The position numbers and the translations under genes are program-made. From positions 28,233 through 92,232 of the forward strand of contig CAYPNM010000006.1 in assembly GCA_964412105.1 (NCBI GenBank): DNA of 64,000 nt, given 5' to 3'. Numbering within the stretch: the first letter of the stretch is position 1; the number at the start of each line of letters is the position of its first letter. The stretch comes from an uncultured Ignavibacteriaceae bacterium (GTDB lineage: Bacteria; Bacteroidota; Ignavibacteria; Ignavibacteriales; Ignavibacteriaceae). Below the pieces are notes generated by a model, which made no database searches, had not been told where the DNA came from, and saw only the letters and a list, made by a program, of their open reading frames with translations. Positions 1 to 64,000 of the stretch are shown here, in pieces.

Positions 1-93
1 CACGGAGAATCTGATCCTATCTCATCCAACAATACTGAAGCAGGGAGAGCGCGAAACAGGAGAGTTGAAATTAAAATTATTTCAACAGAATAG
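1..93 (+). CDS. 3' end of an OmpA-family (OmpA_C peptidoglycan-binding domain) protein, truncated by the window edge
   Basis: Frame 1 reads HGESDPISSNNTEAGRARNRRVEIKIISTE-stop. The GRxxNRRVEI ending is the typical OmpA C-terminal tail. Confidence 0.8.
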   Translation, partial: HGESDPISSNNTEAGRARNRRVEIKIISTE

Positions 94-132
94 CCTTAGC
101 TTCCTGTTTTAAAGTATTATTAGTATTTATAA

Positions 133-172
133 ATCCCGTTATGGAATAGGCCATAGCGGGATTTTTATTTTT
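133..172 (+). terminator. Rho-independent terminator after the OmpA-like gene
   Basis: 12-bp stem ATCCCGTTATGG / CCATAGCGGGAT (one G-U pair), 6-nt loop, followed by TTTTATTTTT. Confidence 0.8.
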
Positions 173-406
173 ATTGATCATTTTTTCTAAAAAATGTCCG
201 CTTATCAAATAGTTATTCCGGTTTGATATTAACTCTGCTTTAATTCATCAAAATCCCGCTGCTGTTGATTAATTTACAACCATTTAAATAAATTATTGTT
301 TGGTATTTGTCAAAAAGGATTATATTTACTACGCCTAAACCAACCAGTTCCTGTATTGTCATATTAAAAATTCAATAAACATTAATTATATAATGGAGTT
401 ATATAT

Positions 407-1075
407 ATGTCTGATCAAACAACTCTCAATATTGGTAGTGATTTAAACTTGATACACCTGATAATTACAAGGGGACTGGCGGTATCTATTGATTTTTCTG
501 ACCAGTATTTGAGGAAAGGCTTTCCTGATTCATCCACAAAGGATGGTTTTATTAATTATGTAAACAGCCTAGTTACTGTACTGGACGCACATCATCGACT
601 GGAGGATGAACTTGCTTTTCCCGGTTTGAAAGAAAAAATCCCGAACGCACCATATGATTTGCTTGAAAAGCAGCACGAGGAAATTGTGAACATTTTGTTG
701 GAAATTAAGAAAATAATTAATCAAAAGGACATTGCCTTAGAGGAATCATTAAATAACGTGAAATCCCTGTTAATTAGTCTAAACGAATTATGGCATCCTC
801 ATATAAAAATTGAAGAGGAGCATTTTTCTGACAAAAATGTTGCACGTCTTATTAATTTTGAAGAACAATTGAAGCTAAGTCAAAAATTTGCTGAATTCGC
901 AAAAGATAATACTAAACCAGAGTATTATGTTATACCATTTATGATTTTTAATACAGCTAAACCGAACCGCGAATTTTTCTACAGACATATGCCACCTGTT
1001 GTTACTCAGCAACTTGTACCAGGAGAATGGAAAGAAAAATGGATTTCTATGAAACCGTTTTTGCTGGAGGAATAG
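407..1075 (+). CDS. hemerythrin-like (HHE cation-binding) domain protein
   Basis: 222-aa ORF with GGAG about 7 nt upstream. Paired His/Glu motifs HHRLEDE, QHEEI and WHPHIKIEEEHF. Confidence 0.6.
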   Translation: MSDQTTLNIGSDLNLIHLIITRGLAVSIDFSDQYLRKGFPDSSTKDGFINYVNSLVTVLDAHHRLEDELAFPGLKEKIPNAPYDLLEKQHEEIVNILLEIKKIINQKDIALEESLNNVKSLLISLNELWHPHIKIEEEHFSDKNVARLINFEEQLKLSQKFAEFAKDNTKPEYYVIPFMIFNTAKPNREFFYRHMPPVVTQQLVPGEWKEKWISMKPFLLEE

Positions 1076-1204
1076 AAAGAAGTAATTACTTTTAAAAGCT
1101 CATTCATTGGAGCGACCGATTTGTCAGTGTTTTCCGGTGAAAATTATTGCTATCTTGGAACACTGCGAAAACACTGATAATATTTTTTCAGTTATGGGGA
1201 GCTA

Positions 1205-1891
1205 ATGATGTGTCGGGGAAAAATTAAGGGTAAATGCTTATTCTTGTCAATAATTATACTCTTTGCTTTAAATACCGCGCAGGCACAAAAACTTATAGCA
1301 ATTGAATTTTATTCCGGCTTACCATATAATGTTCCTTTACCAATGACTATTTCACAAGTTGGTGAACAGGATATAAGCTTAACGGCTCATTACAGATCAG
1401 ATCCATTTGAAATTCCTATATACTGGAATTGGAGAATAAGCTATTGGGATGATAACCATGCTTTTGAGATTGAAGCAACTCATCACAAAATCTTTCTTAA
1501 GAATACTACTCCTGAGATACAGGAATTCTCAATTTCTCACGGTTTTAACACAATAACTTTTAATTATGCCTGGAAGGACTATGGCTTTGTATTTCGTGCA
1601 GGATTTGGACTTGTGCTTGCACATCCCGAAAGCATTATAAGAGGCAAAAAATACGATGAGTCAGGCGGCATATTTGATGCTGCTTATCAGCTAACAGGTC
1701 CGACTATTAATTTGGCAGCAGGTAAAAGATTTAACATAACTCAAAGGTTATTCTTTGAATTGGACACCAAAATTAACTTATCATATGCAAAGGTACCTGT
1801 AGCAGATGGCGAAGCAAAGCTCTACAATATTGCAGTTCAATTTAATTTTGGATTGGGATTTGACCTCTTAGAGTTGCAGCATAATAAATAA
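1205..1891 (+). CDS. secreted, probable outer-membrane beta-barrel protein of unknown function
   Basis: GGGGAG upstream. Signal peptide ending ALNTAQAQ. Alternating-hydrophobic strands and an aromatic-rich C-terminal strand (IAVQFNFGLGF). Confidence 0.45.
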   Translation: MMCRGKIKGKCLFLSIIILFALNTAQAQKLIAIEFYSGLPYNVPLPMTISQVGEQDISLTAHYRSDPFEIPIYWNWRISYWDDNHAFEIEATHHKIFLKNTTPEIQEFSISHGFNTITFNYAWKDYGFVFRAGFGLVLAHPESIIRGKKYDESGGIFDAAYQLTGPTINLAAGKRFNITQRLFFELDTKINLSYAKVPVADGEAKLYNIAVQFNFGLGFDLLELQHNK

Positions 1892-1895
1892 GTTT

Positions 1896-1927
1896 TAGCC
1901 CTGCAGATTATCTTTTCCACAGGGCTA
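1896..1927. terminator. stem-loop between convergent genes (probable bidirectional terminator)
   Basis: Perfect 8-bp stem TAGCCCTG / CAGGGCTA with T-rich flanks, lying between the stops at 1891 (+) and 1943 (-). Confidence 0.55.
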
Positions 1928-1942
1928 GTTATAAAATTATTT

Positions 1943-3982
1943 TTACCAGATATGCGGCCTTTTATCTGGTGGTCTCCACATAGGCTGACCCGGTTTAATA
2001 TTAAAAGTTTTATAGAATGCCGGAATGTCACTAAATGGTCCATTGACTCTTAAAAAGTTCGGAGAATGAACATCTGTTAAAACCTGTTGAGCAAGTGCTT
2101 CAGGTCTTGTGTGACCCAGCCATGAGTAAGCATAACCAATCCAGAATCTTTGAGCGGGCGTGAGTCCGGCTATTTTTTTACCTTCTTTGTATTGTTTTGT
2201 CCTTTTGAAAGCATCCCAGCCAATTAGATCTCCACCGTAATCAGCAAGATTTTCACCAAGGGTTGCCTTACCATTAATGTGCATGCTGTCCAGTACAACA
2301 TAGTTGTTAAATTGTTCGACTAGGAGTTTCGTTTTTTCTTTGAACTTTTCCTCGTCTTCTTTTGTCCACCAGTTTTTAAGATTTCCGTTCGCGTCATATA
2401 GTCTCCCTTCATCATCAAAGCCATGGGTTAATTCGTGAGATATGGTAGATGCGCCGGCATAAGCATAGGCCACGGCGTCATCAACCAGTGAATCAGGAAC
2501 TCCCGGAACTATAAAGGCTGCAGCAGGCAGCACAATTTCATTATTTGATGGATTATAATAAGCATTCCAGGTTTGCGGCGTCATACTCCATTCTTTTTTA
2601 TCAACCGGCTTACCGAGTTTATTAATATCCCGATCAAACCAGAAAATGTTTGCCCTTATAGTATTCCTTAAAAATGAATCCCTTTCAATATCCAGTTTTG
2701 AAAAATCTTTCCATTTATCGGGGTATCCGACTTTTTTAGTAATCGCATATAATTTTTTAAGCGCTTTTTTCTTTGTGGCTTCACTCATCCAGTCGAGATT
2801 TTTAATCCTGTTTGCAAAAGCAGCAATACAGTTGTCCACAATTTTTTCATATCTCTTTTTTGTCTTTTCAGAATAGTATCGTTTGACATAAATTTGTCCA
2901 AGCAATTCGCCCATAGCTCTTTCTGTTGCGTCCTGGATTCTTTTCCATCTTGGTTTTTGTTCTTTTATCCCCGACATAACCGTACTCCAAAAATGGAAAT
3001 GTTCGTTGTCATATTTGCTGCTTAATTTGCTGGCAAATGAGCGAAGAAGATGAGTTCTAAAATATTCTTTCCACTGGTTAAGGCTAAATTTATCCACAGC
3101 AACATTTAATGCTCTAAAAAATTCCGGTTGAGATACAATAATATAATCTTGATCTTTAATTTTCATTTGATTGAATATTAATTTCCAGTCAATTGCAGGT
3201 GTAAGTTTATCAAATTCAGCATAAGTCATTCTGTTATAATTTGCGTAAGGATCTCTCAGGTCCTCAAGCTTTCGTGAGGAATCGGCTAGAAAGTTTTCGA
3301 TTTCATATACATCTTTGCTGCCCTCCATAGCTTCCGCATTGTTTTCACCAAGTGATTCCAGAACATTTGCAAGATGCGTTTTGTATTCTTTTCTTATGTT
3401 TTGTGTCCGGGCGTCATCTCTGAAATAATAATCCCTGTTGGGCAGTCCAAGTCCTCCCTGCCACAGGTAAAGAACTTCTTTTTCACTATTTTTCTGATCC
3501 TGATCAACAAAAATGTTGAACATTAAACCTGTACCTTCCCGCATAAGGTAGGCTGCGGTTTCAAATAAGTCAGTTTTGTTTCGAATAGAATTTATTTTAT
3601 CAAGTTCCGGTTGCAGCAGGGATATTCCTTGTTTTTCAATTTCAACAGAATCCATTCCGGTGAAATAAAAATCCCCAAGTTTTTGCTGGTTACTTCCTTT
3701 TGGTGATTTGGATGAGGCCGCATTCTGAAGAATTCCTTTCAGTCTGTTGTAGTTTTCTTCGTAGATAAGATTAGCAAGCCCCCAGCTTCTTTCAGTAGGA
3801 GGAATAGGGTTTTCTTTCATCCAGGTCCCTGTTGCGTATTTGAAAAAATCAACTCCCGGATTTACAGTTGTATCCATTGCCTGAGTTAAAAAATCACCTT
3901 TCAGTTTTTTTTGAGGGAAAAGAAATGTGCTGAGTAAAAACACAAGCAAAATTAATAGACCAATAGATTTATGATGTTTCAT
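1943..3982 (-). CDS. pepO: M13 family zinc metallopeptidase (PepO / endothelin-converting-enzyme-like), secreted
   Basis: HELTHGFDDEG (HExxH), GENLADYGG, C-terminal ..PHIW, N-terminal signal peptide, 679 aa. Confidence 0.93.
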   Translation of the reverse strand: MKHHKSIGLLILLVFLLSTFLFPQKKLKGDFLTQAMDTTVNPGVDFFKYATGTWMKENPIPPTERSWGLANLIYEENYNRLKGILQNAASSKSPKGSNQQKLGDFYFTGMDSVEIEKQGISLLQPELDKINSIRNKTDLFETAAYLMREGTGLMFNIFVDQDQKNSEKEVLYLWQGGLGLPNRDYYFRDDARTQNIRKEYKTHLANVLESLGENNAEAMEGSKDVYEIENFLADSSRKLEDLRDPYANYNRMTYAEFDKLTPAIDWKLIFNQMKIKDQDYIIVSQPEFFRALNVAVDKFSLNQWKEYFRTHLLRSFASKLSSKYDNEHFHFWSTVMSGIKEQKPRWKRIQDATERAMGELLGQIYVKRYYSEKTKKRYEKIVDNCIAAFANRIKNLDWMSEATKKKALKKLYAITKKVGYPDKWKDFSKLDIERDSFLRNTIRANIFWFDRDINKLGKPVDKKEWSMTPQTWNAYYNPSNNEIVLPAAAFIVPGVPDSLVDDAVAYAYAGASTISHELTHGFDDEGRLYDANGNLKNWWTKEDEEKFKEKTKLLVEQFNNYVVLDSMHINGKATLGENLADYGGDLIGWDAFKRTKQYKEGKKIAGLTPAQRFWIGYAYSWLGHTRPEALAQQVLTDVHSPNFLRVNGPFSDIPAFYKTFNIKPGQPMWRPPDKRPHIW

Positions 3983-4126
3983 ATCTTTCTAGATTAATTT
4001 ATAATAATATTAAGTTATTCAATTATCGAAGAAGCTCTATTAAAAAATAGGTAAAAAAGAATTATAATAAATGCCGTTTATAATAATTCCTTAGTATAAA
4101 CTTCGGTGAAGTTTGATATCTTTTTC

Positions 4127-4798
4127 TCAAAGATCAGGTGTTTTAATGTCCCCTTGCTTTTGCAGCTTTTTAAAAAGCATATATGGATAAATAAAAGCTG
4201 TGTAGAGCACCAGTGGTATAAGTATGACAAAAATGGATATAATTAGTTCCACATTTAAAAGGGTTAAGAGGATTAATAATATACCCCCGACCACAAAAAA
4301 GGCGCCTCCAATTCTATGAGTCTTTTTCCATACAACTTCAGATGCCAGGGTCCAGGGCGACCTTATTCCGAAGAAAAAATTTCTGGGGAGTTTTGGCAGG
4401 TAATTCCCCAAAAGGATAAACAACAAACCAAAGCCATAACCAAAGAGATCGCTCCGGAATGTTCCTTCTTTTGCGGAAATAAATGTGAGAAAGAAAATGA
4501 AAACAATAAATGCTACGGTCAAGTCTCGAAAAAGTAGAAATATGTCATATTTCTTTTCTATCCTTTTCCAGAAGGGGTCTATCATTGGAATGAATGTCAG
4601 GATAAGATAAAGACCAATCGAAGAAGCGATACTTATAAGTATCATGCTATCTTTTGAGGAATAGTTATCCGGCAGACCTTTTGCGTTGAAATGCGAAGGG
4701 ATTATTTGCGGTAGCTTACCGTAAAAGTAACCACAAATGACCAGAAGAATCAAAATCATTGATAAAGGGAAAATATCTCTCTTAAAATTCCATTTCAT
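4127..4798 (-). CDS. SdpI/YhfL-family membrane protein (DUF1648 + SdpI domains)
   Basis: IPSHFNAKGLPDNYSSK (DUF1648-like) and GIRSPWTLASEVVWKKTHR (SdpI-like). Multi-pass membrane protein. Its start lies 4 nt after the upstream ArsR-type gene. Confidence 0.8.
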   Translation of the reverse strand: MKWNFKRDIFPLSMILILLVICGYFYGKLPQIIPSHFNAKGLPDNYSSKDSMILISIASSIGLYLILTFIPMIDPFWKRIEKKYDIFLLFRDLTVAFIVFIFFLTFISAKEGTFRSDLFGYGFGLLFILLGNYLPKLPRNFFFGIRSPWTLASEVVWKKTHRIGGAFFVVGGILLILLTLLNVELIISIFVILIPLVLYTAFIYPYMLFKKLQKQGDIKTPDL

Positions 4799-4802
4799 AA
4801 TT

Positions 4803-5072
4803 TTACCTCTTCTTTTTTATTTGCATTAAATACTCCAGAGCCATATCGAAGACCGTCATATTTAATGAATATCTTATAAACTGACCTTCTCGTTCTCCTT
4901 CAATAAGGTTTGCTCTCTTCAAAATATCCAGATGATGAGAAAGAGTCGGTTGTGTGATCTCCATCTCCTCAAGCAATTCAGATGGAGTTTTTGCTTTATC
5001 CTTTAATTTCTGAAGAATATCTCTCCGTGAAGGATCCGACAATGCCTTAAAAACTTCTGTAAATTGTTGCAT
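4803..5072 (-). CDS. ArsR/SmtB-family transcriptional regulator (SdpR-like autorepressor)
   Basis: FKALSDPSRRDILQKL...TQPTLSHHLDILKRANLI winged-helix motif. I prefer the ATG at 5072 (MQQFTEV..) over the track start at 5096, because codons 1-8 of the longer form lie inside a 36-bp palindrome. Confidence 0.8.
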   Translation of the reverse strand: MQQFTEVFKALSDPSRRDILQKLKDKAKTPSELLEEMEITQPTLSHHLDILKRANLIEGEREGQFIRYSLNMTVFDMALEYLMQIKKKR

Positions 5073-5106
5073 ATTTATATATGTATAATTGTACATATAT
5101 AAATAT
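5071..5106. promoter_or_regulatory. candidate operator: 15-bp perfect inverted-repeat arms separated by 6 bp, overlapping the regulator start codon
   Basis: ATATTTATATATGTA-TAATTG-TACATATATAAATAT read directly from the sequence. Confidence 0.5.
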
Positions 5107-5170
5107 AACCTTTTATTAGTGTTTTGTCAATGTGGTTTGGTTGTGAATAATGAATTAAGCGGGAGAGATA

Positions 5171-5269
5171 TCATTTGCAGCAATCTTTTTTCCCAGCATC
5201 TTTGAATTTTTTGTAGCCGAAAAAGCCGATCAAACAAATAAACGCGATTATTATTAATGCCTGAACCAT
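5171..5269 (-). CDS. possible 32-aa membrane peptide with a C-terminal Cys pair (FeoB-associated Cys-rich-like)
   Basis: Hand translation gives MVQALIIIAFICLIGFFGYKKFKDAGKKDCCK: one TM helix, a basic stretch and a CC tail. No Shine-Dalgarno site and no feoB nearby. Confidence 0.3.
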   Translation of the reverse strand: MVQALIIIAFICLIGFFGYKKFKDAGKKDCCK

Positions 5270-5548
5270 ATAATAAGATATAGATCTCAATTTTTAATTA
5301 AAAGGTAATATTATAGTGTGGACGAAGGCCTTAATTGTTAAATTAAATTCAGCAGCCTGCAGAATACAAGCAGGAATATGCTTGATAGACCCAGATCTCT
5401 CCAGCCTGCAATTTACAAATCCTTAACTGTGTACACTTTTCCGTTATTGGAAAAAAGGTACTTATGTTCGGTATGAAATTGAGAAATACCTTAATAACTG
5501 ACTGTTCCAGGCTACCAAGGCTTAGTTAAGACATATTGATATATCTGA

Positions 5549-5592
5549 AGCGTTTTCAGAGCGTTTTCAGAGCGTTTTCAAAGCGTTTTCAG
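5549..5592. repeat. tandem repeat, 4 copies of the 11-bp unit AGCGTTTTCAG (third copy ends in A)
   Basis: Read directly from the sequence. It lies in a 740-bp non-coding gap between the SdpR-like gene and the NmrA-like gene. Confidence 0.9.
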
Positions 5593-5837
5593 AGGCCATT
5601 TGAAGTGTATCTGGAAGAGAATGGAAGCCTTTAAGTGCAAGACAGATCCATATAATTTCTGAACTTTGCTAATTAACATGCGTTTTTCTTCATTTTGAGC
5701 CATGGCCCAGCATAAAGTACTGTAAATGAGACTTCTTCAATATTATTGGCTTTGTTTTGCATCAAAGATTCGGCATATTGCTAAAACCTAAAAGAATATA
5801 AATCCTACATTTAATTATAATTAAGAAGGAGACAATT

Positions 5838-6788
5838 ATGTCTGATAAGAAGATTATTGCTGTTATGGGTGCGACAGGTGCACAGGGCGGGGGAATGGCA
5901 AGAGCAATTTTAAATGATAAAAACGGTGAATTTGCAGTAAGGGCGGTTACAAGAAGTTCTTCCTCAGATAAGGCTAAAGAATTGGTTAAACTTGGTGCGG
6001 ATGTTGTTGAGGCTGATATAGATGATATACAAAGCTTGAAAAAAGTTTTTGCCGGATGTTACGGTGCATACTGTGTTACATTTTACTGGCACCATCTTTC
6101 TCCTGAAAAAGAACTTGCTCATGCCAAGGCAATGGCTGAAGCTGCCAAAGCAAATAACCTGAAGCATGTTATCTGGTCAACATTAGAAGACACGAGAAAG
6201 TGGATTCCGCTTAATGATGACAGGATGCCGACATTGATGGGTAAATACAAAGTTCCCCATTTTGATTCCAAGGGGGAGGCGAATGCATTTTTTAAAAATG
6301 CCGGAGTACCAACCACTTATTTGCATACGGCTTTTTACTGGGATAATTTTATTTACTTTGGATCAGGTCCTAAAAAGGGAGAAGACGGAAAATATGCGCT
6401 TATGTTCCCTTTAGGAGATAAAAAACTTCCAGCAATAGCAGCTGAGGATATCGGAAAATGTGCATATAGTATTTTTCAAAGGGGAACTGAGTTTATAAAT
6501 AAGAATGTCTGGATCACAGGAGAGAACCTAACGGGTTACCAGCTAGCTGAGGCAATGTCTGAAGCTTTAGGCAGGAAAATTGTTTATAAAGACATTCCTC
6601 CGGAAGTGTTTAGGGGATTTGGTTTTCCTGGTGCAGATGACATCGGAAACATGCTTCAGTTCAAAAGGGATTTTGAATCAGATTATTGTGGACCCCGCAG
6701 CAGGGAGTTTTCAAAATCACTAAACCCTGAATTAATGTCATTTAAAGATTGGCTGAAAAAGTATGCAGATAAAATTCCTTTAGAATAA
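5838..6788 (+). CDS. NmrA-family NAD(P)-binding protein
   Basis: AAGGAG 6 nt upstream. N-terminal VMGATGAQGG Rossmann motif. 316 aa, typical of the NmrA/HSCARG family. Confidence 0.85.
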   Translation: MSDKKIIAVMGATGAQGGGMARAILNDKNGEFAVRAVTRSSSSDKAKELVKLGADVVEADIDDIQSLKKVFAGCYGAYCVTFYWHHLSPEKELAHAKAMAEAAKANNLKHVIWSTLEDTRKWIPLNDDRMPTLMGKYKVPHFDSKGEANAFFKNAGVPTTYLHTAFYWDNFIYFGSGPKKGEDGKYALMFPLGDKKLPAIAAEDIGKCAYSIFQRGTEFINKNVWITGENLTGYQLAEAMSEALGRKIVYKDIPPEVFRGFGFPGADDIGNMLQFKRDFESDYCGPRSREFSKSLNPELMSFKDWLKKYADKIPLE

Positions 6789-6799
6789 AAAAATATTGC

Positions 6800-6823
6800 A
6801 GGGGAGGATCTTTATCCTCCCCT
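6800..6823. terminator. bidirectional terminator hairpin between convergent genes
   Basis: Perfect 10-bp stem AGGGGAGGAT / ATCCTCCCCT, 4-nt loop, with A/T runs on both sides. Confidence 0.75.
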
Positions 6824-6840
6824 ACATAATAATAAAATTA

Positions 6841-7347
6841 TTACTTATCAACTTTTACTGAGTCATATTCTGCGGGAGTTACATTGTTCAGCTTTTTTAC
6901 GGCAGCCACAATAGTCCATATTTCATCATCGGAATGAGTTTTACCCCATGCAGGCATACCTGTCATTTTTATTCCGTTTTTGGTAACCCAGAATAAGTGT
7001 GCAGGATTCATTCTATATCCCCATTTATAAAGATTTGGTGGATCCGGATTCAGGCCTTTTGCCAAATCTGTTTCATTCATTCCGGGTGCATGGTGACATT
7101 GGGCACACAGCTCTTTATAACGTGAAATTCCTGCATTAATCATCCCAGGATTTTCCAGATCGGGTACTTTAATATCATCGGATCGTACATCAACTGAACG
7201 ATCGCTAGTTGTTTCAAGCACCCAGTGGATTATCCCTGCATCCGGTTCCATTGCGCTTACATTATATACGCCTGTGAGAATAATTATCAATCCTATTACT
7301 GCTAAACCGACTAAAGTGAATACTATACTCAGAATTATCTTTTTCAT
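6841..7347 (-). CDS. membrane-anchored mono-haem c-type cytochrome
   Basis: N-terminal TM anchor, a single CAQCH haem-binding motif, and a distal Met candidate in KMTGMPAWG. Confidence 0.85.
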   Translation of the reverse strand: MKKIILSIVFTLVGLAVIGLIIILTGVYNVSAMEPDAGIIHWVLETTSDRSVDVRSDDIKVPDLENPGMINAGISRYKELCAQCHHAPGMNETDLAKGLNPDPPNLYKWGYRMNPAHLFWVTKNGIKMTGMPAWGKTHSDDEIWTIVAAVKKLNNVTPAEYDSVKVDK

Positions 7348-7527
7348 ATTAGGCTACCTTTTAGTTTTATAAATAGCTGAGCTTGTTATGATAAAAATTG
7401 ATTAAATAAATCATTTAAAGAATCATAATAATATAATAAATATTACATTTTATTTAATATTAAAGTTCCCTTTTCCAAACGGCTAATAATATTTTAATTG
7501 ATGAATCTATTCTCAAATTATATCTTA

Positions 7528-9594
7528 CTATTTTAGCATTTTATTTTCGCGCTTTCGTCTAAGGACAGATATTATCATACCAATTGTTATAATAATTATC
7601 CCCAGCCATACAAGATTAATATTTGGCTTTATACTTGCATCGATTGTTAAAACCTCTTTTGGTCCGGTTTTATTGTCATCAATATATTCAGTTGGAGATA
7701 TATAAAAATCCTTGCTCAATCCCATTAATATGTCCGGTTCTCTCATAAGGCTGTTATTGTATTTCGAAATGTACATTATTGGTGCTGCATTCCAAGATGA
7801 TTTATTATATCTTATGACGACATTAAAAGCATACTTCTTTCCGTTATCAATCGCGTGGTATCCGGTAAATTCAAATTTGTGATGCAAGGCCTCTACGATT
7901 TTATCCTTTGGAAGTTTTATTTCCTGAGATTTTGAAAAATTGCCGGATATTAAAACACCCAGTAAAAAAAGTGCGAAACCGATATGTGCTATCTGCCCAC
8001 CTGTTAATAATCGATTTATCTTCACGTTTTTAGTAAAGTAACTCATATTAGTAACTACAGTAAATGAAATTCCAAGCGCAAGCAAAATATTTGCGATGGT
8101 ATCAATACCAACAACAAAAGCGATTATAGCAGTGATTGCAGCTGATATTAATAAGTGCAATCCCAATTCTTTTAGCATACTATCGGTATGAGTAGAGCGC
8201 CAGCGAAGAATAAGAGTTATGCTGATCAAGAAGGCCATTAAAATTACCAAAGGTAAATTCATCTCATTATAAAAACTTGTTTCAACCGATCTTCCGAATA
8301 TCGGGGCGGATGTTCCGACAATGATAATTACTGCTGAACCGAGTAATAAAGCAGAGCCATAAATCAGTCCGTTTTCGCGGCTAAAAAATGATTCTTTTAT
8401 TGTGCTTTTATTCTTTAATTTTTTCCACCGGAAAAAGACACCTCCGATTCCTATAGCAGTAAATGTTAATATAAAAGCCAGAAGAAATAGGTAAGTAGTC
8501 TCTCCCGGCGCTTCAAAAGAGTGGACGGATGCGTTTGATAGAATTCCGCTTCTTGTAAGGAAAGTGCTATAGATTACAAATACAAAAGTTAGTATAGATA
8601 ATACAAGGTTTGTCCTTACATATTTTCCTTCATTATCACCGCCCTGTGTATTTCTTTGAATTATTAACGTGTGAATTAAGGCAATTCCAATAATCCAGGG
8701 AACCAAACTTGAATTTTCCACCGGATCCCAGCCCCAGAAACCACCCCAGCCTAAAACGCCATAAGCCCAGTAACCACCAATCATTAACGCTAGGCCAAGT
8801 ACGCTCATTGCCGCTATTGACCACGGCAGTGATTTGTTGGTCCAGTCTTTGTATTCATTCATTGTAATTGCAGACATAGCAAAAGAATAAGGAACTGCGC
8901 ACAACGCAAAACCGACAAATAACAGGGGCGGATGTATCTGCATCCAGAAATTTTGAAGAAGAGGATTTAACCCCTTACCTGCAATCAGGAAATTGTTCAC
9001 AGGTATATTTAAACCGGAGAGTAATGCTTTTAACTGGGGACTAAATTTAACGAATTGTTCACCCCCCTTATTAGTAAAGATGAAATTTTGGATGTCAGGA
9101 ATAGTCAGATAACTGTGATTAAAATATTTTGCCGGCAAATAATTTGTATCTGACCAGAGATAGGAGAATGGATTTTTTAATAGAGGACTTATTAGTATTG
9201 CCAGGAATACAGCGACTAATGTGAAAAAAATCATAAAAGAAGCTTCTTGTCTTGAGTCGCCTGAAAGATATTTTATAAGAAAAATTCCTATTATTACTGT
9301 AAAGAAAAGCCATAACAAAAAACTCCCTTCCTGTCCTGCATAAAAGGTTGAGATCAAAAGACCCAGTGATAAGTCCCCGCTGCTGTATTCAAAAACGTAA
9401 TTGTATTGGTACTGATGAGAAAATATAAGATAAAGCAAAAATGCGCTTGCCAGGAATACCAGCATGCTCATGATTTGAAAACCATTCCTTGCTAAAGCCA
9501 AAGTATTTGAATAGCCCTTGAATGTATAATAATACATTGTTATTGTAAAAAGCCCTGCAAGAATTGCGAGTAAAATTAAAATGTCACCTATCAT
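7528..9594 (-). CDS. ccmF: cytochrome c haem lyase subunit, CcmF/NrfE family
   Basis: 688-aa polytopic protein with the Trp-rich motif WGGFWGWDPVENSSLVPW (the WDPVEN form is CcmF-type, not CcsA-type). Confidence 0.85.
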   Translation of the reverse strand: MIGDILILLAILAGLFTITMYYYTFKGYSNTLALARNGFQIMSMLVFLASAFLLYLIFSHQYQYNYVFEYSSGDLSLGLLISTFYAGQEGSFLLWLFFTVIIGIFLIKYLSGDSRQEASFMIFFTLVAVFLAILISPLLKNPFSYLWSDTNYLPAKYFNHSYLTIPDIQNFIFTNKGGEQFVKFSPQLKALLSGLNIPVNNFLIAGKGLNPLLQNFWMQIHPPLLFVGFALCAVPYSFAMSAITMNEYKDWTNKSLPWSIAAMSVLGLALMIGGYWAYGVLGWGGFWGWDPVENSSLVPWIIGIALIHTLIIQRNTQGGDNEGKYVRTNLVLSILTFVFVIYSTFLTRSGILSNASVHSFEAPGETTYLFLLAFILTFTAIGIGGVFFRWKKLKNKSTIKESFFSRENGLIYGSALLLGSAVIIIVGTSAPIFGRSVETSFYNEMNLPLVILMAFLISITLILRWRSTHTDSMLKELGLHLLISAAITAIIAFVVGIDTIANILLALGISFTVVTNMSYFTKNVKINRLLTGGQIAHIGFALFLLGVLISGNFSKSQEIKLPKDKIVEALHHKFEFTGYHAIDNGKKYAFNVVIRYNKSSWNAAPIMYISKYNNSLMREPDILMGLSKDFYISPTEYIDDNKTGPKEVLTIDASIKPNINLVWLGIIIITIGMIISVLRRKRENKMLK

Positions 9595-9651
9595 TTTATT
9601 TCCTGTAAATGAATGTTATAGTAATTCCTTGAGACTTAAGCATTTAATTAT

Positions 9652-10326
9652 TTATAATCCATAATAAACTTTGCTTTGATCCACTTTATATTTTGCCTCA
9701 TATTTACGTTTCAGCATTCCATATTTATTAGCCACTGCAACTATAATTCCATCTTCACTTATTTTCTTATCCAGTTTATCTTTTATAAAATTTCGTTCTT
9801 CATTAGCTTTATCGCAGTTGCAGATTTCCAGCGAATCTTTACAAGCACCGCATGAGCACACAAACTTGTTTGCAATATCAGTCACTCTACTGTCAGTATT
9901 TACGTTTGCGGCCAGGGTATTATAATTATTCTGTGAAGGGAGTTTAACATTATTATATCCTTCTGTCTTTGGCATAGATTTGAAAACAAGAAACACAAAT
10001 AATGCAAGAACAGCAGTAACAACTATCTTATGCTTTTTTATTTCATGAAACAAATTCAGATTATTTTGTACGTTTATGTTGTTCCTGATTCTTTTGGATC
10101 GTTTGTTTCTGTTTTTACTAGAAGAATTATGTGAGTGGTTGTTATGCCTCTGTGTTAAATTATTTCCACATTTCACACAAAAATTACTTGTGTTTTCATT
10201 TTCAGTTCCGCAATTGGGACATGAAATTGAATTATTGTTTTGTATTAATTCAGAACCGCAGTTTGTACAAAAACTGCTTTCTTTATAATTATCTGTATTA
10301 CATTTATGACATTTCATTATTCGCAC
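9652..10326 (-). CDS. fusion protein: double zinc-ribbon N-terminus, one TM helix, CcmH/NrfF-like CxxC domain at the C-terminus
   Basis: CHKCNTDN..CTNCGSEL and CPNCGTEN..CVKCGNNL zinc ribbons, followed by a TM helix (VVTAVLALFVFLVF). The segment CSCGACKDSLEICNCDKANEERNFIKDKL..ISEDGIIVAVANKYG aligns by eye to E. coli CcmH LRCPKCQNNSIADSNS..DLR....S..EIVDYMVARYG. Confidence 0.6.
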   Translation of the reverse strand: MRIMKCHKCNTDNYKESSFCTNCGSELIQNNNSISCPNCGTENENTSNFCVKCGNNLTQRHNNHSHNSSSKNRNKRSKRIRNNINVQNNLNLFHEIKKHKIVVTAVLALFVFLVFKSMPKTEGYNNVKLPSQNNYNTLAANVNTDSRVTDIANKFVCSCGACKDSLEICNCDKANEERNFIKDKLDKKISEDGIIVAVANKYGMLKRKYEAKYKVDQSKVYYGL

Positions 10327-10355
10327 TCCGATTAATTAGAAGTTGATAATTAATC

Positions 10356-10379
10356 AGCCCGGACCATCAAGACCGGGCT
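10356..10379 (-). terminator. possible terminator hairpin after the Met-rich gene
   Basis: 7-bp stem AGCCCGG / CCGGGCT with a 10-nt loop. The T-run on the minus strand is poor. Confidence 0.4.
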
Positions 10380-10395
10380 TTATTTAATTGAATAA

Positions 10396-10881
10396 TTACT
10401 TTTTGTCCAGCTTAAGATTATTCTCCTTTTGAAGGTAGTTCATCATCGACTGGTAATTGTTCATCATTGAGCCAAAGTTTTTCATCATGGAATTCATATG
10501 CCCGTGCAGACTTTTGTTTCCCATTAATTCGTTGTTGTTCATCATCTCATTCATTTGACCGGCCATTGAATTCATATACTTTCCCATTTGCTCCATATTA
10601 TTCATATAGGACATCATTGCTTGTGAGTGGTGCATTTGTCCCATATTCTGGTTCATTTGTGCCATCATAGCAACCATTTCACCGTACATCTGGTTCATAT
10701 TAGTCATCATATTCTGCATGTTCATCATATGTCCACCCATCATACCTTGGTGGTTCATCATTCCCCCGTTCATCATTCCGCTGGTGCTGTCCTGTGCATT
10801 TGATGTGAGTGTAAATGCAAAAGCAAAAACAATTGCAATGAACAGTTTACTGAAAATGTTTTTTACAAATTGCTGTAACAT
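10396..10881 (-). CDS. secreted methionine/asparagine/histidine-rich protein, candidate periplasmic Cu(I)/Ag(I) binder
   Basis: AAGGAG 8 nt upstream of the ATG at 10881. Signal peptide ..FTLTSNAQ. The mature part holds about 37 Met in about 130 residues by my count, 6 His and no Cys (MMNGGMMNHQGMMGGHMMNMQNMM...). Confidence 0.7.
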   Translation of the reverse strand: MLQQFVKNIFSKLFIAIVFAFAFTLTSNAQDSTSGMMNGGMMNHQGMMGGHMMNMQNMMTNMNQMYGEMVAMMAQMNQNMGQMHHSQAMMSYMNNMEQMGKYMNSMAGQMNEMMNNNELMGNKSLHGHMNSMMKNFGSMMNNYQSMMNYLQKENNLKLDKK

Positions 10882-11177
10882 CGTCTCAACTCCTTTTAAT
10901 ATTACTGATTGCATTACTTTATCAACTATATCCTGAAATTTGTAATGTTATTATTTAGTTATATATCCTTTAATGAGATACAAAAATATCTGTGTCAATC
11001 TTCTAGTGATCAATGAGCTTTTCTTATAGTTTATTATCAAAACGTACTTTCTCTTTATATAATTAAATTAACTTCAACAAGTATTTTACGCGTTACATTT
11101 TTTTATTTTTCTTTCATATAATTTGTATCTCATTCATAGACACTTCATTACTCTTAATCCTTTAGGAAATGTTCTCA

Positions 11178-11540
11178 CTATTTTACCTTAAATCCCGCCT
11201 TGATAAGAGTATCCTTTGCCTTCTTTAATGAAACCTCTTTTAATTTCATTCCGCACAGGGGGCATTTACCTGGTTTGTCGGAAATAACATTGTAATCCAT
11301 CATATCCTGAAAAACCTTTCCATCTTTATTTTCATCAATAGCATTAAGATCTATTACGCCTTTGCGTACAATAGAGTTCCCATCATCTTGCATCTTATGT
11401 GCAGAGTCTCTCATAGTTTCCATATTCCTTTTTTCGTGATTCATTGTGGAATCTGCCTTTTCCTGCGCAAATGAAAACGCAGTTAAAAAGAAAGAAAGGG
11501 AAAATGTTATTATTAAAGTCTTTCCAATTTTGTTTGACAT
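11178..11540 (-). CDS. secreted heavy-metal-binding-domain protein (CPxCGM module)
   Basis: AAGGA upstream of the ATG at 11540. Signal peptide ..FSFAQE. The C-terminal segment GVIDLNAIDENKDGKVFQDMMDYNVISDKPGKCPLCGMKLKEV is paralogous to the C-terminus of the adjacent CusB-like protein. Confidence 0.75.
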   Translation of the reverse strand: MSNKIGKTLIITFSLSFFLTAFSFAQEKADSTMNHEKRNMETMRDSAHKMQDDGNSIVRKGVIDLNAIDENKDGKVFQDMMDYNVISDKPGKCPLCGMKLKEVSLKKAKDTLIKAGFKVK

Positions 11541-11565
11541 TTTTGTTATTCCTTTTGTTATATTT

Positions 11566-11907
11566 TTATAGATTTTGAAGATCATTTACTTCGCCGGTTT
11601 TAATTCGTACAGCCTTTTCAACAGGAGTAACGAATATCCAGCCATCACCTCTTTGGCCAGTATGAGCGTATTTTGAAATTACACTTACTAATTTGTCGCT
11701 GTCTTCGGCATTACATATAAGCTCAATTTTAACAACCTTAGAGTACTTCTGAACATATTCAATAGAAAAACTGAATGCTTCTGAATCGGCCCATTCTGCT
11801 AATGCGTTAGCGTCAAGCAGAGTCATACCTTTTACGCCAGCTTCTTCCAGTTTCTCAATTACTATATCGGCTTTGTCGTGCCTGATATATGCTGTGATCT
11901 CTTTCAT
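11566..11907 (-). CDS. PII-superfamily protein, metal-efflux-associated type (PII-NG-like)
   Basis: 113 aa. MKEITAYIRHDK.. at the start and HTGQRGDGWIFVTPVEKAVRIKTGE at the end match the PII consensus TGxxGDGKIFV..V....RIRTGE. The T-loop is non-canonical. The start lies 1 nt after the cusA stop (TAAAATG). Confidence 0.8.
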   Translation of the reverse strand: MKEITAYIRHDKADIVIEKLEEAGVKGMTLLDANALAEWADSEAFSFSIEYVQKYSKVVKIELICNAEDSDKLVSVISKYAHTGQRGDGWIFVTPVEKAVRIKTGEVNDLQNL

Positions 11908-11908
11908 T

Positions 11909-14900
11909 TTAATCCCTCTCCTGATTGTTGCTGATAAGTTTTAATACTTGTTTTTTCTTTATCACATAAAATATCGCGGGATAGAAGGCCAGTTGGATTA
12001 TAAGTGCAGTAATTATTCCCCCGAACATCGGTGCCGCGATTCTTTTCATTACATCTGAACCGGAACCGTGCCCGATAAGGATCGGCAACAAACCTAGAAG
12101 CAGAACAGAAACCGTCATCACAACAGGGCGTATTCTTCTGACAGCGCCTTGAAAGATTGCTTCTTTTAATTTTTCAAGAGAAGTGAGCAATCCCTCCTTT
12201 TTCATATTTTCATAGGCGATTTCAAGGTATAATAACATCACTACACCCATTTCAGCACTCACACCAAGTAATGCAATTATACCGACCCAGACAGCAACGC
12301 TCAAATGATATCCTGCAAGATATAAGAACCAGGTCGCACCGACCATTGAAAACGGGAGAGCCAACACGATTATACCCGTATTAATAAATGACTTTGTATT
12401 GAAGTAAAGGAGAAGCAATACAATCAATAATGTAAGCGGAAGAACCATAGCAAGTTTCTTTGCAGCTCTTTCCATATATTCATATTGTCCGCTCCATATT
12501 AGTGAATACCCCTGAGGAAGTTTAATTTTTTGAGCAATAATTTTTTGTGCATTCTCTACATAAGTTCCGACATCTATATCTTTCAAGTCGATATAAACCC
12601 ATGCATTCGGCCTCGCGTCCTCTGATTTAATAACCGGCGGACCCTTACGAATTATAACATCGCCAAGTTCCTCGAGTGGAATATTTCCGCCTCCGGGCAA
12701 TGGGACCAATACCCGTTTCAATGCTTCGATATTATCACGGTAATCCCGCTGATAACGCAGATTAACAGGGTAGCGTTCAAGTCCTTCTACCGTTTGAGTA
12801 ATGTTCATTCCGCCAACAGCTGACATAAATACATTTTGAACATCGGCAATTGTGAGTCCGTATCTCGCAATTGCGTTCCTGTCTATGTTGAAGTCTACGT
12901 AATTCCCACCGGCAGATCTTTCAGCGTAGACAGAACGCGTACCAGGTATTGTTCTGGTTACTTCCTCAATTCTTTTCCCAATATCCTGAAGTACATTTAG
13001 ATCCGGACCTGCAATCTTAATTCCTACAGGAGTTTTAATTCCTGTTGAAAGCATGTCAATTCTTGTTTTGATCGGCATCGTCCAGGCATTTGTAAGGCCA
13101 GGGATTTTTACAGCTTTATCCAGTTCATCAACGAGTTTTTCGCGTGTCATTCCTTCCGGCCATTCATCTTCGGGTTTTAATTGAATGGTAGTTTCAATCA
13201 TTGAAAGCGGTGCCGGGTCTGTGGCTGTTTCTGCACGACCAACTTTCCCGAAAACAGTTTTAACTTCAGGAAATGTTTTTATAATTTTATCTGTTTGCTG
13301 CAGCAATTCTTTTGCTTTGGTTATAGAAATTCCCGGTAGTGTTGTAGGCATATAAAGCAGGTCGCCTTCGTATAAAGGCGGCATAAATTCAGAGCCCAAT
13401 TTTGAAAATGGTATATAGCTGCCGATAACAATTAATAATGAAAGAATTATTACCCACCATCTTCTCTTCAAAACAAAGTCAACGATTGGATGATAAACAT
13501 TCATTAAAAATCTGGTAATAGGGTTGCTTTCTTCCTTTTTCATTTTACCGCGAATAAAATAGCCCATTAAAACAGGAACAATTGTAATTGCAAGAATAGC
13601 ACCTGCTGCCATCGAATAAGTCTTGGTAAAGGCCAGGGGTTTAAATAATCTTCCTTCCTGCGCTTCGAGTGTGAATACAGGAATAAATGAAACTGTTATC
13701 ACAAGGAGAGAATAGAAGATTGAAGGACCGACCTCTTTTGAAGATTCAAGAATCACTGCCCAATGGGGTTTTCGTTTATCTTCAGGTAAAAGCTGGTTAT
13801 GCAGAATATGTGTGTGCGAGTTTTCCACCATAATTATTGCTGCGTCCACCATTGCACCTATTGCAATTGCAATTCCTCCAAGAGACATTATATTTGCATT
13901 CAGTCCCTGAAATTTCATCACGAGAAGTGCCGCAAGTACAGCCGTAGGCAGTGTGAAAATTGCAACAAGGGAACTCCTGAAGTGAAGAAGAAAGAGAATA
14001 ATTATCAGAGCAACGATAAGACCTTCTTCAAGAAGTTTGTCGCTGAGGTTGTCCACAGCTTTGTGTATAAGTTCGCTTCGATCGTAAACAGGAACGATCT
14101 TTACATCGGAGGGGAGAGAAGCCCGCAACTCTTTTAATCTTTGCTTTACTCTATTAATTACCGCAAGTCCGTTTTCACCGTAACGTTGAATAATAATTCC
14201 CCCTACCACTTCTCCTTCACCATCTAAATCTGCTATACCTCTTCTTAACTCGGGACCGATATCAATGTGGGCAACATCTTTAAGGTAAACAGGCGTACCG
14301 GTGCTTTGATTTGTGCCAATTGCAATGTCCTTGAGATCATCAACGTTTTTAATATAACCCAGCCCTCTGACCATAAACTCAGTTTCTCCCATTTCCATTA
14401 AACGGCCGCCAACATCGTTATTGCTTTGCTTTATTGCCATTTTAACTTTACTAAGAGAAATGTTGTAAGAAGCTAATTTGGTCGGATCAACATTTACCTG
14501 GTACTGTTTGACAAAACCGCCTACGCTTGCAACTTCAGAGACACCCGGGATTGCAGAAAGTTCATATTTTAGAAACCAGTCCTGGATGGATCTTAATTCC
14601 TGTAAGCTCCTAGTGTTGGACTTTAAAGCGTATTCATAAACCCAGCCAAGTCCTGTTGCATCGGGCCCAAGTTCAGGTGATACACCTTCAGGAAGTGAAC
14701 TTCTCATTGAGTTGAGATATTCAAGAACACGGCTTCTAGCCCAGTAAAGATCAGTTCCATCCTCAAAAATTATGTAGACCATCGAAAACCCAAAGAACGA
14801 GTAACCTCTTACATCTTTTGCGTAAGGAACGGAAAGCATTTTAGATGTAAGCGGGTATGTTACCTGATCTTCAACTATCTGTGGACCCTGTCCCGGATAT

Positions 14901-15085
14901 TTAGTAAATATAATTACCTGTACATCGCTCAGATCAGGTATGGCGTCTACTGCTGTGTTTTTAATTGCCCATATCCCGCCGAATATCAATGCTGTGGTTA
15001 AGAGGATAACTAATATTTTATTATTAATTGACCACTCTATTATTTTGGCAATTATTCCGTCTTTTGCTGGATTATTTGTTGTCAT
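11909..15085 (-). CDS. cusA: heavy-metal efflux RND pump, CusA-type (Cu/Ag)
   Basis: 1058 aa with 12-TM RND architecture. WTMPIKTRIDMLSTGIKTPVGIKIAGPDL matches the monovalent-cation (CusA) HME subgroup. Confidence 0.92.
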   Translation of the reverse strand: MTTNNPAKDGIIAKIIEWSINNKILVILLTTALIFGGIWAIKNTAVDAIPDLSDVQVIIFTKYPGQGPQIVEDQVTYPLTSKMLSVPYAKDVRGYSFFGFSMVYIIFEDGTDLYWARSRVLEYLNSMRSSLPEGVSPELGPDATGLGWVYEYALKSNTRSLQELRSIQDWFLKYELSAIPGVSEVASVGGFVKQYQVNVDPTKLASYNISLSKVKMAIKQSNNDVGGRLMEMGETEFMVRGLGYIKNVDDLKDIAIGTNQSTGTPVYLKDVAHIDIGPELRRGIADLDGEGEVVGGIIIQRYGENGLAVINRVKQRLKELRASLPSDVKIVPVYDRSELIHKAVDNLSDKLLEEGLIVALIIILFLLHFRSSLVAIFTLPTAVLAALLVMKFQGLNANIMSLGGIAIAIGAMVDAAIIMVENSHTHILHNQLLPEDKRKPHWAVILESSKEVGPSIFYSLLVITVSFIPVFTLEAQEGRLFKPLAFTKTYSMAAGAILAITIVPVLMGYFIRGKMKKEESNPITRFLMNVYHPIVDFVLKRRWWVIILSLLIVIGSYIPFSKLGSEFMPPLYEGDLLYMPTTLPGISITKAKELLQQTDKIIKTFPEVKTVFGKVGRAETATDPAPLSMIETTIQLKPEDEWPEGMTREKLVDELDKAVKIPGLTNAWTMPIKTRIDMLSTGIKTPVGIKIAGPDLNVLQDIGKRIEEVTRTIPGTRSVYAERSAGGNYVDFNIDRNAIARYGLTIADVQNVFMSAVGGMNITQTVEGLERYPVNLRYQRDYRDNIEALKRVLVPLPGGGNIPLEELGDVIIRKGPPVIKSEDARPNAWVYIDLKDIDVGTYVENAQKIIAQKIKLPQGYSLIWSGQYEYMERAAKKLAMVLPLTLLIVLLLLYFNTKSFINTGIIVLALPFSMVGATWFLYLAGYHLSVAVWVGIIALLGVSAEMGVVMLLYLEIAYENMKKEGLLTSLEKLKEAIFQGAVRRIRPVVMTVSVLLLGLLPILIGHGSGSDVMKRIAAPMFGGIITALIIQLAFYPAIFYVIKKKQVLKLISNNQERD

Positions 15086-15120
15086 TTAATTTCTCCAAAA
15101 TTTCTTATTCAGTAACTATT

Positions 15121-15206
15121 ACCCTAAACTTGTTTCAGGGTCTCATCAATTTTTAAGAAAGATTCCGAAACAAGCCCGCCTATTAGCAGACAGGTTCGGA
15201 ATGACG
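15121..15206. repeat. REP-like intercistronic element made of two inverted hairpin units
   Basis: ACCCTAAACTTGTTTCAGGGTCTCAT, and in inverse orientation GATTCCGAAACAAG[19-nt insert]GTTCGGAATGACG. It sits in the 131-bp gap between cusB and cusA. Confidence 0.6.
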
Positions 15207-15216
15207 ATTCGTCTTA

Positions 15217-16776
15217 TCATCTCTTATATTCAAAACCGTGTTCGGTTAAATTCTTCTCAACTTCTTTAATAGTGAATTCTTTTAATGTCATTCCGCAAAT
15301 CGGACATTCTCCAGGTTTATCCGAAATAACATTCCAGTCCATAATGTCTTCGTAAAGCTTTCCATCTTTATTTTTATCGATTGCAGAAAGATCAATAACG
15401 CCTTTTCTTATCCTTTGATCTTTAATTTCGGAATCTTCTTTTTTGCTCATATCTTTCATAGAACCTGATTTTTCGGAATCCATTTTCATGGTTGTATCTT
15501 TTTTCTCTGCACCGAACTGCGATAATGCTGCTCTAAGATTGCTTTCGGAATCGATCAGGAATTGGGCTGAAGTTACTATTGTATTACCAGCATTTACTCC
15601 GTTAAGAACCTGATAGTAACCATCTGAATAATCGCCAAGCTTAACTTCAACGGGTTTGAATTTCCCGTCGCCCAGAGCAAGAATTACGATATCTTTTTGC
15701 CCTGTACGAAGGACGGCCTGTTCAGGAATAACCGGATAATCACCAAGGTTTTTTCCGTTAATAACTATATTAGCAAACATCGAAGGTTTTAGCTGGCCAT
15801 TGTAGTTCGGCATATCAAATCTTACTTTTACAGTCCTTGTTTTATCATCAAGAGTAGGATAGATAAAAGATATTTTGCTTTTAAATGTTTTTCCAGGCAG
15901 GAATGTAAATGTAATGTCAGCAGGCGATCCTAATTGTATCTTTGGTAATTCGTATTCGTAGATGTCTGCTAACAACCATAGATTATCCAGGTTTGCTATT
16001 TTCAACAGCGGAGTACCCGCGCCTATTTTTTGTCCTTCAATTACATTTTTATGAATTACTGTTCCGTCGAATGGAGCATAAAGCGTAACATATTTTTTTA
16101 TTTCTTTTGTGTTCTCTATTCTTTTGATCTCAGAATCAGGGACATCCAACAACTGGAGTTTTCTTACACTGTTATCTATAAGATCTTTGCCGCTTCCGGC
16201 GATACTTTTATCGCTGCTATTCATTACTGAATAACCGTAAGAAAGGGCGGTAATCAGTTCCTGCTGTGCAGCAACAAGCTCCGGTGAATAAATGTCGATC
16301 AACTTCTGACCTTTCTTAACCTTTTGCCCGGTATAGTTAACATAAAGTTTTTCGACCCATCCGCTGACTTTTGTATTAACTATATATTCTTTCTGTTCGT
16401 CAGTCTGAAGAATACCGTTTGTAATTACCTGCGAGCTTAGATTTTTCGTTTCAACTTTTGCAGTTTTAACATTCATGTTCTGCTGAACAGCTCCGCTAAT
16501 TGTTACAATTCCACCTCCTGAAGCCTCATCTTCATATACAGGTACCAAGTCCATTCCCATTTTTGATTTGCCGGGATGATCATAAACTTCGCTTGGATTC
16601 ATCGGTGCACGCCAGTGTAGTATCTTTCTTTCTTTTTGAGCCGTTTGATTTATATTGTTATTCGTATTGGCTGTACTACTACCCGATTTATTTAGCCAGA
16701 GAAACATCAGCACTGCTATTATTACTATGAGTATTCCGATTATAATGTTTTGCGTTTTCACTTTATTATTCTCCAA
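15217..16776 (-). CDS. cusB: efflux RND periplasmic adaptor (CusB-like) with an extra C-terminal CPxCGM metal-binding module
   Basis: HWRAPMNPSEVYDHPGKSKMGMDLVPVYE N-terminal metal-site motif, followed by barrel-sandwich/beta-barrel MFP regions. The C-terminal segment is GVIDLSAIDKNKDGKLYEDIMDWNVISDKPGECPICGMTLKEF. Confidence 0.9.
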   Translation of the reverse strand: MENNKVKTQNIIIGILIVIIAVLMFLWLNKSGSSTANTNNNINQTAQKERKILHWRAPMNPSEVYDHPGKSKMGMDLVPVYEDEASGGGIVTISGAVQQNMNVKTAKVETKNLSSQVITNGILQTDEQKEYIVNTKVSGWVEKLYVNYTGQKVKKGQKLIDIYSPELVAAQQELITALSYGYSVMNSSDKSIAGSGKDLIDNSVRKLQLLDVPDSEIKRIENTKEIKKYVTLYAPFDGTVIHKNVIEGQKIGAGTPLLKIANLDNLWLLADIYEYELPKIQLGSPADITFTFLPGKTFKSKISFIYPTLDDKTRTVKVRFDMPNYNGQLKPSMFANIVINGKNLGDYPVIPEQAVLRTGQKDIVILALGDGKFKPVEVKLGDYSDGYYQVLNGVNAGNTIVTSAQFLIDSESNLRAALSQFGAEKKDTTMKMDSEKSGSMKDMSKKEDSEIKDQRIRKGVIDLSAIDKNKDGKLYEDIMDWNVISDKPGECPICGMTLKEFTIKEVEKNLTEHGFEYKR

Positions 16777-16792
16777 AATTATTTACTTAATT

Positions 16793-18067
16793 CTACCTAC
16801 CGGCAGGCAGGCCTGTACCTGTTAAAAATACTAATTCAGCTATCTTTTTGAGATAATCTGTTTTTAATTTGTATAGATTAGTCTCAATCCTGTATAGCTG
16901 ATTTTGTGCGTCTATTACATTTATAAAATCGACTTTATTAACCTGATAGCTGGAAAGCGCTGAACTCAGATTTTGATGTGCCTGTGGAAGCAGACCTGTT
17001 TCGAATAAGTTGATTCTGTCTTTTATTGAATTAAGATCAGTAACAGCAGTCCCGAACATTCCATCAAGGTTCTGAATTGCATTATAATACTGCTCCGAGT
17101 AAAGTTCCTGAATAGAAGTTGCTTCCTGGACTTTAGAAGAAATTTTTCCACCGTAATTTATTGGCAACGAAATACCCACTGAGAATGAAAGAAAATCAGC
17201 CTGATCCATACCCGTTTTCTCGAGTGTACCTCTTTGGCCATATTGAACACCGAGAGTAAAATTCGGTAGATAATCTTTTTCAGCAACTCTTTGTTTTAGC
17301 CTTCCTTTTTGCTGCGCAAGTTGGATTCCCTGCAGGAAAGGCCTGTTCGCCCTTGCTAATGAATCAAGCTGTTTTACAGTAACATTGATCGTCTTTATTG
17401 AATCGAAAGTTTCAGTATAAACGGGTGTGCCCGCATCCTGCAAAAGCAGCGCATTTAAGCCTGAAAGTACGGAACCTTCCATGCTTTTCAGATTTTCTAT
17501 TTTATCTATAATATTTGTTATTTCTAATTGAACTTTTATAAGGTTTTGCTGGCTTGCTGTTGATACAGAGTACTTTGTGCTTACCACCTGTGAAATTTTC
17601 TCAAGTAAATTTTTACTTTCTCCAGCATATTCGATGCTTTTTTTGAAAAAGCTTAGTGAATAATATTTCTCACAAACGTTTTTTTTAATTTCGTTCTCAG
17701 CATCCTGTATTTCTTTATCAATTATAAGAGTATCTACTGCAGCTGCATCTTCCATGGCAGATAATTTGCCCGGAAATGGAATTGTTTGCTGAAGGCCAAT
17801 TACTTTTTGTGTCATGGGTTCCTGGTCGAATGAAAAGGAATTTGTCGGCATATTCATCAAACCGAGCATCAGCATAGGGTTCGGCAAATTAGAAACCTGC
17901 GGGATTTGATTCTCCGCAACATTTCTTTTGGCGCGCAGCATTTTAAGTTTTGGGCTTACCAGGATGGCTTTATTAATAAGGGAATCCAACTGTGCCGTCT
18001 GTGCATAAAGATTGTTTATGCATGTCAGCGCAAAAGTTGCCAAGCCTATAAGAATTAATTTTTTCAT
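16793..18067 (-). CDS. cusC: TolC-family outer-membrane efflux protein (CusC-like)
   Basis: 424 aa with a signal peptide and a two-repeat coiled-coil/beta-barrel OEP pattern. It is immediately upstream of cusB (16-nt gap). Confidence 0.85.
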   Translation of the reverse strand: MKKLILIGLATFALTCINNLYAQTAQLDSLINKAILVSPKLKMLRAKRNVAENQIPQVSNLPNPMLMLGLMNMPTNSFSFDQEPMTQKVIGLQQTIPFPGKLSAMEDAAAVDTLIIDKEIQDAENEIKKNVCEKYYSLSFFKKSIEYAGESKNLLEKISQVVSTKYSVSTASQQNLIKVQLEITNIIDKIENLKSMEGSVLSGLNALLLQDAGTPVYTETFDSIKTINVTVKQLDSLARANRPFLQGIQLAQQKGRLKQRVAEKDYLPNFTLGVQYGQRGTLEKTGMDQADFLSFSVGISLPINYGGKISSKVQEATSIQELYSEQYYNAIQNLDGMFGTAVTDLNSIKDRINLFETGLLPQAHQNLSSALSSYQVNKVDFINVIDAQNQLYRIETNLYKLKTDYLKKIAELVFLTGTGLPAGR

Positions 18068-18199
18068 CTATTATCCTCAATAGTTTTATACGGTCATATT
18101 TTCAAAATCTTCTAAATCAAATGAATAAAAAGGATATAACAGCAGGATACCGGAAGGATAGAATTATCCTTGGAACCCGAATTATATTTTTAGGTAGTA

Positions 18200-18631
18200 T
18201 TAAATCAGAAGGACTGAGTTGTTTAAATATAGGGTGTTGCTTTGAAGCAGAGGAGGAGAAGTATCAATATATGTATAAGTGGAAATTTCTTGTTCTGTTT
18301 CTGAAGAGATATTATTAGATACAGGGAGAACTATATTAACTGATTGATTTTGAGATTCTGTTTTATTTGATATATAAGAATCTTTAACACCAATAGTGAT
18401 AAATTCCTGTGAGCAGCAGTTTTCATCTTTAAATGTAATGCTTTTTTCGGCTGCTTTTTTCATTTCAAAAGGACAATTCAATTCATTTGTTTCCTTTCCG
18501 GATGTAAGCAGAGAGCATTCAGTTTTTATCGCTTTATTCAAGATATTACAGAATTCTACAGAGAATGGCAGTCCCGTTGTTGAAACGAAGAACAAAAAGA
18601 GTAAGGTTAATGTGGATACTTTTTTTATCAC
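18200..18631 (-). CDS. small secreted Cys-rich protein resembling the HYC_CC_PP family
   Basis: GTG start. N-terminal hydrophobic segment ..FFVSTTGLPFSVEFC (position of the HYC motif), ENCCSQEF (CC motif), and C-terminal SPPLLQSNTLYLNNSVLLI (PP motif). It is the first gene of the efflux operon. Confidence 0.55.
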   Translation of the reverse strand: MIKKVSTLTLLFLFFVSTTGLPFSVEFCNILNKAIKTECSLLTSGKETNELNCPFEMKKAAEKSITFKDENCCSQEFITIGVKDSYISNKTESQNQSVNIVLPVSNNISSETEQEISTYTYIDTSPPLLQSNTLYLNNSVLLI

Positions 18632-19154
18632 TATTAAGTCTAAATTAAATAAATTTTCTTTATTTACAAAAACAACATATATGCCAACCTTAAAAAGGTT
18701 ACTATGTGAGCAGAATTCGCATTTTTCATAGTGTAGTTAAATTAGAATTCCCAATTTTGAGATTAGAAACATTTGAATTATTATTATTCTAGAAATAAAT
18801 ATACCAAATGGCCCATTCTGTGCTTTATATATTAAATATTAAAATGTACAGTATTTTAAGCTGATTTATGATATGTGATAAATACTCCATGTATTTTAAT
18901 TACTATATTTAACGGATAATAAAGTAATGAATTAAACTATGGGAGATATTTACTTTCACAGAAATGCCTTCCTCAGGAAAGGATGAATTTATTATATTAT
19001 TGATAGTTTTGAAGTAATTTTCCATATTCATAAATAATATTTGTCTTTATCTTAAAGTAACCTTTTAAATATTTTTGACTTCACCTAATTAGATATTGAT
19101 GAAATTTCTCATTATCAAATAATAAAACCATCTCTAAAAAATAGGCATTTACAT

Positions 19155-19499
19155 ATGAAGAAATTTCCTATTTATTTATTTATCATATTATTGTCACTTT
19201 TAATTGGATGCTCTCAGACTATGGAAATTCCTAAGGATAAAGTAGCACCGACACTAATACGAAAATTAACTGAACTACAGCAAAATCATTCTGACCAAAT
19301 TATTAATTTCATCGGGAAGTGTAATTCTGAAGTAAGCCCAGAGATAAAAGAAGATCTTGAGCGATCTGATATTAGTGTACACACAGTAAGTAAAGATATT
19401 TTTACTGGTAGCGGAAATTATAAATCGATCTTAAAAATAGTCATAAAGGATTACATAAAATGGCTGGAGACACCGAGAGAAACACATTCTATAAATTAA
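19155..19499 (+). CDS. small lipoprotein of unknown function
   Basis: Lipobox LLIGC. 114 aa. Located 76 nt upstream of the subtilase gene. Confidence 0.6.
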   Translation: MKKFPIYLFIILLSLLIGCSQTMEIPKDKVAPTLIRKLTELQQNHSDQIINFIGKCNSEVSPEIKEDLERSDISVHTVSKDIFTGSGNYKSILKIVIKDYIKWLETPRETHSIN

Positions 19500-19575
19500 G
19501 AAAGTTTTAATGAGCCTCAGCAGGCAAATTCAACGTTACATCAAAAATTGTTATTAATGAAATACTGGAGTGATA

Positions 19576-22260
19576 ATGAAAAATTTATTTGTTTTTTTAT
19601 TAATTACGATTCTTAACGTAAACCTATTCAGTCAGAACATAAGTTCAAATATAATTAAAAAAATTGATCCTAGATTGATCTCAATACTAAATACGCCTCC
19701 TAATCTTTTGAAATCCGCCAGCTTGACATTGCCTGGTTCAATTCAGATAGATAACGATGTATTGAGAGTTATAGTAAAGACCAATAATGTTTCAGAATTA
19801 AAAGCGGAAGGTTTTAATGTAAACTCATCATTTCAAAAATTTTCAACTATTAGAATGAATCCATGGAATCTTGCTAAACTGGCATCAATTAATGGCGTAG
19901 AGTTTATTTCTGCAGGACATGTTACTTATCCTACGAATGATGTTGGTGGCGCAACTGTGGGAGCTAAATTATTAAATTCAGGCTATATCAACAACACTCA
20001 ATATAAAGGACAGGGTGTTTTATTATGTATTATTGATACAGGAATTGATTGGAAACATCTTGATTTCCGAGATCCCACAGATACAACTAAAAGCAGGATA
20101 GTATATATCTGGGACCAAACTTTGACTAAAACAGGTATTGAAAAAACGCCACAGGACAGAGATGGTGTTAATTTAGCCGGCTTAAACTATGGAGTTGAAT
20201 ATTCTCAATTGGATATTGATAATGAACTTAATGGCTCAACCGTAGGCCTTGTGAGGGAAAAAGATATTAATGGCCATGGTTCTCACGTTGCAGGTATAGC
20301 AGCAGGAAATGGAGCAACGCTATTGGATAAAAAATATGCAGGAATTGCGCCAGAAGCAGATTTATTAATAGTGAAGGCTGGCAACGGTTCTTTTCCGGAT
20401 AATAATGTAATTGATGCATTAACTTATGCAGGAAAGATAGCCGCCCAGTTAGGAAAACCTATCGTAGTTAATATGAGTTTAGGCTCAGACGGGGGTCCAC
20501 ACGATGGATCAACAACTAGGGAACAGGCTGTGGATAATTTTGTTACATCGGCTAATGGTAGAGTTTGCGTTATTTCTGCTGGTAATAGTGGCGCGAGTAA
20601 TATTCATATAACTGGTACAATTCCAAATTCAAGCACTATCGAGTTTGATATTAATGTTCCGTCATATACGCCCCAAGCTGGTAATAATAATGATAATTTT
20701 GATTTTGATCTCTGGTTTAATACCAACGGAGGGGTAAGTGCTACAGTAACTACTCCTAACGCTATTCAGGTTAGCAGTTCGACCAGTACCAACGATGGAG
20801 ATGTCTTCATCGGGAATGCTGTTGATGGTAACAATAATAATAGGGAAGTTGAATATTACATTTATGATCAGGATGCTACTAAACCTCCCGCCCAAGGAAA
20901 CTGGAAATTTTATGTTACCAATACTTCTGGCTCATCAATGATTTATCATGGGTGGCTAAATGATGCTTCTATGCCCGCTACTTTAACAAATGGTGACGCA
21001 AATTATACGGTTGGTTCACCAGGCACGGCTACTGATGCTCTAACAGTTGGTTCGTTTGTAACAAGATGGAGTTGGAAAAGTATTAATGGCGGTTCATATG
21101 AATATACAGGCACAAATCTTTCTGATAATATTTCTTCATTCAGCAGTATTGGCCCCAGAAGAGATGGGGTACAGAAACCAGATATAGCTGCACCAGGACA
21201 GGCAATTATTTCAGTGAAATCTTCCGATTCATCTCCAGATAGTACCTGGGTTATTCCTGGTGGAAAGTATCTTGTTGAGCAAGGTACAAGTATGTCTTCG
21301 CCAATGACAGCAGGATGTGTTGCACTTCTTCTGCAGCAAAACCCCGACCTAAGTTACGGCCAAGTAAAATCTTACATTATAAACAATGCCTCTACTGATT
21401 CTTATACTAGCACTGTGCCCAATTATAGCTGGGGGTACGGTAAATTAAATATTTTTAGTTCAATGGTGAGTTTATTAAATCCTGGAGGGCCGAAGAACTT
21501 TAAAATTTTTATTTATGATCAATGGAACAATGTTCAATACGGGTATACAAACCTAAACCCAAACGATAAAATTGCTGTCAGATTTACACCAGGATTTAGT
21601 GGAACGGTCGTTGGAGGATTTATTGATCTATACAATAATAATATTGTAGGAAATATAAGTTTTGAAATTTGGTCTGATAATGGTGGGCTACCAGGTTCAA
21701 AATTGGGAAATACTGTTAATTATGATGCGAGTAATATAAATCCCAATACCTGGAATTTTATTGATCTTCAAACTGCAAATGTTAGTGTCACTAGTGGGAC
21801 TGATTATCATATTATCGCTTATTTTTCATCCGGCTCTGCAACCGGGGTTTTTCTTGACGACGGAAACATTGATAATCGTTCGTCAAAGTACTCAAATTCT
21901 ACAAGTTTATGGGCGGCATATCCATATGATCTTAGGATAAGACCAATAGTTGCTGCAGATAAATCTCTTCCAGTTGAACAGAATGCTTTTGTTCCATTGA
22001 AATATGATTTATATAATAACTTTCCCAACCCTTTTAATCCGTCAACTATAATAAAATACGATTTACCTAAAAGCAGTTTTGTAAGATTGAAAATATATGA
22101 TATTCTTGGCAGGGAAATAAAGACCCTTGTAAATAATGAACAGATCGCCGGAAAATATGAAGTTCCATTTATAGGAACAAATCTTGCAAGCGGGGTATAT
22201 TTTTATAGAATCGAGGCAGGTGATTTTATTGAGACCAAGAAAATGGTTTTGCTGAAATGA
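19576..22260 (+). CDS. S8 (subtilisin-family) serine peptidase with a T9SS C-terminal sorting domain
   Basis: Catalytic triad contexts IIDTGIDWKH (Asp), NGHGSHVAGIAAG (His) and GTSMSSPMTAGCVALL (Ser). C-terminal FPNPFNPSTIIKYDL...GVYFYRIEAGDFIETKKMVLLK. I prefer the ATG at 19576 (GGAG 5 nt upstream) to the GTG at 19570. Confidence 0.92.
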   Translation: MKNLFVFLLITILNVNLFSQNISSNIIKKIDPRLISILNTPPNLLKSASLTLPGSIQIDNDVLRVIVKTNNVSELKAEGFNVNSSFQKFSTIRMNPWNLAKLASINGVEFISAGHVTYPTNDVGGATVGAKLLNSGYINNTQYKGQGVLLCIIDTGIDWKHLDFRDPTDTTKSRIVYIWDQTLTKTGIEKTPQDRDGVNLAGLNYGVEYSQLDIDNELNGSTVGLVREKDINGHGSHVAGIAAGNGATLLDKKYAGIAPEADLLIVKAGNGSFPDNNVIDALTYAGKIAAQLGKPIVVNMSLGSDGGPHDGSTTREQAVDNFVTSANGRVCVISAGNSGASNIHITGTIPNSSTIEFDINVPSYTPQAGNNNDNFDFDLWFNTNGGVSATVTTPNAIQVSSSTSTNDGDVFIGNAVDGNNNNREVEYYIYDQDATKPPAQGNWKFYVTNTSGSSMIYHGWLNDASMPATLTNGDANYTVGSPGTATDALTVGSFVTRWSWKSINGGSYEYTGTNLSDNISSFSSIGPRRDGVQKPDIAAPGQAIISVKSSDSSPDSTWVIPGGKYLVEQGTSMSSPMTAGCVALLLQQNPDLSYGQVKSYIINNASTDSYTSTVPNYSWGYGKLNIFSSMVSLLNPGGPKNFKIFIYDQWNNVQYGYTNLNPNDKIAVRFTPGFSGTVVGGFIDLYNNNIVGNISFEIWSDNGGLPGSKLGNTVNYDASNINPNTWNFIDLQTANVSVTSGTDYHIIAYFSSGSATGVFLDDGNIDNRSSKYSNSTSLWAAYPYDLRIRPIVAADKSLPVEQNAFVPLKYDLYNNFPNPFNPSTIIKYDLPKSSFVRLKIYDILGREIKTLVNNEQIAGKYEVPFIGTNLASGVYFYRIEAGDFIETKKMVLLK

Positions 22261-22269
22261 TTATTTTAT

Positions 22270-22305
22270 GCAAAGCTCATCTATTAGCAAAAAGATGGGC
22301 TTTGC
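22270..22305. terminator. bidirectional terminator hairpin between convergent genes
   Basis: 13-bp stem GCAAAGCTCATCT / AGATGGGCTTTGC (1 mismatch), 10-nt loop, T-rich flank. Confidence 0.7.
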
Positions 22306-22319
22306 TATTTAGGTTTAAA

Positions 22320-22667
22320 TTAATTTTTTTGATACAGCCCTATCATATTTTCATCAGGGTCCTTTATTAAGGCATAATAACCCATTGCGGGAATTATTGT
22401 TTTTCCTCTGAATACCTGACCACCAATGTCTTTAGCTTTTACCAGCAGGCTGTCGATGTCTTTTACATTTATGTGAAAAGTGGTAGTATCACCGCTCTTA
22501 ACGGAATCAACTTTTCTTAACCCCACAGTCAAACCCTTATATGTATTATAAAGTAAATAGCCTTTTCCAAATGGTTTAAAATCCCATTTAAAGAGTTTCA
22601 TAAAAAATTCAGTAGTTCTATTAAGATTAGTGGAAGGTATTTCAACGTGCGCAATAAGATCTGACAT
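22320..22667 (-). CDS. VOC-family (glyoxalase/bleomycin-resistance fold) protein
   Basis: 115 aa. HVEIPSTNL..FF..LFKW...G and YALIKDPDENMIGLYQ are typical of the VOC fold. Confidence 0.7.
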   Translation of the reverse strand: MSDLIAHVEIPSTNLNRTTEFFMKLFKWDFKPFGKGYLLYNTYKGLTVGLRKVDSVKSGDTTTFHINVKDIDSLLVKAKDIGGQVFRGKTIIPAMGYYALIKDPDENMIGLYQKN

Positions 22668-22864
22668 AATAAACCCCGAATGTTAATAATTATAATAATT
22701 TGCTATTTCTAAATTAAAATATATTTCCAATAAAATCTCCTAAATTGATTGAAAAGGACATTAATTCCAGTTTTCGCTTAATCTTATTGACTTTAAGATT
22801 ACTGATTAATAGTTTTTTCCCAGCCTAAACTAAATCATTTATTTAATAAGTTCTGAGGAGTGCC

Positions 22865-23287
22865 ATGAATAAAAAAGTATGGATCACTTTTATTGTGGTT
22901 TTTATAGTATACTTTTTGCTGGGCTGGTTAGTGAATGAGGTTTTGTTGGCTTCAACTTATCAATTGCTTCCCGCCGGTATGATGAGACCTCCTGATGTCA
23001 TAATGTCAAATTTATGGATAATTGCTGTTAGCCATCTTTTTTATGCTTTCTTTTTCACTTTCATTTTCTCAAAAGGTTTTGAGAATAAAGGCTGGATGGA
23101 AGGGGTACGATTTGGTCTTTATGTTGGATTAATGGTGTCTGTACCAATGGCTTATATAGCATATGCCACACAACCAATACCATACTCACTTGCATTTCAG
23201 TGGTTTATCTATGGGACGTTGTCTAATGTAATTATTGGCGTAGTTGCTGCATTGATATATAAACCTAAAGCTTCAGCAACGGTTTAG
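22865..23287 (+). CDS. integral membrane protein of unknown function (4 predicted TM helices)
   Basis: GAGGAG upstream. Hydrophobicity pattern only. Confidence 0.5.
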   Translation: MNKKVWITFIVVFIVYFLLGWLVNEVLLASTYQLLPAGMMRPPDVIMSNLWIIAVSHLFYAFFFTFIFSKGFENKGWMEGVRFGLYVGLMVSVPMAYIAYATQPIPYSLAFQWFIYGTLSNVIIGVVAALIYKPKASATV

Positions 23288-23397
23288 ATTTTGAATACAC
23301 TGTTCGTTTAAATATGGAAGGGCTCATTCAATTTGGATTGGATGAGCTATTTCATTTTAAAAGTATTATCTGTTCTAAAAATGGGAATATAAATGTA

Positions 23398-24795
23398 TTA
23401 AATACCTTTTGTATCGCCTTTAACCATATGCCAAATTGTTAAAAGAATTATTTGCAAGTCAAGCCAAAGTGACCAGTTTTCAATATACCACAAATCATAT
23501 TCTATTCTTTTTATTGTTCTCTTTTTATTTTCCTCTATATCGTCTACATCACCCCTTAATCCGTGAACTTGTGCCCACCCTGTAATACCTGGTTTAACCC
23601 ATGATCTTATTTTGATATTATCAACCATTTGCTTATAAAAGTTATGAAAAGTAATATAATGCGGGCGAGGCCCTACCACCGACATATCTCCTTTTAAAAC
23701 ATTAATGAACTGGGGGAGTTCATCAATATTTGATTTTCTCAAAAATCTACCAAGCTTTGTAACGCGAGGATCATTTTTCAGTGTTGGATTGAATCCTTCC
23801 TTTGTCTTAGCCTCTATCATAGTGCGGAATTTATAGCACTTGAAGAATTCATCGTTTCTTCCAACCCTCTCTTGAACAAATAATAACTTACCCTTTGAAC
23901 TAAATAGATTTATAAGATAAAGGATTGAAAAAGCCCAAGGTAAAATCAGAACTATAATTAAGATTGATAAAATAATATCTACAGTTCTTTTAACAAATCT
24001 CCAATGTGCTTCTGCCAGAGGTTCATCTCTTACTGTAATTATCGGGAAATCACCGATCATGTTTATCTGGTATTTTTTTGAAAGAAACTTAAAGTAATCG
24101 GGTATGATATGTACTCTTTGTGCATTTCGGTTGCAAATTTTAATAATTTTATCGAGCTGGCTAGATTCATAAATCGGGAGGGCTATAACTATTACATTTG
24201 TTTTACTTTGATTAATCACTTTTTCTAAATCAGCAATACTTCCCAGTATGTCTTTGTTTTCTTTATTGGGAGTATCATCCAAAAATCCAACAAACCGGTA
24301 TCCGAAATCCTCGCGACTGTCAATAAGTTCCCGAAAACTTTGCCCCAGCTCGCCGCCACCGATGATCAAAACATTCTTTAAATTTTTTTCTTTTCCCCTT
24401 ATGCTTATTACAATATGCTTTATTATCTGAATCCTTGCACTTACAAGCACCAAAAGGAAAAACGAATAATAAAGAATAAAATTCCTAGTGAACAAATCTT
24501 CTTTTGCTACGAAGATGAAAAGAACGGCAGTGATGCTCTGAACAAATATATTTTTCACTAATCCTGAAAAAAGGTATGAAAATGATCTGGTAGCGGCATC
24601 TTCATAAAATCCGGTAACATTTGAAAAAAAATACCAAATGAAATTAAGGGCAACCATCAAAACAAGCATATAGGGACGGGAAAGAAATATGTGCAAGGAT
24701 TGCGCTAAAACTGCGGCCAGTAAAAAAGAAAAATTTATTACAATAAGATCACTAAATAGTCTTAAATAATATATAGATTTTTGGTTGCCAAACAT
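23398..24795 (-). CDS. polyprenyl-phosphate sugar-phosphate transferase (WbaP/WcaJ-like initiating enzyme)
   Basis: N-terminal TM block, central Rossmann-like domain, and C-terminal bacterial sugar transferase motifs DELPQFINVLKGDMSVVGPRP and PGITGWAQVHG. Confidence 0.9.
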   Translation of the reverse strand: MFGNQKSIYYLRLFSDLIVINFSFLLAAVLAQSLHIFLSRPYMLVLMVALNFIWYFFSNVTGFYEDAATRSFSYLFSGLVKNIFVQSITAVLFIFVAKEDLFTRNFILYYSFFLLVLVSARIQIIKHIVISIRGKEKNLKNVLIIGGGELGQSFRELIDSREDFGYRFVGFLDDTPNKENKDILGSIADLEKVINQSKTNVIVIALPIYESSQLDKIIKICNRNAQRVHIIPDYFKFLSKKYQINMIGDFPIITVRDEPLAEAHWRFVKRTVDIILSILIIVLILPWAFSILYLINLFSSKGKLLFVQERVGRNDEFFKCYKFRTMIEAKTKEGFNPTLKNDPRVTKLGRFLRKSNIDELPQFINVLKGDMSVVGPRPHYITFHNFYKQMVDNIKIRSWVKPGITGWAQVHGLRGDVDDIEENKKRTIKRIEYDLWYIENWSLWLDLQIILLTIWHMVKGDTKGI

Positions 24796-24822
24796 TCCAG
24801 AATTAATTATTAGTCACTAAAA

Positions 24823-25938
24823 TTACTTGTATTTTTCCTTAAGTTTTTCTTCAATAAAGTCTTTTATTTTAGTCTCAAACACCTTTCTTTCAAATTGCTT
24901 TGCATATTCTGCAATGGAGGCATGGTTAAAAGAATCTTTTTTATTTTCAAATCTTTCCACTGCATTTTTAATTGAAAGAGCATTTTGTTCGTTGAAATGA
25001 ATTCCATTAACACTATCAATGACAGTTTCTGCAGTTCCGCCTTTATTAAAGGCTATAACGGGCGTACCGGAAGCCATTGCTTCTATGACTGTTATGCCGA
25101 AATCCTCCTCTGCAGCGAAAACAAAAGCTTTAGCCTTCTTAAATAAAACTTTTAACTTTTCTCCGGTTTGATATCCTACAAACTGAACATTTTTTGCAGC
25201 TTTTGCTTTTATTTTTTCTTCATCAGGCCCATCACCGACAATTATTAATTTCTTTTCAGGCATGAGAGAAAATGCTTCTACAATTATGTCTACTCTCTTA
25301 TAAGGCACAAAGCGTGCAGCTGTTAAGTAATAATCTTCCTTTTCATCACAAAATTCAAATTTACTAATATCAACCGGTGGATTTATAACAGTGGCTTCCC
25401 GGTTGTAGATTTTTTTAATTCTTCCTGCAATGTAGTTTGAATTAGCGATATAATAATCAGGCCTATTAGCTGTTGATATATCCCACATCCTGATATAATG
25501 CAGCATTGATCTTGCGATCATTCCTTTCAATCCGCCTGTTAAATTTGACTCCTTAAGATATTGATGAGTCAAATCCCATGCATATCTCATTGGTGTATGT
25601 GAATAGCAAATATGCAATTGATTAGAGTTAGTAAGAGCACCTTTGGCCACAGCGTGAGAACTGGAAATTACTAAATCATATTCTGATAAATCAAATTGCT
25701 CAACAGCAAGCGGAAAAAGTGCCAGATATTTTCTCGCCTTACTTTTAGCAAAAGGCAATTTTTGTATAAATGATGTGGTGGGCATTTTGCCTTTGGTAAT
25801 AAGTTTCAGGTCGTCTTTATTTAAAAAATTAAACAGCACAAATAAATCGGCATCGGGATAAAGGTTAGTGAATGATTCAACACACCTTTCAGAACCTGCG
25901 TAAGTAGTCAACCATTCGTGTACTATTGCTGTTTTCAA
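24823..25938 (-). CDS. glycosyltransferase family 4
   Basis: GT-B fold C-terminal motif EDFGITVIEAMASGTPVIAFNKGG. Overlaps the upstream GT gene by 4 nt. Confidence 0.85.
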   Translation of the reverse strand: MKTAIVHEWLTTYAGSERCVESFTNLYPDADLFVLFNFLNKDDLKLITKGKMPTTSFIQKLPFAKSKARKYLALFPLAVEQFDLSEYDLVISSSHAVAKGALTNSNQLHICYSHTPMRYAWDLTHQYLKESNLTGGLKGMIARSMLHYIRMWDISTANRPDYYIANSNYIAGRIKKIYNREATVINPPVDISKFEFCDEKEDYYLTAARFVPYKRVDIIVEAFSLMPEKKLIIVGDGPDEEKIKAKAAKNVQFVGYQTGEKLKVLFKKAKAFVFAAEEDFGITVIEAMASGTPVIAFNKGGTAETVIDSVNGIHFNEQNALSIKNAVERFENKKDSFNHASIAEYAKQFERKVFETKIKDFIEEKLKEKYK

Positions 25939-27050
25939 TTTTCCCTTCGTATTGATAAATAAAGTTGTTTTGTTTTTTCAGCCATAATGCTAACTGTAAA
26001 CTCTTTTTCTATTTTTGATTTTGCATTTTCTGAAAATTGTTTCCATTTTTCCTTGTTTTCGGAAAGTTTTAATAGATAAAAAGCTGCTTCTTCAGGCTTG
26101 TTAATATCAAATAGGTAACCATTTTCAGAATGTTTGACCAAGTCATAATTTCCATCAACTTTAGTTGCAATTACGGGCAGTCCAACTGACATTGCTTCCA
26201 TTATGCCGAGAGGAAGCCCTTCCCATCTTGATGTAGAAATATAACAAAATGAGTCGATTAAATAATCGATAGGGTTTGTCTTAAATCCCAAAAACTTGAA
26301 AATACTTGATAATCCATTTTCTTCGGCAAGCAATCGGACCTTGTTTTGTTCGGGGCCGCTACCAATAAGCTGGATTTCAAATTTATGTAATGCTCCATTG
26401 GTTTTTATTTTATTAAAAATGGGAATTAGAAGTTCAGAATTTTTTGCATAATCAAATCTGCTTATTGTAACAATTTTCAATTTCGTTTTAGATAAATAAT
26501 CGAAATTCACAATTTTGCTGGTTAATTCAACTCCATTGTGAATAATTAGTATTTTATCACTTTTAGCTAGTTTTAACGAAATCACAGTAGCTCTTTCGGA
26601 TTCAGACACACATATAAATTTGTTCGTAAATTTCGACAAATATCTTTCGATGGTAAGATAAAGAAATTTGCTTAAGGGATTGTACTCCCCTAAATGAATT
26701 CCGTGAAAAGTATGGATGCTAATAGTTCCTTTTGAACGGGATAGCAGTCTTCCATAAATACCGGCTCCCTTACCGTGTGAATGTATAATATTTATATTGT
26801 TCTTTTTAATAATGTGTTTAAGTTTTGAGAGCTTAAAAATATTGAATTTCCTGTGAGGGATTGTAAAAACTCTTTTTTCCCCAACGATATCTACATAAAT
26901 GTCAAAGTAAGGCTCTTCCTTTGGACAGGCAACAAAGAAGTCAAATGCCGTTGATAATGTTTTTAATAATAAATATATGTGTTTTGGCCCACCTCCATGA
27001 TCGGCTCTTACAGTCAACAATAATATTTTTATTTTCTTTTCCTTAGACAT
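25935..27050 (-). CDS. glycosyltransferase family 4
   Basis: SRWEGLPLGIMEAMSVGLPVIATKVDG (the ExxxxxxE region of GT4). Confidence 0.85.
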   Translation of the reverse strand: MSKEKKIKILLLTVRADHGGGPKHIYLLLKTLSTAFDFFVACPKEEPYFDIYVDIVGEKRVFTIPHRKFNIFKLSKLKHIIKKNNINIIHSHGKGAGIYGRLLSRSKGTISIHTFHGIHLGEYNPLSKFLYLTIERYLSKFTNKFICVSESERATVISLKLAKSDKILIIHNGVELTSKIVNFDYLSKTKLKIVTISRFDYAKNSELLIPIFNKIKTNGALHKFEIQLIGSGPEQNKVRLLAEENGLSSIFKFLGFKTNPIDYLIDSFCYISTSRWEGLPLGIMEAMSVGLPVIATKVDGNYDLVKHSENGYLFDINKPEEAAFYLLKLSENKEKWKQFSENAKSKIEKEFTVSIMAEKTKQLYLSIRREN

Positions 27051-27158
27051 TTATCATTTGAAGGATACTTATATAATTTATTTCGCGGCTACATATAAAC
27101 TGCCTTAATTAATATGAGAATACAAAAACATTCCGGGATTAAAATCCAGTTTCCATTT

Positions 27159-28322
27159 TCAGAATTCTAATGCCTTGATTAATTCTTTGTAGCGGATTTT
27201 CCAATCGTTCAGTCTTGCCGATTCTACCAGCTCGTTTTTGTTTATTTGATTTTTGGTAGCCTTCTTTAGAAGTTGGACAAATTCATCATATGTATTATAT
27301 AGAAATGCCTTTGTATTCATTTTCTCAAGCTCACTCCAACGTGCAGAAACAACGGGCAACCCGCACGCAAAATATTGATGGAGTTTTATTGGATTAACAT
27401 ATTCAATCAACTTTCCAGAATTTTTTATATCAAAAGGGATAATGCCCGTATCAGAATTATGAAGATATCCAGGCAACTCATCGCTTATTTTAATTCCCAG
27501 TACGTGAATATTTGGATAGTTGCTGAATTCCCTTTTTGCAATAATATCATTGCCGATTAAGACGAACGAGAATTGAGGGAGGGCAATTGCAGCATATTTA
27601 ATCAATCTAAAATCGAACCTTGTTTCCATTTCCCCTATGTAGATAATTCGTGGATGCGGAATTGATTTTAAATCTTCCGGTTCTTCTCTGCGTCCATTTG
27701 CAAATTTTTCAAAGTTCACTCCATTTGGAAAATAAAGTGACTTCTTATCCTTAATATTTTCAATATAGTGTTCAAGATTTTTTGCTGTATAAAGTATAAG
27801 GTCAACATTCTTAGCAAGATTTTCTTCCATTACTTTCGTGTAGTCGGTATATTTTTTATAACCGGCATAATTATCAGCTATCCGAAAAACGGATTTCTTA
27901 TAATTAATTATTTTTAACCAACTACCTTGGGTGGCATTATCAAAATAAAGCAAGTCAACCTTATCAAATCCGTTATTCTTCAATTTATAATATATACGGG
28001 GGACAGTAAATTTGTACCAGTTTTCAAAAACAAACCTAGTATTAAGTATGGGAAAATTTTGAGGAGGAAGCAAAGTTAAAGGGACATAACTCCACACATT
28101 GTTTATTTTGTCATTTACGCCTCCTGATAACCACAACTTAAATCTATCTTTTATCTGTTTATCATTTATCTTGAGAAGATGTAGAGGGGAAACAGGATCG
28201 GAAACAAAACCAACCTCCCACCCATTTTCAGCAAACAACGACGCAAGTTCATGAGAACCAACTCTGTACGGAGTATTCCAATAATTTGCAGTTATGAAAA
28301 GAGTCTTACGTTTTCCTTTCAT
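27159..28322 (-). CDS. glycosyltransferase (GT-B, TuaH-like)
   Basis: NPIKLHQYFACGLPVVSARW motif. Overlaps the upstream methyltransferase gene by 4 nt. Confidence 0.7.
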   Translation of the reverse strand: MKGKRKTLFITANYWNTPYRVGSHELASLFAENGWEVGFVSDPVSPLHLLKINDKQIKDRFKLWLSGGVNDKINNVWSYVPLTLLPPQNFPILNTRFVFENWYKFTVPRIYYKLKNNGFDKVDLLYFDNATQGSWLKIINYKKSVFRIADNYAGYKKYTDYTKVMEENLAKNVDLILYTAKNLEHYIENIKDKKSLYFPNGVNFEKFANGRREEPEDLKSIPHPRIIYIGEMETRFDFRLIKYAAIALPQFSFVLIGNDIIAKREFSNYPNIHVLGIKISDELPGYLHNSDTGIIPFDIKNSGKLIEYVNPIKLHQYFACGLPVVSARWSELEKMNTKAFLYNTYDEFVQLLKKATKNQINKNELVESARLNDWKIRYKELIKALEF

Positions 28323-28933
28323 CGTTTCTCTAATAAGAAAAAAGTATGATAGGTATTCTCTTTGGGAGTAAAAGACGCAGCTATCTTAAATTTATTTTTT
28401 ATTATACCCTTAATTTTTTTTGCTTGATAACCCTTCTTTCCAATTTCCCAGTAATGCTGCCCATCAAACTCGTGGGATCTATAAAGCTTTGGAATAAGAA
28501 TTTTTATGGTAGTTGTGCCAAATATTGGTAAACATATTTCGAACAATATTTTATGATTTGCATACGGCAAACTAATAAAAACATACCTCGAGCTAACCCT
28601 TTTCAATTCATCAAGCAGTTTAGCAAATTTTTCAAATGGTAAATGCTCTAAAACCTGGAAGCAGCCGACCAGATTAAATTCATTATCTTTAAATGGAAGT
28701 TGCTCAACAGTAGCAATTACATTAGGAGTTAAATCATTACTTAGGTCTACATTAAAGTATTTAATATTTTCAGGTATTAATTTCCTTAAGAATCCGATTC
28801 CTCCACCAATTTCAAGAAAACTTTTAGGATTTAATTTCTCAACATATTTTAACTGGTAATAGTAAGATGCAAATCTTTCTTTAGTGATATATGTTTCAAA
28901 ATCGTAATGAGCTTTTTCTACCTGAATTTTCAT
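28319..28933 (-). CDS. class I SAM-dependent methyltransferase
   Basis: SAM motif I FLEIGGGIGF, and FQVLEHLPFEKF. Confidence 0.8.
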   Translation of the reverse strand: MKIQVEKAHYDFETYITKERFASYYYQLKYVEKLNPKSFLEIGGGIGFLRKLIPENIKYFNVDLSNDLTPNVIATVEQLPFKDNEFNLVGCFQVLEHLPFEKFAKLLDELKRVSSRYVFISLPYANHKILFEICLPIFGTTTIKILIPKLYRSHEFDGQHYWEIGKKGYQAKKIKGIIKNKFKIAASFTPKENTYHTFFLLEKR

Positions 28934-30210
28934 CTCATCTTTCTCAAACCGTTATAAATTAAATAAAAAGTTATAATTTTATTCGTAATTGACGTAATCA
29001 AGGTTGAATAAATAACTCCCATAAATCCATAATATCCTATAAATAGAATTCCAAGCCCAATATTCATAAATCCGAAAGGAATTGTCAACAAACTATATTT
29101 GGCTTTTCCAGTTGCAATAATAAATGGTTGAACAATAAATCCAGAAATAAGTAATAAAGGGAGATGAACAAGCAGCAAATTAAACATTTTAATAAAATTG
29201 GGAGTGTAATATTTAACGAGGAAAAGTTTTATTAAAGGAGGAAAAAGCTGCCAAAGAAATAGTGTTATAATTATTGATAACGGGAAAGCGATTAACAGAC
29301 TTTTTTTAAATTGGCTAAGAACATTATCATATTTGGAAAGAGTGATTTTTTCTGTAACTCCGGGGGCAATTATTTGGCCATAAATAATAAAGGGAAAAGA
29401 AAGCATAACAAATATTTTATCAATTATTTCATAATAACCTACCTCTGTGAAATAATTGAATTGACCAAGGATGTAAGTGATTCCTCTTGAATAAAGAAAA
29501 TAACCAATAGCTGAGATACCAATAATAAATGAATATTTCCCAACCTCTGATATTATTTTTTTATCAAATTTAAAGCTAAATAGTTTGAAGCTGGAGCTAA
29601 AAAGAATAAAACTAGTAATATAATAGAAGTTTAAGGATAAAAATGCTCCGATTATTCCGAATCTAGATATAAGAATATAAGTCGCTCCGACAGTAATTGT
29701 TCCGGCAATTAATGAAATTATGGAAAGTTTCTTAAATTGTTTTAATCCACTATACACTCCATCGAATAAAGATGTAAGAGGCAAAAAAATAAAAACAGGT
29801 GTGAGATAGTAAACATAATGATAATTCTCTCCGACAATTACTTTTGCAAACAAAAGAAATATAGAGCTGAAAATAATTATCAGAGTCAAAATTATAAGAG
29901 CTGAATTGAAATAAATCAATTTAACTTTAGAGGGGCTTTCAGTGTTATATTGGGCAACAAATTTTGTAACTGCTCTTGATATTCCAAAATCGGCAAGCAA
30001 AGTAAAGAAATAGGTAATTGCCACTGTATAACTGTAAATTCCGAAATTTTCGGAGGAAAGAAGCTTTGCTGAAACAACTAAAATTAAGAAAGTAATCCCC
30101 TGTCTGCTGGCATTTTGGATTGCCCGCCAAATAAAATTTTTAATCGTGACCGGGTGTTTCTTAAGTAAGTCTAACAATAATTTATGTGAAAATATTTCTA
30201 AATTAAGCAT
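28930..30210 (-). CDS. wzx: oligosaccharide flippase (Wzx / MOP superfamily)
   Basis: 426 aa with about 12 TM helices. Position and pattern are typical of polysaccharide biosynthesis flippases. Confidence 0.75.
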   Translation of the reverse strand: MLNLEIFSHKLLLDLLKKHPVTIKNFIWRAIQNASRQGITFLILVVSAKLLSSENFGIYSYTVAITYFFTLLADFGISRAVTKFVAQYNTESPSKVKLIYFNSALIILTLIIIFSSIFLLFAKVIVGENYHYVYYLTPVFIFLPLTSLFDGVYSGLKQFKKLSIISLIAGTITVGATYILISRFGIIGAFLSLNFYYITSFILFSSSFKLFSFKFDKKIISEVGKYSFIIGISAIGYFLYSRGITYILGQFNYFTEVGYYEIIDKIFVMLSFPFIIYGQIIAPGVTEKITLSKYDNVLSQFKKSLLIAFPLSIIITLFLWQLFPPLIKLFLVKYYTPNFIKMFNLLLVHLPLLLISGFIVQPFIIATGKAKYSLLTIPFGFMNIGLGILFIGYYGFMGVIYSTLITSITNKIITFYLIYNGLRKMR

Positions 30211-30367
30211 TAAAGTAGTTAAATTATTCTTAAGTTACTGAAAAAATGTTGTGCTGTCTTTGTCGGTATAACGTATCTGGGGGCACTATAGTGCGAGCAA
30301 TTATCCCAAAATATATGAATATTAATATTGTAATTTAAACTTTCTGTGGTGATTCCATGAGCCGTGA

Positions 30368-31126
30368 ATGAAAATATCATCAATTATAATAGCGAAAAAC
30401 GAAGAAGAAAATATTGGGCGATGTATCGAAAGTCAGCTTGACTGCATCGATGAAATAATTGTACTTGTGGATATAACCACAACTGACAGAACCTTTGAGA
30501 TTGCCAAATCCTATCCGAGTGTGAAAGTTCAGGCAGTTAACTGGATGGGTTATTCCAGAACCAAAGAATATGGGGTATCGATAGCTTCTAATGATTGGAT
30601 TTTTTGGATTGACGCAGATGAAGCATTGACTAAGGAACTGTCTCAGGAAATGTTACTCTTCAAAAAGGCTGTCCCTGAGTTTTCGGCGTATTCAATTCCA
30701 AGAAAAGCTTACTTCCTTGGAAAGTGGATTAAACACAGCGGCTGGTATCCCGGGAGGGTTACAAGGATTTTTGACAAAAACAAAGTTAGTTTCAGTGATA
30801 ATGATGTACATGAGCATCTCATAGTTAACGGATTAACGGGGAAACTGAAAAGTGATATTGAACATTATACGGATCCAACGATCCGTCACTATTTCGAAAA
30901 ATTTAATCAATATACTACACTTGCCGCCGAAGAAATGATAAAACAAAAGAAAGCTTTTAAGCTTTCTGATCTTATTATCAGGCCAATCTTTATCTTTAAG
31001 AAAATGTATCTTTTCAAATTGGGTTTTTTAGACGGCATTCAGGGATTTATACTAGCAATATTTTCTGCAGCGTATGTTTTTACAAAATATTGTAAGTTTT
31101 GGGAATTGAAAAAAAACGGTAGATAA
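30368..31126 (+). CDS. glycosyltransferase family 2
   Basis: SIIIAKNEEENIGRCIES and WIFWIDADE (DxD region). Confidence 0.85.
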   Translation: MKISSIIIAKNEEENIGRCIESQLDCIDEIIVLVDITTTDRTFEIAKSYPSVKVQAVNWMGYSRTKEYGVSIASNDWIFWIDADEALTKELSQEMLLFKKAVPEFSAYSIPRKAYFLGKWIKHSGWYPGRVTRIFDKNKVSFSDNDVHEHLIVNGLTGKLKSDIEHYTDPTIRHYFEKFNQYTTLAAEEMIKQKKAFKLSDLIIRPIFIFKKMYLFKLGFLDGIQGFILAIFSAAYVFTKYCKFWELKKNGR

Positions 31127-31132
31127 TTTAGA

Positions 31133-32068
31133 ATGGCAGAAAAATCAGTTAAAAATAAGCTAAAAAGAAATCCCGTAATTGGAATTATTGCAAATACAAA
31201 TAAAGAAAAAGCATTTCGAGTTATTTCTCATTTTGTGAAAAAATTAAAAGAGAATAATTTTCAATATTACATTAGCAACAAAGTTTCTGAATATCAGGAT
31301 AACATTCAGGAAACTTTAAAGAAAACAGATTTGCTTGAGGAAATAGAGCTTTATAAAAAGAGCGATATAATTATTTCAGTAGGCGGCGATGGTACAATGT
31401 TGAATACTACTTTTAATGCACAGTTTTATGATAAACCTGTGTTGGGTGTCAATCTCGGCAAGCTTGGTTTTCTGGTAGAAACGAATGTTGACCAGATTGA
31501 CAAAGTGATAAAAGAAATAAAGGCGGGAAGGTATTCAATTGATGAAAGGATGATAATACGGGGTGAATGTATTGGTCACGAAATGGATCATCTTTTTGCA
31601 GTAAATGATATTGTGATTGATAAAGGCGGCTGGCCTAAAATGATCGAAATTGAAATAAATGTAGATGAAGAATATGTTACAACTTTTTCCGCGGATGGAT
31701 TAATAATCGCGACTCCGACAGGATCAACCGGATATTCTATTTCTACAGGAGGACCGATTGTCAGTCCTAAAGCTGATGTTATTACGCTGAGTCCGATTTC
31801 TCCACATAGTCTGACGATGAGACCATTAGTTCTGCCAAGCAGTCAGGAAATCATTATCAGAACCAGCTCGTTGCATAAAGAAATTCACGTAAATTGTGAC
31901 GGTCAGAGAGTCTTCTCTTTTCCCCCGCCACTTGAACTTAAAATAACAAAATGTAAAAGATCAGCTAAACTCGTTCATACAAACCTTACAAATTATTTCG
32001 AAACTCTAAGACAAAAATTACTCTGGGGCGTAGATATTAGAAACAACTTCGAAAATAATGGGGAATAA
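31133..32068 (+). CDS. nadK: NAD kinase
   Basis: GGDGTML, NDIVIDKG, DGLIIATPTGSTGYSIS. Confidence 0.92.
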   Translation: MAEKSVKNKLKRNPVIGIIANTNKEKAFRVISHFVKKLKENNFQYYISNKVSEYQDNIQETLKKTDLLEEIELYKKSDIIISVGGDGTMLNTTFNAQFYDKPVLGVNLGKLGFLVETNVDQIDKVIKEIKAGRYSIDERMIIRGECIGHEMDHLFAVNDIVIDKGGWPKMIEIEINVDEEYVTTFSADGLIIATPTGSTGYSISTGGPIVSPKADVITLSPISPHSLTMRPLVLPSSQEIIIRTSSLHKEIHVNCDGQRVFSFPPPLELKITKCKRSAKLVHTNLTNYFETLRQKLLWGVDIRNNFENNGE

Positions 32069-32069
32069 T

Positions 32070-32579
32070 ATGAAAATATATCTTGGTGTTTTATTACTAC
32101 TGGCATCTTTGCCGGTTTTTGGGCAGGACGTTAATTTTATCAGTAAGGATCCCCTTAATGGCAAGCCAATGCTTTTAGGAATATGTAACCGTCAAGCATT
32201 TAATGATACATCTTTTTCGTGGTGGTTTAATTCAGAATATAAAATGTATGAAGTTGACTCGACATCTCTTGCTAAAATATCGGATAAGATTAAGAATACT
32301 GATATCACCATTGTAATGGGAACGTGGTGCAGCGACAGCAGGACACTGGTCCCCGAGTTCTATAAAATTTTGGATTACTTAAATTATCCTTCAGATAAAG
32401 TGAAATTAATTAGTGTTGACCGGGATAAAAAGGGGAGGGATGATGAAATTGCCGGGCTAAATATACATCTAGTGCCCACATTTATTTTTTATCATGATGG
32501 TAAAGAAGCGGGAAGGATAGTTGAATCGCCAGCGGAGACTCTTGAAAAGGATATGGTAGTCATTCTTAATAAGGAGTAA
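32070..32579 (+). CDS. secreted thioredoxin-fold protein (single-Cys WCSDS variant)
   Basis: Signal peptide MKIYLGVLLLLASLPVFGQ, then GTWCSDSRTLVPEF in the CxxC position. I prefer the ATG at 32070 (just after the nadK stop) to 32058. Confidence 0.7.
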   Translation: MKIYLGVLLLLASLPVFGQDVNFISKDPLNGKPMLLGICNRQAFNDTSFSWWFNSEYKMYEVDSTSLAKISDKIKNTDITIVMGTWCSDSRTLVPEFYKILDYLNYPSDKVKLISVDRDKKGRDDEIAGLNIHLVPTFIFYHDGKEAGRIVESPAETLEKDMVVILNKE

Positions 32580-32601
32580 CTTTTAAGAATGCATTAAAAT
32601 T

Positions 32602-32628
32602 AAAAAGGCGCTCAATGAGCGCCTTTTT
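32602..32628. terminator. bidirectional Rho-independent terminator
   Basis: Perfect 12-bp stem AAAAAGGCGCTC / GAGCGCCTTTTT with a 3-nt loop. The A/T runs are built into both arms. Confidence 0.85.
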
Positions 32629-32631
32629 AAT

Positions 32632-33792
32632 TTAGCTTTCAACCTCTTCCAGGATTGGCAGTTCGATTTTTGAAATATCAATCTCCTTAACTTTTGATTT
32701 ACCATTCTTGCCAGTGGCTTTACCGGTCTTCCTGGTGTCTGGGTTGTTTTTATCTTTGTAATTTTTGTAAATGTATACTTTGTTTTTGTAATTACGAAGG
32801 ATAATTTTGTCCTCATCGTGATGAACTACATATTCAGGCAGGATAGGAATTTTCCCTCCTCCGCCAGGAGCATCTATAACGAAGTGAGGAATAGCCAGAC
32901 CGCTTGTGTGACCTCTGAGGTTTTCAATTATATTAATTCCAGTTTCTACAGAGGTACGGAAATGATTTGCTCCCTTAGTTTCATCAGCCATATACATATA
33001 ATAAGGACGCACCCTGATTTTTAATAGCTTCTGCATCAATTCTTTAACAACAGCAGGATCATCATTTACGCCTTTCATTAATACCATTTGATTACCAACC
33101 GGGATGCCGGAATCTGCCAGCATTTCACAAGCCTTTGTGCTTTCTGGAGTGATTTCCCAAGGATGATTAAAGTGAGTATTAAGGTAAACAGGATGATACT
33201 TTTTTATCATATTACAAAGTTTCGGGGTGATTCTCTGGGGGAGAACACAGGGCATTTTCGATCCAAGACGGATAATTTCAATATGTGGAATTGATCTCAG
33301 CCTTTGCAGGATTTTTTCCAGCATTGCATCCGTGAGCATTAATGGATCTCCGCCCGACATAATTACATCTCTTATTTCTGTATGCTCTTCGAGATACTTG
33401 AAGGCGCTTTCAAGACCTTTCATTGAGATCTTTTCATAGTCTCCAACTTTTCTTTTTCTGGTACAGAACCGGCAATAAAGCCCGCACTGACTGGTGACAA
33501 GAAAAAGAGCTCTGTCGGGATAACGATGTGTTATATTGGGAACCGGACTCATTGAGTCTTCCATCAATGGATCTTCTTCTCCATCGAAGTCATCAAGTTC
33601 CACTTTATCGGGTACGCATTGACGCCAGATAGGGTCCCCTGGGTATCTGATCAAACTGAAATAATATGGGTTAATTCTTGCCTGGAAAAATTCATCCAGA
33701 TCTTCAGCGACCTTCCGATCTATATTAAATTTTTCGACAAGTTGATCAACAGTATGAATACTGTCGCGTACCATTTGCTGCCATAGTTCCAT
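32632..33792 (-). CDS. kamA: lysine 2,3-aminomutase (KamA-family radical SAM/PLP enzyme) with a basic C-terminal tail
   Basis: CGLYCRFCTRKRK (CxxxCxxC), SGGDPLML, NTHFNHPWEIT, RVRPYYMYMADE, VIDAPGGGGKIP. From memory it is near-collinear with Clostridium subterminale KamA up to the last 45 aa or so. Confidence 0.9.
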   Translation of the reverse strand: MELWQQMVRDSIHTVDQLVEKFNIDRKVAEDLDEFFQARINPYYFSLIRYPGDPIWRQCVPDKVELDDFDGEEDPLMEDSMSPVPNITHRYPDRALFLVTSQCGLYCRFCTRKRKVGDYEKISMKGLESAFKYLEEHTEIRDVIMSGGDPLMLTDAMLEKILQRLRSIPHIEIIRLGSKMPCVLPQRITPKLCNMIKKYHPVYLNTHFNHPWEITPESTKACEMLADSGIPVGNQMVLMKGVNDDPAVVKELMQKLLKIRVRPYYMYMADETKGANHFRTSVETGINIIENLRGHTSGLAIPHFVIDAPGGGGKIPILPEYVVHHDEDKIILRNYKNKVYIYKNYKDKNNPDTRKTGKATGKNGKSKVKEIDISKIELPILEEVES

Positions 33793-33815
33793 GACTGACC
33801 CTCAGTTTGTTATAC

Positions 33816-34289
33816 TTATTGATAAAAATATTTTCCAAATATCATTAAACTATCCCCGACTCTATAAAAATCTTTTATTTCTGCAATTATCGAATAATTA
33901 TTTCTTAAATAGAAATTTCTTGTTTTTAAGTAACTATCTTTTGAAGATGTTTCCGCCAGAAGCCATCTTCCGTTATTTCCTGTTACGAATTTTTCTGCAT
34001 GATCAAGTAATTGCTTACCTATACCTTTAATACCGGATTCTGGATCAGAAACAATCCAGTAAAGATCATAAACAGCATCTGTCAAAGGACGTTTCCCGGT
34101 GCAATGATAACCGAGAATGATTCCGTTATTTTCATAAACAAAAATATTATAGTCGGTCTGCTTTGGAACCGTAATTGCTATATTCACGAGTTCCATTGCG
34201 ACATCGACCTCTTCTTTATTAAAGATCGGAATCTTTTTTAAAATATTTTCAATTTCAATTGCATCAGCCTGCTTTAATTTTCGTATCAT
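33816..34289 (-). CDS. GNAT-family N-acetyltransferase (157 aa)
   Basis: Acetyl-CoA motif A region SGIKGIGKQLLDHAEKF. Overlaps the upstream ligase gene by 26 nt. Confidence 0.8.
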   Translation of the reverse strand: MIRKLKQADAIEIENILKKIPIFNKEEVDVAMELVNIAITVPKQTDYNIFVYENNGIILGYHCTGKRPLTDAVYDLYWIVSDPESGIKGIGKQLLDHAEKFVTGNNGRWLLAETSSKDSYLKTRNFYLRNNYSIIAEIKDFYRVGDSLMIFGKYFYQ

Positions 34290-35325
34290 CTCTCTTTCTG
34301 GTTAAGGCAAAATTTGCAATTGTATACAATAATTCTCCGTATGTAATGCCGGCTGCGGAAGCCGCACGGGCAAAACCTGAATCAGTCGAAATGTCGGGAT
34401 TCGGGTTCACTTCGATTACGTATGGCGATCCATCATTGCTGAGTCGAATATCAACCCTTGCATAGTCTCTGCAGTTCATTGCCCTATAAGCCTCCATCGC
34501 GACAGCCTCAACATTTTTTCTTGTATTTTTTTCAATATCAGCAGGACAGCTGGGTTGCGTATGCTGATAATAAACACTCTCTTCAATCCACTTACTATCA
34601 TAAGTGATAATTTTGGGTAGATTGTCAGGAAGTCCATTAAAAAGGATCTCGGATATGGGAAGGATTTGATCCCCTAAAATAGCGATGTTAAGCTCGCGAC
34701 CCTCTATATATTCTTCAGCTATGACATCCTGTTTATAAGTTTCAAATAAAAATTTTAATTGCTTTGTTAGTTCAGAATGATCATGAACAACCGAAAGCTC
34801 TGAAATACCGATGCTTGCATCTTCAGTCAGCAATTTAAGGATAACAGGAAATTTTAGATTAAAACTTTTTTTCAGGATTTCATCATTTCTTTTTATTATT
34901 TGCGATCTGGGTGTTTGAATCCCGAATGACCGCAAAATATTTTTTGCCCGTTCCTTATTAAGACAATTTCCGAGAGTTATCGGTGTATTACCAGTAAATT
35001 GATAGCCCAGCAGTTCAAAAACTCCTGCAATGCAATATTCATAGCTAGCAATCCCTTCGATTGATTCAACAAAATTAAAGATTGCATCAGGCGATATCTT
35101 ATTTAATTCCGATATTGTTCTTTCTACATTGCTGTTTGCTGCATAAGTCTCAACTTTGGTGAAATACTTTTCCAGACTTTCAATTATTTTATGCAAATCT
35201 CTTTCGAAAGCATTTTCAGAAAGGTCGTTTATTTTGCTATCCTTCGGCGCCGGTTTACCATTGTAAATCGTGAAAATACTAGCCGGAGAATTGTAACAAA
35301 TCAATATTTTAGCATCTGTTCTCAT
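34264..35325 (-). CDS. ATP-grasp ligase, D-Ala-D-Ala-ligase-like family (paralogue 2)
   Basis: KFPVILKLLTEDASIGIS, VIAEEYIEGRELNIAILGD, RDYARVDIRLSNDGSPYVIEVNPNPDIS. The N-terminal domain is atypical. Confidence 0.85.
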   Translation of the reverse strand: MRTDAKILICYNSPASIFTIYNGKPAPKDSKINDLSENAFERDLHKIIESLEKYFTKVETYAANSNVERTISELNKISPDAIFNFVESIEGIASYEYCIAGVFELLGYQFTGNTPITLGNCLNKERAKNILRSFGIQTPRSQIIKRNDEILKKSFNLKFPVILKLLTEDASIGISELSVVHDHSELTKQLKFLFETYKQDVIAEEYIEGRELNIAILGDQILPISEILFNGLPDNLPKIITYDSKWIEESVYYQHTQPSCPADIEKNTRKNVEAVAMEAYRAMNCRDYARVDIRLSNDGSPYVIEVNPNPDISTDSGFARAASAAGITYGELLYTIANFALTRKRDDTKIKAG

Positions 35326-36377
35326 AAAAGTTTATGCCTCTTAGCTGCAACGTATAACACTTTATTTACCATATCGACATAACTGAGTCCAACTGTTCTT
35401 GCCGCTTTTGGAAAACACGAGTTATCCTCAGGATTTGGCAGTATTCCAGGTATTGGGTTTACTTCAATAATATTGGGTATATTGTTTGAATCGAGGCGCA
35501 CATCGATCCTGCTCCAATCGCGGCATCGTAATGTTTTATAAGCATTTAGTACAGTGTTTTTAATCTGTATTTCCAGGTCATTGCTTATTTCTGCCGGACA
35601 GGTAAAAACATCCAGCGGATTTTCTTTTGTGTCCAGTATCCATTTAGCTTCATATGAATAAATTGGAATAAAATCCTCCGGAAAGTCACTAAAATTTATT
35701 TCAACTATTGGCAACACTTCTGCTTCATCGTCATTACCAAGAACTGCTACAGTAAATTCTCTTCCCGGCAGGAATTCTTCGATCAAGGCCGGTTGTGCGT
35801 ATTCCGATATCACCCTGTTAGCTTCTCTTTCCAGTTCTGCATCGCTTTTTACGTATGAAGTAGAAAAAATTCCTTTGCCTGATCCCTCCGAATATGGTTT
35901 TACAATCAGTGGGAACCTTAAATTGTGATTTTTAATCGTCTCAATTTTATCGGCCAGGATAAATTTGGAGTTTGGGATTCCATGATAGGTAAGAATTTCT
36001 TTTGTTCTAGCTTTATCAAGACATGTTGCAAGCGTTAAAGGATCAGAACCAGTGTAAGGGATGTCGAGCATATCAAGCATAGCAGGTATCTGCGCCTCTC
36101 TGCTTATGTTTTTCAGTCCTTCAGCAAAGTTAAAAACTATATCCGGTTGAATTTCTTTAAATTTTTCAAAGGCAAGTTCATTTGCTTCGACTAATTTAAC
36201 ATCATTGTACAGAGCCAAAGCATTTTTTATTGAGTTGATCGTTTCCCAGGTATCCCATTCAGCATATGTATCAACCGCTTTTTCCGGTTGATGTTGCGCA
36301 TTTTTTTGAACAGGGGATAATTCTTGGAGGAAAGTTTCACTTTCTGGTTTAACATTGAATGTAAGAGCGACTTTCAA
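35322..36377 (-). CDS. ATP-grasp ligase, D-Ala-D-Ala-ligase-like family (paralogue 1)
   Basis: TTG start. RFPLIVKPYSEGSGKGI, LIEEFLPGREFTVAVLGN, RDWSRIDVRLDSNNIPNIIEVNPIPGI. ATGA overlap with paralogue 2. Confidence 0.85.
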   Translation of the reverse strand: MKVALTFNVKPESETFLQELSPVQKNAQHQPEKAVDTYAEWDTWETINSIKNALALYNDVKLVEANELAFEKFKEIQPDIVFNFAEGLKNISREAQIPAMLDMLDIPYTGSDPLTLATCLDKARTKEILTYHGIPNSKFILADKIETIKNHNLRFPLIVKPYSEGSGKGIFSTSYVKSDAELEREANRVISEYAQPALIEEFLPGREFTVAVLGNDDEAEVLPIVEINFSDFPEDFIPIYSYEAKWILDTKENPLDVFTCPAEISNDLEIQIKNTVLNAYKTLRCRDWSRIDVRLDSNNIPNIIEVNPIPGILPNPEDNSCFPKAARTVGLSYVDMVNKVLYVAAKRHKLL

Positions 36378-36384
36378 TCGAACA

Positions 36385-36543
36385 TTAAAGAGAGAAGATA
36401 AAATAATTTCTCCTTGCGATGTTTATAACAAATATAACTAATAATACTTTTAAGTCAACAACATTAAAAAACTTTTCAGGAATGTCTTTTGACATCGAAC
36501 CGACAACTTCTTTCGAGAATATTTCTGATAACATGAAAATCAT
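36385..36543 (-). CDS. possible 52-aa ORF ending 7 nt before the first ATP-grasp gene
   Basis: Hand translation gives MIFMLSEIFSKEVVGSMSKDIPEKFFNVVDLKVLLVIFVINIARRNYFIFSL. No good Shine-Dalgarno site. Below the ORF-track length cutoff. Confidence 0.2.
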   Translation of the reverse strand: MIFMLSEIFSKEVVGSMSKDIPEKFFNVVDLKVLLVIFVINIARRNYFIFSL

Positions 36544-36678
36544 TAGTTATAAATTTTATTCACCTCAAATTTATAACTAAAAATATTATTTACAAACAAT
36601 AATTGCAAAATTTTTTTTGGGGTGAAGGGGGTTACTAATCCACTCAGGAAGAGAGGTTGAACCTAAATTTAAAACCTG

Positions 36679-38889
36679 TCAGGCTATCTTGGCGTACTCA
36701 AGATTCTTTGAATAGTGTTTTAAAAAATTTTCCTTTAGTATAGAATTTATTTCAGAGTTAAGATGCGGATCTTCATTTATAATTTTAAAAGCAGACAACC
36801 GAGCTTCTTGAATTATCTCCGTATCATTTATGATGTTAACAAATTTTAAATCCGGTAAACCACTTTGCCTAGTTCCGAAAATGTCTCCCGGTCCTCTAAG
36901 CTTCAGATCAACCTCAGCAACTTTAAAACCATCATTATACTTAACCATTGTTTGAAGTCTAGCGCTGGCCTTATATTTTTCAATCTGTGCGGATGATAGG
37001 TATTCCAGCTCCAGGTTTTTGTTTCCATGGTCTGCTACATAATTATCTTTGGTAACGAGAATGCAATATGCCTGTTTGTGACTTCTTCCTACTCTCCCAC
37101 GAAGCTGATGCAGCTGTGATAGGCCAAATCTATGAGCATCGTTAATTAGGATGATGTTTGCATCCGGGATGTCAATGCCTACTTCAATAACAGTTGTACT
37201 TATAAGCACATTATATTTCTTTGCTAAAAACAGCAACATTACCTCTTCTTTTTCCTGCCATTTCATCCGTCCATGGATAAGCCCCAGCTTAAGACCTTTT
37301 AGGTCAGAATCTTGTAATTCTTTGTAATAAGTCTCAGCAGCTTTTAGCTCCATTTTCTCTGAGTCCTCGACAAGAGGATAGACGATATAGGATTGATAAC
37401 CTTCCTTACTTTTATCTGAAATAAACTTATATATTGCGTTTAACTTTGTCTCGCCTCTTAGAAGAGTTTTTACCGGCTTTCTATTCTTTGGCATTTCGTC
37501 TATAATAGATAGATCCAGGTCGGCATAAATAGTCATAGATAAGGTTCGTGGAATTGGTGTGGCACTCATTACCAGCACATCAGGGACTTTCCCTTTGTTT
37601 TGAAGTTTAGCTCTTTGAGCAACTCCGAATCGATGTTGTTCATCGACAATAACTAAACCAAGGTTGTTGAATTTTACCTTTCTTTCAAATAGTGCATGGG
37701 TTCCTATAATGATATCGGCCTGCTGTAATTCTATCTTCTGAAGACTCTTTTCTTTTTCAGATTTTTTCTGGCCACCAACTAAAAGACTGACTTTTACAAT
37801 TTTTTCTTTATGGATTTCGGATAATTTTTTCATCATCTTTGAAATATTTTTGGCATGCTGATCAGCCAGTATTTCTGTAGGGGCCATTAAAACGGCCTGG
37901 CAGCCGTTGTCAACTGCTATCAGCATTGCGATAAGAGCGACAATAGTCTTCCCTGATCCGACGTCTCCCTGCAAAAGCCTGTTCATCGGTTCGATTGATT
38001 CCATATCATTCTTAATTTCACCCAAGACTTTGAGTTGAGCCATGGTAAGGTCAAAAGGGAGTGTTTTCAGGAAATCCTGCACCAAATGAGTTTTTATTTT
38101 CATAGAACTTCCGGCCAACCTTGTTTTATAATTGTGCTTTCTTAATGCTACGAGCATTTCAATATAGAACAATTCTTCGAACTTGAATCTTCTTTGTGCT
38201 TCAACGAACTTCTCACGGTTTTCAGGATAATGAAAGTTTTTAACTGCTTCAATGAGTGAGAGCAAATTGTGTTCTTTAATAATGGTGGAAGGTAGCGTCT
38301 CTTCAAGCAGGTGAGCATAAAGTTCAACTGCATTATTTATAATTTTTCTAAGGCTAAAGTCGCCTATATTGGTGTTTCTCAATTCCTTTGGAATCCGATA
38401 AAAGGGGATAATCTTGCCAGTGTTTAATAAGCCTTTTGATTCATCCTCCGAAATTCTATCGAAGTCAGGATGAGTGAATTGCAAATTCCCGTATTTGGAT
38501 TTGACAGGCCTGCCTGAAACGGCGAAAGTGTCTCCTTCGTGAAAAACATTTAGGAAATATTTTATTCCCTGGTACCAAACGCACTCAAAAAATCCTGTTG
38601 AATCCCGGAATTGCACCTTGAATATTTCTCGTCTCCCATATCTTCTTTTTTCAATGTCTTCAACCTTAGCAATAATTGTTAATTCTCCATCATAACCGTT
38701 TAATACATATCCGTAAGCTTTTGCTGCCGTAAGAGTAGTTGATCTATCAAGATGACGTGAGGGGAAATAAAAAAGAATATCCCTAATGGTTTCAATCCCT
38801 ATTTTCTTAAAAGATTCTGCACGACGCGGGCCAACTGATTTAATATACTGTACAGATCGAGCAATAATATTTTCATTTGATTTATTCAT
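36679..38889 (-). CDS. recG: ATP-dependent DNA helicase RecG
   Basis: GDVGSGKT (Walker A), VDEQHRFG, MSATPIPRT, QLRGRVGR. I prefer the ATG at 38889 (MNKSNEN..) because the 20-codon upstream extension is hydrophobic and unlike RecG. Confidence 0.93.
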   Translation of the reverse strand: MNKSNENIIARSVQYIKSVGPRRAESFKKIGIETIRDILFYFPSRHLDRSTTLTAAKAYGYVLNGYDGELTIIAKVEDIEKRRYGRREIFKVQFRDSTGFFECVWYQGIKYFLNVFHEGDTFAVSGRPVKSKYGNLQFTHPDFDRISEDESKGLLNTGKIIPFYRIPKELRNTNIGDFSLRKIINNAVELYAHLLEETLPSTIIKEHNLLSLIEAVKNFHYPENREKFVEAQRRFKFEELFYIEMLVALRKHNYKTRLAGSSMKIKTHLVQDFLKTLPFDLTMAQLKVLGEIKNDMESIEPMNRLLQGDVGSGKTIVALIAMLIAVDNGCQAVLMAPTEILADQHAKNISKMMKKLSEIHKEKIVKVSLLVGGQKKSEKEKSLQKIELQQADIIIGTHALFERKVKFNNLGLVIVDEQHRFGVAQRAKLQNKGKVPDVLVMSATPIPRTLSMTIYADLDLSIIDEMPKNRKPVKTLLRGETKLNAIYKFISDKSKEGYQSYIVYPLVEDSEKMELKAAETYYKELQDSDLKGLKLGLIHGRMKWQEKEEVMLLFLAKKYNVLISTTVIEVGIDIPDANIILINDAHRFGLSQLHQLRGRVGRSHKQAYCILVTKDNYVADHGNKNLELEYLSSAQIEKYKASARLQTMVKYNDGFKVAEVDLKLRGPGDIFGTRQSGLPDLKFVNIINDTEIIQEARLSAFKIINEDPHLNSEINSILKENFLKHYSKNLEYAKIA

Positions 38890-39299
38890 CAAAGTGAAAA
38901 ATAGTGCAAGCAGAAAGCAATTACAATAAACCGAAAACTTGGGTAGCATTCTAATTCTAAATTAGGAAATGAAGCAAATTATCATTTTGATTTTGTCTGT
39001 TTAAATGACCGATTCGGATTGAGAATTTATGAAATCCGCAAAACGCAGAATTATCAGGCTGAATGTATCTCCCAAAACTGATTTTCGCTTTCGAGTAATT
39101 CCCTGATCCATAGCGATGTTATCTGTTCTGACCACAATACAGCCCGGCAATTTTACCTTTTATTCGGTGAATCAGAAATATAAAAAGGTCTTTTTTTGGT
39201 ATGTCAATTTTGTCAAAATAGAACGAATTTTGGTCCTGATTTTGGGGATTTTTATGGGGGGTATATACCAGTTGTATAGGAGGTGAGCAGGAAGTAGAA

Positions 39300-39322
39300 A
39301 AGTCTGCCAAATTGGCAGACTT
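39300..39322. other. perfect 11-bp-arm palindrome in a 650-bp gene-free region
   Basis: AAGTCTGCCAA-A-TTGGCAGACTT. The minus-strand reading is followed by TTCTACTT, so it could be a weak terminator of an unannotated minus-strand transcript. Confidence 0.4.
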
Positions 39323-39595
39323 CTTAAAAGAGCCAGTAAATTTCCAGGCAAATGAAGCTTCGAAGCAATCACCTAACGGGATGATATAAACGGGGGTAGA
39401 ATGATAACCGTAAAGCTGAAGAGAAGAGAAATATCAGACAACTTTGAGCAACTTCCATTATTGTATAGGGGTGATTTTAATTTGGCCTAAATGCCGAGTA
39501 CTTTTCTATTTTTAAGATTGAAAGCACTATCCAGAATATGCTGAGGTTTTTGATTATTGTTTGTTAAATTTGCTTAATAAAAAATAGAAACCAAT

Positions 39596-40957
39596 ATGGA
39601 ATGGAAAAAACTTTTATCTAAAAGATTGCTTGGTTTTACGGAAGAAACCTCAAGTGATGGAAGAAGCCAGTTTCAAAAAGACTTCGATAGAATCGTATTT
39701 AGTTCGGCATTCAGGAGATTGCAGGACAAAACACAAGTCTTTCCGCTTCCTGAAAGCGATTACGTTCACACCAGGTTGACCCATAGCCTTGAAGTTTCTT
39801 GTGTCGGGCGATCGCTTGGAAACGCTGTTGGTGAAAAAATATTGGAGCGAAATAAAAAGCTCAAAGATGAATTCACTCAATTTCATTTTGGTGAAATAGT
39901 AGCTTCTGCGTGCCTTGGTCATGACATTGGCAATCCACCGTTCGGCCATTCCGGTGAAGATGCTATTTCAGAATATTTCCGTAATGGGGCAGGAAAAATT
40001 TATAAAAGCCGATTAAACAAAAAGCAATGGGCTGATCTGACGAAGTTTGAAGGAAATGCCCAAGGATTCAGGATAATTACGAAACTTCAGAATCCAACAA
40101 TTAAGGGCGGGCTAAGGTTATCGTGCGCTACGCTTGCTGCATTTACAAAATATCCAAAAGAATCACTGATTGAAACCAGCAGTAAAGCAAAATCTCATAA
40201 AGAAAAACTTTATAAGAAATATGGATTCTTCCAAGCCGAAAAAGAACTTTTTAATGATGTGGCTGAAGAAACCGGCCTGCCGAAGAAACCCGGATATAAA
40301 AATTCTTTATTCTGGTGCAGACATCCTCTCTCGTTTTTGGTCGAAGCGGCTGATGATATTTGTTACAGGATTATGGATCTAGAAGACGGGTTCAGGCTTG
40401 GCCTTCTTTCTTTTAATGATACGGAGGAGCTGTTAATGCCGTTAAAAGGAAGTGTATCTCTCAATCTGTATAATGCGCGAAATGAAAATGACAGGATTGG
40501 CTATCTAAGAGCAAAGGTTATCAGCAAGTTGGTAAACACATTATCTACAGTTTTTATTGATGAAGAGAATAATATAATGAGCGGGAAGCTTGACAAAGAT
40601 CTGATTTCATTGCTTCCAACAGCCGAATTGTTGGAGGAAATCAAAAGGATTTCGGCAGAAAAGATTTATTCAATAAAAAGCGTTGTGGAAAGAGAAGCTG
40701 CCGGTTTCGAAGTTTTAGGAGGATTGCTTGATACTTTTATCAATGCGGTAAATGAATCTGCTGAGGATAGAATATCACCAAAGAATAAAACAATCATTAA
40801 ACTTATTCCGAAGCAATTTTTAAGTGATGATGGCAGGCCGGATAAAGATATTTATACCAGGCTGTTGAAAATAAACGATCTTGTTTCCGGGATGACTGAC
40901 TCTTACGCAGTTTCTATTTACAGGAAGATTAAAGGAATATCATTGCCGAATAGGTAA
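39596..40957 (+). CDS. dgt: dGTP triphosphohydrolase-like HD-domain protein
   Basis: FRRLQDKTQVF, HTRLTHSLEVSCVGR, LGHDIGNPPFGHSGE, EAADDICY. Confidence 0.9.
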   Translation: MEWKKLLSKRLLGFTEETSSDGRSQFQKDFDRIVFSSAFRRLQDKTQVFPLPESDYVHTRLTHSLEVSCVGRSLGNAVGEKILERNKKLKDEFTQFHFGEIVASACLGHDIGNPPFGHSGEDAISEYFRNGAGKIYKSRLNKKQWADLTKFEGNAQGFRIITKLQNPTIKGGLRLSCATLAAFTKYPKESLIETSSKAKSHKEKLYKKYGFFQAEKELFNDVAEETGLPKKPGYKNSLFWCRHPLSFLVEAADDICYRIMDLEDGFRLGLLSFNDTEELLMPLKGSVSLNLYNARNENDRIGYLRAKVISKLVNTLSTVFIDEENNIMSGKLDKDLISLLPTAELLEEIKRISAEKIYSIKSVVEREAAGFEVLGGLLDTFINAVNESAEDRISPKNKTIIKLIPKQFLSDDGRPDKDIYTRLLKINDLVSGMTDSYAVSIYRKIKGISLPNR

Positions 40958-40958
40958 T

Positions 40959-41954
40959 TCATTCCATCTTCATATCGCGGGTCATAAGGTCGGTAGTGGC
41001 TTTTACAGGGTCTTTATCTTCAAATAGAATTCTATAAACTTCTGTTGTGATTGGTATTTCAACTTTATGTTTTTTCCCGAGCATAGATGCGGAACGACTT
41101 GTTTCAACACCTTCGGCAACCATCTGCATAGATTTTAAAACTGTCTTTAATCTTTTTCCTGAGCCAACCTGTTCACCAACGTACCTGTTGCGACTATGTT
41201 TGCTCATGCAGGTCACTATCAAATCGCCCATTCCTGATAAGCCTGCAAAAGTATCAGGTTGAGCCCCAAGGGCAATTCCAAGGCGTGATATTTCAGCAAT
41301 TCCTCTTGTCATAATTGCAGCTTTTGTATTATCGCCGAATTTTGCTCCATCAACTATACCTGCACCAATAGCAATGACATTCTTAAAAGCCCCTCCCAGC
41401 TCAACGCCGAGAATATCTGTTGAGCCATAAACTCTGAAGTATGAGGTAATAAATGCAGCCTGAATGGATTTTGTAGTTTCAACATTTTGTGAAGCTGTTA
41501 CAACGGCTGTTGGAATTCTTCTGCTTACTTCTTCAGCGTGGCTTGGACCTGAAAGCACTCCAACCTGATCGCCGCTGAGAGAAGGAATCTCATCCTTCAA
41601 CATTTGTGACATAGTCATCAATGAGCTGTTTTCAATTCCTTTTGCAACGCTTACCAAAATTGAACTTTTAATATGAGAAGGAATAATATGTTTTATAACG
41701 CTTCTCAGGAACTGAGAAGGAACAGCGAGCACTATCATATTTTTATCCAATGTGGATTCTTCAAGATCATGGGTGATCAGAATCTCTTTAGGAATTTTAA
41801 TCCCAGGAAGGTAAGTATCGTTAAATCTGGTTTTGGATAAAATTTTAGAGTAGTTTTTTTTGTATTCCCAGAGGGTTACTTCGTGGCCATTATAATGAAG
41901 AAGGATAGCAAGGGTAGTTCCCCAGCCGCCGGCACCCAGCACGGATATTTTCAT
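40959..41954 (-). CDS. gpsA: NAD(P)H-dependent glycerol-3-phosphate dehydrogenase
   Basis: VLGAGGWGTTLA Rossmann motif, GAFKNVIAIGAGI, TRGIAEISRLG. Confidence 0.92.
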   Translation of the reverse strand: MKISVLGAGGWGTTLAILLHYNGHEVTLWEYKKNYSKILSKTRFNDTYLPGIKIPKEILITHDLEESTLDKNMIVLAVPSQFLRSVIKHIIPSHIKSSILVSVAKGIENSSLMTMSQMLKDEIPSLSGDQVGVLSGPSHAEEVSRRIPTAVVTASQNVETTKSIQAAFITSYFRVYGSTDILGVELGGAFKNVIAIGAGIVDGAKFGDNTKAAIMTRGIAEISRLGIALGAQPDTFAGLSGMGDLIVTCMSKHSRNRYVGEQVGSGKRLKTVLKSMQMVAEGVETSRSASMLGKKHKVEIPITTEVYRILFEDKDPVKATTDLMTRDMKME

Positions 41955-42631
41955 TACTTAAGTGAGGCTTTATTTTTCCTTGAAAAACTTATTTTATTTT
42001 CGCTTCCATTCAGAAGTCTAACAACGTTTTTCCTATGTGTAAAGATAACCAGTAATGAGATAGCAATTATAAATGGCAATATGATGTGATATCCCTGGAT
42101 ATTTACATTAAAAACATTTTCGCGGATAACTAATGCAACAGGAACAACTATAGCTGCTATAATTGATCCAAGTGAAACATATTTTGATATGGAAACAACA
42201 ATAATAAATGCACCGATTGCAATCAGCATATCAATGGTTGTTATCATTAATAACATACCGAGAGCGGTAGCAATTCCTTTACCCCCCTTGAACCCTGCAA
42301 AGATCGTCCAGATATGTCCGATAACAGCTGCAATGCCTGCAATTATCTGAACTAATGTGAAATCATCAAATGGAGTAGCATTGTTAAAAGGCATATTTCC
42401 CATAAATAATCTAGATACAACAATTACTGCGAGGACACCTTTCATTGCATCCAGAATTATCACAAGTAAACCATGCCTCCATCCGAGTACGCGCATTACA
42501 TTAGTACCGCCGGCATTTCCGCTGCCGTAATCGCGTATATCAATCCCCCGTGCTAATTTGCTTACAATTATACTTGTCGGAATTGATCCGATAAGGTATG
42601 AAAGAGTAATTATAGCAAGTAAATTTAGCAT
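41954..42631 (-). CDS. plsY: glycerol-3-phosphate acyltransferase PlsY
   Basis: GSGNAGGTNVMR and FKGGKGIAT. The stop overlaps the gpsA start by 1 nt. Confidence 0.92.
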   Translation of the reverse strand: MLNLLAIITLSYLIGSIPTSIIVSKLARGIDIRDYGSGNAGGTNVMRVLGWRHGLLVIILDAMKGVLAVIVVSRLFMGNMPFNNATPFDDFTLVQIIAGIAAVIGHIWTIFAGFKGGKGIATALGMLLMITTIDMLIAIGAFIIVVSISKYVSLGSIIAAIVVPVALVIRENVFNVNIQGYHIILPFIIAISLLVIFTHRKNVVRLLNGSENKISFSRKNKASLK

Positions 42632-42742
42632 TGCGTTATTCCGTTAAATCTATAAGAATGTAACCTATACATATTGGAAATAAATATCAATACACTTAGA
42701 CCTATAAACATTGTTATTTATTCAAGAAATAAAGATTTTGCA

Positions 42743-43414
42743 TCAAATAAGCTTCTTAAATAGTTCAAAATCAGCCTTGTTTGTAATCTTGAAGTTAAAT
42801 AATGATCCCTCAACTATATTTATAGTTTTTCCTATCCTTTTTACAAGCATTGACTCATCAGTACCATAAAACTTGTCTTTATAAGCTTTTTCCATTGCCT
42901 TCAAGATATCCACATATTTAAATATCTGTGGAGTCTGAACATAGAATATATTTTTTCTATCAATATATTTGTTCACTGAATTGTGGCCTTTTATTATCGT
43001 ATCTCCTGCCTGAAGACAAACCAATGCATTGCCTTTTGCTTTTGCAGTGATTAGTGCGTTAGAAAGAGTTTTCTGGGGTAAGAGCGGGCGGGCGGCATCG
43101 TGAACAACGATTAAATCATTCCTATTAGCCTTAATTGATTTCAATGCATTATAAACAGAATCTTGTCTTTTTCTTCCGCCTTTGACGATGGTTTTTAGTT
43201 TTGTGAGTTTATATTTTTTTTTGAGTTTAGCCAGAAGGCTGAAATAATCAGGTTCCGCAGAAATAATTATTTCATTTACTAATTTGTTTTTTTGAAAGGC
43301 TTCAATAGTGTAGACTATTAATTCTTTCTTCTTAAATCTTAGGTATTGTTTAGGAGTGGCTGTGCCACTCCTAATTCCTTTTCCTCCAGCTGGAATAATT
43401 ACATAAGTTTTCAT
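42743..43414 (-). CDS. ispD: 2-C-methyl-D-erythritol 4-phosphate cytidylyltransferase
   Basis: IIPAGGKGIRSG, VHDAARPLL, TPQIF. Confidence 0.88.
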   Translation of the reverse strand: MKTYVIIPAGGKGIRSGTATPKQYLRFKKKELIVYTIEAFQKNKLVNEIIISAEPDYFSLLAKLKKKYKLTKLKTIVKGGRKRQDSVYNALKSIKANRNDLIVVHDAARPLLPQKTLSNALITAKAKGNALVCLQAGDTIIKGHNSVNKYIDRKNIFYVQTPQIFKYVDILKAMEKAYKDKFYGTDESMLVKRIGKTINIVEGSLFNFKITNKADFELFKKLI

Positions 43415-44445
43415 TTAATCAGCATAGCATCGCCGTAACTTAAAAAGCGATATTTTTCTTTCAGGGCTTTTTTATAAGATTTCATTAGAAATTCGTGTCC
43501 TGCAAAAGCGCTAGCAAGCATAATTAAAGTTGATTCAGGTTGATGAAAGTTTGTGATTAACCTATCAGTAATTTTGAAATCATAATAAGGGTAAATGAAT
43601 TTATCTGTCCATCCAGCATTAGGTTTTACAAAACCATCTGCAGTTATACTAGTCTCGACTGCACGACAAGCACTGGTACCAACTACAAATACTTTGCGCT
43701 TTCCGTGCTTTGCTTTATTAATTAAATCAGCCGACTTTTGGCTGATTTCGTAGTATTCTGAGTCCATTTTGTGCTTTGTCAGGTCTTCAACCTCAACCGG
43801 TCTAAAAGTACCAAGCCCGATATGCAAAATAATAGGAACAATATTTATTCCTTTCTTTTCTATTTTCTGAAGCAGCTTTGGAGTAAAATGTAAACCAGCA
43901 GTTGGTGCTGCAACCGCTCCATCCACTCTTGCATAAACAGTCTGGTAATCTTCTTTATCGTTAGGTTCCGGTTCTCTTTTAATGTATGGGGGAAGGGGAG
44001 TATATCCTATTTTTTCAACAGCCTTATAAACGTTTCCCGGTTGGTTAAATCTTACAGTCCTTCCACGCGAAGTTGTATTATCAATAACCTCACACCATAA
44101 CTTATCATTGAAATAAATTTTATTTCCAATTCTAACTTTTCTGGCCGGATCAACGATTACATCCCAGATGCAATCGGTTGCATTTAATTCTCTCAAAAGG
44201 AAGACTTCAATTTTGGCATTTGTTTTTTCTTTTTTGCCATAAAGTCTTGCCTGGAATACACGTGTTTCGTTAACTATGAGAACGTCACCTTTTCCCATAT
44301 AGCTTACTATATCTGAAAATGTTTTATTCTCCACCTCCTGCGTTTCTCTGTCAAGGACCATTAATTTGGCTTTATCGCGGGGACTAGCAGGATATTTCGC
44401 AATATGAGTTTTAGGTAAGTTAAATTTGAAATCTGATAATTTCAT
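43411..44445 (-). CDS. queA: S-adenosylmethionine:tRNA ribosyltransferase-isomerase
   Basis: AAPTAGLHFT, VGTSACRAVE, FHQPESTLIMLASAF. 4-nt overlap with ispD. Confidence 0.92.
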   Translation of the reverse strand: MKLSDFKFNLPKTHIAKYPASPRDKAKLMVLDRETQEVENKTFSDIVSYMGKGDVLIVNETRVFQARLYGKKEKTNAKIEVFLLRELNATDCIWDVIVDPARKVRIGNKIYFNDKLWCEVIDNTTSRGRTVRFNQPGNVYKAVEKIGYTPLPPYIKREPEPNDKEDYQTVYARVDGAVAAPTAGLHFTPKLLQKIEKKGINIVPIILHIGLGTFRPVEVEDLTKHKMDSEYYEISQKSADLINKAKHGKRKVFVVGTSACRAVETSITADGFVKPNAGWTDKFIYPYYDFKITDRLITNFHQPESTLIMLASAFAGHEFLMKSYKKALKEKYRFLSYGDAMLIK

Positions 44446-44479
44446 TCTTGTTAACCTCTTAACTAAGTGAATTATTCTT

Positions 44480-44509
44480 TACCGTGAGGGCTTATTCTTC
44501 CTCACGGTA
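44480..44509 (-). terminator. stem-loop after ppdK (possible terminator or attenuator before queA)
   Basis: Perfect 10-bp stem TACCGTGAGG / CCTCACGGTA with a 10-nt loop. There is no clear T-run. Confidence 0.4.
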
Positions 44510-44523
44510 GTTAATTTTAATGT

Positions 44524-47322
44524 TTATCTTTTCTTAACAGGTCTTCCTTTGCTCTTAGATTTTTTCTTTGATGTTGCTTTCCGCTTTTTACCTGTTGTTA
44601 TTTCCGAAACAACCGCACGTGCAGCAGCCAATCTTGCTATCGGTACTCTAAAAGGTGAACAGCTAACATAATTTAATCCTGTCCTGTGACAGAATTCAAC
44701 TGATGAAGGTTCTCCACCGTGTTCCCCACATATTCCGATTTTAAGATCCGGCCTTACGGATCTTCCTTTGTTTACTCCCATTTCCACGAGCTGTCCAACA
44801 CCGGATTGATCGATTGATTCAAAAGGATCGTTGGGCAAAATGTCATTTTGAACATAAAGCGGAAGGAACTTACCCGCATCATCCCTTGATAACCCAAAAG
44901 TTGTTTGGGTGAGATCGTTTGTTCCGAAGCTGAAGAACTCGGCCTTTTTAGCAATTTGATCAGCGGTTAAAGCGGCTCTCGGAAGCTCGATCATTGTACC
45001 AACGAGGTAATTTATTTTCATTCCTTTTTCTTCCATAACGTCTTTTGCAACACGCCTGACAATATCTTCCTGAAGCTTAAATTCATTAATGTGTCCGACT
45101 AATGGAATCATTATTTCCGGCTTAACTTTTATGCCTCTGGCAGCTACATCACACGCTGCTTCAATAATTGCCCGAGCCTGCATTTCTGTAATCTCAGGAT
45201 ATAGAATTCCGAGACGGCATCCTCTGAAACCCAGCATAGGATTAAACTCCTGCAGACTTGAAATTTTCTCGCGCAATTTATCAACCGAGATATCCAGAGC
45301 CCGAGCAAGTTCTTTCACCTCTTTTTCTTCGTGAGGCAGAAATTCGTGCAGAGGTGGGTCCAAGGTTCTAATTGTAACCGGATATCCATTCATTGCTTCA
45401 AAAATTCCTGTAAAGTCGCTTCTTTGCAATGGCAGTAATTCGCCTAGAGCCTTTTTCCTTTCTTCAACAGAATCGGAGACAATCATTTTTCTAACAGACA
45501 TAATTCTATCACCACCAAAAAACATATGTTCGGTTCTACAGAGACCAATGCCTTCGGCGCCAAAAGCAATTGCATTCGAAGCCTGATCAGGTTGATCAGC
45601 ATTCGTTCTAACATTCATTCTTCTTAGTTTATCAGCCCAACTCATTAAACTAGCATAAGTCTGATATACCGGAGAATTTTTCGGATCGAGAGTTTTCGAA
45701 ATTAATACTTGTATAACTTCAGATGGTTTTGTCTCGATTTTCCCTTTTATAACTTCTCCTGTAGTTCCATCGATTGAGATATAATCTCCTTCATTTACAA
45801 CAATTCTATCGTTACCTTCAATGGTAATTCTTCTTTCTCTGTAATTAATTTTTAATGATCCGCACCCCGCAACGCAGACTTTACCCATTTGTCTTGCCAC
45901 AAGTGCAGCGTGAGATGTCATGCCACCTCTTGCAGTGAGAATTCCTTCTGAAGCATCCATTCCTTTAATATCTTCCGGTGAAGTTTCAATTCTTACCAGG
46001 ATTACTTTTTCGCCTTTTGCAGCCATTTCTTCAGCATCCTGTGCACTTAGTGCAACTTTACCAGAAGCAGCACCGGGACCCGCATTCAACCCTTTCGCTA
46101 AAAGCCTTCCTTCATCAACAGCATTACGCTTCTGATCCATATCAAATATCGGCCTTAGCAACTGGTTAAGTTGATTAGGCTCGATTCTTTGAATTGCTTG
46201 TTCCTTCGTGATGAGTCTTTCTTTAACCATATCAACAGCCATTTTGATTGCCGCGAAACCCGTTCTTTTTCCAACACGGCATTGAAGCATCCAGAGTTTC
46301 CCTTGCTGAATTGTAAACTCGATATCCATCATTTCTTTATAATGTTTTTCAAGATTTTTCCTGATAGTATCCAACTGCTTATAAATTTTTGGATCATCCT
46401 CTTTTAATTTGGAGATTGGAAGAGGTGTTCTTATACCTGCAACAACGTCTTCACCCTGTGCATTGAAAAGATATTCTCCATAAAACTTATTATCACCTGT
46501 TGCAGGGTCGCGTGTAAAGGCAACACCAGTGCCGGAATCTTCGCCCATATTTCCGAAAACCATTGATACAACGCTTACTGCTGTTCCCCAATCAGCCGGT
46601 ATATTATTTAATTTTCTATAAACAATAGCTCTTTCATTCATCCAGGAACCAAACACCGCTCCGATAGCACCCCACAATTGTTCCATAGGATCATCAGGAA
46701 AATCGTTTCCGGTTCTATCTTTTATAGCTGTTTTAAATTCACCGACTAATTCTTTTAAGTGCTCTGCAGTTAATTCAGTGTCTAATTTAAATCCGTATTG
46801 TTGTTTCTTCCTCTCCAGTATTAGCTCAAATGGATCTTCTTCGTGTTTATCAACAGGTTTTAAGCCAAGTACTACATCACCATACATCTGAACGAATCTT
46901 CTATAAGAGTCATATGCAAAACGAGGATTATTAGTTTTTTCAATCAAACCAAGCACTGTTGTGTCGTTCAATCCCAAATTAAGAATTGTATCCATCATTC
47001 CAGGCATTGAAGCTCTTGCACCGCTTCTAACAGAAACAAGCAGGGGATTTTTCTTATCTCCGAATTTTGTTTTCATGCTTTTTTCGACTTTCTTTAAAGC
47101 GGAAAGGACCTGAGCTTTTAATTCTTTAGGATATTTATTTTTGTTATTGAAGTAGTAGGTGCAAACTTCAGTAGTTATTGTAAAACCGGAAGGTACGGGC
47201 ATTCCAATATTTACCATCTCAGCAAGGTTTGCGCCTTTACCGCCGAGCAAGGCTTTCATTTCTGCTTTTCCATCAGCTTTCTTATCTCCAAAGTAATAAA
47301 CATATTTTTGAATCTTAGCCAT
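44524..47322 (-). CDS. ppdK: pyruvate, phosphate dikinase with a Lys-rich C-terminal extension
   Basis: [15 protein letters not shown] (phospho-His loop), [20 protein letters not shown]. Extra tail [24 protein letters not shown]. Confidence 0.95.
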
Positions 47323-47362
47323 TTTATTCTCCTATATATATATAATTTGTTTACGAAAATAT

Positions 47363-48406
47363 TTATGAAATTTTTTCAATTATGAATGCTTTGAAATCTT
47401 TTTCTTCATCCATTGCAAGTTGAATTTTCAAATAAAAGATATCTATATCATCCAATTCCTTTGAAAATTTAGATAATTTTACAGCATCTTTCTCCGTAGT
47501 AATTACAGAGTGTGAGTTTGTGGTGTAAAATTCCTTTCTTATTTTCTGAATTTCTTTTAAAGTATAATTTTTATGATCCGAAAAAATCATCTGGTTATGC
47601 GTATCAACTTTCGTTTGTTTCAATGCGTTGATAAAAGAATAAGGGTTTGCAATACCCGAAACCACAAGACTTTTTTGTCCTTCAAATTCTTCTATATTAT
47701 GACTAATGTTTCTTTTTACATCAATGAACGCTAATGCGTAATAATAGGCATTAAATATTTTTTTGTTGTCCAAATATTTCTCCAGTGATTTTGGCAACGC
47801 TTCTTTCTCGGAAAACTTTCTGTTTAAAATTATTGCATCTGCGCGCTCAATTGATTTGAAGTTTTCCCTCATAAATCCGGTTGGAAGAAGATTTTGATTT
47901 AGAAAATCCGGTTTATTCAAGAATTTCTGTTCACAAATCAATAGGTTTGCATCTCTGTAAATCCATCTGTGTTGAAATGCATCATCCAGAACAATTGTAT
48001 TTATACCTGTATCTTCTATTATTTTTTTTGCCCCGCGCACACGATTTTCACTAACGGCCGCCGGGACTTTGCATTCAGCAGCAGTATGATAAATCTCATC
48101 CCCGCATTGATCTACGGTCGTTAATATGTTTTTATTATCCGCAACCAGTAAATATCCTGATGATTTTCTTCCATAACCCCGACTTAGTACTCCGACCTTT
48201 CTGTTTTCATTTTTTAGCAGATTAGTTAGATAAATTACCATTGGCGTTTTACCAGAGCCCCCAACCGTAATATTACCTACGGAGATTACCTTTGCATCAA
48301 CCCTTTTGGCTTTAAAAATTTCTTTATCAAACAGCCAGTTTCTTACCTTGACTAATGCCGCGTAAAGCGGAACCAAAGGATATAATATAATTCTTAATAA
48401 TGGCAT
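47363..48406 (-). CDS. lpxK: tetraacyldisaccharide 4'-kinase
   Basis: VGNITVGGSGKTP P-loop. 347 aa. Confidence 0.9.
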   Translation of the reverse strand: MPLLRIILYPLVPLYAALVKVRNWLFDKEIFKAKRVDAKVISVGNITVGGSGKTPMVIYLTNLLKNENRKVGVLSRGYGRKSSGYLLVADNKNILTTVDQCGDEIYHTAAECKVPAAVSENRVRGAKKIIEDTGINTIVLDDAFQHRWIYRDANLLICEQKFLNKPDFLNQNLLPTGFMRENFKSIERADAIILNRKFSEKEALPKSLEKYLDNKKIFNAYYYALAFIDVKRNISHNIEEFEGQKSLVVSGIANPYSFINALKQTKVDTHNQMIFSDHKNYTLKEIQKIRKEFYTTNSHSVITTEKDAVKLSKFSKELDDIDIFYLKIQLAMDEEKDFKAFIIEKIS

Positions 48407-48409
48407 AAT

Positions 48410-49069
48410 TTAAAACTGATTTTCGGCCTCTTCCTGTAACGTATTCATTTTAATTTCGCAATCATCAATAATTTTTGAAGTTTCTTCATATGTCGAGTCT
48501 TTGCTAATATAAATAGGATCCGAATAAATCAAAGTTGCCTTAGTAAGAAGTTTCGGTATAGAGAACGAATCCCAACTATTTAATGACCTTTTGTTTTTAA
48601 TCCCAACACCGGTTAATATGAGCGGCAAACCACTTTTTTTTGCAGCTATTACGGCGCCTGCTTTTAATTTGTGTCTAGGCCCTCTTGGCCCGTCGGGAGT
48701 GATTGTAATTGAATGTTTATTTTTGCCATAATCGACCATAATTCCCAATGCAACATCTCCTCCTGTGGAACTGGACCCTCGAATAACTCCGTATTTCCAG
48801 TTTTTTAGAACACGTGCAAGAAGATCTCCATCCTTGCTTTTACTGATTAAGGCGATCATTTTTTTCCCACGATGCACATACCAAGGTAAAAGCATTGAGC
48901 CGTGCCAGAAGGCAAGCACATAATTTTTATTTGCTTTCTCAAGCTCATTAATCACACTTCTATTTTTTTCTGTGATTCGCAAAGTTTTACAAAGAACATT
49001 CACCAAATGGACTAATACAAAATGTCCAATAAATCTCAGGCTATTCTGCCAGACTTTTCTAAGTTTCAT
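48410..49069 (-). CDS. DUF374 / lysophospholipid-acyltransferase-like protein
   Basis: FWHGSMLLPW, ISKSKDGDLLA, ITPDGPRGP. Wedged between lpxB and lpxK. Confidence 0.75.
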   Translation of the reverse strand: MKLRKVWQNSLRFIGHFVLVHLVNVLCKTLRITEKNRSVINELEKANKNYVLAFWHGSMLLPWYVHRGKKMIALISKSKDGDLLARVLKNWKYGVIRGSSSTGGDVALGIMVDYGKNKHSITITPDGPRGPRHKLKAGAVIAAKKSGLPLILTGVGIKNKRSLNSWDSFSIPKLLTKATLIYSDPIYISKDSTYEETSKIIDDCEIKMNTLQEEAENQF

Positions 49070-50198
49070 TCATTATTTTATGTATTAATAAAGCCGCTTT
49101 TGCTGAAGCACCCACTGTTCCTAGTTTTTCTTTTATTAATCCAAATTTGTTTTTAATAGTTTCATATAATTTCTTGTCCGCCAGTATTTTTTTACATTCT
49201 TCATAGATTGTCTTCTCACGAACCTGATTTTGAATTAGCTCAGGAACCACCTTTTCTCCACAGATAATATTAGCCATTCCAATCTGATCAACTCTTATTA
49301 AGCTTTTTCCGATCCAATAAGTTGATATGCTTGTTTTATAAACAATGACCATCGGTAATTGAAAAAGCCCAGCTTCAAGAGTCGAAGTACCCGATTTAAC
49401 AATTCCAAATTTTGAATTTTTAAGCAGGTTATAGGTATCACTTTTTATAACCTTAAAATTTTCTACTTCGGTAATTTTATAAAATAAATTTTCGTCAATA
49501 TTTGAAGAACAAGCTGTAATGACCTGCAGATTAAATTCTCCTGCAAGTTTTACAGCAGCTTTTATCACTTCCGGAAATATATGCTTTACTTCCTGTTCCC
49601 GACTTCCGGGAAGTATAAGTAAAATTTCTTTATTTCTATCAAGATCATATTTCTCAAACAGCTTTTCCTTTGAAAGGAAATCATATTCTTTTAATCTTTC
49701 CAATAAAGGATGACCAACAAACTCAACGTCAACATTTTGATTGCTGTATAAACTTTCTTCAAAAGGGAAAACGACCAGCATTTTGTTGACCAATTTTTTT
49801 ATCTTATTAATTCTCGCACTGCCCCATGCCCATATTTGAGGCGAAATGTAATAAACAATCTTCACATTAAGCCTTTTGAGCTTTTTAGCAATGCTCAAAT
49901 TGAAACCGGGATAATCAATAAGAACAACAGTATTTATGTTTTTTGCCTTAACAAGCTCAAGCAATTTTCTTTGAACTTTTTTAATAAATGGAATATGCTT
50001 GACTACTTCAACGAATCCAAGGAATGCCATCCTGTTTATATGGAATGTAATCTGCATTCCCGCATCCTGCATTTTATCTCCACCGATGCCGAAAATATTT
50101 ATTTCCTGGTCGAGCTTTTTCAGTTCTTTTATCAAAGAAGCGCCATGAAGATCTCCTGAGATCTCGCCGGCAATCATCATTAAATTATTATTTGTCAT
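49059..50198 (-). CDS. lpxB: lipid-A-disaccharide synthase
   Basis: MIAGEISGDLHGASLIKELK, YYISPQIWAWG, GTSTLEAGL. Confidence 0.92.
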   Translation of the reverse strand: MTNNNLMMIAGEISGDLHGASLIKELKKLDQEINIFGIGGDKMQDAGMQITFHINRMAFLGFVEVVKHIPFIKKVQRKLLELVKAKNINTVVLIDYPGFNLSIAKKLKRLNVKIVYYISPQIWAWGSARINKIKKLVNKMLVVFPFEESLYSNQNVDVEFVGHPLLERLKEYDFLSKEKLFEKYDLDRNKEILLILPGSREQEVKHIFPEVIKAAVKLAGEFNLQVITACSSNIDENLFYKITEVENFKVIKSDTYNLLKNSKFGIVKSGTSTLEAGLFQLPMVIVYKTSISTYWIGKSLIRVDQIGMANIICGEKVVPELIQNQVREKTIYEECKKILADKKLYETIKNKFGLIKEKLGTVGASAKAALLIHKIMNET

Positions 50199-50241
50199 TT
50201 ATCATTGGTTATAGTATTCGTTCAAACCAATTATGTAAATT

Positions 50242-50835
50242 CTAAAGCCTTCGAATGTACCATAAAAGAAATATAGTTATTGCCACAATTCCAAAAGCCT
50301 GCAGACTTCTTTTTTCAGATTTTAAACCCGCCTTTAAATTAAAAGGTGGCTGAACAATATTGCCGGACTTATATTTTGTAAGGCGCGGAAAAAATCTCGG
50401 CACATTTTTTAAATAGTTTTCAAATTGCTGCCCAAAGGTCCTTTGCAAATAATTTTCTTCCTCGCGCACGATGAAATTATACTGCATATAAAAAAATATC
50501 AGGCCTACAATCTGCAAATAGGGAAAAAGTGCAAATGACATTAGACCAAGACCAAAATACATCAAAATATTACCCACATAAAGAGGATTCCTGACTCTTG
50601 CGAACGGTCCGCTTACAATCAAAAATGTTCCACCTACATCTCCAGTTGTTCTGGTTTCGCTACCAGCCCAGCTTACTCCCCATAATCGAATTAACTCTCC
50701 TAAAAAAGCGATGAGAAATCCTGCAATTATACTCCATATGTTTGCATTTATATATGCTATGCATAATACAAGGAAAGGGATGGGAGTATAGCTCCTATAT
50801 TTAAAGAATGCAGCTGAAATTTTAGATCCTGTCAT
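50242..50835 (-). CDS. membrane methyltransferase, isoprenylcysteine carboxyl / phospholipid methyltransferase-like
   Basis: Multi-TM protein with GPFARVRNPLYVGN and a REEENYL-type C-terminal motif. Confidence 0.65.
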   Translation of the reverse strand: MTGSKISAAFFKYRSYTPIPFLVLCIAYINANIWSIIAGFLIAFLGELIRLWGVSWAGSETRTTGDVGGTFLIVSGPFARVRNPLYVGNILMYFGLGLMSFALFPYLQIVGLIFFYMQYNFIVREEENYLQRTFGQQFENYLKNVPRFFPRLTKYKSGNIVQPPFNLKAGLKSEKRSLQAFGIVAITIFLLWYIRRL

Positions 50836-50837
50836 TC

Positions 50838-51560
50838 CTATCCTCTCAAGTAGACTTCGCGCCTTTTAAGTGATGCCTGATGTCTTTTCTTTAATCTTTT
50901 TTTTGATTTTAGTTCATCAAGCTTTTTGATCACATCGTGAAAATTTTTATACGGGAAATATGTTATTCTCTCTTTTTCACAAAATTTTAATAGATCATCT
51001 TTAGCAAAGATAAAATCACAAAATTGTGCAGTCTCTTTATCTGAAATCCCATCACCTATATAAACAGTAAACTCTTCGTCTGCACTATGGCTGATAATGT
51101 GGTTATGCTTGCAGTTTGCCGAACTCTTGGATTCTTCATCTAAGTATGGAAACACTGGCGTCATATTATTATTTTCGTCAAACAATAACTTATTCGAATA
51201 GTATTTAAGACTTTCCAACTTTTCTTTTTTAAATATTTTATCTATGTAATAGTCAAAACCGTCACTCAACACATAATGTTCAAATTTATTGTCCTTACAA
51301 TATTTTATAAAATCATGAAAAGTAGGGTCGATCTCAAATGATTCAATATATTTATCGAATTCATTGCGATCCAGGTCCTTTACTGAGTCACATAGCAACA
51401 GCCAGCATTCTTTAGCAGTGACATTATCATCAAGATATTTTTTGATCACTTCAGCAACGGCATTTGGCTCCCCATACTTTTCAAATATAGCGGAACCTAT
51501 ATCTACTTTAGTAATTGTACCATCGAAGTCAATAAATATCTTAAAAATTTTTTCACTCAT
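50838..51560 (-). CDS. HAD-IB family phosphatase (MtnX-like)
   Basis: IFIDFDGTITKVD (motif I), YIGDGISD (motif IV). Confidence 0.7.
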   Translation of the reverse strand: MSEKIFKIFIDFDGTITKVDIGSAIFEKYGEPNAVAEVIKKYLDDNVTAKECWLLLCDSVKDLDRNEFDKYIESFEIDPTFHDFIKYCKDNKFEHYVLSDGFDYYIDKIFKKEKLESLKYYSNKLLFDENNNMTPVFPYLDEESKSSANCKHNHIISHSADEEFTVYIGDGISDKETAQFCDFIFAKDDLLKFCEKERITYFPYKNFHDVIKKLDELKSKKRLKKRHQASLKRREVYLRG

Positions 51561-51561
51561 T

Positions 51562-53583
51562 TTATTTTGTTATTACCATTTTTCGTACATCAATAAAATC
51601 ATTTGCTTTCATTCTGTAAAAATAGATTCCAGGTTTAAGCCCCTTTGCATTGAAAGTAATATTGTTTCCGCCAGCCGGATAGATTCTGGTAGAAAACTGA
51701 ATTAGTTCAAGATTATTATTAAAAAATTCAAATGTTACTTCGGCGCTATCCGGAATGAAAAAGCCTATGTTTGTTGAATCTGAAAACGGGTTAGGATTGT
51801 TTTGACTGAGGGTATAGCTAACAGCTTTTTCAAAATAATTAATTTTCTGAATTTCGGATGTTTGTCCAGGACCGGTGGAATCTACTTCAGTCACTCTGTA
51901 AAAGATAGTACCCATTGTATCCGGTTTATCAAAGTACTCATAGTATTTTGAGCCCATCTTTCCATCATTTTTTAGTGTGCCAACAATCTGCCATGGAGAA
52001 GATCCCGAATCTGTTTTAACAGATCTTTGAATATCAAATGTTGCATTTGGTAAATCATTTGCGCAAATCCAAGATAGTTTTACACTATCACCAATCAGCG
52101 TAGAACTGAAATCAAGCAGCTGCGAAATAAACGTCCCGGAATCAAAGATTCGCTGCGAATAAATTTCATTTTTGCCTTTTCTATTTTCTTTAATGATTGC
52201 AATCGCACCGCCACTTTCATCCGGAACCATGGAAAGATAACTTTTGGGGGAATAGTCATTTGCAAAAATTTCAACGCCAAGTGAGTCCCAGAGTAAATTT
52301 CCGTTTGAACTAATTCTTTGTGAGTAAATGTTTGCAAGCGCTGAATCTTTTCTCCTGTCGTACCAAGAAATTATTGCCCCATCTTTACCATCGGAAATTA
52401 TTTTTTGTCCGAATTGAGCCCGGTTTAATCCAATTACAATTTGGCCGTCCTTATCCCACAGCGGTTTTCCGCTTAAATTATATTTTTGAACAAAAATATT
52501 CTGATTATTATTTAGTTCGCGGGTCCAGCTTAATATAATGCTAGAATCTTCTGCAACTGCTTGTGGATTTATCTGATTTCCGTCCTGTGATGCTATCGAT
52601 TTTCCATTGATTCCCCAAAGCTGCATCCCTTTATCAGTAATAAATTGATGATATATTTTTTTGTTCCTCTCAAGCATTTGCCATGCGGCATAAGCAAAAG
52701 ATGGATTTATGGTGCTTGCAGTGTAACTAATTACATTATAATTTATATTGGATAGAGAAACAGGAGCTTCCTTCCAATCGATTTTGCCCTGAGAATTTAT
52801 GTGTTGAAGAAATAATACGCTTTTATTCTTTACTATCTCAATCCAAAAAATATAGCATCCGCCAAGGTTATCCGGTAAAATTTTAGACATGTTTTTTCTA
52901 TTTTGAGATTTAATCACAGTATATGCAGAATCAAAAATGAAATTTCCATCTGGCGACATTTTTATATATTCAACAGCAAAATTCATTCTTGTTCCAGGAT
53001 CATTGGAAATGTAAGAAACATATATATATCCTTTTTTATCGCTTGCTATTGAATAATCGAAAACTTTTTGGTTACTATCTGTTAATTGAACTCCTTTACT
53101 ATTCCAAAGATAATCTCCATTTACTGCCAGCCGCTGGGCAAAGAGACTCCCTGTTTTGTGAAGAGAAAAATCTTTCCAGAGAACAACAGCAGTATTATGA
53201 ATATTTTCGCTGCATACAGGAAGTTCCTTCATTCCTGTCAATGAAGAAATATCTTTACCATCAGATCTTAAGCTTACCAATCCGGCAGCATCAAAATGAA
53301 TAAAATAAATTTGTTTATTTGAGTTCTCCTTTTTATCCTGCCAAAAAATATAAGCGCCTCCAATAAAATCTTTTACTGAAGAAATATTAACCGGGTCATT
53401 AGTGTCTATAACCAGTTTTGTATTAGTATTAGGATTATTTACCCATTGAGCAAAAGTGAAATTGTAAAATCCAAATACAATTATAATTGCAAGCCGCAAG
53501 ACCAGGTTATAGCAGTTGTTATGTTTAAAAAGTGTTATTTCAGAGACTAAAGAATCATTGAGAAACAAAGTCGAAATCCTCAT
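51562..53583 (-). CDS. T9SS-sorted secreted protein with repeated Trp-containing (beta-propeller-like) modules
   Basis: C-terminal NPNPFSDSTNIGFFIP...GIYFYRMKANDFIDVRKMVITK. Internal recurring xLW(N/D)xxG units (YLWNSKGV, QLWGINGK, PLWDKDGQ, LLWDSLGV). The start is uncertain: the ATG at 53583 overlaps the smc stop by 29 nt, while the TTG at 53499 would give MRLAIIIVFGFYNFTFAQ. The track start at 53682 is unlikely. Confidence 0.75.
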   Translation of the reverse strand: MRISTLFLNDSLVSEITLFKHNNCYNLVLRLAIIIVFGFYNFTFAQWVNNPNTNTKLVIDTNDPVNISSVKDFIGGAYIFWQDKKENSNKQIYFIHFDAAGLVSLRSDGKDISSLTGMKELPVCSENIHNTAVVLWKDFSLHKTGSLFAQRLAVNGDYLWNSKGVQLTDSNQKVFDYSIASDKKGYIYVSYISNDPGTRMNFAVEYIKMSPDGNFIFDSAYTVIKSQNRKNMSKILPDNLGGCYIFWIEIVKNKSVLFLQHINSQGKIDWKEAPVSLSNINYNVISYTASTINPSFAYAAWQMLERNKKIYHQFITDKGMQLWGINGKSIASQDGNQINPQAVAEDSSIILSWTRELNNNQNIFVQKYNLSGKPLWDKDGQIVIGLNRAQFGQKIISDGKDGAIISWYDRRKDSALANIYSQRISSNGNLLWDSLGVEIFANDYSPKSYLSMVPDESGGAIAIIKENRKGKNEIYSQRIFDSGTFISQLLDFSSTLIGDSVKLSWICANDLPNATFDIQRSVKTDSGSSPWQIVGTLKNDGKMGSKYYEYFDKPDTMGTIFYRVTEVDSTGPGQTSEIQKINYFEKAVSYTLSQNNPNPFSDSTNIGFFIPDSAEVTFEFFNNNLELIQFSTRIYPAGGNNITFNAKGLKPGIYFYRMKANDFIDVRKMVITK

Positions 53584-56500
53584 TGAATCGCACGCTAACA
53601 AGTTTAGATACTCCTTCTTCCTGCATAGTAACTCCATACAAGGTTTCTGCTGCCTCCATTGTCCGCTTATTATGTGTAACAACTATGAATTGGGTATCCT
53701 TGCTAAAATCTTTTATAATTTTTGTAAAACGATCTATGTTAGCGTCATCCAGAGGTGCATCAATTTCATCCAGAATACAGAACGGACTTGGTTTTACAAG
53801 GTAGATAGCAAAAAGCAGCGCAATAGCAGTTAATGTTTTTTCTCCACCTGATAAAAGTTCGATTGACGTTGGTCTTTTACCTTTTGGTTTAGCAATAATC
53901 TCGATTTTTGCCTCTAATGGGTCTGCATTTTCTTCTATTTTTAAATCAGCTTCATCACCCGGATTAAATAATCCTCTGAAAACATTTATGAAATTATTTC
54001 TTATTTTCTCAAAAGTTTCTGAGAACTGTGCCTGAGCGGTCGTATTAATTTCGTTAATTGTATTCACTATATCTTTCTCTGATTCGAGCAAATCATTCCT
54101 TTGCTTGTTAAGGAATTCATACCTACCTTTCTCTTCTTCGTATTCGGAATATGCAAGCAAGTTTATCGGGCCAAGATTTTTTACCTGCTGTTTTAGTCTC
54201 TGAACTTCTTCGTCCCTCGTTTGAAAATCAAACGTTTCGAGGTCATCAAATGTTTTCTCTTCCAATGTGATTGAATAATTTTCTTTAATATGTTCATGCA
54301 GATTGCTAATTTTCATTCCGAGCTCGCTCAGCTTCATATCTGATGCATGAATTTCTTCAGATAATAATTCTCTTTCTTTTCTTATCTTATTTTGAATTGC
54401 TTCTTTTTCTGAAATTTCCAATTGAATAGACTTATATTTTTTATCTATTTCTGTTTCCTGCAGGGCGAGTGCATTTCTCTCCGCTGATAGCTGGTCAAAT
54501 TCAATTTTCAATTCAGAAAGATTTTCCTGAACGGAGCCTATCTCTGTAGTTGCTAAATTAATATCCGCTTCTCTTTTTGAAATTGAGTTTTTAAGGTTCG
54601 CAATTGTTTCTTCAGCACGTTTTATCGCGTTTTCTGAATTTCTTTTCTCGCCATTTAATCTTTCAAGATCAAGATCCAGCTGATTTCTTTTCGCTACAGC
54701 CGAATTAAACTTTTGTTCAAATGAGTTATGTTCATTCTCCAATTGTTTTTGCTCGTTATCTGCTATTGCTTTCTTCTCTTTAAGAGTATTTAAATTTTCT
54801 GAGGCTGCATTTCTTTCGTTGTCAATTTTATTCGATTCAGTAACCAGATCATTTATTTCAGATCTTGCTTTTTCAATTTCATCATTGGCTTTCTGCTTTT
54901 CATATTCAAACTGTGCAATTTGCTTTTCTACATTTGCAAGGTCATTTAATAACATTCTTTCGTTTTCCGAAAGAAGTTTTAGATCTATTTGGTTTATTTT
55001 GTTTTCAATTGCCTGAATATCTGTTTTTAATTTATAAACTTCTTCTTCGTGTTTTGGGAATTCATTTTTTAATTGTTCAAGCAATTGCAATCTGCCAAAT
55101 AAGGACTCACTCAGTTTAGGTTCTGAACCACTTTCCACAACGCCTGAATTATCTATATAATCGCCATTTAATGTTGCAAAATTGAATTCACCATATTTTA
55201 TACTCAGGTCATATGCTGTGTCAAGTGAATCTACTATCGCTGATTTACCAAGTATCAGGTCAAAATAACTCTTCCATTTTGATTCGGATTGGATAAGATC
55301 TTTTGCCCAGCCTGTAAAACCAGATTCCTTCTGTAGTTTACCAGCCCTTCTTTTTGAAACAACTTCTTTAATTTTGTCAAGAAAGCCAGTACTTTTTTGT
55401 CTTAAAAGGGCAGGAACAAAAAATGAAGCCCTACCAGCCTCTTTTTCTTTTAAAAATTGAATTCCACTTTTAAGATCATCAATTGTTTCGACAAGTATAT
55501 TGTTGATATTATTACTTAAGGCGGCTTCAATTGCAAGTCGGTATTCATTATTAGAGCTACCTATATTAGCAAGAAGAGTTTTATTACCCTTTGCCCACTC
55601 TGATGTTTCTACAAGTGTTTTAGCCCCTTTAGAAACGCCTTCCAAGTTATCAATAAGAGCCTGTATGAAATTTATTTTATCCTTTATTCCATTTATAATT
55701 CCCCGGTCTTCAAGTTCCTTTGATCTTATTGTATTTAGGTCTTTTTCAAGGTCTTCCTTTTCTTTTTGCTTTTGCGAGTAAAGAGCCTCTGCTTCGGATA
55801 ACTTTTTTGAGGTTTGGATTTTCTCTGTTCCTAAATCTTCTAAATAACCAACTGTTTTGGCTATGTTATTAGTTAATGCCTGAATTTTTTCGTTAAGCTT
55901 ACTAATAGCCTCATTTTTTGTCTGCAGGTTTCTTTCAATATTTGCAAGATCATTTTCTTTATTAGTTAACTCTTTAAATTGTTCAAGAAGAGAATCACCT
56001 TTTGATTTTAAAACATTTCGTCTCTCATCTAACTCAACTTTATCTTTTTCAACTTCCTCTTTAGAGGAGAGCAGTTCCATTTCTTTCTCAGAAATTTTGT
56101 TTGTGAAATCTATTATTGAAACAGAACTTGTTTCTATAAAATTCTTTGCCTGCCTTAGTTGATTAGTTATTTCTTCAAGTTCCAGTTTGTATCTTTCTAT
56201 GTTTGCCTGTAGTGATTTTTCTCTTTCTTCGCCAACGGAAATTAATTTTTGGGAATTATAAACCTTTGCTGTCTGAGCGGTTACCTCTTCGCGTTTATCT
56301 TTTAATTCTTTTTCTGTTTCTTCCAATCTCTGTTTTACAGCGGCTATTTCATCTTCAAGCTTTGCGATTTCCGATTCTAATGAAAGTTTTTTGCTGAAAT
56401 TTTCATCCTTTGTAATTTTGAATTGCACTTTTTGTTTGTTAAATAATGCCAATTCCCGTTCGGAAAATTCTATTTCAAGCTCTCTTAACTGGGTTGATAA

Positions 56501-57151
56501 CCTGTTGTATTTATCTGCTTTTTTTGCCTGCCGTTCCAAAGACCTCACTTTTTTCTCAACCTCTGCTACAATATCATTTACCCTAGTTAAATCGCTTCTT
56601 ACATCATCTAGTTTTTTAAGAGCCAATCTTCTACGCAATTTGTATTTGTTTACTCCAGCAGCTTCTTCAAACATTACTCTTCTTTCTTCTGCTTTATTAC
56701 TGAGGATAGTCTCAACCATTTTTAATTCTATAACAGAATAGGCATTTGCACCAATGCCGGTATCCATGAAAAGATTAGTAATGTCTTTGAGCCGGCAGAG
56801 ATTTTTATTCAACAAGTACTCACTTTCACCGGAACGGAAAATTCTTCTTGTTATTACAACTTCAGAATATTCTGTGGGCAGAATTCCCTTTGTATTTTCT
56901 ATAGTGAGTGAAACTTCCGCCATACCCATAGGTTTTTTATCATTAGTTCCATTGAAAATAACGTTCTCCATTTTATCGCTTCTTAAAGCACTGCTACGCT
57001 GTTCACCAAGGCACCACCTGATAGCGTCAACTATATTTGTTTTTCCACAGCCGTTTGGCCCAACTATAGAAGTTACGCCCTGGTTGAAATTAACAACCGT
57101 CTTTTGTGAAAAAGATTTAAAGCCTAATATTTCCAGTTTTGATAAATACAA
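53555..57151 (-). CDS. smc: chromosome segregation protein SMC
   Basis: GPNGCGKTNIVDAIRWCLGEQ (Walker A), long coiled coils, LSGGEKTLTAIALLFAIY (signature motif), FCILDEIDAPLD (Walker B). Only TTG starts are available: 57151 gives the canonical MYLSKLEILGFKSF, and 57169 is the alternative. Confidence 0.93.
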   Translation of the reverse strand: MYLSKLEILGFKSFSQKTVVNFNQGVTSIVGPNGCGKTNIVDAIRWCLGEQRSSALRSDKMENVIFNGTNDKKPMGMAEVSLTIENTKGILPTEYSEVVITRRIFRSGESEYLLNKNLCRLKDITNLFMDTGIGANAYSVIELKMVETILSNKAEERRVMFEEAAGVNKYKLRRRLALKKLDDVRSDLTRVNDIVAEVEKKVRSLERQAKKADKYNRLSTQLRELEIEFSERELALFNKQKVQFKITKDENFSKKLSLESEIAKLEDEIAAVKQRLEETEKELKDKREEVTAQTAKVYNSQKLISVGEEREKSLQANIERYKLELEEITNQLRQAKNFIETSSVSIIDFTNKISEKEMELLSSKEEVEKDKVELDERRNVLKSKGDSLLEQFKELTNKENDLANIERNLQTKNEAISKLNEKIQALTNNIAKTVGYLEDLGTEKIQTSKKLSEAEALYSQKQKEKEDLEKDLNTIRSKELEDRGIINGIKDKINFIQALIDNLEGVSKGAKTLVETSEWAKGNKTLLANIGSSNNEYRLAIEAALSNNINNILVETIDDLKSGIQFLKEKEAGRASFFVPALLRQKSTGFLDKIKEVVSKRRAGKLQKESGFTGWAKDLIQSESKWKSYFDLILGKSAIVDSLDTAYDLSIKYGEFNFATLNGDYIDNSGVVESGSEPKLSESLFGRLQLLEQLKNEFPKHEEEVYKLKTDIQAIENKINQIDLKLLSENERMLLNDLANVEKQIAQFEYEKQKANDEIEKARSEINDLVTESNKIDNERNAASENLNTLKEKKAIADNEQKQLENEHNSFEQKFNSAVAKRNQLDLDLERLNGEKRNSENAIKRAEETIANLKNSISKREADINLATTEIGSVQENLSELKIEFDQLSAERNALALQETEIDKKYKSIQLEISEKEAIQNKIRKERELLSEEIHASDMKLSELGMKISNLHEHIKENYSITLEEKTFDDLETFDFQTRDEEVQRLKQQVKNLGPINLLAYSEYEEEKGRYEFLNKQRNDLLESEKDIVNTINEINTTAQAQFSETFEKIRNNFINVFRGLFNPGDEADLKIEENADPLEAKIEIIAKPKGKRPTSIELLSGGEKTLTAIALLFAIYLVKPSPFCILDEIDAPLDDANIDRFTKIIKDFSKDTQFIVVTHNKRTMEAAETLYGVTMQEEGVSKLVSVRFNEDFDFVSQ

Positions 57152-57158
57152 TTTGCAG

Positions 57159-59753
57159 CTATGCTCCAAGATTAATTTGTTTTATAGCTGTCTGAACGTA
57201 GTAAATTACCATATCATTAATCTGGAAGTAAAATAATAAACCACCCAAGATTAAAAGTATGATAAGGATGCTATAAAAATAAACGCTTCCTGCATTCACA
57301 TCAAAGATTACATAAATCCCTTTAATAAGTCTGTATAAAATCCAGACTTTAAATACTATGATTCCCCAATAGATATAAATATTTGCAATTTCAGCATTAA
57401 GTATTCTATAAAGAATTATTCCTACAGGTATAAGCAGTACGAGTGGGATAAATGCCCAAACGACGCTATAAAAAACACTTGATAAATAAACACGCGTTTT
57501 AACAAAAAAGGATGCGGCCTTAATCAGAATTGTCAGGAAAGCTATTATTGCCATGAATATCAATGTTAACCACAATAGTGAAGCAACTGGATGCCAAGCA
57601 AAGTAGCTTATATATTTTATCAGTGAATGGCTTCCAAAAGCAAGCACTATTCTTTCAATGGCAACATCTTGTCTAATATATGATAACAAATTGGCTGTAA
57701 TTAAGGCTCCCACTGCAGCAATAATAATTGCAAGCATTACCGATTGATAGCTGGAAATAATTCTTTGATCCCTGACATCTGAGAAGAAGTTATAAGGTCT
57801 TAGTAAAGCACGCGTCGCATCTTCCCTGAATTTCTTGCCTGAGTTTACCAGCACACCCATCAGCACAGCAAGCAAGAGACCGAATAAAATAAACGAAATT
57901 GGTGCGTTGTCTTTTCTAGTACCGATTGGGATTGTTACTTTTTCATTGTTATGAAGTTTTGAATAAAGTACTTTATAAGCAAGTCGGTCGGTACTTCGGT
58001 TTTCGTCACAAATACCTATCCTATAAAGGTTATTACTTTGGTAACCTGCTATTATTGAAGCATACTCTCCTCTATAATCAAACATTGAATTAATGAAAAA
58101 CCCAGAGAGCTTATTGCTATTAGCATAATCCAGCAGGTCTTCATAATATTTTGCCTGTGCTTCAAAAGAACCCGGATTCAAATAGCCGTCACTGTTCCCA
58201 GAATTTACAAGATAGGTAGCCTCGCTAATGAAAACTTTTCCTTTACCTAAATTTTCTTGTAATAATTTTAAGCCTTCAGATTCACTTTTTACTGATTTAT
58301 TTAAAAGTTCAGTCCCATAAAAGTCCAGGTTTTCTATTTCAGGAATTTTTAATCCAATGAAAGAAGCATATATCAGTGAATTAGTTCTCTTTTTTGCAAA
58401 CTCTGATATATTCTTAAGGTAAGAAATTTGATCATCTGAGTCTGTTAAGTAAGATCCACCCAGTCCTATTCCTGCTATCGAATAAGCGCTATAGGCGTTT
58501 ATAAAATTTGAGAGATAGTTTTTACTTCTTAAAACAAAATCAGGATCAACGGCTAGTTTTTCAGGTAAACCGTTAAGAGGAATTTCTATAAAGGCAAGAA
58601 GCCCGTATTTTTCACAAAGATATAAATAATATGGATGAGGAATTGATTTAGCAAACCTTACAGAGTTAAAACCGAGTTCTTTTATCGTTTTTATATCTTT
58701 TTCCATATCGTTATATGAAAAAAGGTCACCGTAGCTATGATTAGAGGGAATGTATGTAACACCGCTCAGGGTAAAATCCTCGCCGTTTAATTTCAGGCTT
58801 TCTTTATCGGTCCTTAATGTATATACAGCAAATTTTCTTTCAACGACATCAATCAAAGTTTTGTCTTTCCATAACTCCAATCTAAGAGTATAAAGTCTCG
58901 GCATATCAGGACTCCACATTACCGGATAAGCTAATTCGACATTCTGATTAATATGAATTTTCTTATTCCTTCTTAATGAAAAGGAAAAATCAGCGGGGCT
59001 TTGATTAGTTAAGCCGTCCGGAGAACTGACTTTCGATTTTACTCTCAGGTTATTGATTGTAGATAAAGTGTCAGTTGGAGTGTGAAATTCCTGATTAGAA
59101 ACTTCTGCAAGAATTAAGACATTTACTTTTCCTGTTTTTGGATTAACGGAATCACTAGTTGAGAAATTTATGAATGAAATGTTGGGTCTTGATTTAATAA
59201 ATACATCTCTAAAGATCCCGCCAAAATCTTTTGGGAAAAGGAATCGCTGTTTTAATGGAATTGTGTTTTCTGAATCGAGTTTATATTTTACTTTTACTGA
59301 AAGAATATTATCCCTGTCTGTATGCAGGATATCTCTCGGTAAATCGAAAGCAAAAGGGTACTCTCCTCCTGTATGAGTATAAATGATTTTTCCATTAATT
59401 GATATATCTGCGGAATAGTTAACTCCTAAAAATACCAGGCTAAGCTGATGGCCTTCTAAATCGAATTGGGATAATGAAAAATTTCTTTCAAAAACCAGTT
59501 CTCCATTTCCCTCAAAAACTGATGGAATGTTTACAGTAATTTTTTTTTTATCAGGATCGTTGGCTTTATATACCTGCCAGGCGCCATTTAGTGGAATTAT
59601 TTTTCTATACTGATTAGTTTCGAAAAATGAGCTGTCAGCTATATTCATTTTATAGCCCGGAAGTTCGTGGAAAACTATCTGCGCTTGTGGAGATATTGTT
59701 AGGATGATTAATATTATAAGTGTTAATAGGCTAAATTTTCTGGGAAAGATCAT
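57159..59753 (-). CDS. GH2-like ectodomain fused to a C-terminal 6-TM domain
   Basis: Signal peptide, GH2 N-terminal sugar-binding pattern (LNGAWQV.., VFLGVNYSADISINGKIIYTHTGGEYPFAFDL), and TIM-barrel pattern (NSVRFAKSIPHPYYLYLCEKYGLLAFIEIP). From about residue 620 there are six hydrophobic helices. Confidence 0.7.
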   Translation of the reverse strand: MIFPRKFSLLTLIILIILTISPQAQIVFHELPGYKMNIADSSFFETNQYRKIIPLNGAWQVYKANDPDKKKITVNIPSVFEGNGELVFERNFSLSQFDLEGHQLSLVFLGVNYSADISINGKIIYTHTGGEYPFAFDLPRDILHTDRDNILSVKVKYKLDSENTIPLKQRFLFPKDFGGIFRDVFIKSRPNISFINFSTSDSVNPKTGKVNVLILAEVSNQEFHTPTDTLSTINNLRVKSKVSSPDGLTNQSPADFSFSLRRNKKIHINQNVELAYPVMWSPDMPRLYTLRLELWKDKTLIDVVERKFAVYTLRTDKESLKLNGEDFTLSGVTYIPSNHSYGDLFSYNDMEKDIKTIKELGFNSVRFAKSIPHPYYLYLCEKYGLLAFIEIPLNGLPEKLAVDPDFVLRSKNYLSNFINAYSAYSIAGIGLGGSYLTDSDDQISYLKNISEFAKKRTNSLIYASFIGLKIPEIENLDFYGTELLNKSVKSESEGLKLLQENLGKGKVFISEATYLVNSGNSDGYLNPGSFEAQAKYYEDLLDYANSNKLSGFFINSMFDYRGEYASIIAGYQSNNLYRIGICDENRSTDRLAYKVLYSKLHNNEKVTIPIGTRKDNAPISFILFGLLLAVLMGVLVNSGKKFREDATRALLRPYNFFSDVRDQRIISSYQSVMLAIIIAAVGALITANLLSYIRQDVAIERIVLAFGSHSLIKYISYFAWHPVASLLWLTLIFMAIIAFLTILIKAASFFVKTRVYLSSVFYSVVWAFIPLVLLIPVGIILYRILNAEIANIYIYWGIIVFKVWILYRLIKGIYVIFDVNAGSVYFYSILIILLILGGLLFYFQINDMVIYYVQTAIKQINLGA

Positions 59754-59891
59754 CCGAAATTTGTGTCCTCATTGGTAGAAATTAAGCCGATAAATATACT
59801 AAAGAAAGGAGGCGAAATCAATGGAAATTTTGGGCATTATGGAGCTGAACTGCTAAACTTTTGATCCTGTAACTTATTTAATTAAATATAA

Positions 59892-60647
59892 TTAAGCTGA
59901 TTTTATTATTTTTAAGAAGGAATCTGCTTCAAGGCAGGCACCGCCAACCAGAGCCCCATCAATATCACTTTGAGACAGTAATTCAGCGGCATTATCAGGT
60001 TTAACGCTGCCACCGTATTGGATAATTAATTTCTCTGCCGTATCATCACCGAAAATGTTATTAATCAATTGCCTAACATAGACGTGCACTTCCTGAGCCT
60101 GTTGGGGGGTAGCTGTAACACCTGTGCCGATTGCCCAAACCGGCTCATAAGCTATAATAATTTTTTCCATCTCGCCTGTTGAAACGTGCTGAAGACCATC
60201 AGTTACCTGTCGTTTTATTACATCGTTCATTGTACCACTTTCTCTTTGCTGAAGTGTTTCGCCTATACAGAAGATTGGCCTAAGTCCTGAACCAAGAGCT
60301 TTTTTAATTTTCTTATTTATCATTTCATCAGATTCACTAAAGATAGCCCTTCTTTCGGAGTGGCCAAGAATAACGTATTCACATCCCACGCTCTTTAGCA
60401 TTGCAGCTGATACTTCGCCTGTGAAGGCTCCTTTGTCTTCATAGTGCATATTCTGTGCACCAAGTTTTACTTTTGTATTTTTTACCAAACCGGCAGCTTC
60501 ACTGAGAGAGGTGAAGGGAGGACAGATAATAATATCACAATTAACATCTTCTTTTCTTAGTTCGTTAATTAATTTTGAAATCAGGTTTTGAGATTCGCTG
60601 AGATCTTTATGCATTTTCCAATTGCCGGCGATAACTTTTCTGCGCAT
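59892..60647 (-). CDS. tpiA: triose-phosphate isomerase
   Basis: IAGNWKMH, ILGHSERR, AYEPVWAIGTG. Confidence 0.95.
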   Translation of the reverse strand: MRRKVIAGNWKMHKDLSESQNLISKLINELRKEDVNCDIIICPPFTSLSEAAGLVKNTKVKLGAQNMHYEDKGAFTGEVSAAMLKSVGCEYVILGHSERRAIFSESDEMINKKIKKALGSGLRPIFCIGETLQQRESGTMNDVIKRQVTDGLQHVSTGEMEKIIIAYEPVWAIGTGVTATPQQAQEVHVYVRQLINNIFGDDTAEKLIIQYGGSVKPDNAAELLSQSDIDGALVGGACLEADSFLKIIKSA

Positions 60648-60796
60648 TGTTATTTCTCCGAAAGATAGTTAAATGTAATAATGAAATTTACTAAATGAGT
60701 TTCATTGCTACAATTTCTATATATATAAAAATAATTTGCCCTTCATTCTGTTTATAGCGATTATTAATATTGGATTAATATTCATGATCTTGTAGA

Positions 60797-61948
60797 ATGA
60801 AAAAGATTCCTCGTCAGGTAAAAATACTCGGACTAATCAGCTTATTCACCGATATGGCAAGCGAAATGCTATACCCAATTACACCGATATTTTTAACTGC
60901 TGTGCTCGGTTCATCGATGGCAGTAGTTGGATTAATTGAGGGACTGGCTGAAGTTACAGCAGGATTTTTTAAGGGTTATTTCGGAAAATTATCTGACAAA
61001 CTTGGGCGACGGTCAATATTTGTAAGAATTGGATATAGTCTTTCTGCACTTACCAAACCACTGCCGGGAATTTTTCCTCATATATCAACTGTGCTATTTG
61101 CCAGAGTTACGGATAGAGTAGGCAAGGGAATCAGAACTGCTCCGCGCGATGCTTTGCTGGCAAGTTATTCTGAAAATAATTCTGGGGCTATATTCGGGTT
61201 TCATCGTGGAATGGATACGCTAGGAGCGGCGCTTGGGCCAGTTTGCGCTTTAATACTTCTTCATTTTTATCCAGAAAATTACATCTTAATTTTTCTTGTG
61301 GCCTTTATTCCTTCATTTGTAGCAGTTGCTTTTACTATCCCAGTCAAAGATAGACCATTGGAGATTAAAGCAAATGAGAAAAGGGATTATAAATCCTTCT
61401 GGTCATCTGCATCGCCACAGTATAAAAACCTAATTTTTCTCTTTACAATTTTTTCCCTAGTGAATAGTAGTGATGTTTTCCTGATTCTCAAATCAAAGAA
61501 TATTGCCGGCTCTGCAACTCAGGCAATCTTGGGATATATATTTTATAATTTGATTTATGCTTCAGCATCATATCCGATTGGAAGGATTTCTGATAAATTC
61601 GGCAAGAGAAATATTTTTATAATCGGACTTTTAATTTTTTCATTGGTTTATTTCGGATTTGCTACAACATCACATGAAATTATCATCTGGCTTTTATTTG
61701 CACTTTATGGAATTTATGCTGCTGCTACTGAAGGTATTGCAAAAGCGTGGGTATCTGATTTAATCCCTGATCAAAGAAGAGGAACAGCTATTGGTTTGCT
61801 GACAATGATTTCAAGCTTTGCAATTATGGCGGGATCCATGATAACAGGAATACTCTGGGATCAATTCGGTTCGCAAGTTCCATTCTTTCTTTCTTCCGGT
61901 ATAAGTCTTATTATAGTAATACTATTCTTTATCTTTAAAACCCAGTAG
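60797..61948 (+). CDS. MFS transporter
   Basis: 383 aa with about 12 TM helices. GKLSDKLGRR and GRISDKFGKR loop motifs sit in the two halves. Confidence 0.8.
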   Translation: MKKIPRQVKILGLISLFTDMASEMLYPITPIFLTAVLGSSMAVVGLIEGLAEVTAGFFKGYFGKLSDKLGRRSIFVRIGYSLSALTKPLPGIFPHISTVLFARVTDRVGKGIRTAPRDALLASYSENNSGAIFGFHRGMDTLGAALGPVCALILLHFYPENYILIFLVAFIPSFVAVAFTIPVKDRPLEIKANEKRDYKSFWSSASPQYKNLIFLFTIFSLVNSSDVFLILKSKNIAGSATQAILGYIFYNLIYASASYPIGRISDKFGKRNIFIIGLLIFSLVYFGFATTSHEIIIWLLFALYGIYAAATEGIAKAWVSDLIPDQRRGTAIGLLTMISSFAIMAGSMITGILWDQFGSQVPFFLSSGISLIIVILFFIFKTQ

Positions 61949-62062
61949 ATTCTTGCCTATAATAAGCAATAAAATAAGCACTTATAGTCATTATTGCCTT
62001 TTCAGTGGCTTCATTGTGAAGAGCGATTTTGTTATTTTAATGTTTTATCTTCGGACAATGAA

Positions 62063-62761
62063 ATGGGCATAAAAAAGGAAATAGCTGTTATTGCTGTTAG
62101 TGGTGGAATGGATAGCTGTGTAACGGCTGCGATTGCAAATGAAAAATTTGAACTTGCTTTTGCTCATATAAATTACGGGCAAAGGACAGAAAAGAGAGAA
62201 TTAAAATCCTTTAATAAAATTGCTGATTTTTATAAAGTAAAAAATAGACTGATAATTGATTTTACTCATTTATCAGCAATTGGTGGTTCATCATTAACAG
62301 ATAAAAATATTAAAGTAACGAAAGCCGACCTGACCAGTAAAGAGATACCTTCTTCATATGTCCCATTCAGGAATGCGAATATTCTTTCCGCCTGCGCAAG
62401 CTGGGCAGAGGTTTTAAACGCCTCAAAAATTTTTATAGGAGCAGTATATGAAGATTCATCCGGCTACCCGGATTGCCGGCCAGTTTTTTTTTCTGCTTTT
62501 GAAAAAATGATACAGGAAGGGACCAGACCCGGTACAAAAATCAAAATTGAAACCCCTATAATTAATCTTTCAAAAGCTGAGATTGTTAAAAAAGGAATTG
62601 AACTTAATGCGCCACTTGAATTGACATGGTCGTGTTATCAAAATGAAGATGAAGCTTGCGGAGAATGCGATAGTTGTGCATTACGTTTAAGAGCGTTTCA
62701 AGAAGCAGGGATTGAAGATCCTATACCTTATAAAATGAGGCCAGTTTATAAGTACAAATAA
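62063..62761 (+). CDS. queC: 7-cyano-7-deazaguanine synthase
   Basis: VSGGMDS PP-loop and a C-terminal CGECDSCALR zinc site. I prefer the ATG at 62063 to the TTG at 61994, whose 23-codon extension has no QueC counterpart. Confidence 0.9.
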   Translation: MGIKKEIAVIAVSGGMDSCVTAAIANEKFELAFAHINYGQRTEKRELKSFNKIADFYKVKNRLIIDFTHLSAIGGSSLTDKNIKVTKADLTSKEIPSSYVPFRNANILSACASWAEVLNASKIFIGAVYEDSSGYPDCRPVFFSAFEKMIQEGTRPGTKIKIETPIINLSKAEIVKKGIELNAPLELTWSCYQNEDEACGECDSCALRLRAFQEAGIEDPIPYKMRPVYKYK

Positions 62762-62792
62762 TTCTAAATTCTAAATTTAGACTGAGGTTATA

Positions 62793-63149
62793 GTGAACGA
62801 AAAAATAAAATTGCTAGAAGTGTTTGATAATGCATATCCCAACAGAGACTATTTGGTCATTCACGAATTCCCCGAATTTACATCTGTCTGCCCCAAAACG
62901 GGGCAGCCGGATTTTGCAAAGCTCACTATAAAATATATTCCTGATAAATTATGCATTGAACTTAAATCTTTAAAATTCTATTTGAATTCTTACAGGAATG
63001 ATGGAATCTATTTTGAAAGTGTAACAAATAAGATTCTTGACGATCTGGTAGAAGCTTGTCATCCACGACACATGGCAATTAAAGCAGAATTTAATGTAAG
63101 AGGGGGAATTGGTTCAACAGTAGAGGTTGAATATAAGGGCAAAAATTAA
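62793..63149 (+). CDS. queF: NADPH-dependent preQ0 reductase (unimodular type)
   Basis: FTSVCPKTGQPDFA (catalytic Cys) and the ELKSLKFYL QueF motif. GTG start. Confidence 0.9.
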   Translation: MNEKIKLLEVFDNAYPNRDYLVIHEFPEFTSVCPKTGQPDFAKLTIKYIPDKLCIELKSLKFYLNSYRNDGIYFESVTNKILDDLVEACHPRHMAIKAEFNVRGGIGSTVEVEYKGKN

Positions 63150-63170
63150 TTAAAAAGACAACATAAAATT

Positions 63171-64000
63171 ATGTCCGTCACTTTAACAGCTAAAAAAGAA
63201 TTTATTAAAAATAGAAGTGCTATTTTTAATGATAGAGACCTGTGGCTTCAGCCGTTTAAATTTAGTATGGCATATAGCCTTCTGGTAGAAGAGCATATTC
63301 GTTTACTTGCAGGTAATAAAAAATACAATTTTGCAATTACTTCTGCCGGCAGTTTCAGCAGGCGCGAGCTTTCACCGTTTTCCGATATAGACATTATTTT
63401 TATTACTGATTCCATTGACGGCAATGAAGAAGATATTGCAGAACTTGTTAAGAATTTCTGGGATAATGGAATAGAAGCATCGCATACTGTAAGAGAGTTT
63501 TCAGATATTAAAAAGTATTTGAAAAGCGATCTCCATACATTTACTCAATTCTTTGAAACAAGATTGTTACTCGGTTCAGATAAAATTTACAATGATTGGA
63601 ACTCTCTTCTTTTTGATTCAATAACTGAAAACGTCAAAGTTGCATTGTTCAGAGAATTGGCAAGCGAAATAACTGACAGGTATAATAAATATGGTGCTTC
63701 ATCAAAAACACTCGAACCGAACATAAAGCTTTCGGCAGGAGGCTTAAGGGATTTTCAGGAAATTGAATGGATGTATATTCTTAAAAACAAAACTTTGCTC
63801 AATAAACAAAATGAGATTACGCAGGCCGAGAGTTTTGTGGAAAGATTAAAAAAACAAAAAGTTACAAGTGTAAAGGAATGTAATCGTTTGCTCGAAAGTT
63901 ACAGATTACTACTTGGTGTGAGAAACCTTCTTCATGTCCTTGCCGAACAGAAAAATGATCGGCTCGAATTTACTATGCAGCAGAAAATCTCGGAAGTATA
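63171..64000 (+). CDS. 5' part of a GlnD-like nucleotidyltransferase ([protein-PII] uridylyltransferase family), truncated by the window edge
   Basis: Open frame from the ATG at 63171 to the window end. SAGSFSRRELSPFSDIDIIFI nucleotidyltransferase motif and LSAGGLRDFQEIEW. Confidence 0.7.
   Translation, partial: MSVTLTAKKEFIKNRSAIFNDRDLWLQPFKFSMAYSLLVEEHIRLLAGNKKYNFAITSAGSFSRRELSPFSDIDIIFITDSIDGNEEDIAELVKNFWDNGIEASHTVREFSDIKKYLKSDLHTFTQFFETRLLLGSDKIYNDWNSLLFDSITENVKVALFRELASEITDRYNKYGASSKTLEPNIKLSAGGLRDFQEIEWMYILKNKTLLNKQNEITQAESFVERLKKQKVTSVKECNRLLESYRLLLGVRNLLHVLAEQKNDRLEFTMQQKISEV

Follow-up and report, generated by a model that had tools for sequence, protein, structure and literature searches.

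The window, by which I mean the whole stretch of 64,000 nucleotides analysed here, carries a cus-like operon on its minus strand and, beyond the 3′ end of the operon, a small gene for a methionine-rich protein. The operon contains an outer-membrane factor (OEP/TolC-like; 16793..18067) and a CusB-like adaptor with HMBD domains (15217..16776), both assigned with Pfam and NCBIfam, and a CusA-type Cu(I)/Ag(I) RND pump (11909..15085) that scores 1204 bits against TIGR00914 and 1238 bits against E. coli CusA (3k07). The metal-binding methionines M573, M623, and M672 of this CusA are all conserved. A P-II-like small protein (11566..11907; Pfam P-II, E = 1.1e-16) and a small secreted protein with a heavy-metal-binding domain (HMBD; 11178..11585; Pfam HMBD, E = 2.3e-9) follow, the latter being encoded by the last gene of the operon. 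A first-pass annotation of this DNA had called the operon cus-like, and the outer-membrane factor, the CusB-like adaptor, and the intact Met triad of CusA identify it as Cus-type. None of the scanned ORFs with 90 aa or more between positions 400 and 23,300 of the window matched CusF, and a P-type ATPase was looked for in the window and was absent.

The Met-rich gene lies at 10396..10881 on the minus strand and encodes 161 amino acids plus a stop codon. It was recognised from the ORF list and from its composition, it belongs to an unnamed family, and it is a real gene at the coordinates first given. In comparisons with three relatives its dN/dS is 0.05-0.24, which speaks against a chance ORF. 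The gene is located 296 nt, instead of the 260 bp first annotated, 3′ of the HMBD gene (stop codon at 11178), and cusA ends about 1 kb away. The mature chain of 131 residues has 37 Met (28.2%), 6 His, and no Cys, exactly as had been counted before, together with 23 Asn, 13 Gly, and 11 Gln. Over the whole ORF the Met share is 23%, as compared with a median of 2% and a runner-up of 6.7% among the window's 52 ORFs with 100 aa or more. This Met content is among the highest known for natural proteins and is similar to that of the Met-richest seed storage proteins. The gene has its own Shine-Dalgarno sequence, as previously noted: AAGGAG at 10890..10895 on the minus strand, 8 nt 5′ of the ATG at 10881. 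The block comprising this site and the start codon, AAAAGGAGTTGAGACGATG, does not differ between the window and the related locus L016. A longer ORF reaching position 10914 was considered as the gene and rejected, since the stretch of L016 that is homologous to its upstream extension contains a stop codon, whereas the Shine-Dalgarno and ATG block is identical in both.

A Sec signal peptide occupies residues 1-29 (10795..10881, minus strand) as read from the sequence, and residues 2-27 form a helix in the AlphaFold2 model. The export signal that had been recognised at first (..FTLTSNAQ) was confirmed, while its boundary was moved by one residue; cleavage probably occurs at SNA↓Q, which is preferred over NAQ↓D because of the -3/-1 rule. 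This shift alters nothing else. The A-Q pair is conserved across the family, and all 15 of the 15 members have Gln at the post-cleavage column. Neither a lipobox Cys nor a T9SS C-terminal domain is present in the protein. Upstream of the gene, a conserved 20-nt motif, ACTAAATAATAACATTACAA (10940..10959, minus strand), is a candidate promoter or operator. It occurs only once in the window and is identical in L016, although the remaining spacer has diverged. No terminator was found 3′ of the HMBD gene, and a consensus scan for promoters and terminators from 9500 to 12000 gave fewer promoter-like sites than in shuffled sequences. Folding revealed a GC-rich, terminator-like hairpin at 10356..10379 on the minus strand, 17 nt 3′ of the stop codon. 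Its minimum free energy is -17.6 kcal/mol (z = -3.7; none of 200 shuffles was as stable), and it was missed by the consensus terminator scan because its T-run is weak.

Is this protein an isolated oddity? When 1.84 billion proteins were searched exhaustively, 12 matches were obtained. Alignments, column counts, periodicity, and shuffles delineate a family of rare, collinear, secreted proteins of 145-183 aa, in which a signal peptide ending in A↓Q is followed by a Met/Gly/His tail and by three helices that have Met in the heptad core. The hosts belong to Ignavibacteria, Bacteroidota, probably Gemmatimonadota, and others. Similarity from composition alone was rejected by two shuffle controls: composition-matched shuffles gave z = 7-15 for 11 of the 12 targets (3.9 for P0015), and shuffles in which the Met positions were fixed and the other residues permuted gave z = 5-9.

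No known family was recovered. When the window protein and 13-18 family members were compared with Pfam and NCBIfam at E <= 1, nothing but coiled-coil noise below threshold (DUF948, syntaxin, PqiB) was obtained. For SilE/PcoE, neither NCBIfam nor Pfam gave a match to the window protein at E <= 1, a limit under which the HMMER filters discard most of what lies above about 0.1, and there was none at E <= 0.01. DUF305 (PF03713) was not matched in the 21 family members scanned. As for CusF (PF11604), the window protein has no Pfam match, and its predicted structure is all-alpha instead of an OB-fold beta-barrel. Models of the CpxP/Spy/ZraP group (LTXXQ, PF07813, PF13801) gave a single Metal_resist match, which falls on the signal peptide of P0007 and, at 15.8 bits where the cut-off is 29.2, is noise. 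A profile search of the PDB returned only de novo designed antiparallel helical bundles, with no CopM, CusF, Csp, or Spy among them, and a Foldseek search of both AlphaFold2 models against the PDB gave nothing at E < 1. In the literature, I found no relevant copper protein with a Met heptad or "methionine zipper" and no Met-rich accessory protein of a cus system in Bacteroidota or Ignavibacteria.

The Met residues are arranged in a regular order. Met-Met spacings follow the heptad (i+7, z = +4.8; i+2, z = -4.0; Fourier peak at 105 degrees), and AlphaFold2 predicts three long helices at moderate confidence, with a pLDDT of 75-85. After the signal peptide, a flexible N-terminal Met/Gly/His tail, QDSTSGMMNGGMMNHQGMMGG (residues 30-50; 10732..10794; all coordinates in this paragraph are on the minus strand), has a pLDDT below 50 in both AlphaFold2 runs; disorder is predicted at 28-54 in model 1 and at 31-51 in model 2. 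Helix 1 (about residues 51-80; 10642..10731) is indicated by AlphaFold2, periodicity, and column conservation. It has Met at heptad-core positions 52/53, 55, 58/59, 62, 65, 69, 72/73, and 76, and columns 55 and 58 are Met in 17 of 18 members. The loop GQMHHS (residues 81-86; 10624..10641) was defined by column counts; G81 is found in 11 of 14 members. Helix 2 (about residues 87-120; 10522..10623) and helix 3 (about residues 123-154; 10420..10515) are indicated by AlphaFold2 and column conservation. Helix 2 contains the conserved motif M-x-x-M-G...Q-M-N-x-x-M-x-D-x-E-x-M, in which positions 110 and 120 are each occupied by Met in 18 of 19 members. In helix 3 the Met heptad has a perfect 4-3-4-3 spacing (125, 129, 132, 136, 139/140, 143, 146, and 150), with Met at position 146 again in 18 of 19.

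Across the family, the 32 core columns are 66% Met and 12% Leu, at about 25% sequence identity and with host GC contents of 31-66%. Loop column 85 is restricted to Met (10) or His (7) in 17 members, which suggests a ligand role. The HH at residues 84-85 of the window protein is not conserved, column 84 being Gln, Met, or His. No His column is invariant in the family, and the best ones are 40-47% His. These core columns and the Met/His-only loop column support the view that the core Met residues may serve as ligands rather than as generic hydrophobic residues. The tertiary confidence of AlphaFold2 is low (pTM 0.43-0.45), so that a thioether-lined interior is a model and not a result. P0001, a close relative, lacks 26 residues covering the end of helix 2 and the next loop, which speaks against a tightly defined monomeric bundle. 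The protein had been suggested to be intrinsically disordered with a notable Asn/Gln spacing. Disorder is predicted with any confidence in the tail alone, and the three predicted helices, the heptad Met, and the column-wise conservation of Met argue against it elsewhere; a disordered apo form that folds upon metal binding, as in SilE, is possible. The Asn/Gln spacing turned out to be largely an effect of low GC content, as in high-GC relatives the Met residues are retained while Gln, Ala, Arg, or Gly take the place of Asn.

The genomic contexts of the relatives were then compared. Homologues consistently unlinked to metal-resistance genes would have spoken against a metal-related function; in 12 of the 14 informative contexts, the Met-rich gene adjoins Cu/Ag-resistance genes or, in one case, merA. 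Metal genes were not seen in two contexts (L005/6 and L007). The gene types found across the contexts include CusCBA in which the Met triad of CusA is intact, ATPases of the CopA or CopB type, and genes for HMBD, YHS, cupredoxin, and DUF411 proteins. In eight Ignavibacteria-type arrangements (named as the window with L004, L001/L002, L016/L026, L024, L025, L027, and L028), the other neighbours are reshuffled, but the Met-rich gene keeps its place beside the P-II/HMBD tail of the cus operon. The HMBD gene is the neighbour in L004, L016, L025, and L028. Distant relatives with 24-37% identity are located in other metal clusters. L012-14 have a CusA-type RND pump, a CopA (CPC, YHS, HMA), a cupredoxin, and a YHS protein; L018-23 have CusCBA and two DUF411 genes; L017 has a CopB-type CPH ATPase, MerR, and a Czc-like RND pump; L008 has HMBD and DUF2231 genes; and L015 has a bona fide merA. 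In these five lineages (L008, L012-14, L015, L017, and L018-23), a gene for an outer-membrane beta-barrel is tightly coupled to the Met-rich gene. It is adjacent or within a few hundred bases, and direct followers overlap or start 1-13 nt on. In L008, barrel genes flank the Met-rich gene on both sides. Thus, the copper/silver link proposed in the first-pass annotation is supported by the genomic contexts.

Since the family is nearly always found in copper or silver clusters, and once in a mercury cluster, it most likely represents a new periplasmic soft-metal binding protein. Taking genomic context, sequence, structural model, and precedent together, I consider it probable that the protein is a Sec-exported, soluble periplasmic binder or chaperone of Cu(I)/Ag(I) with thioether-lined helices, analogous but not homologous to SilE/PcoE and CopM. 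Its role would be to buffer metal for the adjacent copper-export machinery or to serve that machinery as a chaperone. The ligands would be Met thioethers, assisted by a few His residues, and the ions would be the soft monovalent Cu(I) and Ag(I). The floppy tail of about 20 residues, MMNGGMMNHQGMMGG, may catch the ions. The three putative amphipathic helices, with Met at nearly every heptad a/d position and often at e/g, may pack, or fold once metal is bound, as a bundle or coiled coil; its thioether-lined interior would contain several Met3 or Met2His sites. The metal may be retained there, or CusB/CusA may receive it at their three-Met sites; the recipient in other lineages may be the co-encoded outer-membrane beta-barrel. 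What the analysis demonstrates is the gene with its export signal and composition, the heptad arrangement, the retention of Met as such, the membership of the family, and the linkage in the genome; binding and its stoichiometry, the tertiary and quaternary structure, and the hand-over partners are what I infer.

How does this proposed function compare with known systems? The protein likely occupies the same niche as CusF, the small periplasmic Cu(I)/Ag(I) chaperone and accessory of the Cus pump in E. coli (cusCFBA). CusF forms a beta-barrel of five strands with a single Met2His(Trp) site, whereas the Met-rich protein has dozens of Met and a predicted structure that is all-alpha. The concept of a helical bundle with a sulfur-ligand core is shared with Csp1 and Csp3, four-helix bundles whose cores are lined with Cys thiolates and which store many Cu(I) ions (cf. 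PMC12510493). In contrast, the present protein is free of Cys and would use thioethers, it has three predicted helices, and it gave no match to Csp in the PDB sequence or Foldseek searches. At the N terminus, the MMxGGMMxHxGMMGG tail is similar to flexible Met/His-rich segments that serve for capture in other proteins. Ctr1 has such a segment. Others are carried by CueO and PcoB/CopB (PMC12041951, PMC12509749). In all of these, however, the segments are appended to larger enzymes or channels, while here the Met-rich sequence is the entire protein.

Precedents are provided by SilE/PcoE, the Ag(I)/Cu(I) "molecular sponges" of the sil and pco determinants, and by CopM. These periplasmic proteins are rich in Met and His, bind Cu/Ag, and have their genes beside those of RND or ATPase exporters (PMC5008109, PMC4335983, bioRxiv 10.1101/013581). 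Like SilE/PcoE, the Met-rich protein is small, Sec-exported, periplasmic, and Cys-free, has its Met and His on helix-forming segments, and is encoded next to a CusCBA-type pump. SilE/PcoE have ten strictly conserved His, 10-15 Met, and repeated MxxHxxxxxHxxM / HxxMxxxHxxM motifs, and the disordered apo form folds upon binding about 6 Ag(I), metal-bound SilE being helical (PMC5008109). There is no sequence relationship; instead of ten conserved His, the window protein has 6 that are not invariant, along with 37 Met, a long heptad pattern, and three predicted helices. CopM of Synechocystis (DUF305) is likewise periplasmic, Met-rich, and all-helical. Its four helices form a bundle in which the ligands point into the lumen, its binding of Cu(I) is tight, and its gene neighbours an HME-RND system (PMC4335983; bioRxiv 10.1101/013581). 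The Met-rich protein differs from it in having no DUF305, no conserved HH, three predicted helices instead of four, and 28% Met instead of about 12%. The first-pass annotation had placed the Met density far beyond that of its model proteins, and this stands for those counted here: 37 Met as compared with 10 in SilE, 15 in PcoE (PMC5008109), and 23 in the 196 aa of CopM (PMC4335983).

The neighbourhood is also compatible with an envelope-stress role that involves no metal binding. The Met-lined helical faces might bind unfolded or mis-metallated envelope proteins under copper stress, making the protein a periplasmic holdase chaperone. The SRP54 M domain, with its "methionine bristles", and calmodulin, with its Met patches, are precedents for Met-based substrate binding, and the predicted helices are amphipathic with a hydrophobic face that is almost purely Met. 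The low fold confidence suggests plasticity, a property that the indel tolerance of P0001 would suit, and copper is known to harm periplasmic protein maturation (PMC4600104). However, the protein resembles neither Spy, CpxP, ZraP, nor any other chaperone family, the Met/His-only column points to a ligand role, and the gene is coupled to transport parts, namely the cus operon tail and the outer-membrane barrel, instead of proteases or foldases. A holdase is therefore unlikely. The close coupling in five lineages also raises the idea of a structural or gating subunit, plug, or adaptor of the Phenol_MetA_deg-like barrel, whose gene would have been lost or relocated in the window lineage. I regard this as improbable: no barrel homologue is present in the window or in the other Ignavibacteria-type loci, the barrel family has no established function, and the conservation of Met specifically would be left unexplained. 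It is nevertheless compatible with the periplasmic metal binder favoured above, because such a protein could deliver metal to the barrel.

The extreme Met content and the periplasmic location would also suit a sacrificial antioxidant, in which Met scavenges ROS or HOCl arising from copper redox cycling and becomes methionine sulfoxide, and thioredoxin-like/AhpC-TSA genes are found in L018 and L023. This methionine-sulfoxide sink, mentioned as an alternative in the first-pass annotation, gains no support from the contexts and seems very improbable, as genes for MsrA, MsrB, and MsrPQ are absent from all loci examined. Moreover, a sink needs exposed Met, not heptad-registered and position-conserved Met, and it does not explain the Met/His exchange at one column. 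Could the ORF simply be spurious, a degenerate and functionless stretch? Its low-complexity sequence and the lack of a known domain might suggest so, but this reading is effectively refuted by the dN/dS of 0.05-0.31 against relatives, the conserved Shine-Dalgarno sequence and start codon, the collinearity of the family across phyla at 31-66% GC, the ordered similarity in the shuffle controls, and the conserved synteny.

Within the reading of a periplasmic Cu(I)/Ag(I) binder, a bolder version can be offered tentatively, from the model and the analogy with Csp, as a possibility that I rate well below the binder itself. The three helices might form a bundle, as a monomer or an oligomer, with a core made entirely of Met layers, in which several Cu(I)/Ag(I) ions would be lined up in a column of thioether-only Met3 sites. 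It might thus be the periplasmic, oxidation-tolerant counterpart of the Cys-lined Csp proteins, serving as a Cu(I) store or as a "wire" for CusB/CusA or the barrel.

Periplasmic Cu(I)/Ag(I) handling is known from a few proteobacterial and cyanobacterial proteins, such as CusF, SilE/PcoE, CopC, CopM, and CueO. If the proposed function is true, this family would be an unrelated solution to the same problem, with a hydrophobic core built of the ligand residue itself. If metal is bound as proposed, it would also be a very simple natural scaffold for thioether-only multi-ion sites, and would then be of interest for bioinorganic chemistry, protein design, silver and copper resistance, and metal recovery. 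The recurring, uncharacterised pairing with an outer-membrane barrel may mark a copper route across the outer membrane.

The ORF at 10396–10881 on the minus strand, with an ATG at 10881, encodes a Met-rich protein of 161 aa. The mature chain of 131 residues contains 37 Met (28%), 23 Asn, 13 Gly, 11 Gln, 6 His, and no Cys; on recounting, both the ORF and the Met, His, and Cys counts of the first-pass annotation were reproduced. Met makes up 23% of the ORF; the window contains 52 ORFs of 100 aa or more, with a median of 2% and a second-highest value of 6.7%. An AAGGAG sequence lies 8 nt upstream of the ATG. A longer ORF reaching 10914 was rejected as the gene; the counterpart of the extension in L016, a contig carrying a relative, has a stop codon, while the block from the Shine-Dalgarno sequence to the ATG is identical. 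The dN/dS values (Nei-Gojobori) are 0.05–0.24 against three relatives and 0.05–0.31 for all six pairs. Thus, this is a protein-coding gene under purifying selection. By the -3/-1 rule, signal-peptide cleavage is more likely between SNA and Q than between NAQ and D, and Gln occupies the predicted cleavage column in 15 of 15 family members. An N-terminal Gln rule has been reported for Bacteroidetes (PMC5837995).

Neither Pfam nor NCBIfam has a model that matches the protein. When 1.84 billion representative proteins were searched exhaustively with phmmer, just 12 matched at E ≤ 0.001; about a dozen further members came from two profile searches against 5.8 billion clusters. None of these proteins has a name beyond 'hypothetical protein'. 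The full-length members (145–183 aa) are collinear: a signal peptide ending in A-Q is followed by a Met/Gly/His-rich stretch and three blocks whose consensus reads hMMxMQxMMxxMxxM ... G.M.H ... MMxxMxxMGxxMxxxxxQMNxxMxDxExMxDxxMxxHxxSMxxNMxxMMNxYxxM. The mature window sequence scored 20–38 bits against eight distant members and 3–13 bits against four more, while composition-matched shuffles averaged -5 to -15 bits (z = 7–15 for 11 of 12 targets). When only the non-Met residues were shuffled and the Met positions were fixed, the scores still collapsed (z = 5–9). Thus, the relationship is homology beyond a shared Met periodicity. Literature searches found no description of these proteins, and the Met-rich protein is a representative of an undescribed family.

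In the window protein, Met-Met separations of i+7 are enriched (21 observed vs 9.7 expected, z = 4.8), as are i+10, i+11, and i+14, while i+2 (1 observed vs 10 expected, z = -4.0) and i+9 are depleted. A Fourier analysis of the Met positions has its power maximum at 105 degrees per residue. Such spacing is characteristic of heptad a/d positions on alpha-helices. Two AlphaFold2 runs, full-length and mature, gave the same layout of a signal-peptide helix, a low-confidence segment (pLDDT <50; residues 28–54 in the full-length model and 31–51 in the mature-chain model), and three helices at about 51–80, 87–120, and 123–154/160 (pLDDT 75–85). The pTM is just 0.43–0.45; therefore, the secondary structure is credible and the packing is a model only. 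In the PDB, the family profile matched antiparallel helical bundles of de novo design and nothing else. Foldseek with these models gave no significant match, the top geometric match being a designed bundle with TM-scores of 0.5–0.6.

Across 20 sequences with a mean identity of about 25%, Met accounts for 66% of residues in the 32 hydrophobic core columns, compared with 12% for Leu, 5% for Ile, and 4% for Val; in several columns it is present in 17–18 of 18–19 sequences. Met makes up 49–84% of Met+Leu+Ile+Val+Phe in every member, with host DNA ranging from 31 to 66% GC. Since the high-GC relatives have Gln, Ala, Arg, and Gly in place of Asn, the abundance of Asn in the window protein is largely compositional; Met is what selection retains in the family. 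Column 85, in the predicted loop between helices 1 and 2, is exclusively Met (10) or His (7), an exchange that is understandable in a metal ligand but not in a packing residue. P0001, a close relative, lacks 26 residues (102–127 of the window protein) at the helix 2/3 junction, which warns against a rigid monomeric bundle. The P0001 sequence is present identically in three contigs.

Upstream of the Met-rich gene and on the same strand lie genes for an HYC_CC_PP-family protein (18200–18631), which heads the operon, an OEP/TolC-like outer-membrane factor (16793–18067), a CusB-like adaptor with HMBD domains (15217–16776), a CusA/CzcA RND pump (11909–15085), a P-II-like protein (11566–11907), and a secreted HMBD protein (11178–11585). 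Against E. coli CusA the pump scored 1238 bits, compared with 559 bits for ZneA. As read off the alignment to CusA, it retains M573, M623, and M672, the Cu(I)/Ag(I)-binding methionines of the CusA structures. No CusF match was found among the scanned ORFs of at least 90 aa in window positions 400–23,300. The P-II-like gene overlaps with the cusA stop codon; both it and the HYC_CC_PP-family gene are accessories, as yet little understood, of the HME-RND operons of this bacterial group. The HMBD protein has merely a short version of the Met/His-rich N-terminal stretch MGKMDHSMMMDSTKHKMMDHKKMHNMDMMKDSSMHKMKMKNHSTMMDS found in its counterpart in L016 (3–494), from an Ignavibacteriaceae MAG.

A spacer of 296 nt separates the HMBD gene from the start of the Met-rich gene. 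Since a GC-rich hairpin follows the Met-rich gene (10356–10379, -17.6 kcal/mol, z = -3.7) and no convincing one follows the HMBD gene (z = -1.3), the Met-rich gene either ends the cus transcript as its final cistron or is a unit of its own. The spacer contains two candidate regulatory elements: a 20-nt motif, ACTAAATAATAACATTACAA (10940–10959, minus strand), some 60 nt before the start codon and identical in L016 where the remaining spacer has diverged, and a perfect 13-bp inverted repeat, AATGAGATACAAA / TTTGTATCTCATT (10972–10984 and 11122–11134), with arms 137 nt apart.

Downstream, still inside the copper island, the stretch 6841–10326 has genes for a zinc-ribbon protein (9652–10326) with the Cys-rich C-terminus CSCGACKDSLEICNC, a divergent CcmF/NrfE-like protein (7528–9594; 245 bits vs a cut-off of 569), and a c-type cytochrome (6841–7347), all on the minus strand. 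Such genes recur with the copper island in several lineages (L001 10524–13332, L027 7722–9788, L017 4292–6679, and L008 807–2290), the zinc-ribbon protein having a weak CcmH match in L008. Together they may constitute a module for cytochrome c maturation or redox functions that is specific to copper islands; copper toxicity has cytochrome c assembly among its known targets (PMC4600104). A few kb away, an ArsR-family HTH regulator gene (4803–5096, minus strand) adjoins an SdpI/YfhL-family membrane protein gene (4127–4798, minus strand).

Is the linkage to metal genes common in the family? In Ignavibacteria-type loci (48–81% identity, one MAG labelled Ignavibacteriaceae among them), the Met-rich gene is constant at the tail of the cus operon and the remaining neighbours shuffle: OEP, CusB, CusA, P-II, HMBD, cytochrome c, Met-rich, zinc-ribbon, CcmF-like, ..., CPH-type ATPase (L001/L002); HMBD, Met-rich, SHOCT, CPH ATPase with a His-rich N-terminus (L016/L026); OEP, CusB, CusA, P-II, HMBD, CcmF-like, Met-rich, SHOCT, ..., ATPase (L027); P-II, Met-rich, SHOCT (L024); CusA, HMBD, Met-rich (L025); and P-II, HMBD, ..., Met-rich (L028). 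The contigs of the closest relative carry the RND gene in three pieces (L001 5254–8423 and 10001–10441; L002 2494–5467), which could be frameshifts or assembly errors. Among distant relatives (24–37% identity), L012–14 have a CusA-type RND with the Met triad, DUF2231, DUF302, SHOCT, CopA (YHS, 2 HMA, CPC), cupredoxin, YHS, and Met-rich genes. L018–23 (66% GC, with a member of the clade labelled Gemmatimonadaceae) have Met-rich, barrel, OEP, CusB, CusA with the Met triad, two DUF411, and thioredoxin-like genes. L017/L029, from a Bacteroidetes MAG, have CcmF-like, CPH ATPase, MerR, Met-rich, barrel, OEP, MFP, and Czc-like RND genes; L008–10 have HMBD, two zinc-ribbon, MacB-type ABC, barrel, Met-rich, barrel, and DUF2231 genes; and L015 has genes for a bona fide MerA (763 bits vs a cut-off of 600), the Met-rich protein, and the barrel. 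No metal genes were seen in L005/6 or in L007, which has SHOCT and rhodanese-like genes. L011 and the contig of the family member P0010 were too short and were excluded from the tally. In summary, soft-metal resistance genes accompany 12 of 14 informative arrangements; the first-pass annotation had counted consistently unlinked homologues as evidence against its metal-binding proposal.

The barrel, an unexpected second partner, is a Phenol_MetA_deg-type outer-membrane beta-barrel of about 280 aa whose gene adjoins the Met-rich gene in five lineages (L008 4199–4963 and 5524–6378; L012 8785–9672; L015 2296–2946; L017 10512–11363; L018 10503–11345; L023 10448–11266). Where it directly follows the Met-rich gene, the two overlap or are separated by 1–13 nt. 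No barrel homologue was found in the window or in the Ignavibacteria-type loci. The two genes may form a putative module in copper islands. A small SHOCT-domain membrane protein gene also recurs, immediately 3′ of the Met-rich gene or immediately 5′ of the copper P-type ATPase gene (L016 1344–1583, L024 1109–1327, L027 10567–10791, L012 4242–4421, L007 4517–4735, and L001 13352–13576).

The functionally nearest systems are SilE/PcoE, periplasmic Met/His sponges with 10 His and 10–15 Met that are disordered until metal is bound (PMC5008109), and CopM, a DUF305 protein of 196 aa with 23 Met and 8 His that forms a four-helix bundle with lumen-facing ligands and adjoins an HME-RND (PMC4335983; bioRxiv 10.1101/013581). 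In contrast to these, the Met-rich protein matches no model of either family, conserves neither a His pattern nor an HH motif, and differs in its predicted helix count; it belongs to neither family. It likewise falls outside the CusF, Csp, and CpxP/Spy/ZraP families, CusF being a beta-barrel and Csp Cys-lined. Thus, it probably works most like a SilE/CopM-type binder from outside both families.

The export signal, the extreme and ordered Met content, the family-wide Met at helical core positions, and the linkage to Cu/Ag (and Hg) genes are directly supported, and the thioethers of the protein, along with a few His, probably bind Cu(I)/Ag(I). The metal link of the first-pass annotation was borne out, while its 'intrinsically disordered' holds with confidence for the tail only. 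In the proposed mechanism, the floppy MM-GG-H tail would capture ions. The three helices with their Met faces would assemble, either beforehand or only once metal is bound, as a bundle or coiled coil lined with thioethers and offering several Met3 or Met2His sites. The metal would be buffered or passed on, with the Met sites of CusB/CusA as recipients or, in other lineages, the barrel. A more specific picture, a 'stack of Met layers', is less likely than not. Met3 layers are chemically plausible, since CusA and CusB use three-Met coordination and Ctr1 has Met rings.

A holdase chaperone with Met bristles would fit the plastic Met faces, but it finds no homology support and leaves the Met/His column unexplained; it is unlikely. 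That the protein is a structural partner of the barrel is suggested by the tight gene coupling, which is however absent in the window's lineage and is also compatible with metal delivery, making this reading quite improbable. A methionine-sulfoxide sink is very improbable, since no Msr genes occur in any locus and heptad-registered, conserved Met would not be required. A spurious ORF is practically inconceivable given the dN/dS, the conserved Shine-Dalgarno–ATG block, the outlying Met content, the collinear family, and the shuffle controls.

The probable general function as a Cu(I)/Ag(I) binder is what one would guess, and periplasmic accessory proteins that bind soft metals are already known. 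What is new is the unrelated fold and family with a distinctive all-Met heptad core. This Met-only core and the recurrent partnership with the barrel would be worth testing for specialists in copper homeostasis or protein design.

Follow-up and report, generated by a model that had tools for sequence, protein, structure and literature searches.

A conserved, apparently undescribed four-gene operon of Ignavibacteria predicted to make an acetylated beta-lysine conjugate

A compact operon in an uncultured Ignavibacteriaceae bacterium encodes a KamA-family lysine 2,3-aminomutase, two paralogous ATP-grasp ligases with a Ddl-type fold (AG1 and AG2) and a short GNAT N-acyltransferase (Table 1). We consider it reasonably likely that this operon directs synthesis of a small, amide-linked beta-lysine conjugate as a constitutive core-genome function, rather than being mobile or serving secondary metabolism. 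Its product is predicted, as the most likely case, to be a beta-lysine peptide conjugate that carries an acetyl group. The cluster is apparently undescribed to date: in a search that covered subscription journals thinly, no publication turned up in which ATP-grasp ligases are combined with an aminomutase in such an arrangement.

Within the 64-kb window (the whole stretch of DNA analysed), the four minus-strand open reading frames lie where the first-pass annotation had placed them, with AG1 then read as 36377–35322. An ATGA overlap joins AG1 to AG2 (CTTTTATGAGAAC), and both the 26-nt overlap of AG2 with the GNAT gene and the 23-nt gap preceding the aminomutase gene agree with the reading-frame coordinates. 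All motifs quoted earlier are found in the translations, and the core reading of an aminomutase, two Ddl-like ligases and a GNAT as one unit stands. The unit itself holds no transporter, regulator or tailoring gene.

Table 1. Coordinates of the operon and its predicted expression signals in the window
Feature	Position	Strand	Details
AG1, ATP-grasp ligase 1, Ddl fold	35322..36404	-	360 aa from ATT; 351 aa from TTG at 36377
AG2, ATP-grasp ligase 2, AG1 paralogue	34264..35325	-	start overlaps AG1 stop (ATGA)
Short GNAT N-acyltransferase, 157 aa	33816..34289	-	overlaps AG2 end by 26 nt
Lysine 2,3-aminomutase, KamA family, 386 aa	32632..33792	-	Radical_SAM + LAM_C
Predicted promoter	36429..36458	-	TTGACT 36458-36453, 16-nt spacer, TATATTTG 36436-36429
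AG1 translation start region (predicted)	36402..36415	-	AAGGAG 36415-36410, 5 nt, ATT 36404-36402
Bidirectional intrinsic terminator	32602..32628	.	hairpin between convergent KamA and thioredoxin-like genes

The unit was found in every Ignavibacteria species sampled. In 72 of 80 species the genes run AG1-AG2-GNAT-KamA without variation; contig ends cut the other eight loci, and no counter-example occurs among the 80. All 72 untruncated loci are flanked by recG upstream and by genes for a thioredoxin-like protein, NAD kinase and GT2 downstream, which indicates core-genome behaviour. KamA is the best-conserved gene of the unit, with 73–93% identity across Ignavibacteria. The genes are also clustered in archaea of the Nitrososphaerales, in Desulfovibrio mangrovi, in Woeseia, in another bacterium and in one uncultured bacterium. 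Flanking sequence sufficed for comparison in 28 diverse metagenome loci, of which 24 have AG2, 22 KamA and 15 the GNAT; the GC content of 80 metagenome loci ranges from 0.33 to 0.73.

Furthermore, fusion proteins connect all four functions. On one contig, a KamA-AG1 fusion (P0129) is followed directly by an AG2-GNAT fusion; AG2-GNAT fusions occur in four separate clusters (L089, P0209, P0254 and P0261), and AG1-AG2 fusions are common (16 + 3 of 150 representative clusters). Invariant order, clustering in archaea and other phyla, and gene fusion together bear out the proposal of a single functional unit.

The aminomutase matches Pfam Radical_SAM and LAM_C, passes the NCBIfam KamA family model and shares 52% identity with the characterized LAM of C. 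subterminale (PDB 2a5h; E = 1e-122). In alignment to PDB 2a5h it retains the CxxxCxxC Fe-S cysteines, and the lysine-binding Asp pair named in the first-pass annotation is present as D293 and D330. The presence of both Asp residues together with Arg134 and Lys337 upholds the predicted specificity for beta-lysine. The best NCBIfam equivalog is AblA, for which the score of 466 lies under the cut-off of 525, as do those of all cluster-type KamAs (461–497). Against the EpmB model the protein scores 232, under the cut-off of 369 and far lower than against AblA.

Both ligases match Pfam Dala_Dala_lig_C (E = 5e-35 for AG1 and 3e-32 for AG2), have weak TTL and RimK matches, and are about 30% identical to each other. 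The top 50 PDB matches of an AlphaFold model of AG1 (pLDDT 85) are all Ddl-type ligases (TM 0.7–0.84). AG1 and AG2 both retain K97, K144, E180, E187, K215, R255, D257, E270 and N272; residues for ATP, Mg and catalysis are preserved in both, and judged from sequence each is catalytically intact. The earlier view that these enzymes are Ddl-like without being Ddl is well founded, as their scores (AG1, 186; AG2, 163) fall under every Ddl cut-off, including the NCBIfam Ddl subfamily cut-off of 243, AG1 carries H63-to-E and Y216-to-W substitutions, and both proteins sit on a long branch apart from DdlB. Their N-terminal region is non-canonical, as had been described, with AE(F/W)D replacing GGxSxEhxVS after an inserted loop.

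The 157-aa GNAT matches Pfam Acetyltransf_7, has PDB 2r7h as a fellow member of its family (E = 2e-42), and has no NCBIfam AblB match. Orthologues in Nitrososphaerales and other lineages have invariant residues and an xxxGxG CoA motif in common. An acyltransferase partner recurs in non-orthologous form, being either a short 2r7h-type GNAT or an Acetyltransf_3 GNAT depending on lineage, the latter RimJ/RimL-like and of the N-terminal acetylase type. The GNAT profile also faintly resembles acetyltransferases that act on aminoglycosides and streptothricin.

An exchange of modules bears on the substrate of the ligases. At 11 loci, genes for agmatinase and pyruvoyl arginine decarboxylase, both of which pass NCBIfam equivalog cut-offs, lie directly upstream of AG1-AG2 (-GNAT); KamA occurs in 42 loci, the swap genes in 11 and both in none. 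The swap loci form one clade nested among KamA-type loci, and the monophyly of the arginine decarboxylase/agmatinase clade points to a single evolutionary event. Judged from chemical structures, a four-carbon chain separates the two amines of beta-lysine, as in the putrescine skeleton. Thus, the ligases probably acylate the 1,4-diamine skeleton common to both compounds, and the exchange of KamA for the swap genes suggests that they recognize the 1,4-diamine part of beta-lysine. At a conservation of at least 80%, no residue of AG1 and one of AG2 distinguish KamA-type from swap-type proteins, so the sequences give no pointer to the diamine-contacting enzyme. Some loci carry the ligase pair without KamA or GNAT, and in the Myxococcota and Bacteriovoracia sister clade a fused double ligase stands beside a Peptidase_S58 gene, so the pair has no exclusive link to beta-lysine. 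Proteobacterial clusters carry an additional GNAT-deacetylase fusion.

In the proposed pathway, KamA would, by homology, convert L-lysine to beta-lysine (3,6-diaminohexanoate) through a radical-SAM/PLP mechanism. AG1 and AG2 would each use ATP to form an acyl-phosphate and then one amide bond, so that the 1,4-diaminobutane portion of beta-lysine receives one or two amino-acid units, as a short chain or with one on each amine. Using acetyl-CoA, the GNAT would acetylate a remaining free amine, most likely the alpha-amine on the residue that AG2 had attached. The predicted product is a cytoplasmic N-acetylated aminoacyl- or dipeptidyl-beta-lysine, which may serve as a polyamine-like or compatible-solute-like metabolite. 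The ligase substrates, added amino acids, regiochemistry and order of steps are all as we infer them.

The start of AG1 had been placed at TTG 36377, a choice that we reject. In 74 Ignavibacteria orthologues the aligned position holds mixed Leu codons (TTG 33, TTA 24, CTG 9 and CTA 3; more rarely TTT 2, CTT 1, CTC 1 and ATT 1), and in 14 of those species no in-frame ATG, GTG or TTG lies upstream of it. Of 75 orthologous loci, 73 carry a GGAG or GGAA box with an in-frame ATT (63) or ATC (10) behind it, and this candidate start lies 8–11 codons upstream of the TTG-aligned position. Over the nine codons downstream of the ATT, differences between close relatives are mostly synonymous (for example, ctc/ttg, ttt/ttc and cga/aga). 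Given the column of Leu codons and the conserved box and start codon, AG1 most likely initiates at the conserved ATT, as a 360-aa protein (36404–35322).

On the minus strand, the sequence most like a promoter agrees at 10 of 12 positions and pairs TTGACT with TATATTTG, a TAnnTTTG-type -7 box; both boxes are invariant in nine aligned Ignavibacteriaceae spacers, although the proteins of these species are only ~70% identical. What had been called a 300-bp leader is mostly untranscribed spacer, because the conserved predicted promoter leaves a 5′ untranslated region of ~25 nt. At the far end, the terminator hairpin (AAAAAGGCGCTC-AAT-GAGCGCCTTTTT) is real (-22.8 kcal/mol, z = -5.9; 0 of 200 shuffles fold as well), whereas its supposed 12-bp stem resolves into a 7-bp G+C core (GGCGCTC/GAGCGCC) and five A-U tail pairs. 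Expression would depend on a single promoter (36458–36429), with the genes translationally coupled and the first of them started inefficiently from AUU.

Beta-lysine has a carboxylate and free amines and can self-condense, so the ligases might instead make an oligomer or polymer, such as epsilon-linked oligo-beta-lysine or an alternating co-polymer resembling cyanophycin or RimK poly-glutamate, that the GNAT caps or neutralizes. The two ligases could then provide initiation and elongation, or two co-polymer bond types. The fused double ligase with Peptidase_S58, which we take to be the DmpA/BapA family that includes beta-aminopeptidases, resembles a synthetase/hydrolase pair, and a GNAT-deacetylase fusion is expected if polycation charge is managed. 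However, we judge this reading unlikely: the putrescine of the swap clade has no carboxylate through which it could extend a chain, neither peptidase nor deacetylase genes occur in the Ignavibacteria unit, in the 17-kb loci or elsewhere in the 64-kb window, and the Ignavibacteria loci share no conserved gene for a primer or carrier, the 52-aa spacer ORF not being conserved either. Modification of a macromolecule also seems improbable to us. On this view, a protein or cell-envelope precursor would receive beta-lysine or a beta-lysyl peptide, with EF-P beta-lysylation, RimK/TTL-type tailing and the D-aspartate ligase of Enterococcus as models. Class-wide conservation and strong purifying selection on KamA would fit a housekeeping modification, as would the weak TTL and RimK matches of both ligases, and a KamA relative provides the beta-lysine for EF-P modification (PMC2821294). 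Against this, the aminomutase scores far higher as AblA/LAM than as EpmB, its role as supplier can be exchanged for putrescine synthesis, and no efp, mur, fts or other candidate target gene is linked in the loci examined. Moreover, Nitrososphaerales carry the gene set too, and these archaea lack murein and are not known to have EF-P.

The first-pass annotation had also raised an antimetabolite peptide, with the GNAT conferring self-resistance as streptothricin acetyltransferases do, and an envelope modification. ATP-grasp amino-acid ligases make the peptide antibiotics bacilysin, rhizocticin and tabtoxin, beta-lysine occurs in streptothricin-type antibiotics, and the faint resemblance of the GNAT profile would suit such a cluster. 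This origin is nevertheless very improbable given the constant neighbours of all 72 untruncated loci, the lack of transporter, regulator and tailoring genes in the unit, and the fusion of the GNAT to ligase 2 in four separate clusters, which indicates a biosynthetic step rather than resistance. Because the unit is core-like and present in murein-less Nitrososphaerales, both options are disfavoured, as is any antibiotic, cell-wall or EF-P role. We give the least credence to a known KamA context, in which KamA and the GNAT would form an osmolyte-type pathway separate from the ligases. AblA is indeed the best-scoring equivalog of the aminomutase, and KamA with an acetyltransferase constitutes a known two-gene osmolyte pathway (PMC3543383; PMC2821294). 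However, the KamA-AG1 and AG2-GNAT fusions and the invariant order bind the ligases to KamA and the GNAT, the cluster-type KamAs all score under the AblA cut-off, and kamDE, kdd, kce and kal are absent among genes called or annotated adjoining the unit. With no AblB match for the GNAT and no comparable pathway found in the literature searched, the earlier statement that known KamA contexts do not fit is sustained.

Several known systems come close to the preferred reading, synthesis of a small beta-lysine conjugate. In the AblA/AblB pathway to N-epsilon-acetyl-beta-lysine, found in methanogens and some bacteria, a LAM-type KamA likewise supplies beta-lysine for acetylation of an amine by a GNAT, but that pathway has no ATP-grasp ligases, and the GNAT described here is shorter, belongs to the 2r7h-type family and accompanies KamAs below the AblA cut-off. 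EF-P is modified by a paralogue of lysyl-tRNA synthetase and not by an ATP-grasp ligase. As in EpmA/EpmB, a KamA-family aminomutase would feed beta-lysine to an ATP-dependent ligase (PMC2821294), whereas EpmB forms a distinct KamA clade (232 against a cut-off of 369), no efp is linked here and the unit is also archaeal.

AG1 and AG2 share with the Ddl/VanA family a three-domain fold, the ATP, Mg and catalytic residues and presumably the acyl-phosphate mechanism. They depart from Ddl in their sub-cut-off scores, in the replacement of His63 by an invariant Glu and of Tyr216 by Trp, and in being tandem or fused paralogues that lie away from mur and fts and occur also in Nitrososphaerales. In NAGGN synthesis, carried out in Sinorhizobium and Pseudomonas by Ngg (GNAT + ATP-grasp) with AsnO, an acetyltransferase domain is similarly joined to an ATP-grasp ligase and the product is an N-acetylated dipeptide-derivative osmolyte; unlike the present unit, it has another ATP-grasp subfamily and domain order, no aminomutase, beta-amino acid or diamine, and one ligation instead of two. 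Glutathionylspermidine and trypanothione synthetases, also of ATP-grasp type, join a peptide carboxylate to terminal amines of a polyamine, trypanothione synthetase at both ends; they belong to an unrelated subfamily, use spermidine and glutathione, and come without a dedicated diamine-supply gene or GNAT in the unit.

The four minus-strand open reading frames of the unit encode two paralogous ATP-grasp ligases (AG1 and AG2), an acetyltransferase (GNAT) and a lysine 2,3-aminomutase (KamA). Their coordinates in the first-pass annotation match exactly, the ATGA overlap, 26-nt overlap and 23-nt gap that it described between the genes are all real, and every peptide motif that it quoted is found in the translations. 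In Pfam, the two 350-aa proteins match Dala_Dala_lig_C (E values of 5e-35 and 3e-32), the 157-aa protein falls within the GNAT superfamily, and the 386-aa protein matches Radical_SAM plus LAM_C. Sediment metagenome contigs carry genes identical to those of the window, and the close homologues are all labelled Ignavibacteria.

Features of the unit, its surroundings and comparison loci (positions are those of the window unless a locus number precedes them; L005-L084 are Ignavibacteria loci and L001 is an ENA contig)
Feature	Position	Strand	Remark
AG1, as first annotated	36377-35322	minus	start revised in the text
AG2	35325-34264	minus	as first annotated
GNAT	34289-33816	minus	as first annotated
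KamA	33792-32632	minus	as first annotated
AG1 start region	AAGGAG 36415-36410, ATT 36404-36402	minus	box and ATT/ATC kept across Ignavibacteria (L005-L084)
Predicted promoter	36458-36429	minus	TTGACT-16-TATATTTG, invariant among nine species
Second conserved block	36561-36580	minus	TTAGTTATAAATTTGAGGTG, includes a TAnnTTTG-like motif
52-aa ORF in recG-AG1 spacer	36385-36543	minus	called as a gene on L001
Terminator hairpin	32602-32628
recG	36679-38949		upstream of AG1
Exopolysaccharide-type cluster	23398-31126		Bac_transf priming transferase, two GT1, GumK-like GT, methyltransferase, Polysacc_synt flippase, GT2
Second KamA-family gene	L011:307-1722, L027:1867-3264, L028:1848-3242	minus	29-30% identity
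GNAT and histone-deacetylase-family fusion, 580 aa	L094:8629-10386, L096:6268-8004, L095:6370-7998		proteobacterial and Desulfovibrio clusters
Fused double ligase and Peptidase_S58	L085:8001-11757, L087:8001-11256		L085, Anaeromyxobacter dehalogenans CP000251
Putrescine-type variant	L117, L119, L120, L125, L129		e.g. L119:265-8607

KamA is 52% identical to the crystallised lysine 2,3-aminomutase of Clostridium subterminale (PDB 2a5h, E = 1e-122). Its CGLYCRFC motif aligns with the radical-SAM residues C125, C129 and C132 of that enzyme (the Pfam Radical_SAM match has an E value of 2e-13), and the PLP-lysine K337 is kept in IDAPGGGGK (VDAPGGGGK in 2a5h). The phmmer alignment of KamA with 2a5h also retains Arg134, Asp293 and Asp330 (CTRKR/CTRRR, YMAD/YQCD and ID/VD), of which we take Arg134 to bind the alpha-carboxylate and the two Asp residues the epsilon-ammonium of lysine. 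The lysine-binding Asp pair that had been expected in the aminomutase is thus present in a real alignment. KamA passes the family model TIGR00238 with a score of 307 (cut-off 199). In glutamate 2,3-aminomutase the Asp pair is replaced by Lys/Asn; KamA retains both Asp residues and scores 436 for that equivalog, below its cut-off of 650, which upholds the original reading of a lysine rather than a glutamate aminomutase. In some Ignavibacteria a second and distantly related member of the KamA family (roughly 470 aa) is encoded a few kilobases upstream of recG.

Both ligases have the features of three-domain ATP-grasp enzymes of the D-alanine--D-alanine ligase (Ddl) type, including the ATP, Mg and catalytic residues. 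An AlphaFold model of AG1 (pLDDT 85, pTM 0.86) was compared with the PDB, and its top 50 matches are all Ddl-type over the whole length (TM 0.7-0.84). Residues K97, K144, E180, E187, K215, R255, D257, E270 and N272 (E. coli DdlB numbering, with the DdlB sequence verified against PDB 1iov) are kept in AG1 and AG2, as read in six or more lineages. The D-Ala site (the E15-S150-Y216 triad and H63) is altered: Y216 is W, H63 is an invariant E, S150 is kept in AG1 and is A or G in AG2, and the N-terminal GGxSxEhxVS motif becomes AE(F/W)D after a disordered insert, with an uncertain alignment of AE(F/W)D to E15. With the best Ddl model, PRK01372, AG1 scores 186 and AG2 163 against a cut-off of 243, both are far under the cut-off of each remaining Ddl/Van model, and a neighbour-joining tree places the ligases on a long branch away from DdlB. 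These scores, the changed D-Ala site and the long branch bear out the view that the enzymes are Ddl-like yet not bona fide Ddl.

Furthermore, this ligase family is not confined to murein-containing organisms, as Nitrososphaerales archaea, which lack murein, have orthologues flanked by the same genes. The family comprises 1,091 clusters at 50% identity (match E ≤ 1e-30), and its database label is ‘D-alanine--D-alanine ligase’ even for archaea known to be without murein.

The GNAT protein matches Acetyltransf_7 and Acetyltransf_1 in Pfam and carries the CoA-binding motif (Q/R)xxGxG/A as GIKGIGK (QRKGVGK in the archaeal orthologue). The orthologous family to which it belongs is well defined and has a solved member, the structural-genomics entry PDB 2r7h (E = 2e-42), whose title is ‘putative D-alanine N-acetyltransferase’ and whose closest relatives come from Oleidesulfovibrio and Desulfovibrio. 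That name may reflect the ‘D-Ala-D-Ala ligase’ annotation of a neighbour and not an assay. Two non-orthologous types of acyltransferase recur as the partner, the short 2r7h type and an Acetyltransf_3 type, which has N-terminal acetylases as relatives and is often found in fusion with AG2. This recurrence fits an acyltransferase that caps the free alpha-amine of the unit added by AG2.

Co-occurrence of KamA, two Ddl-like ligases and a short GNAT, which the first-pass annotation put forward as a check of its proposed pathway, is found in related genomes and in distant lineages. When GTDB species, each represented by one genome, were scanned with a nine-sequence alignment as query, 80 Ignavibacteria loci were obtained, and the order AG1-AG2-GNAT-KamA is complete in 72 of them, the other 8 being cut by contig ends. 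The flanks are syntenic and identical in all 72 untruncated loci: recG lies upstream of the unit, and genes for a thioredoxin-like protein, NAD kinase and GT2 lie downstream. Within the unit, conservation is highest for KamA (73–93% identity across these loci). Elsewhere the arrangement varies. A Nitrososphaerales archaeon has AG2 on the opposite strand followed by KamA, AG1 and GNAT; an uncultured bacterium has AG1, AG2 and KamA in that order; and Desulfovibrio mangrovi, Woeseia and another bacterium have KamA, two ligases, a GNAT and a fusion of GNAT with a histone-deacetylase-family domain. With the archaeal ligase as seed, a metagenome scan recovered 80 loci (33–73% GC), and the 28 with enough flank for gene content to be read include AG2 in 24, KamA in 22 and GNAT in 15.

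Gene fusions also tie the components to one another. Protein P0129 is a KamA-AG1 fusion, and the adjoining gene on its contig is an AG2-GNAT fusion, of which three further clusters exist; AG1-AG2 and AG2-AG1 fusions account for 19 of 150 representative clusters. The GNAT-deacetylase fusion suggests reversible acetylation, or a protect/deprotect step, that Ignavibacteria lack. In Myxococcota and Bacteriovoracia, a fused double ligase of roughly 700 aa, both halves of which are AG1-like, is directly followed by a gene for Peptidase_S58, which we take to be the DmpA/BapA family that includes beta-aminopeptidases; no KamA lies near this fused ligase. Homologues of the deacetylase and of the S58 peptidase are absent from the window and from all 80 Ignavibacteria loci, and both were discarded as candidate partners there.

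Several neighbouring features were recorded in passing. In many lineages a gene for a DNA-repair helicase lies just upstream of the ligases (priA in 22 metagenome loci, for example L130:1860-4304, and recG in Ignavibacteria), an adjacency that may be only inherited synteny. An exopolysaccharide-type cluster sits just downstream of the unit in the window, and a sigma-54 activator lies upstream of the D. mangrovi cluster, which occupies about 3.558–3.564 Mb of CP104208. In one uncultured bacterium (L092:1793-2104), AG1 starts exactly at the end of a gene for a 103-aa Zn_ribbon_8 (FmdB-type) protein, the tail of which is rich in Ser/Thr/Lys; this protein may be a carrier or regulator, and it was not seen in the other loci.

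A clue to the substrate comes from an exchange of the supplier genes. In 11 of the 80 metagenome loci, an agmatinase and a pyruvoyl-dependent arginine decarboxylase, both above their NCBIfam equivalog cut-offs, are encoded directly ahead of AG1-AG2 (-GNAT), after which comes a methyltransferase gene. This pair and KamA are mutually exclusive (KamA in 42 loci, the pair in 11, both in none), and all eleven loci group in a single clade that is nested within the KamA-type loci. Arginine decarboxylase plus agmatinase yields putrescine. The amines of beta-lysine are on C3 and C6, four carbons apart, and beta-lysine is therefore a carboxymethyl-substituted putrescine. The simplest reading of this gene content is that the supplier module was exchanged and that a 1,4-diaminobutane moiety remained the target of the ligases, which leads to the concrete prediction that they recognise a 1,4-diamine. 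Because putrescine has no carboxylate, the diamine in this clade would be only an amine acceptor, and the activated carboxylates would come from other molecules, presumably amino acids. Comparison of KamA-type with arginine-decarboxylase-type ligases reveals no specificity position in AG1 and one in AG2 (the Ddl Y210 position), which is too little for substrate assignment. The putrescine-type operon is also longer (agmatinase, arginine decarboxylase, AG1, AG2, methyltransferase, two GT1 glycosyltransferases and a second methyltransferase), and methylation or glycosylation may further modify its product.

On balance, we consider it somewhat probable that the unit makes a small cytoplasmic N-acetyl-aminoacyl (or dipeptidyl) beta-lysine. 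KamA would convert lysine to beta-lysine, AG1 and AG2 would each form one amide bond that adds amino-acid units onto the diamine part, and GNAT would acetylate a remaining amine to give this end product. More tentatively, the Ignavibacteria operon is possibly one version of a pathway widespread in bacteria and archaea, wherein a 1,4-diaminobutane scaffold (mostly beta-lysine, and putrescine in the swap clade) is decorated by two Ddl-derived ligases and acetyl-capped, with a new polyamine- or osmolyte-like class of primary metabolite as its product.

Other explanations fare less well. Synthesis of a polymer or oligomer by the ligases would suit the S58 peptidase that accompanies the fused ligase pair in Myxococcota, and is weakened by the putrescine variant. 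For its beta-lysine conjugate, the first-pass annotation had offered an osmolyte, an envelope modification or an antimetabolite peptide. Modification of the envelope, or of a protein, loses ground because the unit also occurs in Nitrososphaerales and has no linked target gene. An antimetabolite peptide, or any antibiotic (secondary-metabolite) cluster, is contradicted by the core-genome behaviour of the unit and its flanks in Ignavibacteria, and no transporter, regulator or resistance gene lies in or beside the unit. Plain synthesis of N-epsilon-acetyl-beta-lysine, or lysine fermentation, is contradicted by the fusions among the genes of the unit.

The start of AG1 requires correction. The TTG at 36377 that had been taken as its start aligns with a leucine codon: in 74 orthologous Ignavibacteria loci the position is TTG (33), TTA (24), CTG (9), CTA (3), TTT (2), CTT, CTC or ATT (1 each), and in 14 of the Ignavibacteria species no in-frame ATG, GTG or TTG lies upstream of it. 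In 73 of 75 sequences there is, 8–11 codons upstream, a GGAG/GGAA box and after it an in-frame ATT (63) or ATC (10), and the nine codons between the ATT and 36377 differ mainly synonymously between close relatives. Given this conserved Shine–Dalgarno-like box and ATT in the window, AG1 most likely spans 36404-35322 and encodes 360 aa from a non-canonical AUU start. The apparent AUU start (AUC in 10 species) after a conserved AAGGAG box is class-wide in Ignavibacteria and is a translational oddity of interest in its own right. Because infC of E. coli likewise begins at AUU, the analogy suggests deliberately weak or IF3-sensitive initiation.

The predicted promoter is invariant in nine species despite proteins that are only around 70% identical, and its position leaves a transcribed 5′ untranslated region of only about 25 nt, so the reported 300-bp AT-rich leader is mostly spacer. 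No Rfam family matches at the gathering threshold anywhere in the window, and matches in 36300-36750 are at chance level only; a riboswitch or other known RNA in the spacer was accordingly dropped. The 52-aa spacer ORF was also rejected as a precursor or carrier peptide, as it is not conserved and its in-frame substitutions are non-synonymous. It is probably spurious because it is recognisable in only 1 of 80 Ignavibacteria species loci, besides the near-identical ENA contig. The second block, roughly 130 nt upstream of the operon promoter, is conserved among Ignavibacteriaceae and may serve as a further promoter or as a binding site. At the other end of the unit, the strong bidirectional terminator stands (−22.8 kcal/mol, z = −5.9), and its supposed perfect 12-bp stem is a 7-bp G+C core with flanking A and T runs. 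An automated terminator scan passed over this hairpin, probably through counting the T-run as stem, and direct folding confirmed it.

The enzyme families and chemistries of the unit are all known; what appears new is their conserved combination and its reach across both domains, together with the supplier swap and the class of product predicted. The literature searched, with most subscription journals outside its reach, contained no description of the gene combination, and a comparative paper on EF-P and KamA leaves the cluster unmentioned (PMC2821294). If our reading is true, a core-metabolic role that is conserved in a class and shared with archaea would be a new, fifth role for KamA, a large orphan ligase family would gain a function, PDB 2r7h would receive a real one, and the product class would be spread throughout Ignavibacteria and among members of Nitrososphaerales, Desulfobacterota and other groups.

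The unit differs from the systems that it most resembles. In comparison with the AblA/AblB osmolyte pathway, the AblA equivalog TIGR03820 is the best equivalog for KamA, yet the score of 466 is below the cut-off of 525, as are those of five aminomutases from equivalent clusters in other phyla (461–497), and the adjoining GNAT has no AblB match in a profile search, in agreement with the earlier view that it is not AblB. In comparison with EpmA/EpmB beta-lysylation of EF-P, KamA scores 232 against an EpmB cut-off of 369, and no efp or epmA gene is present in any examined locus. Finally, AG1 and AG2 share the fold and the ATP, Mg and catalytic residues of Ddl, whereas the residues at the D-Ala site differ.
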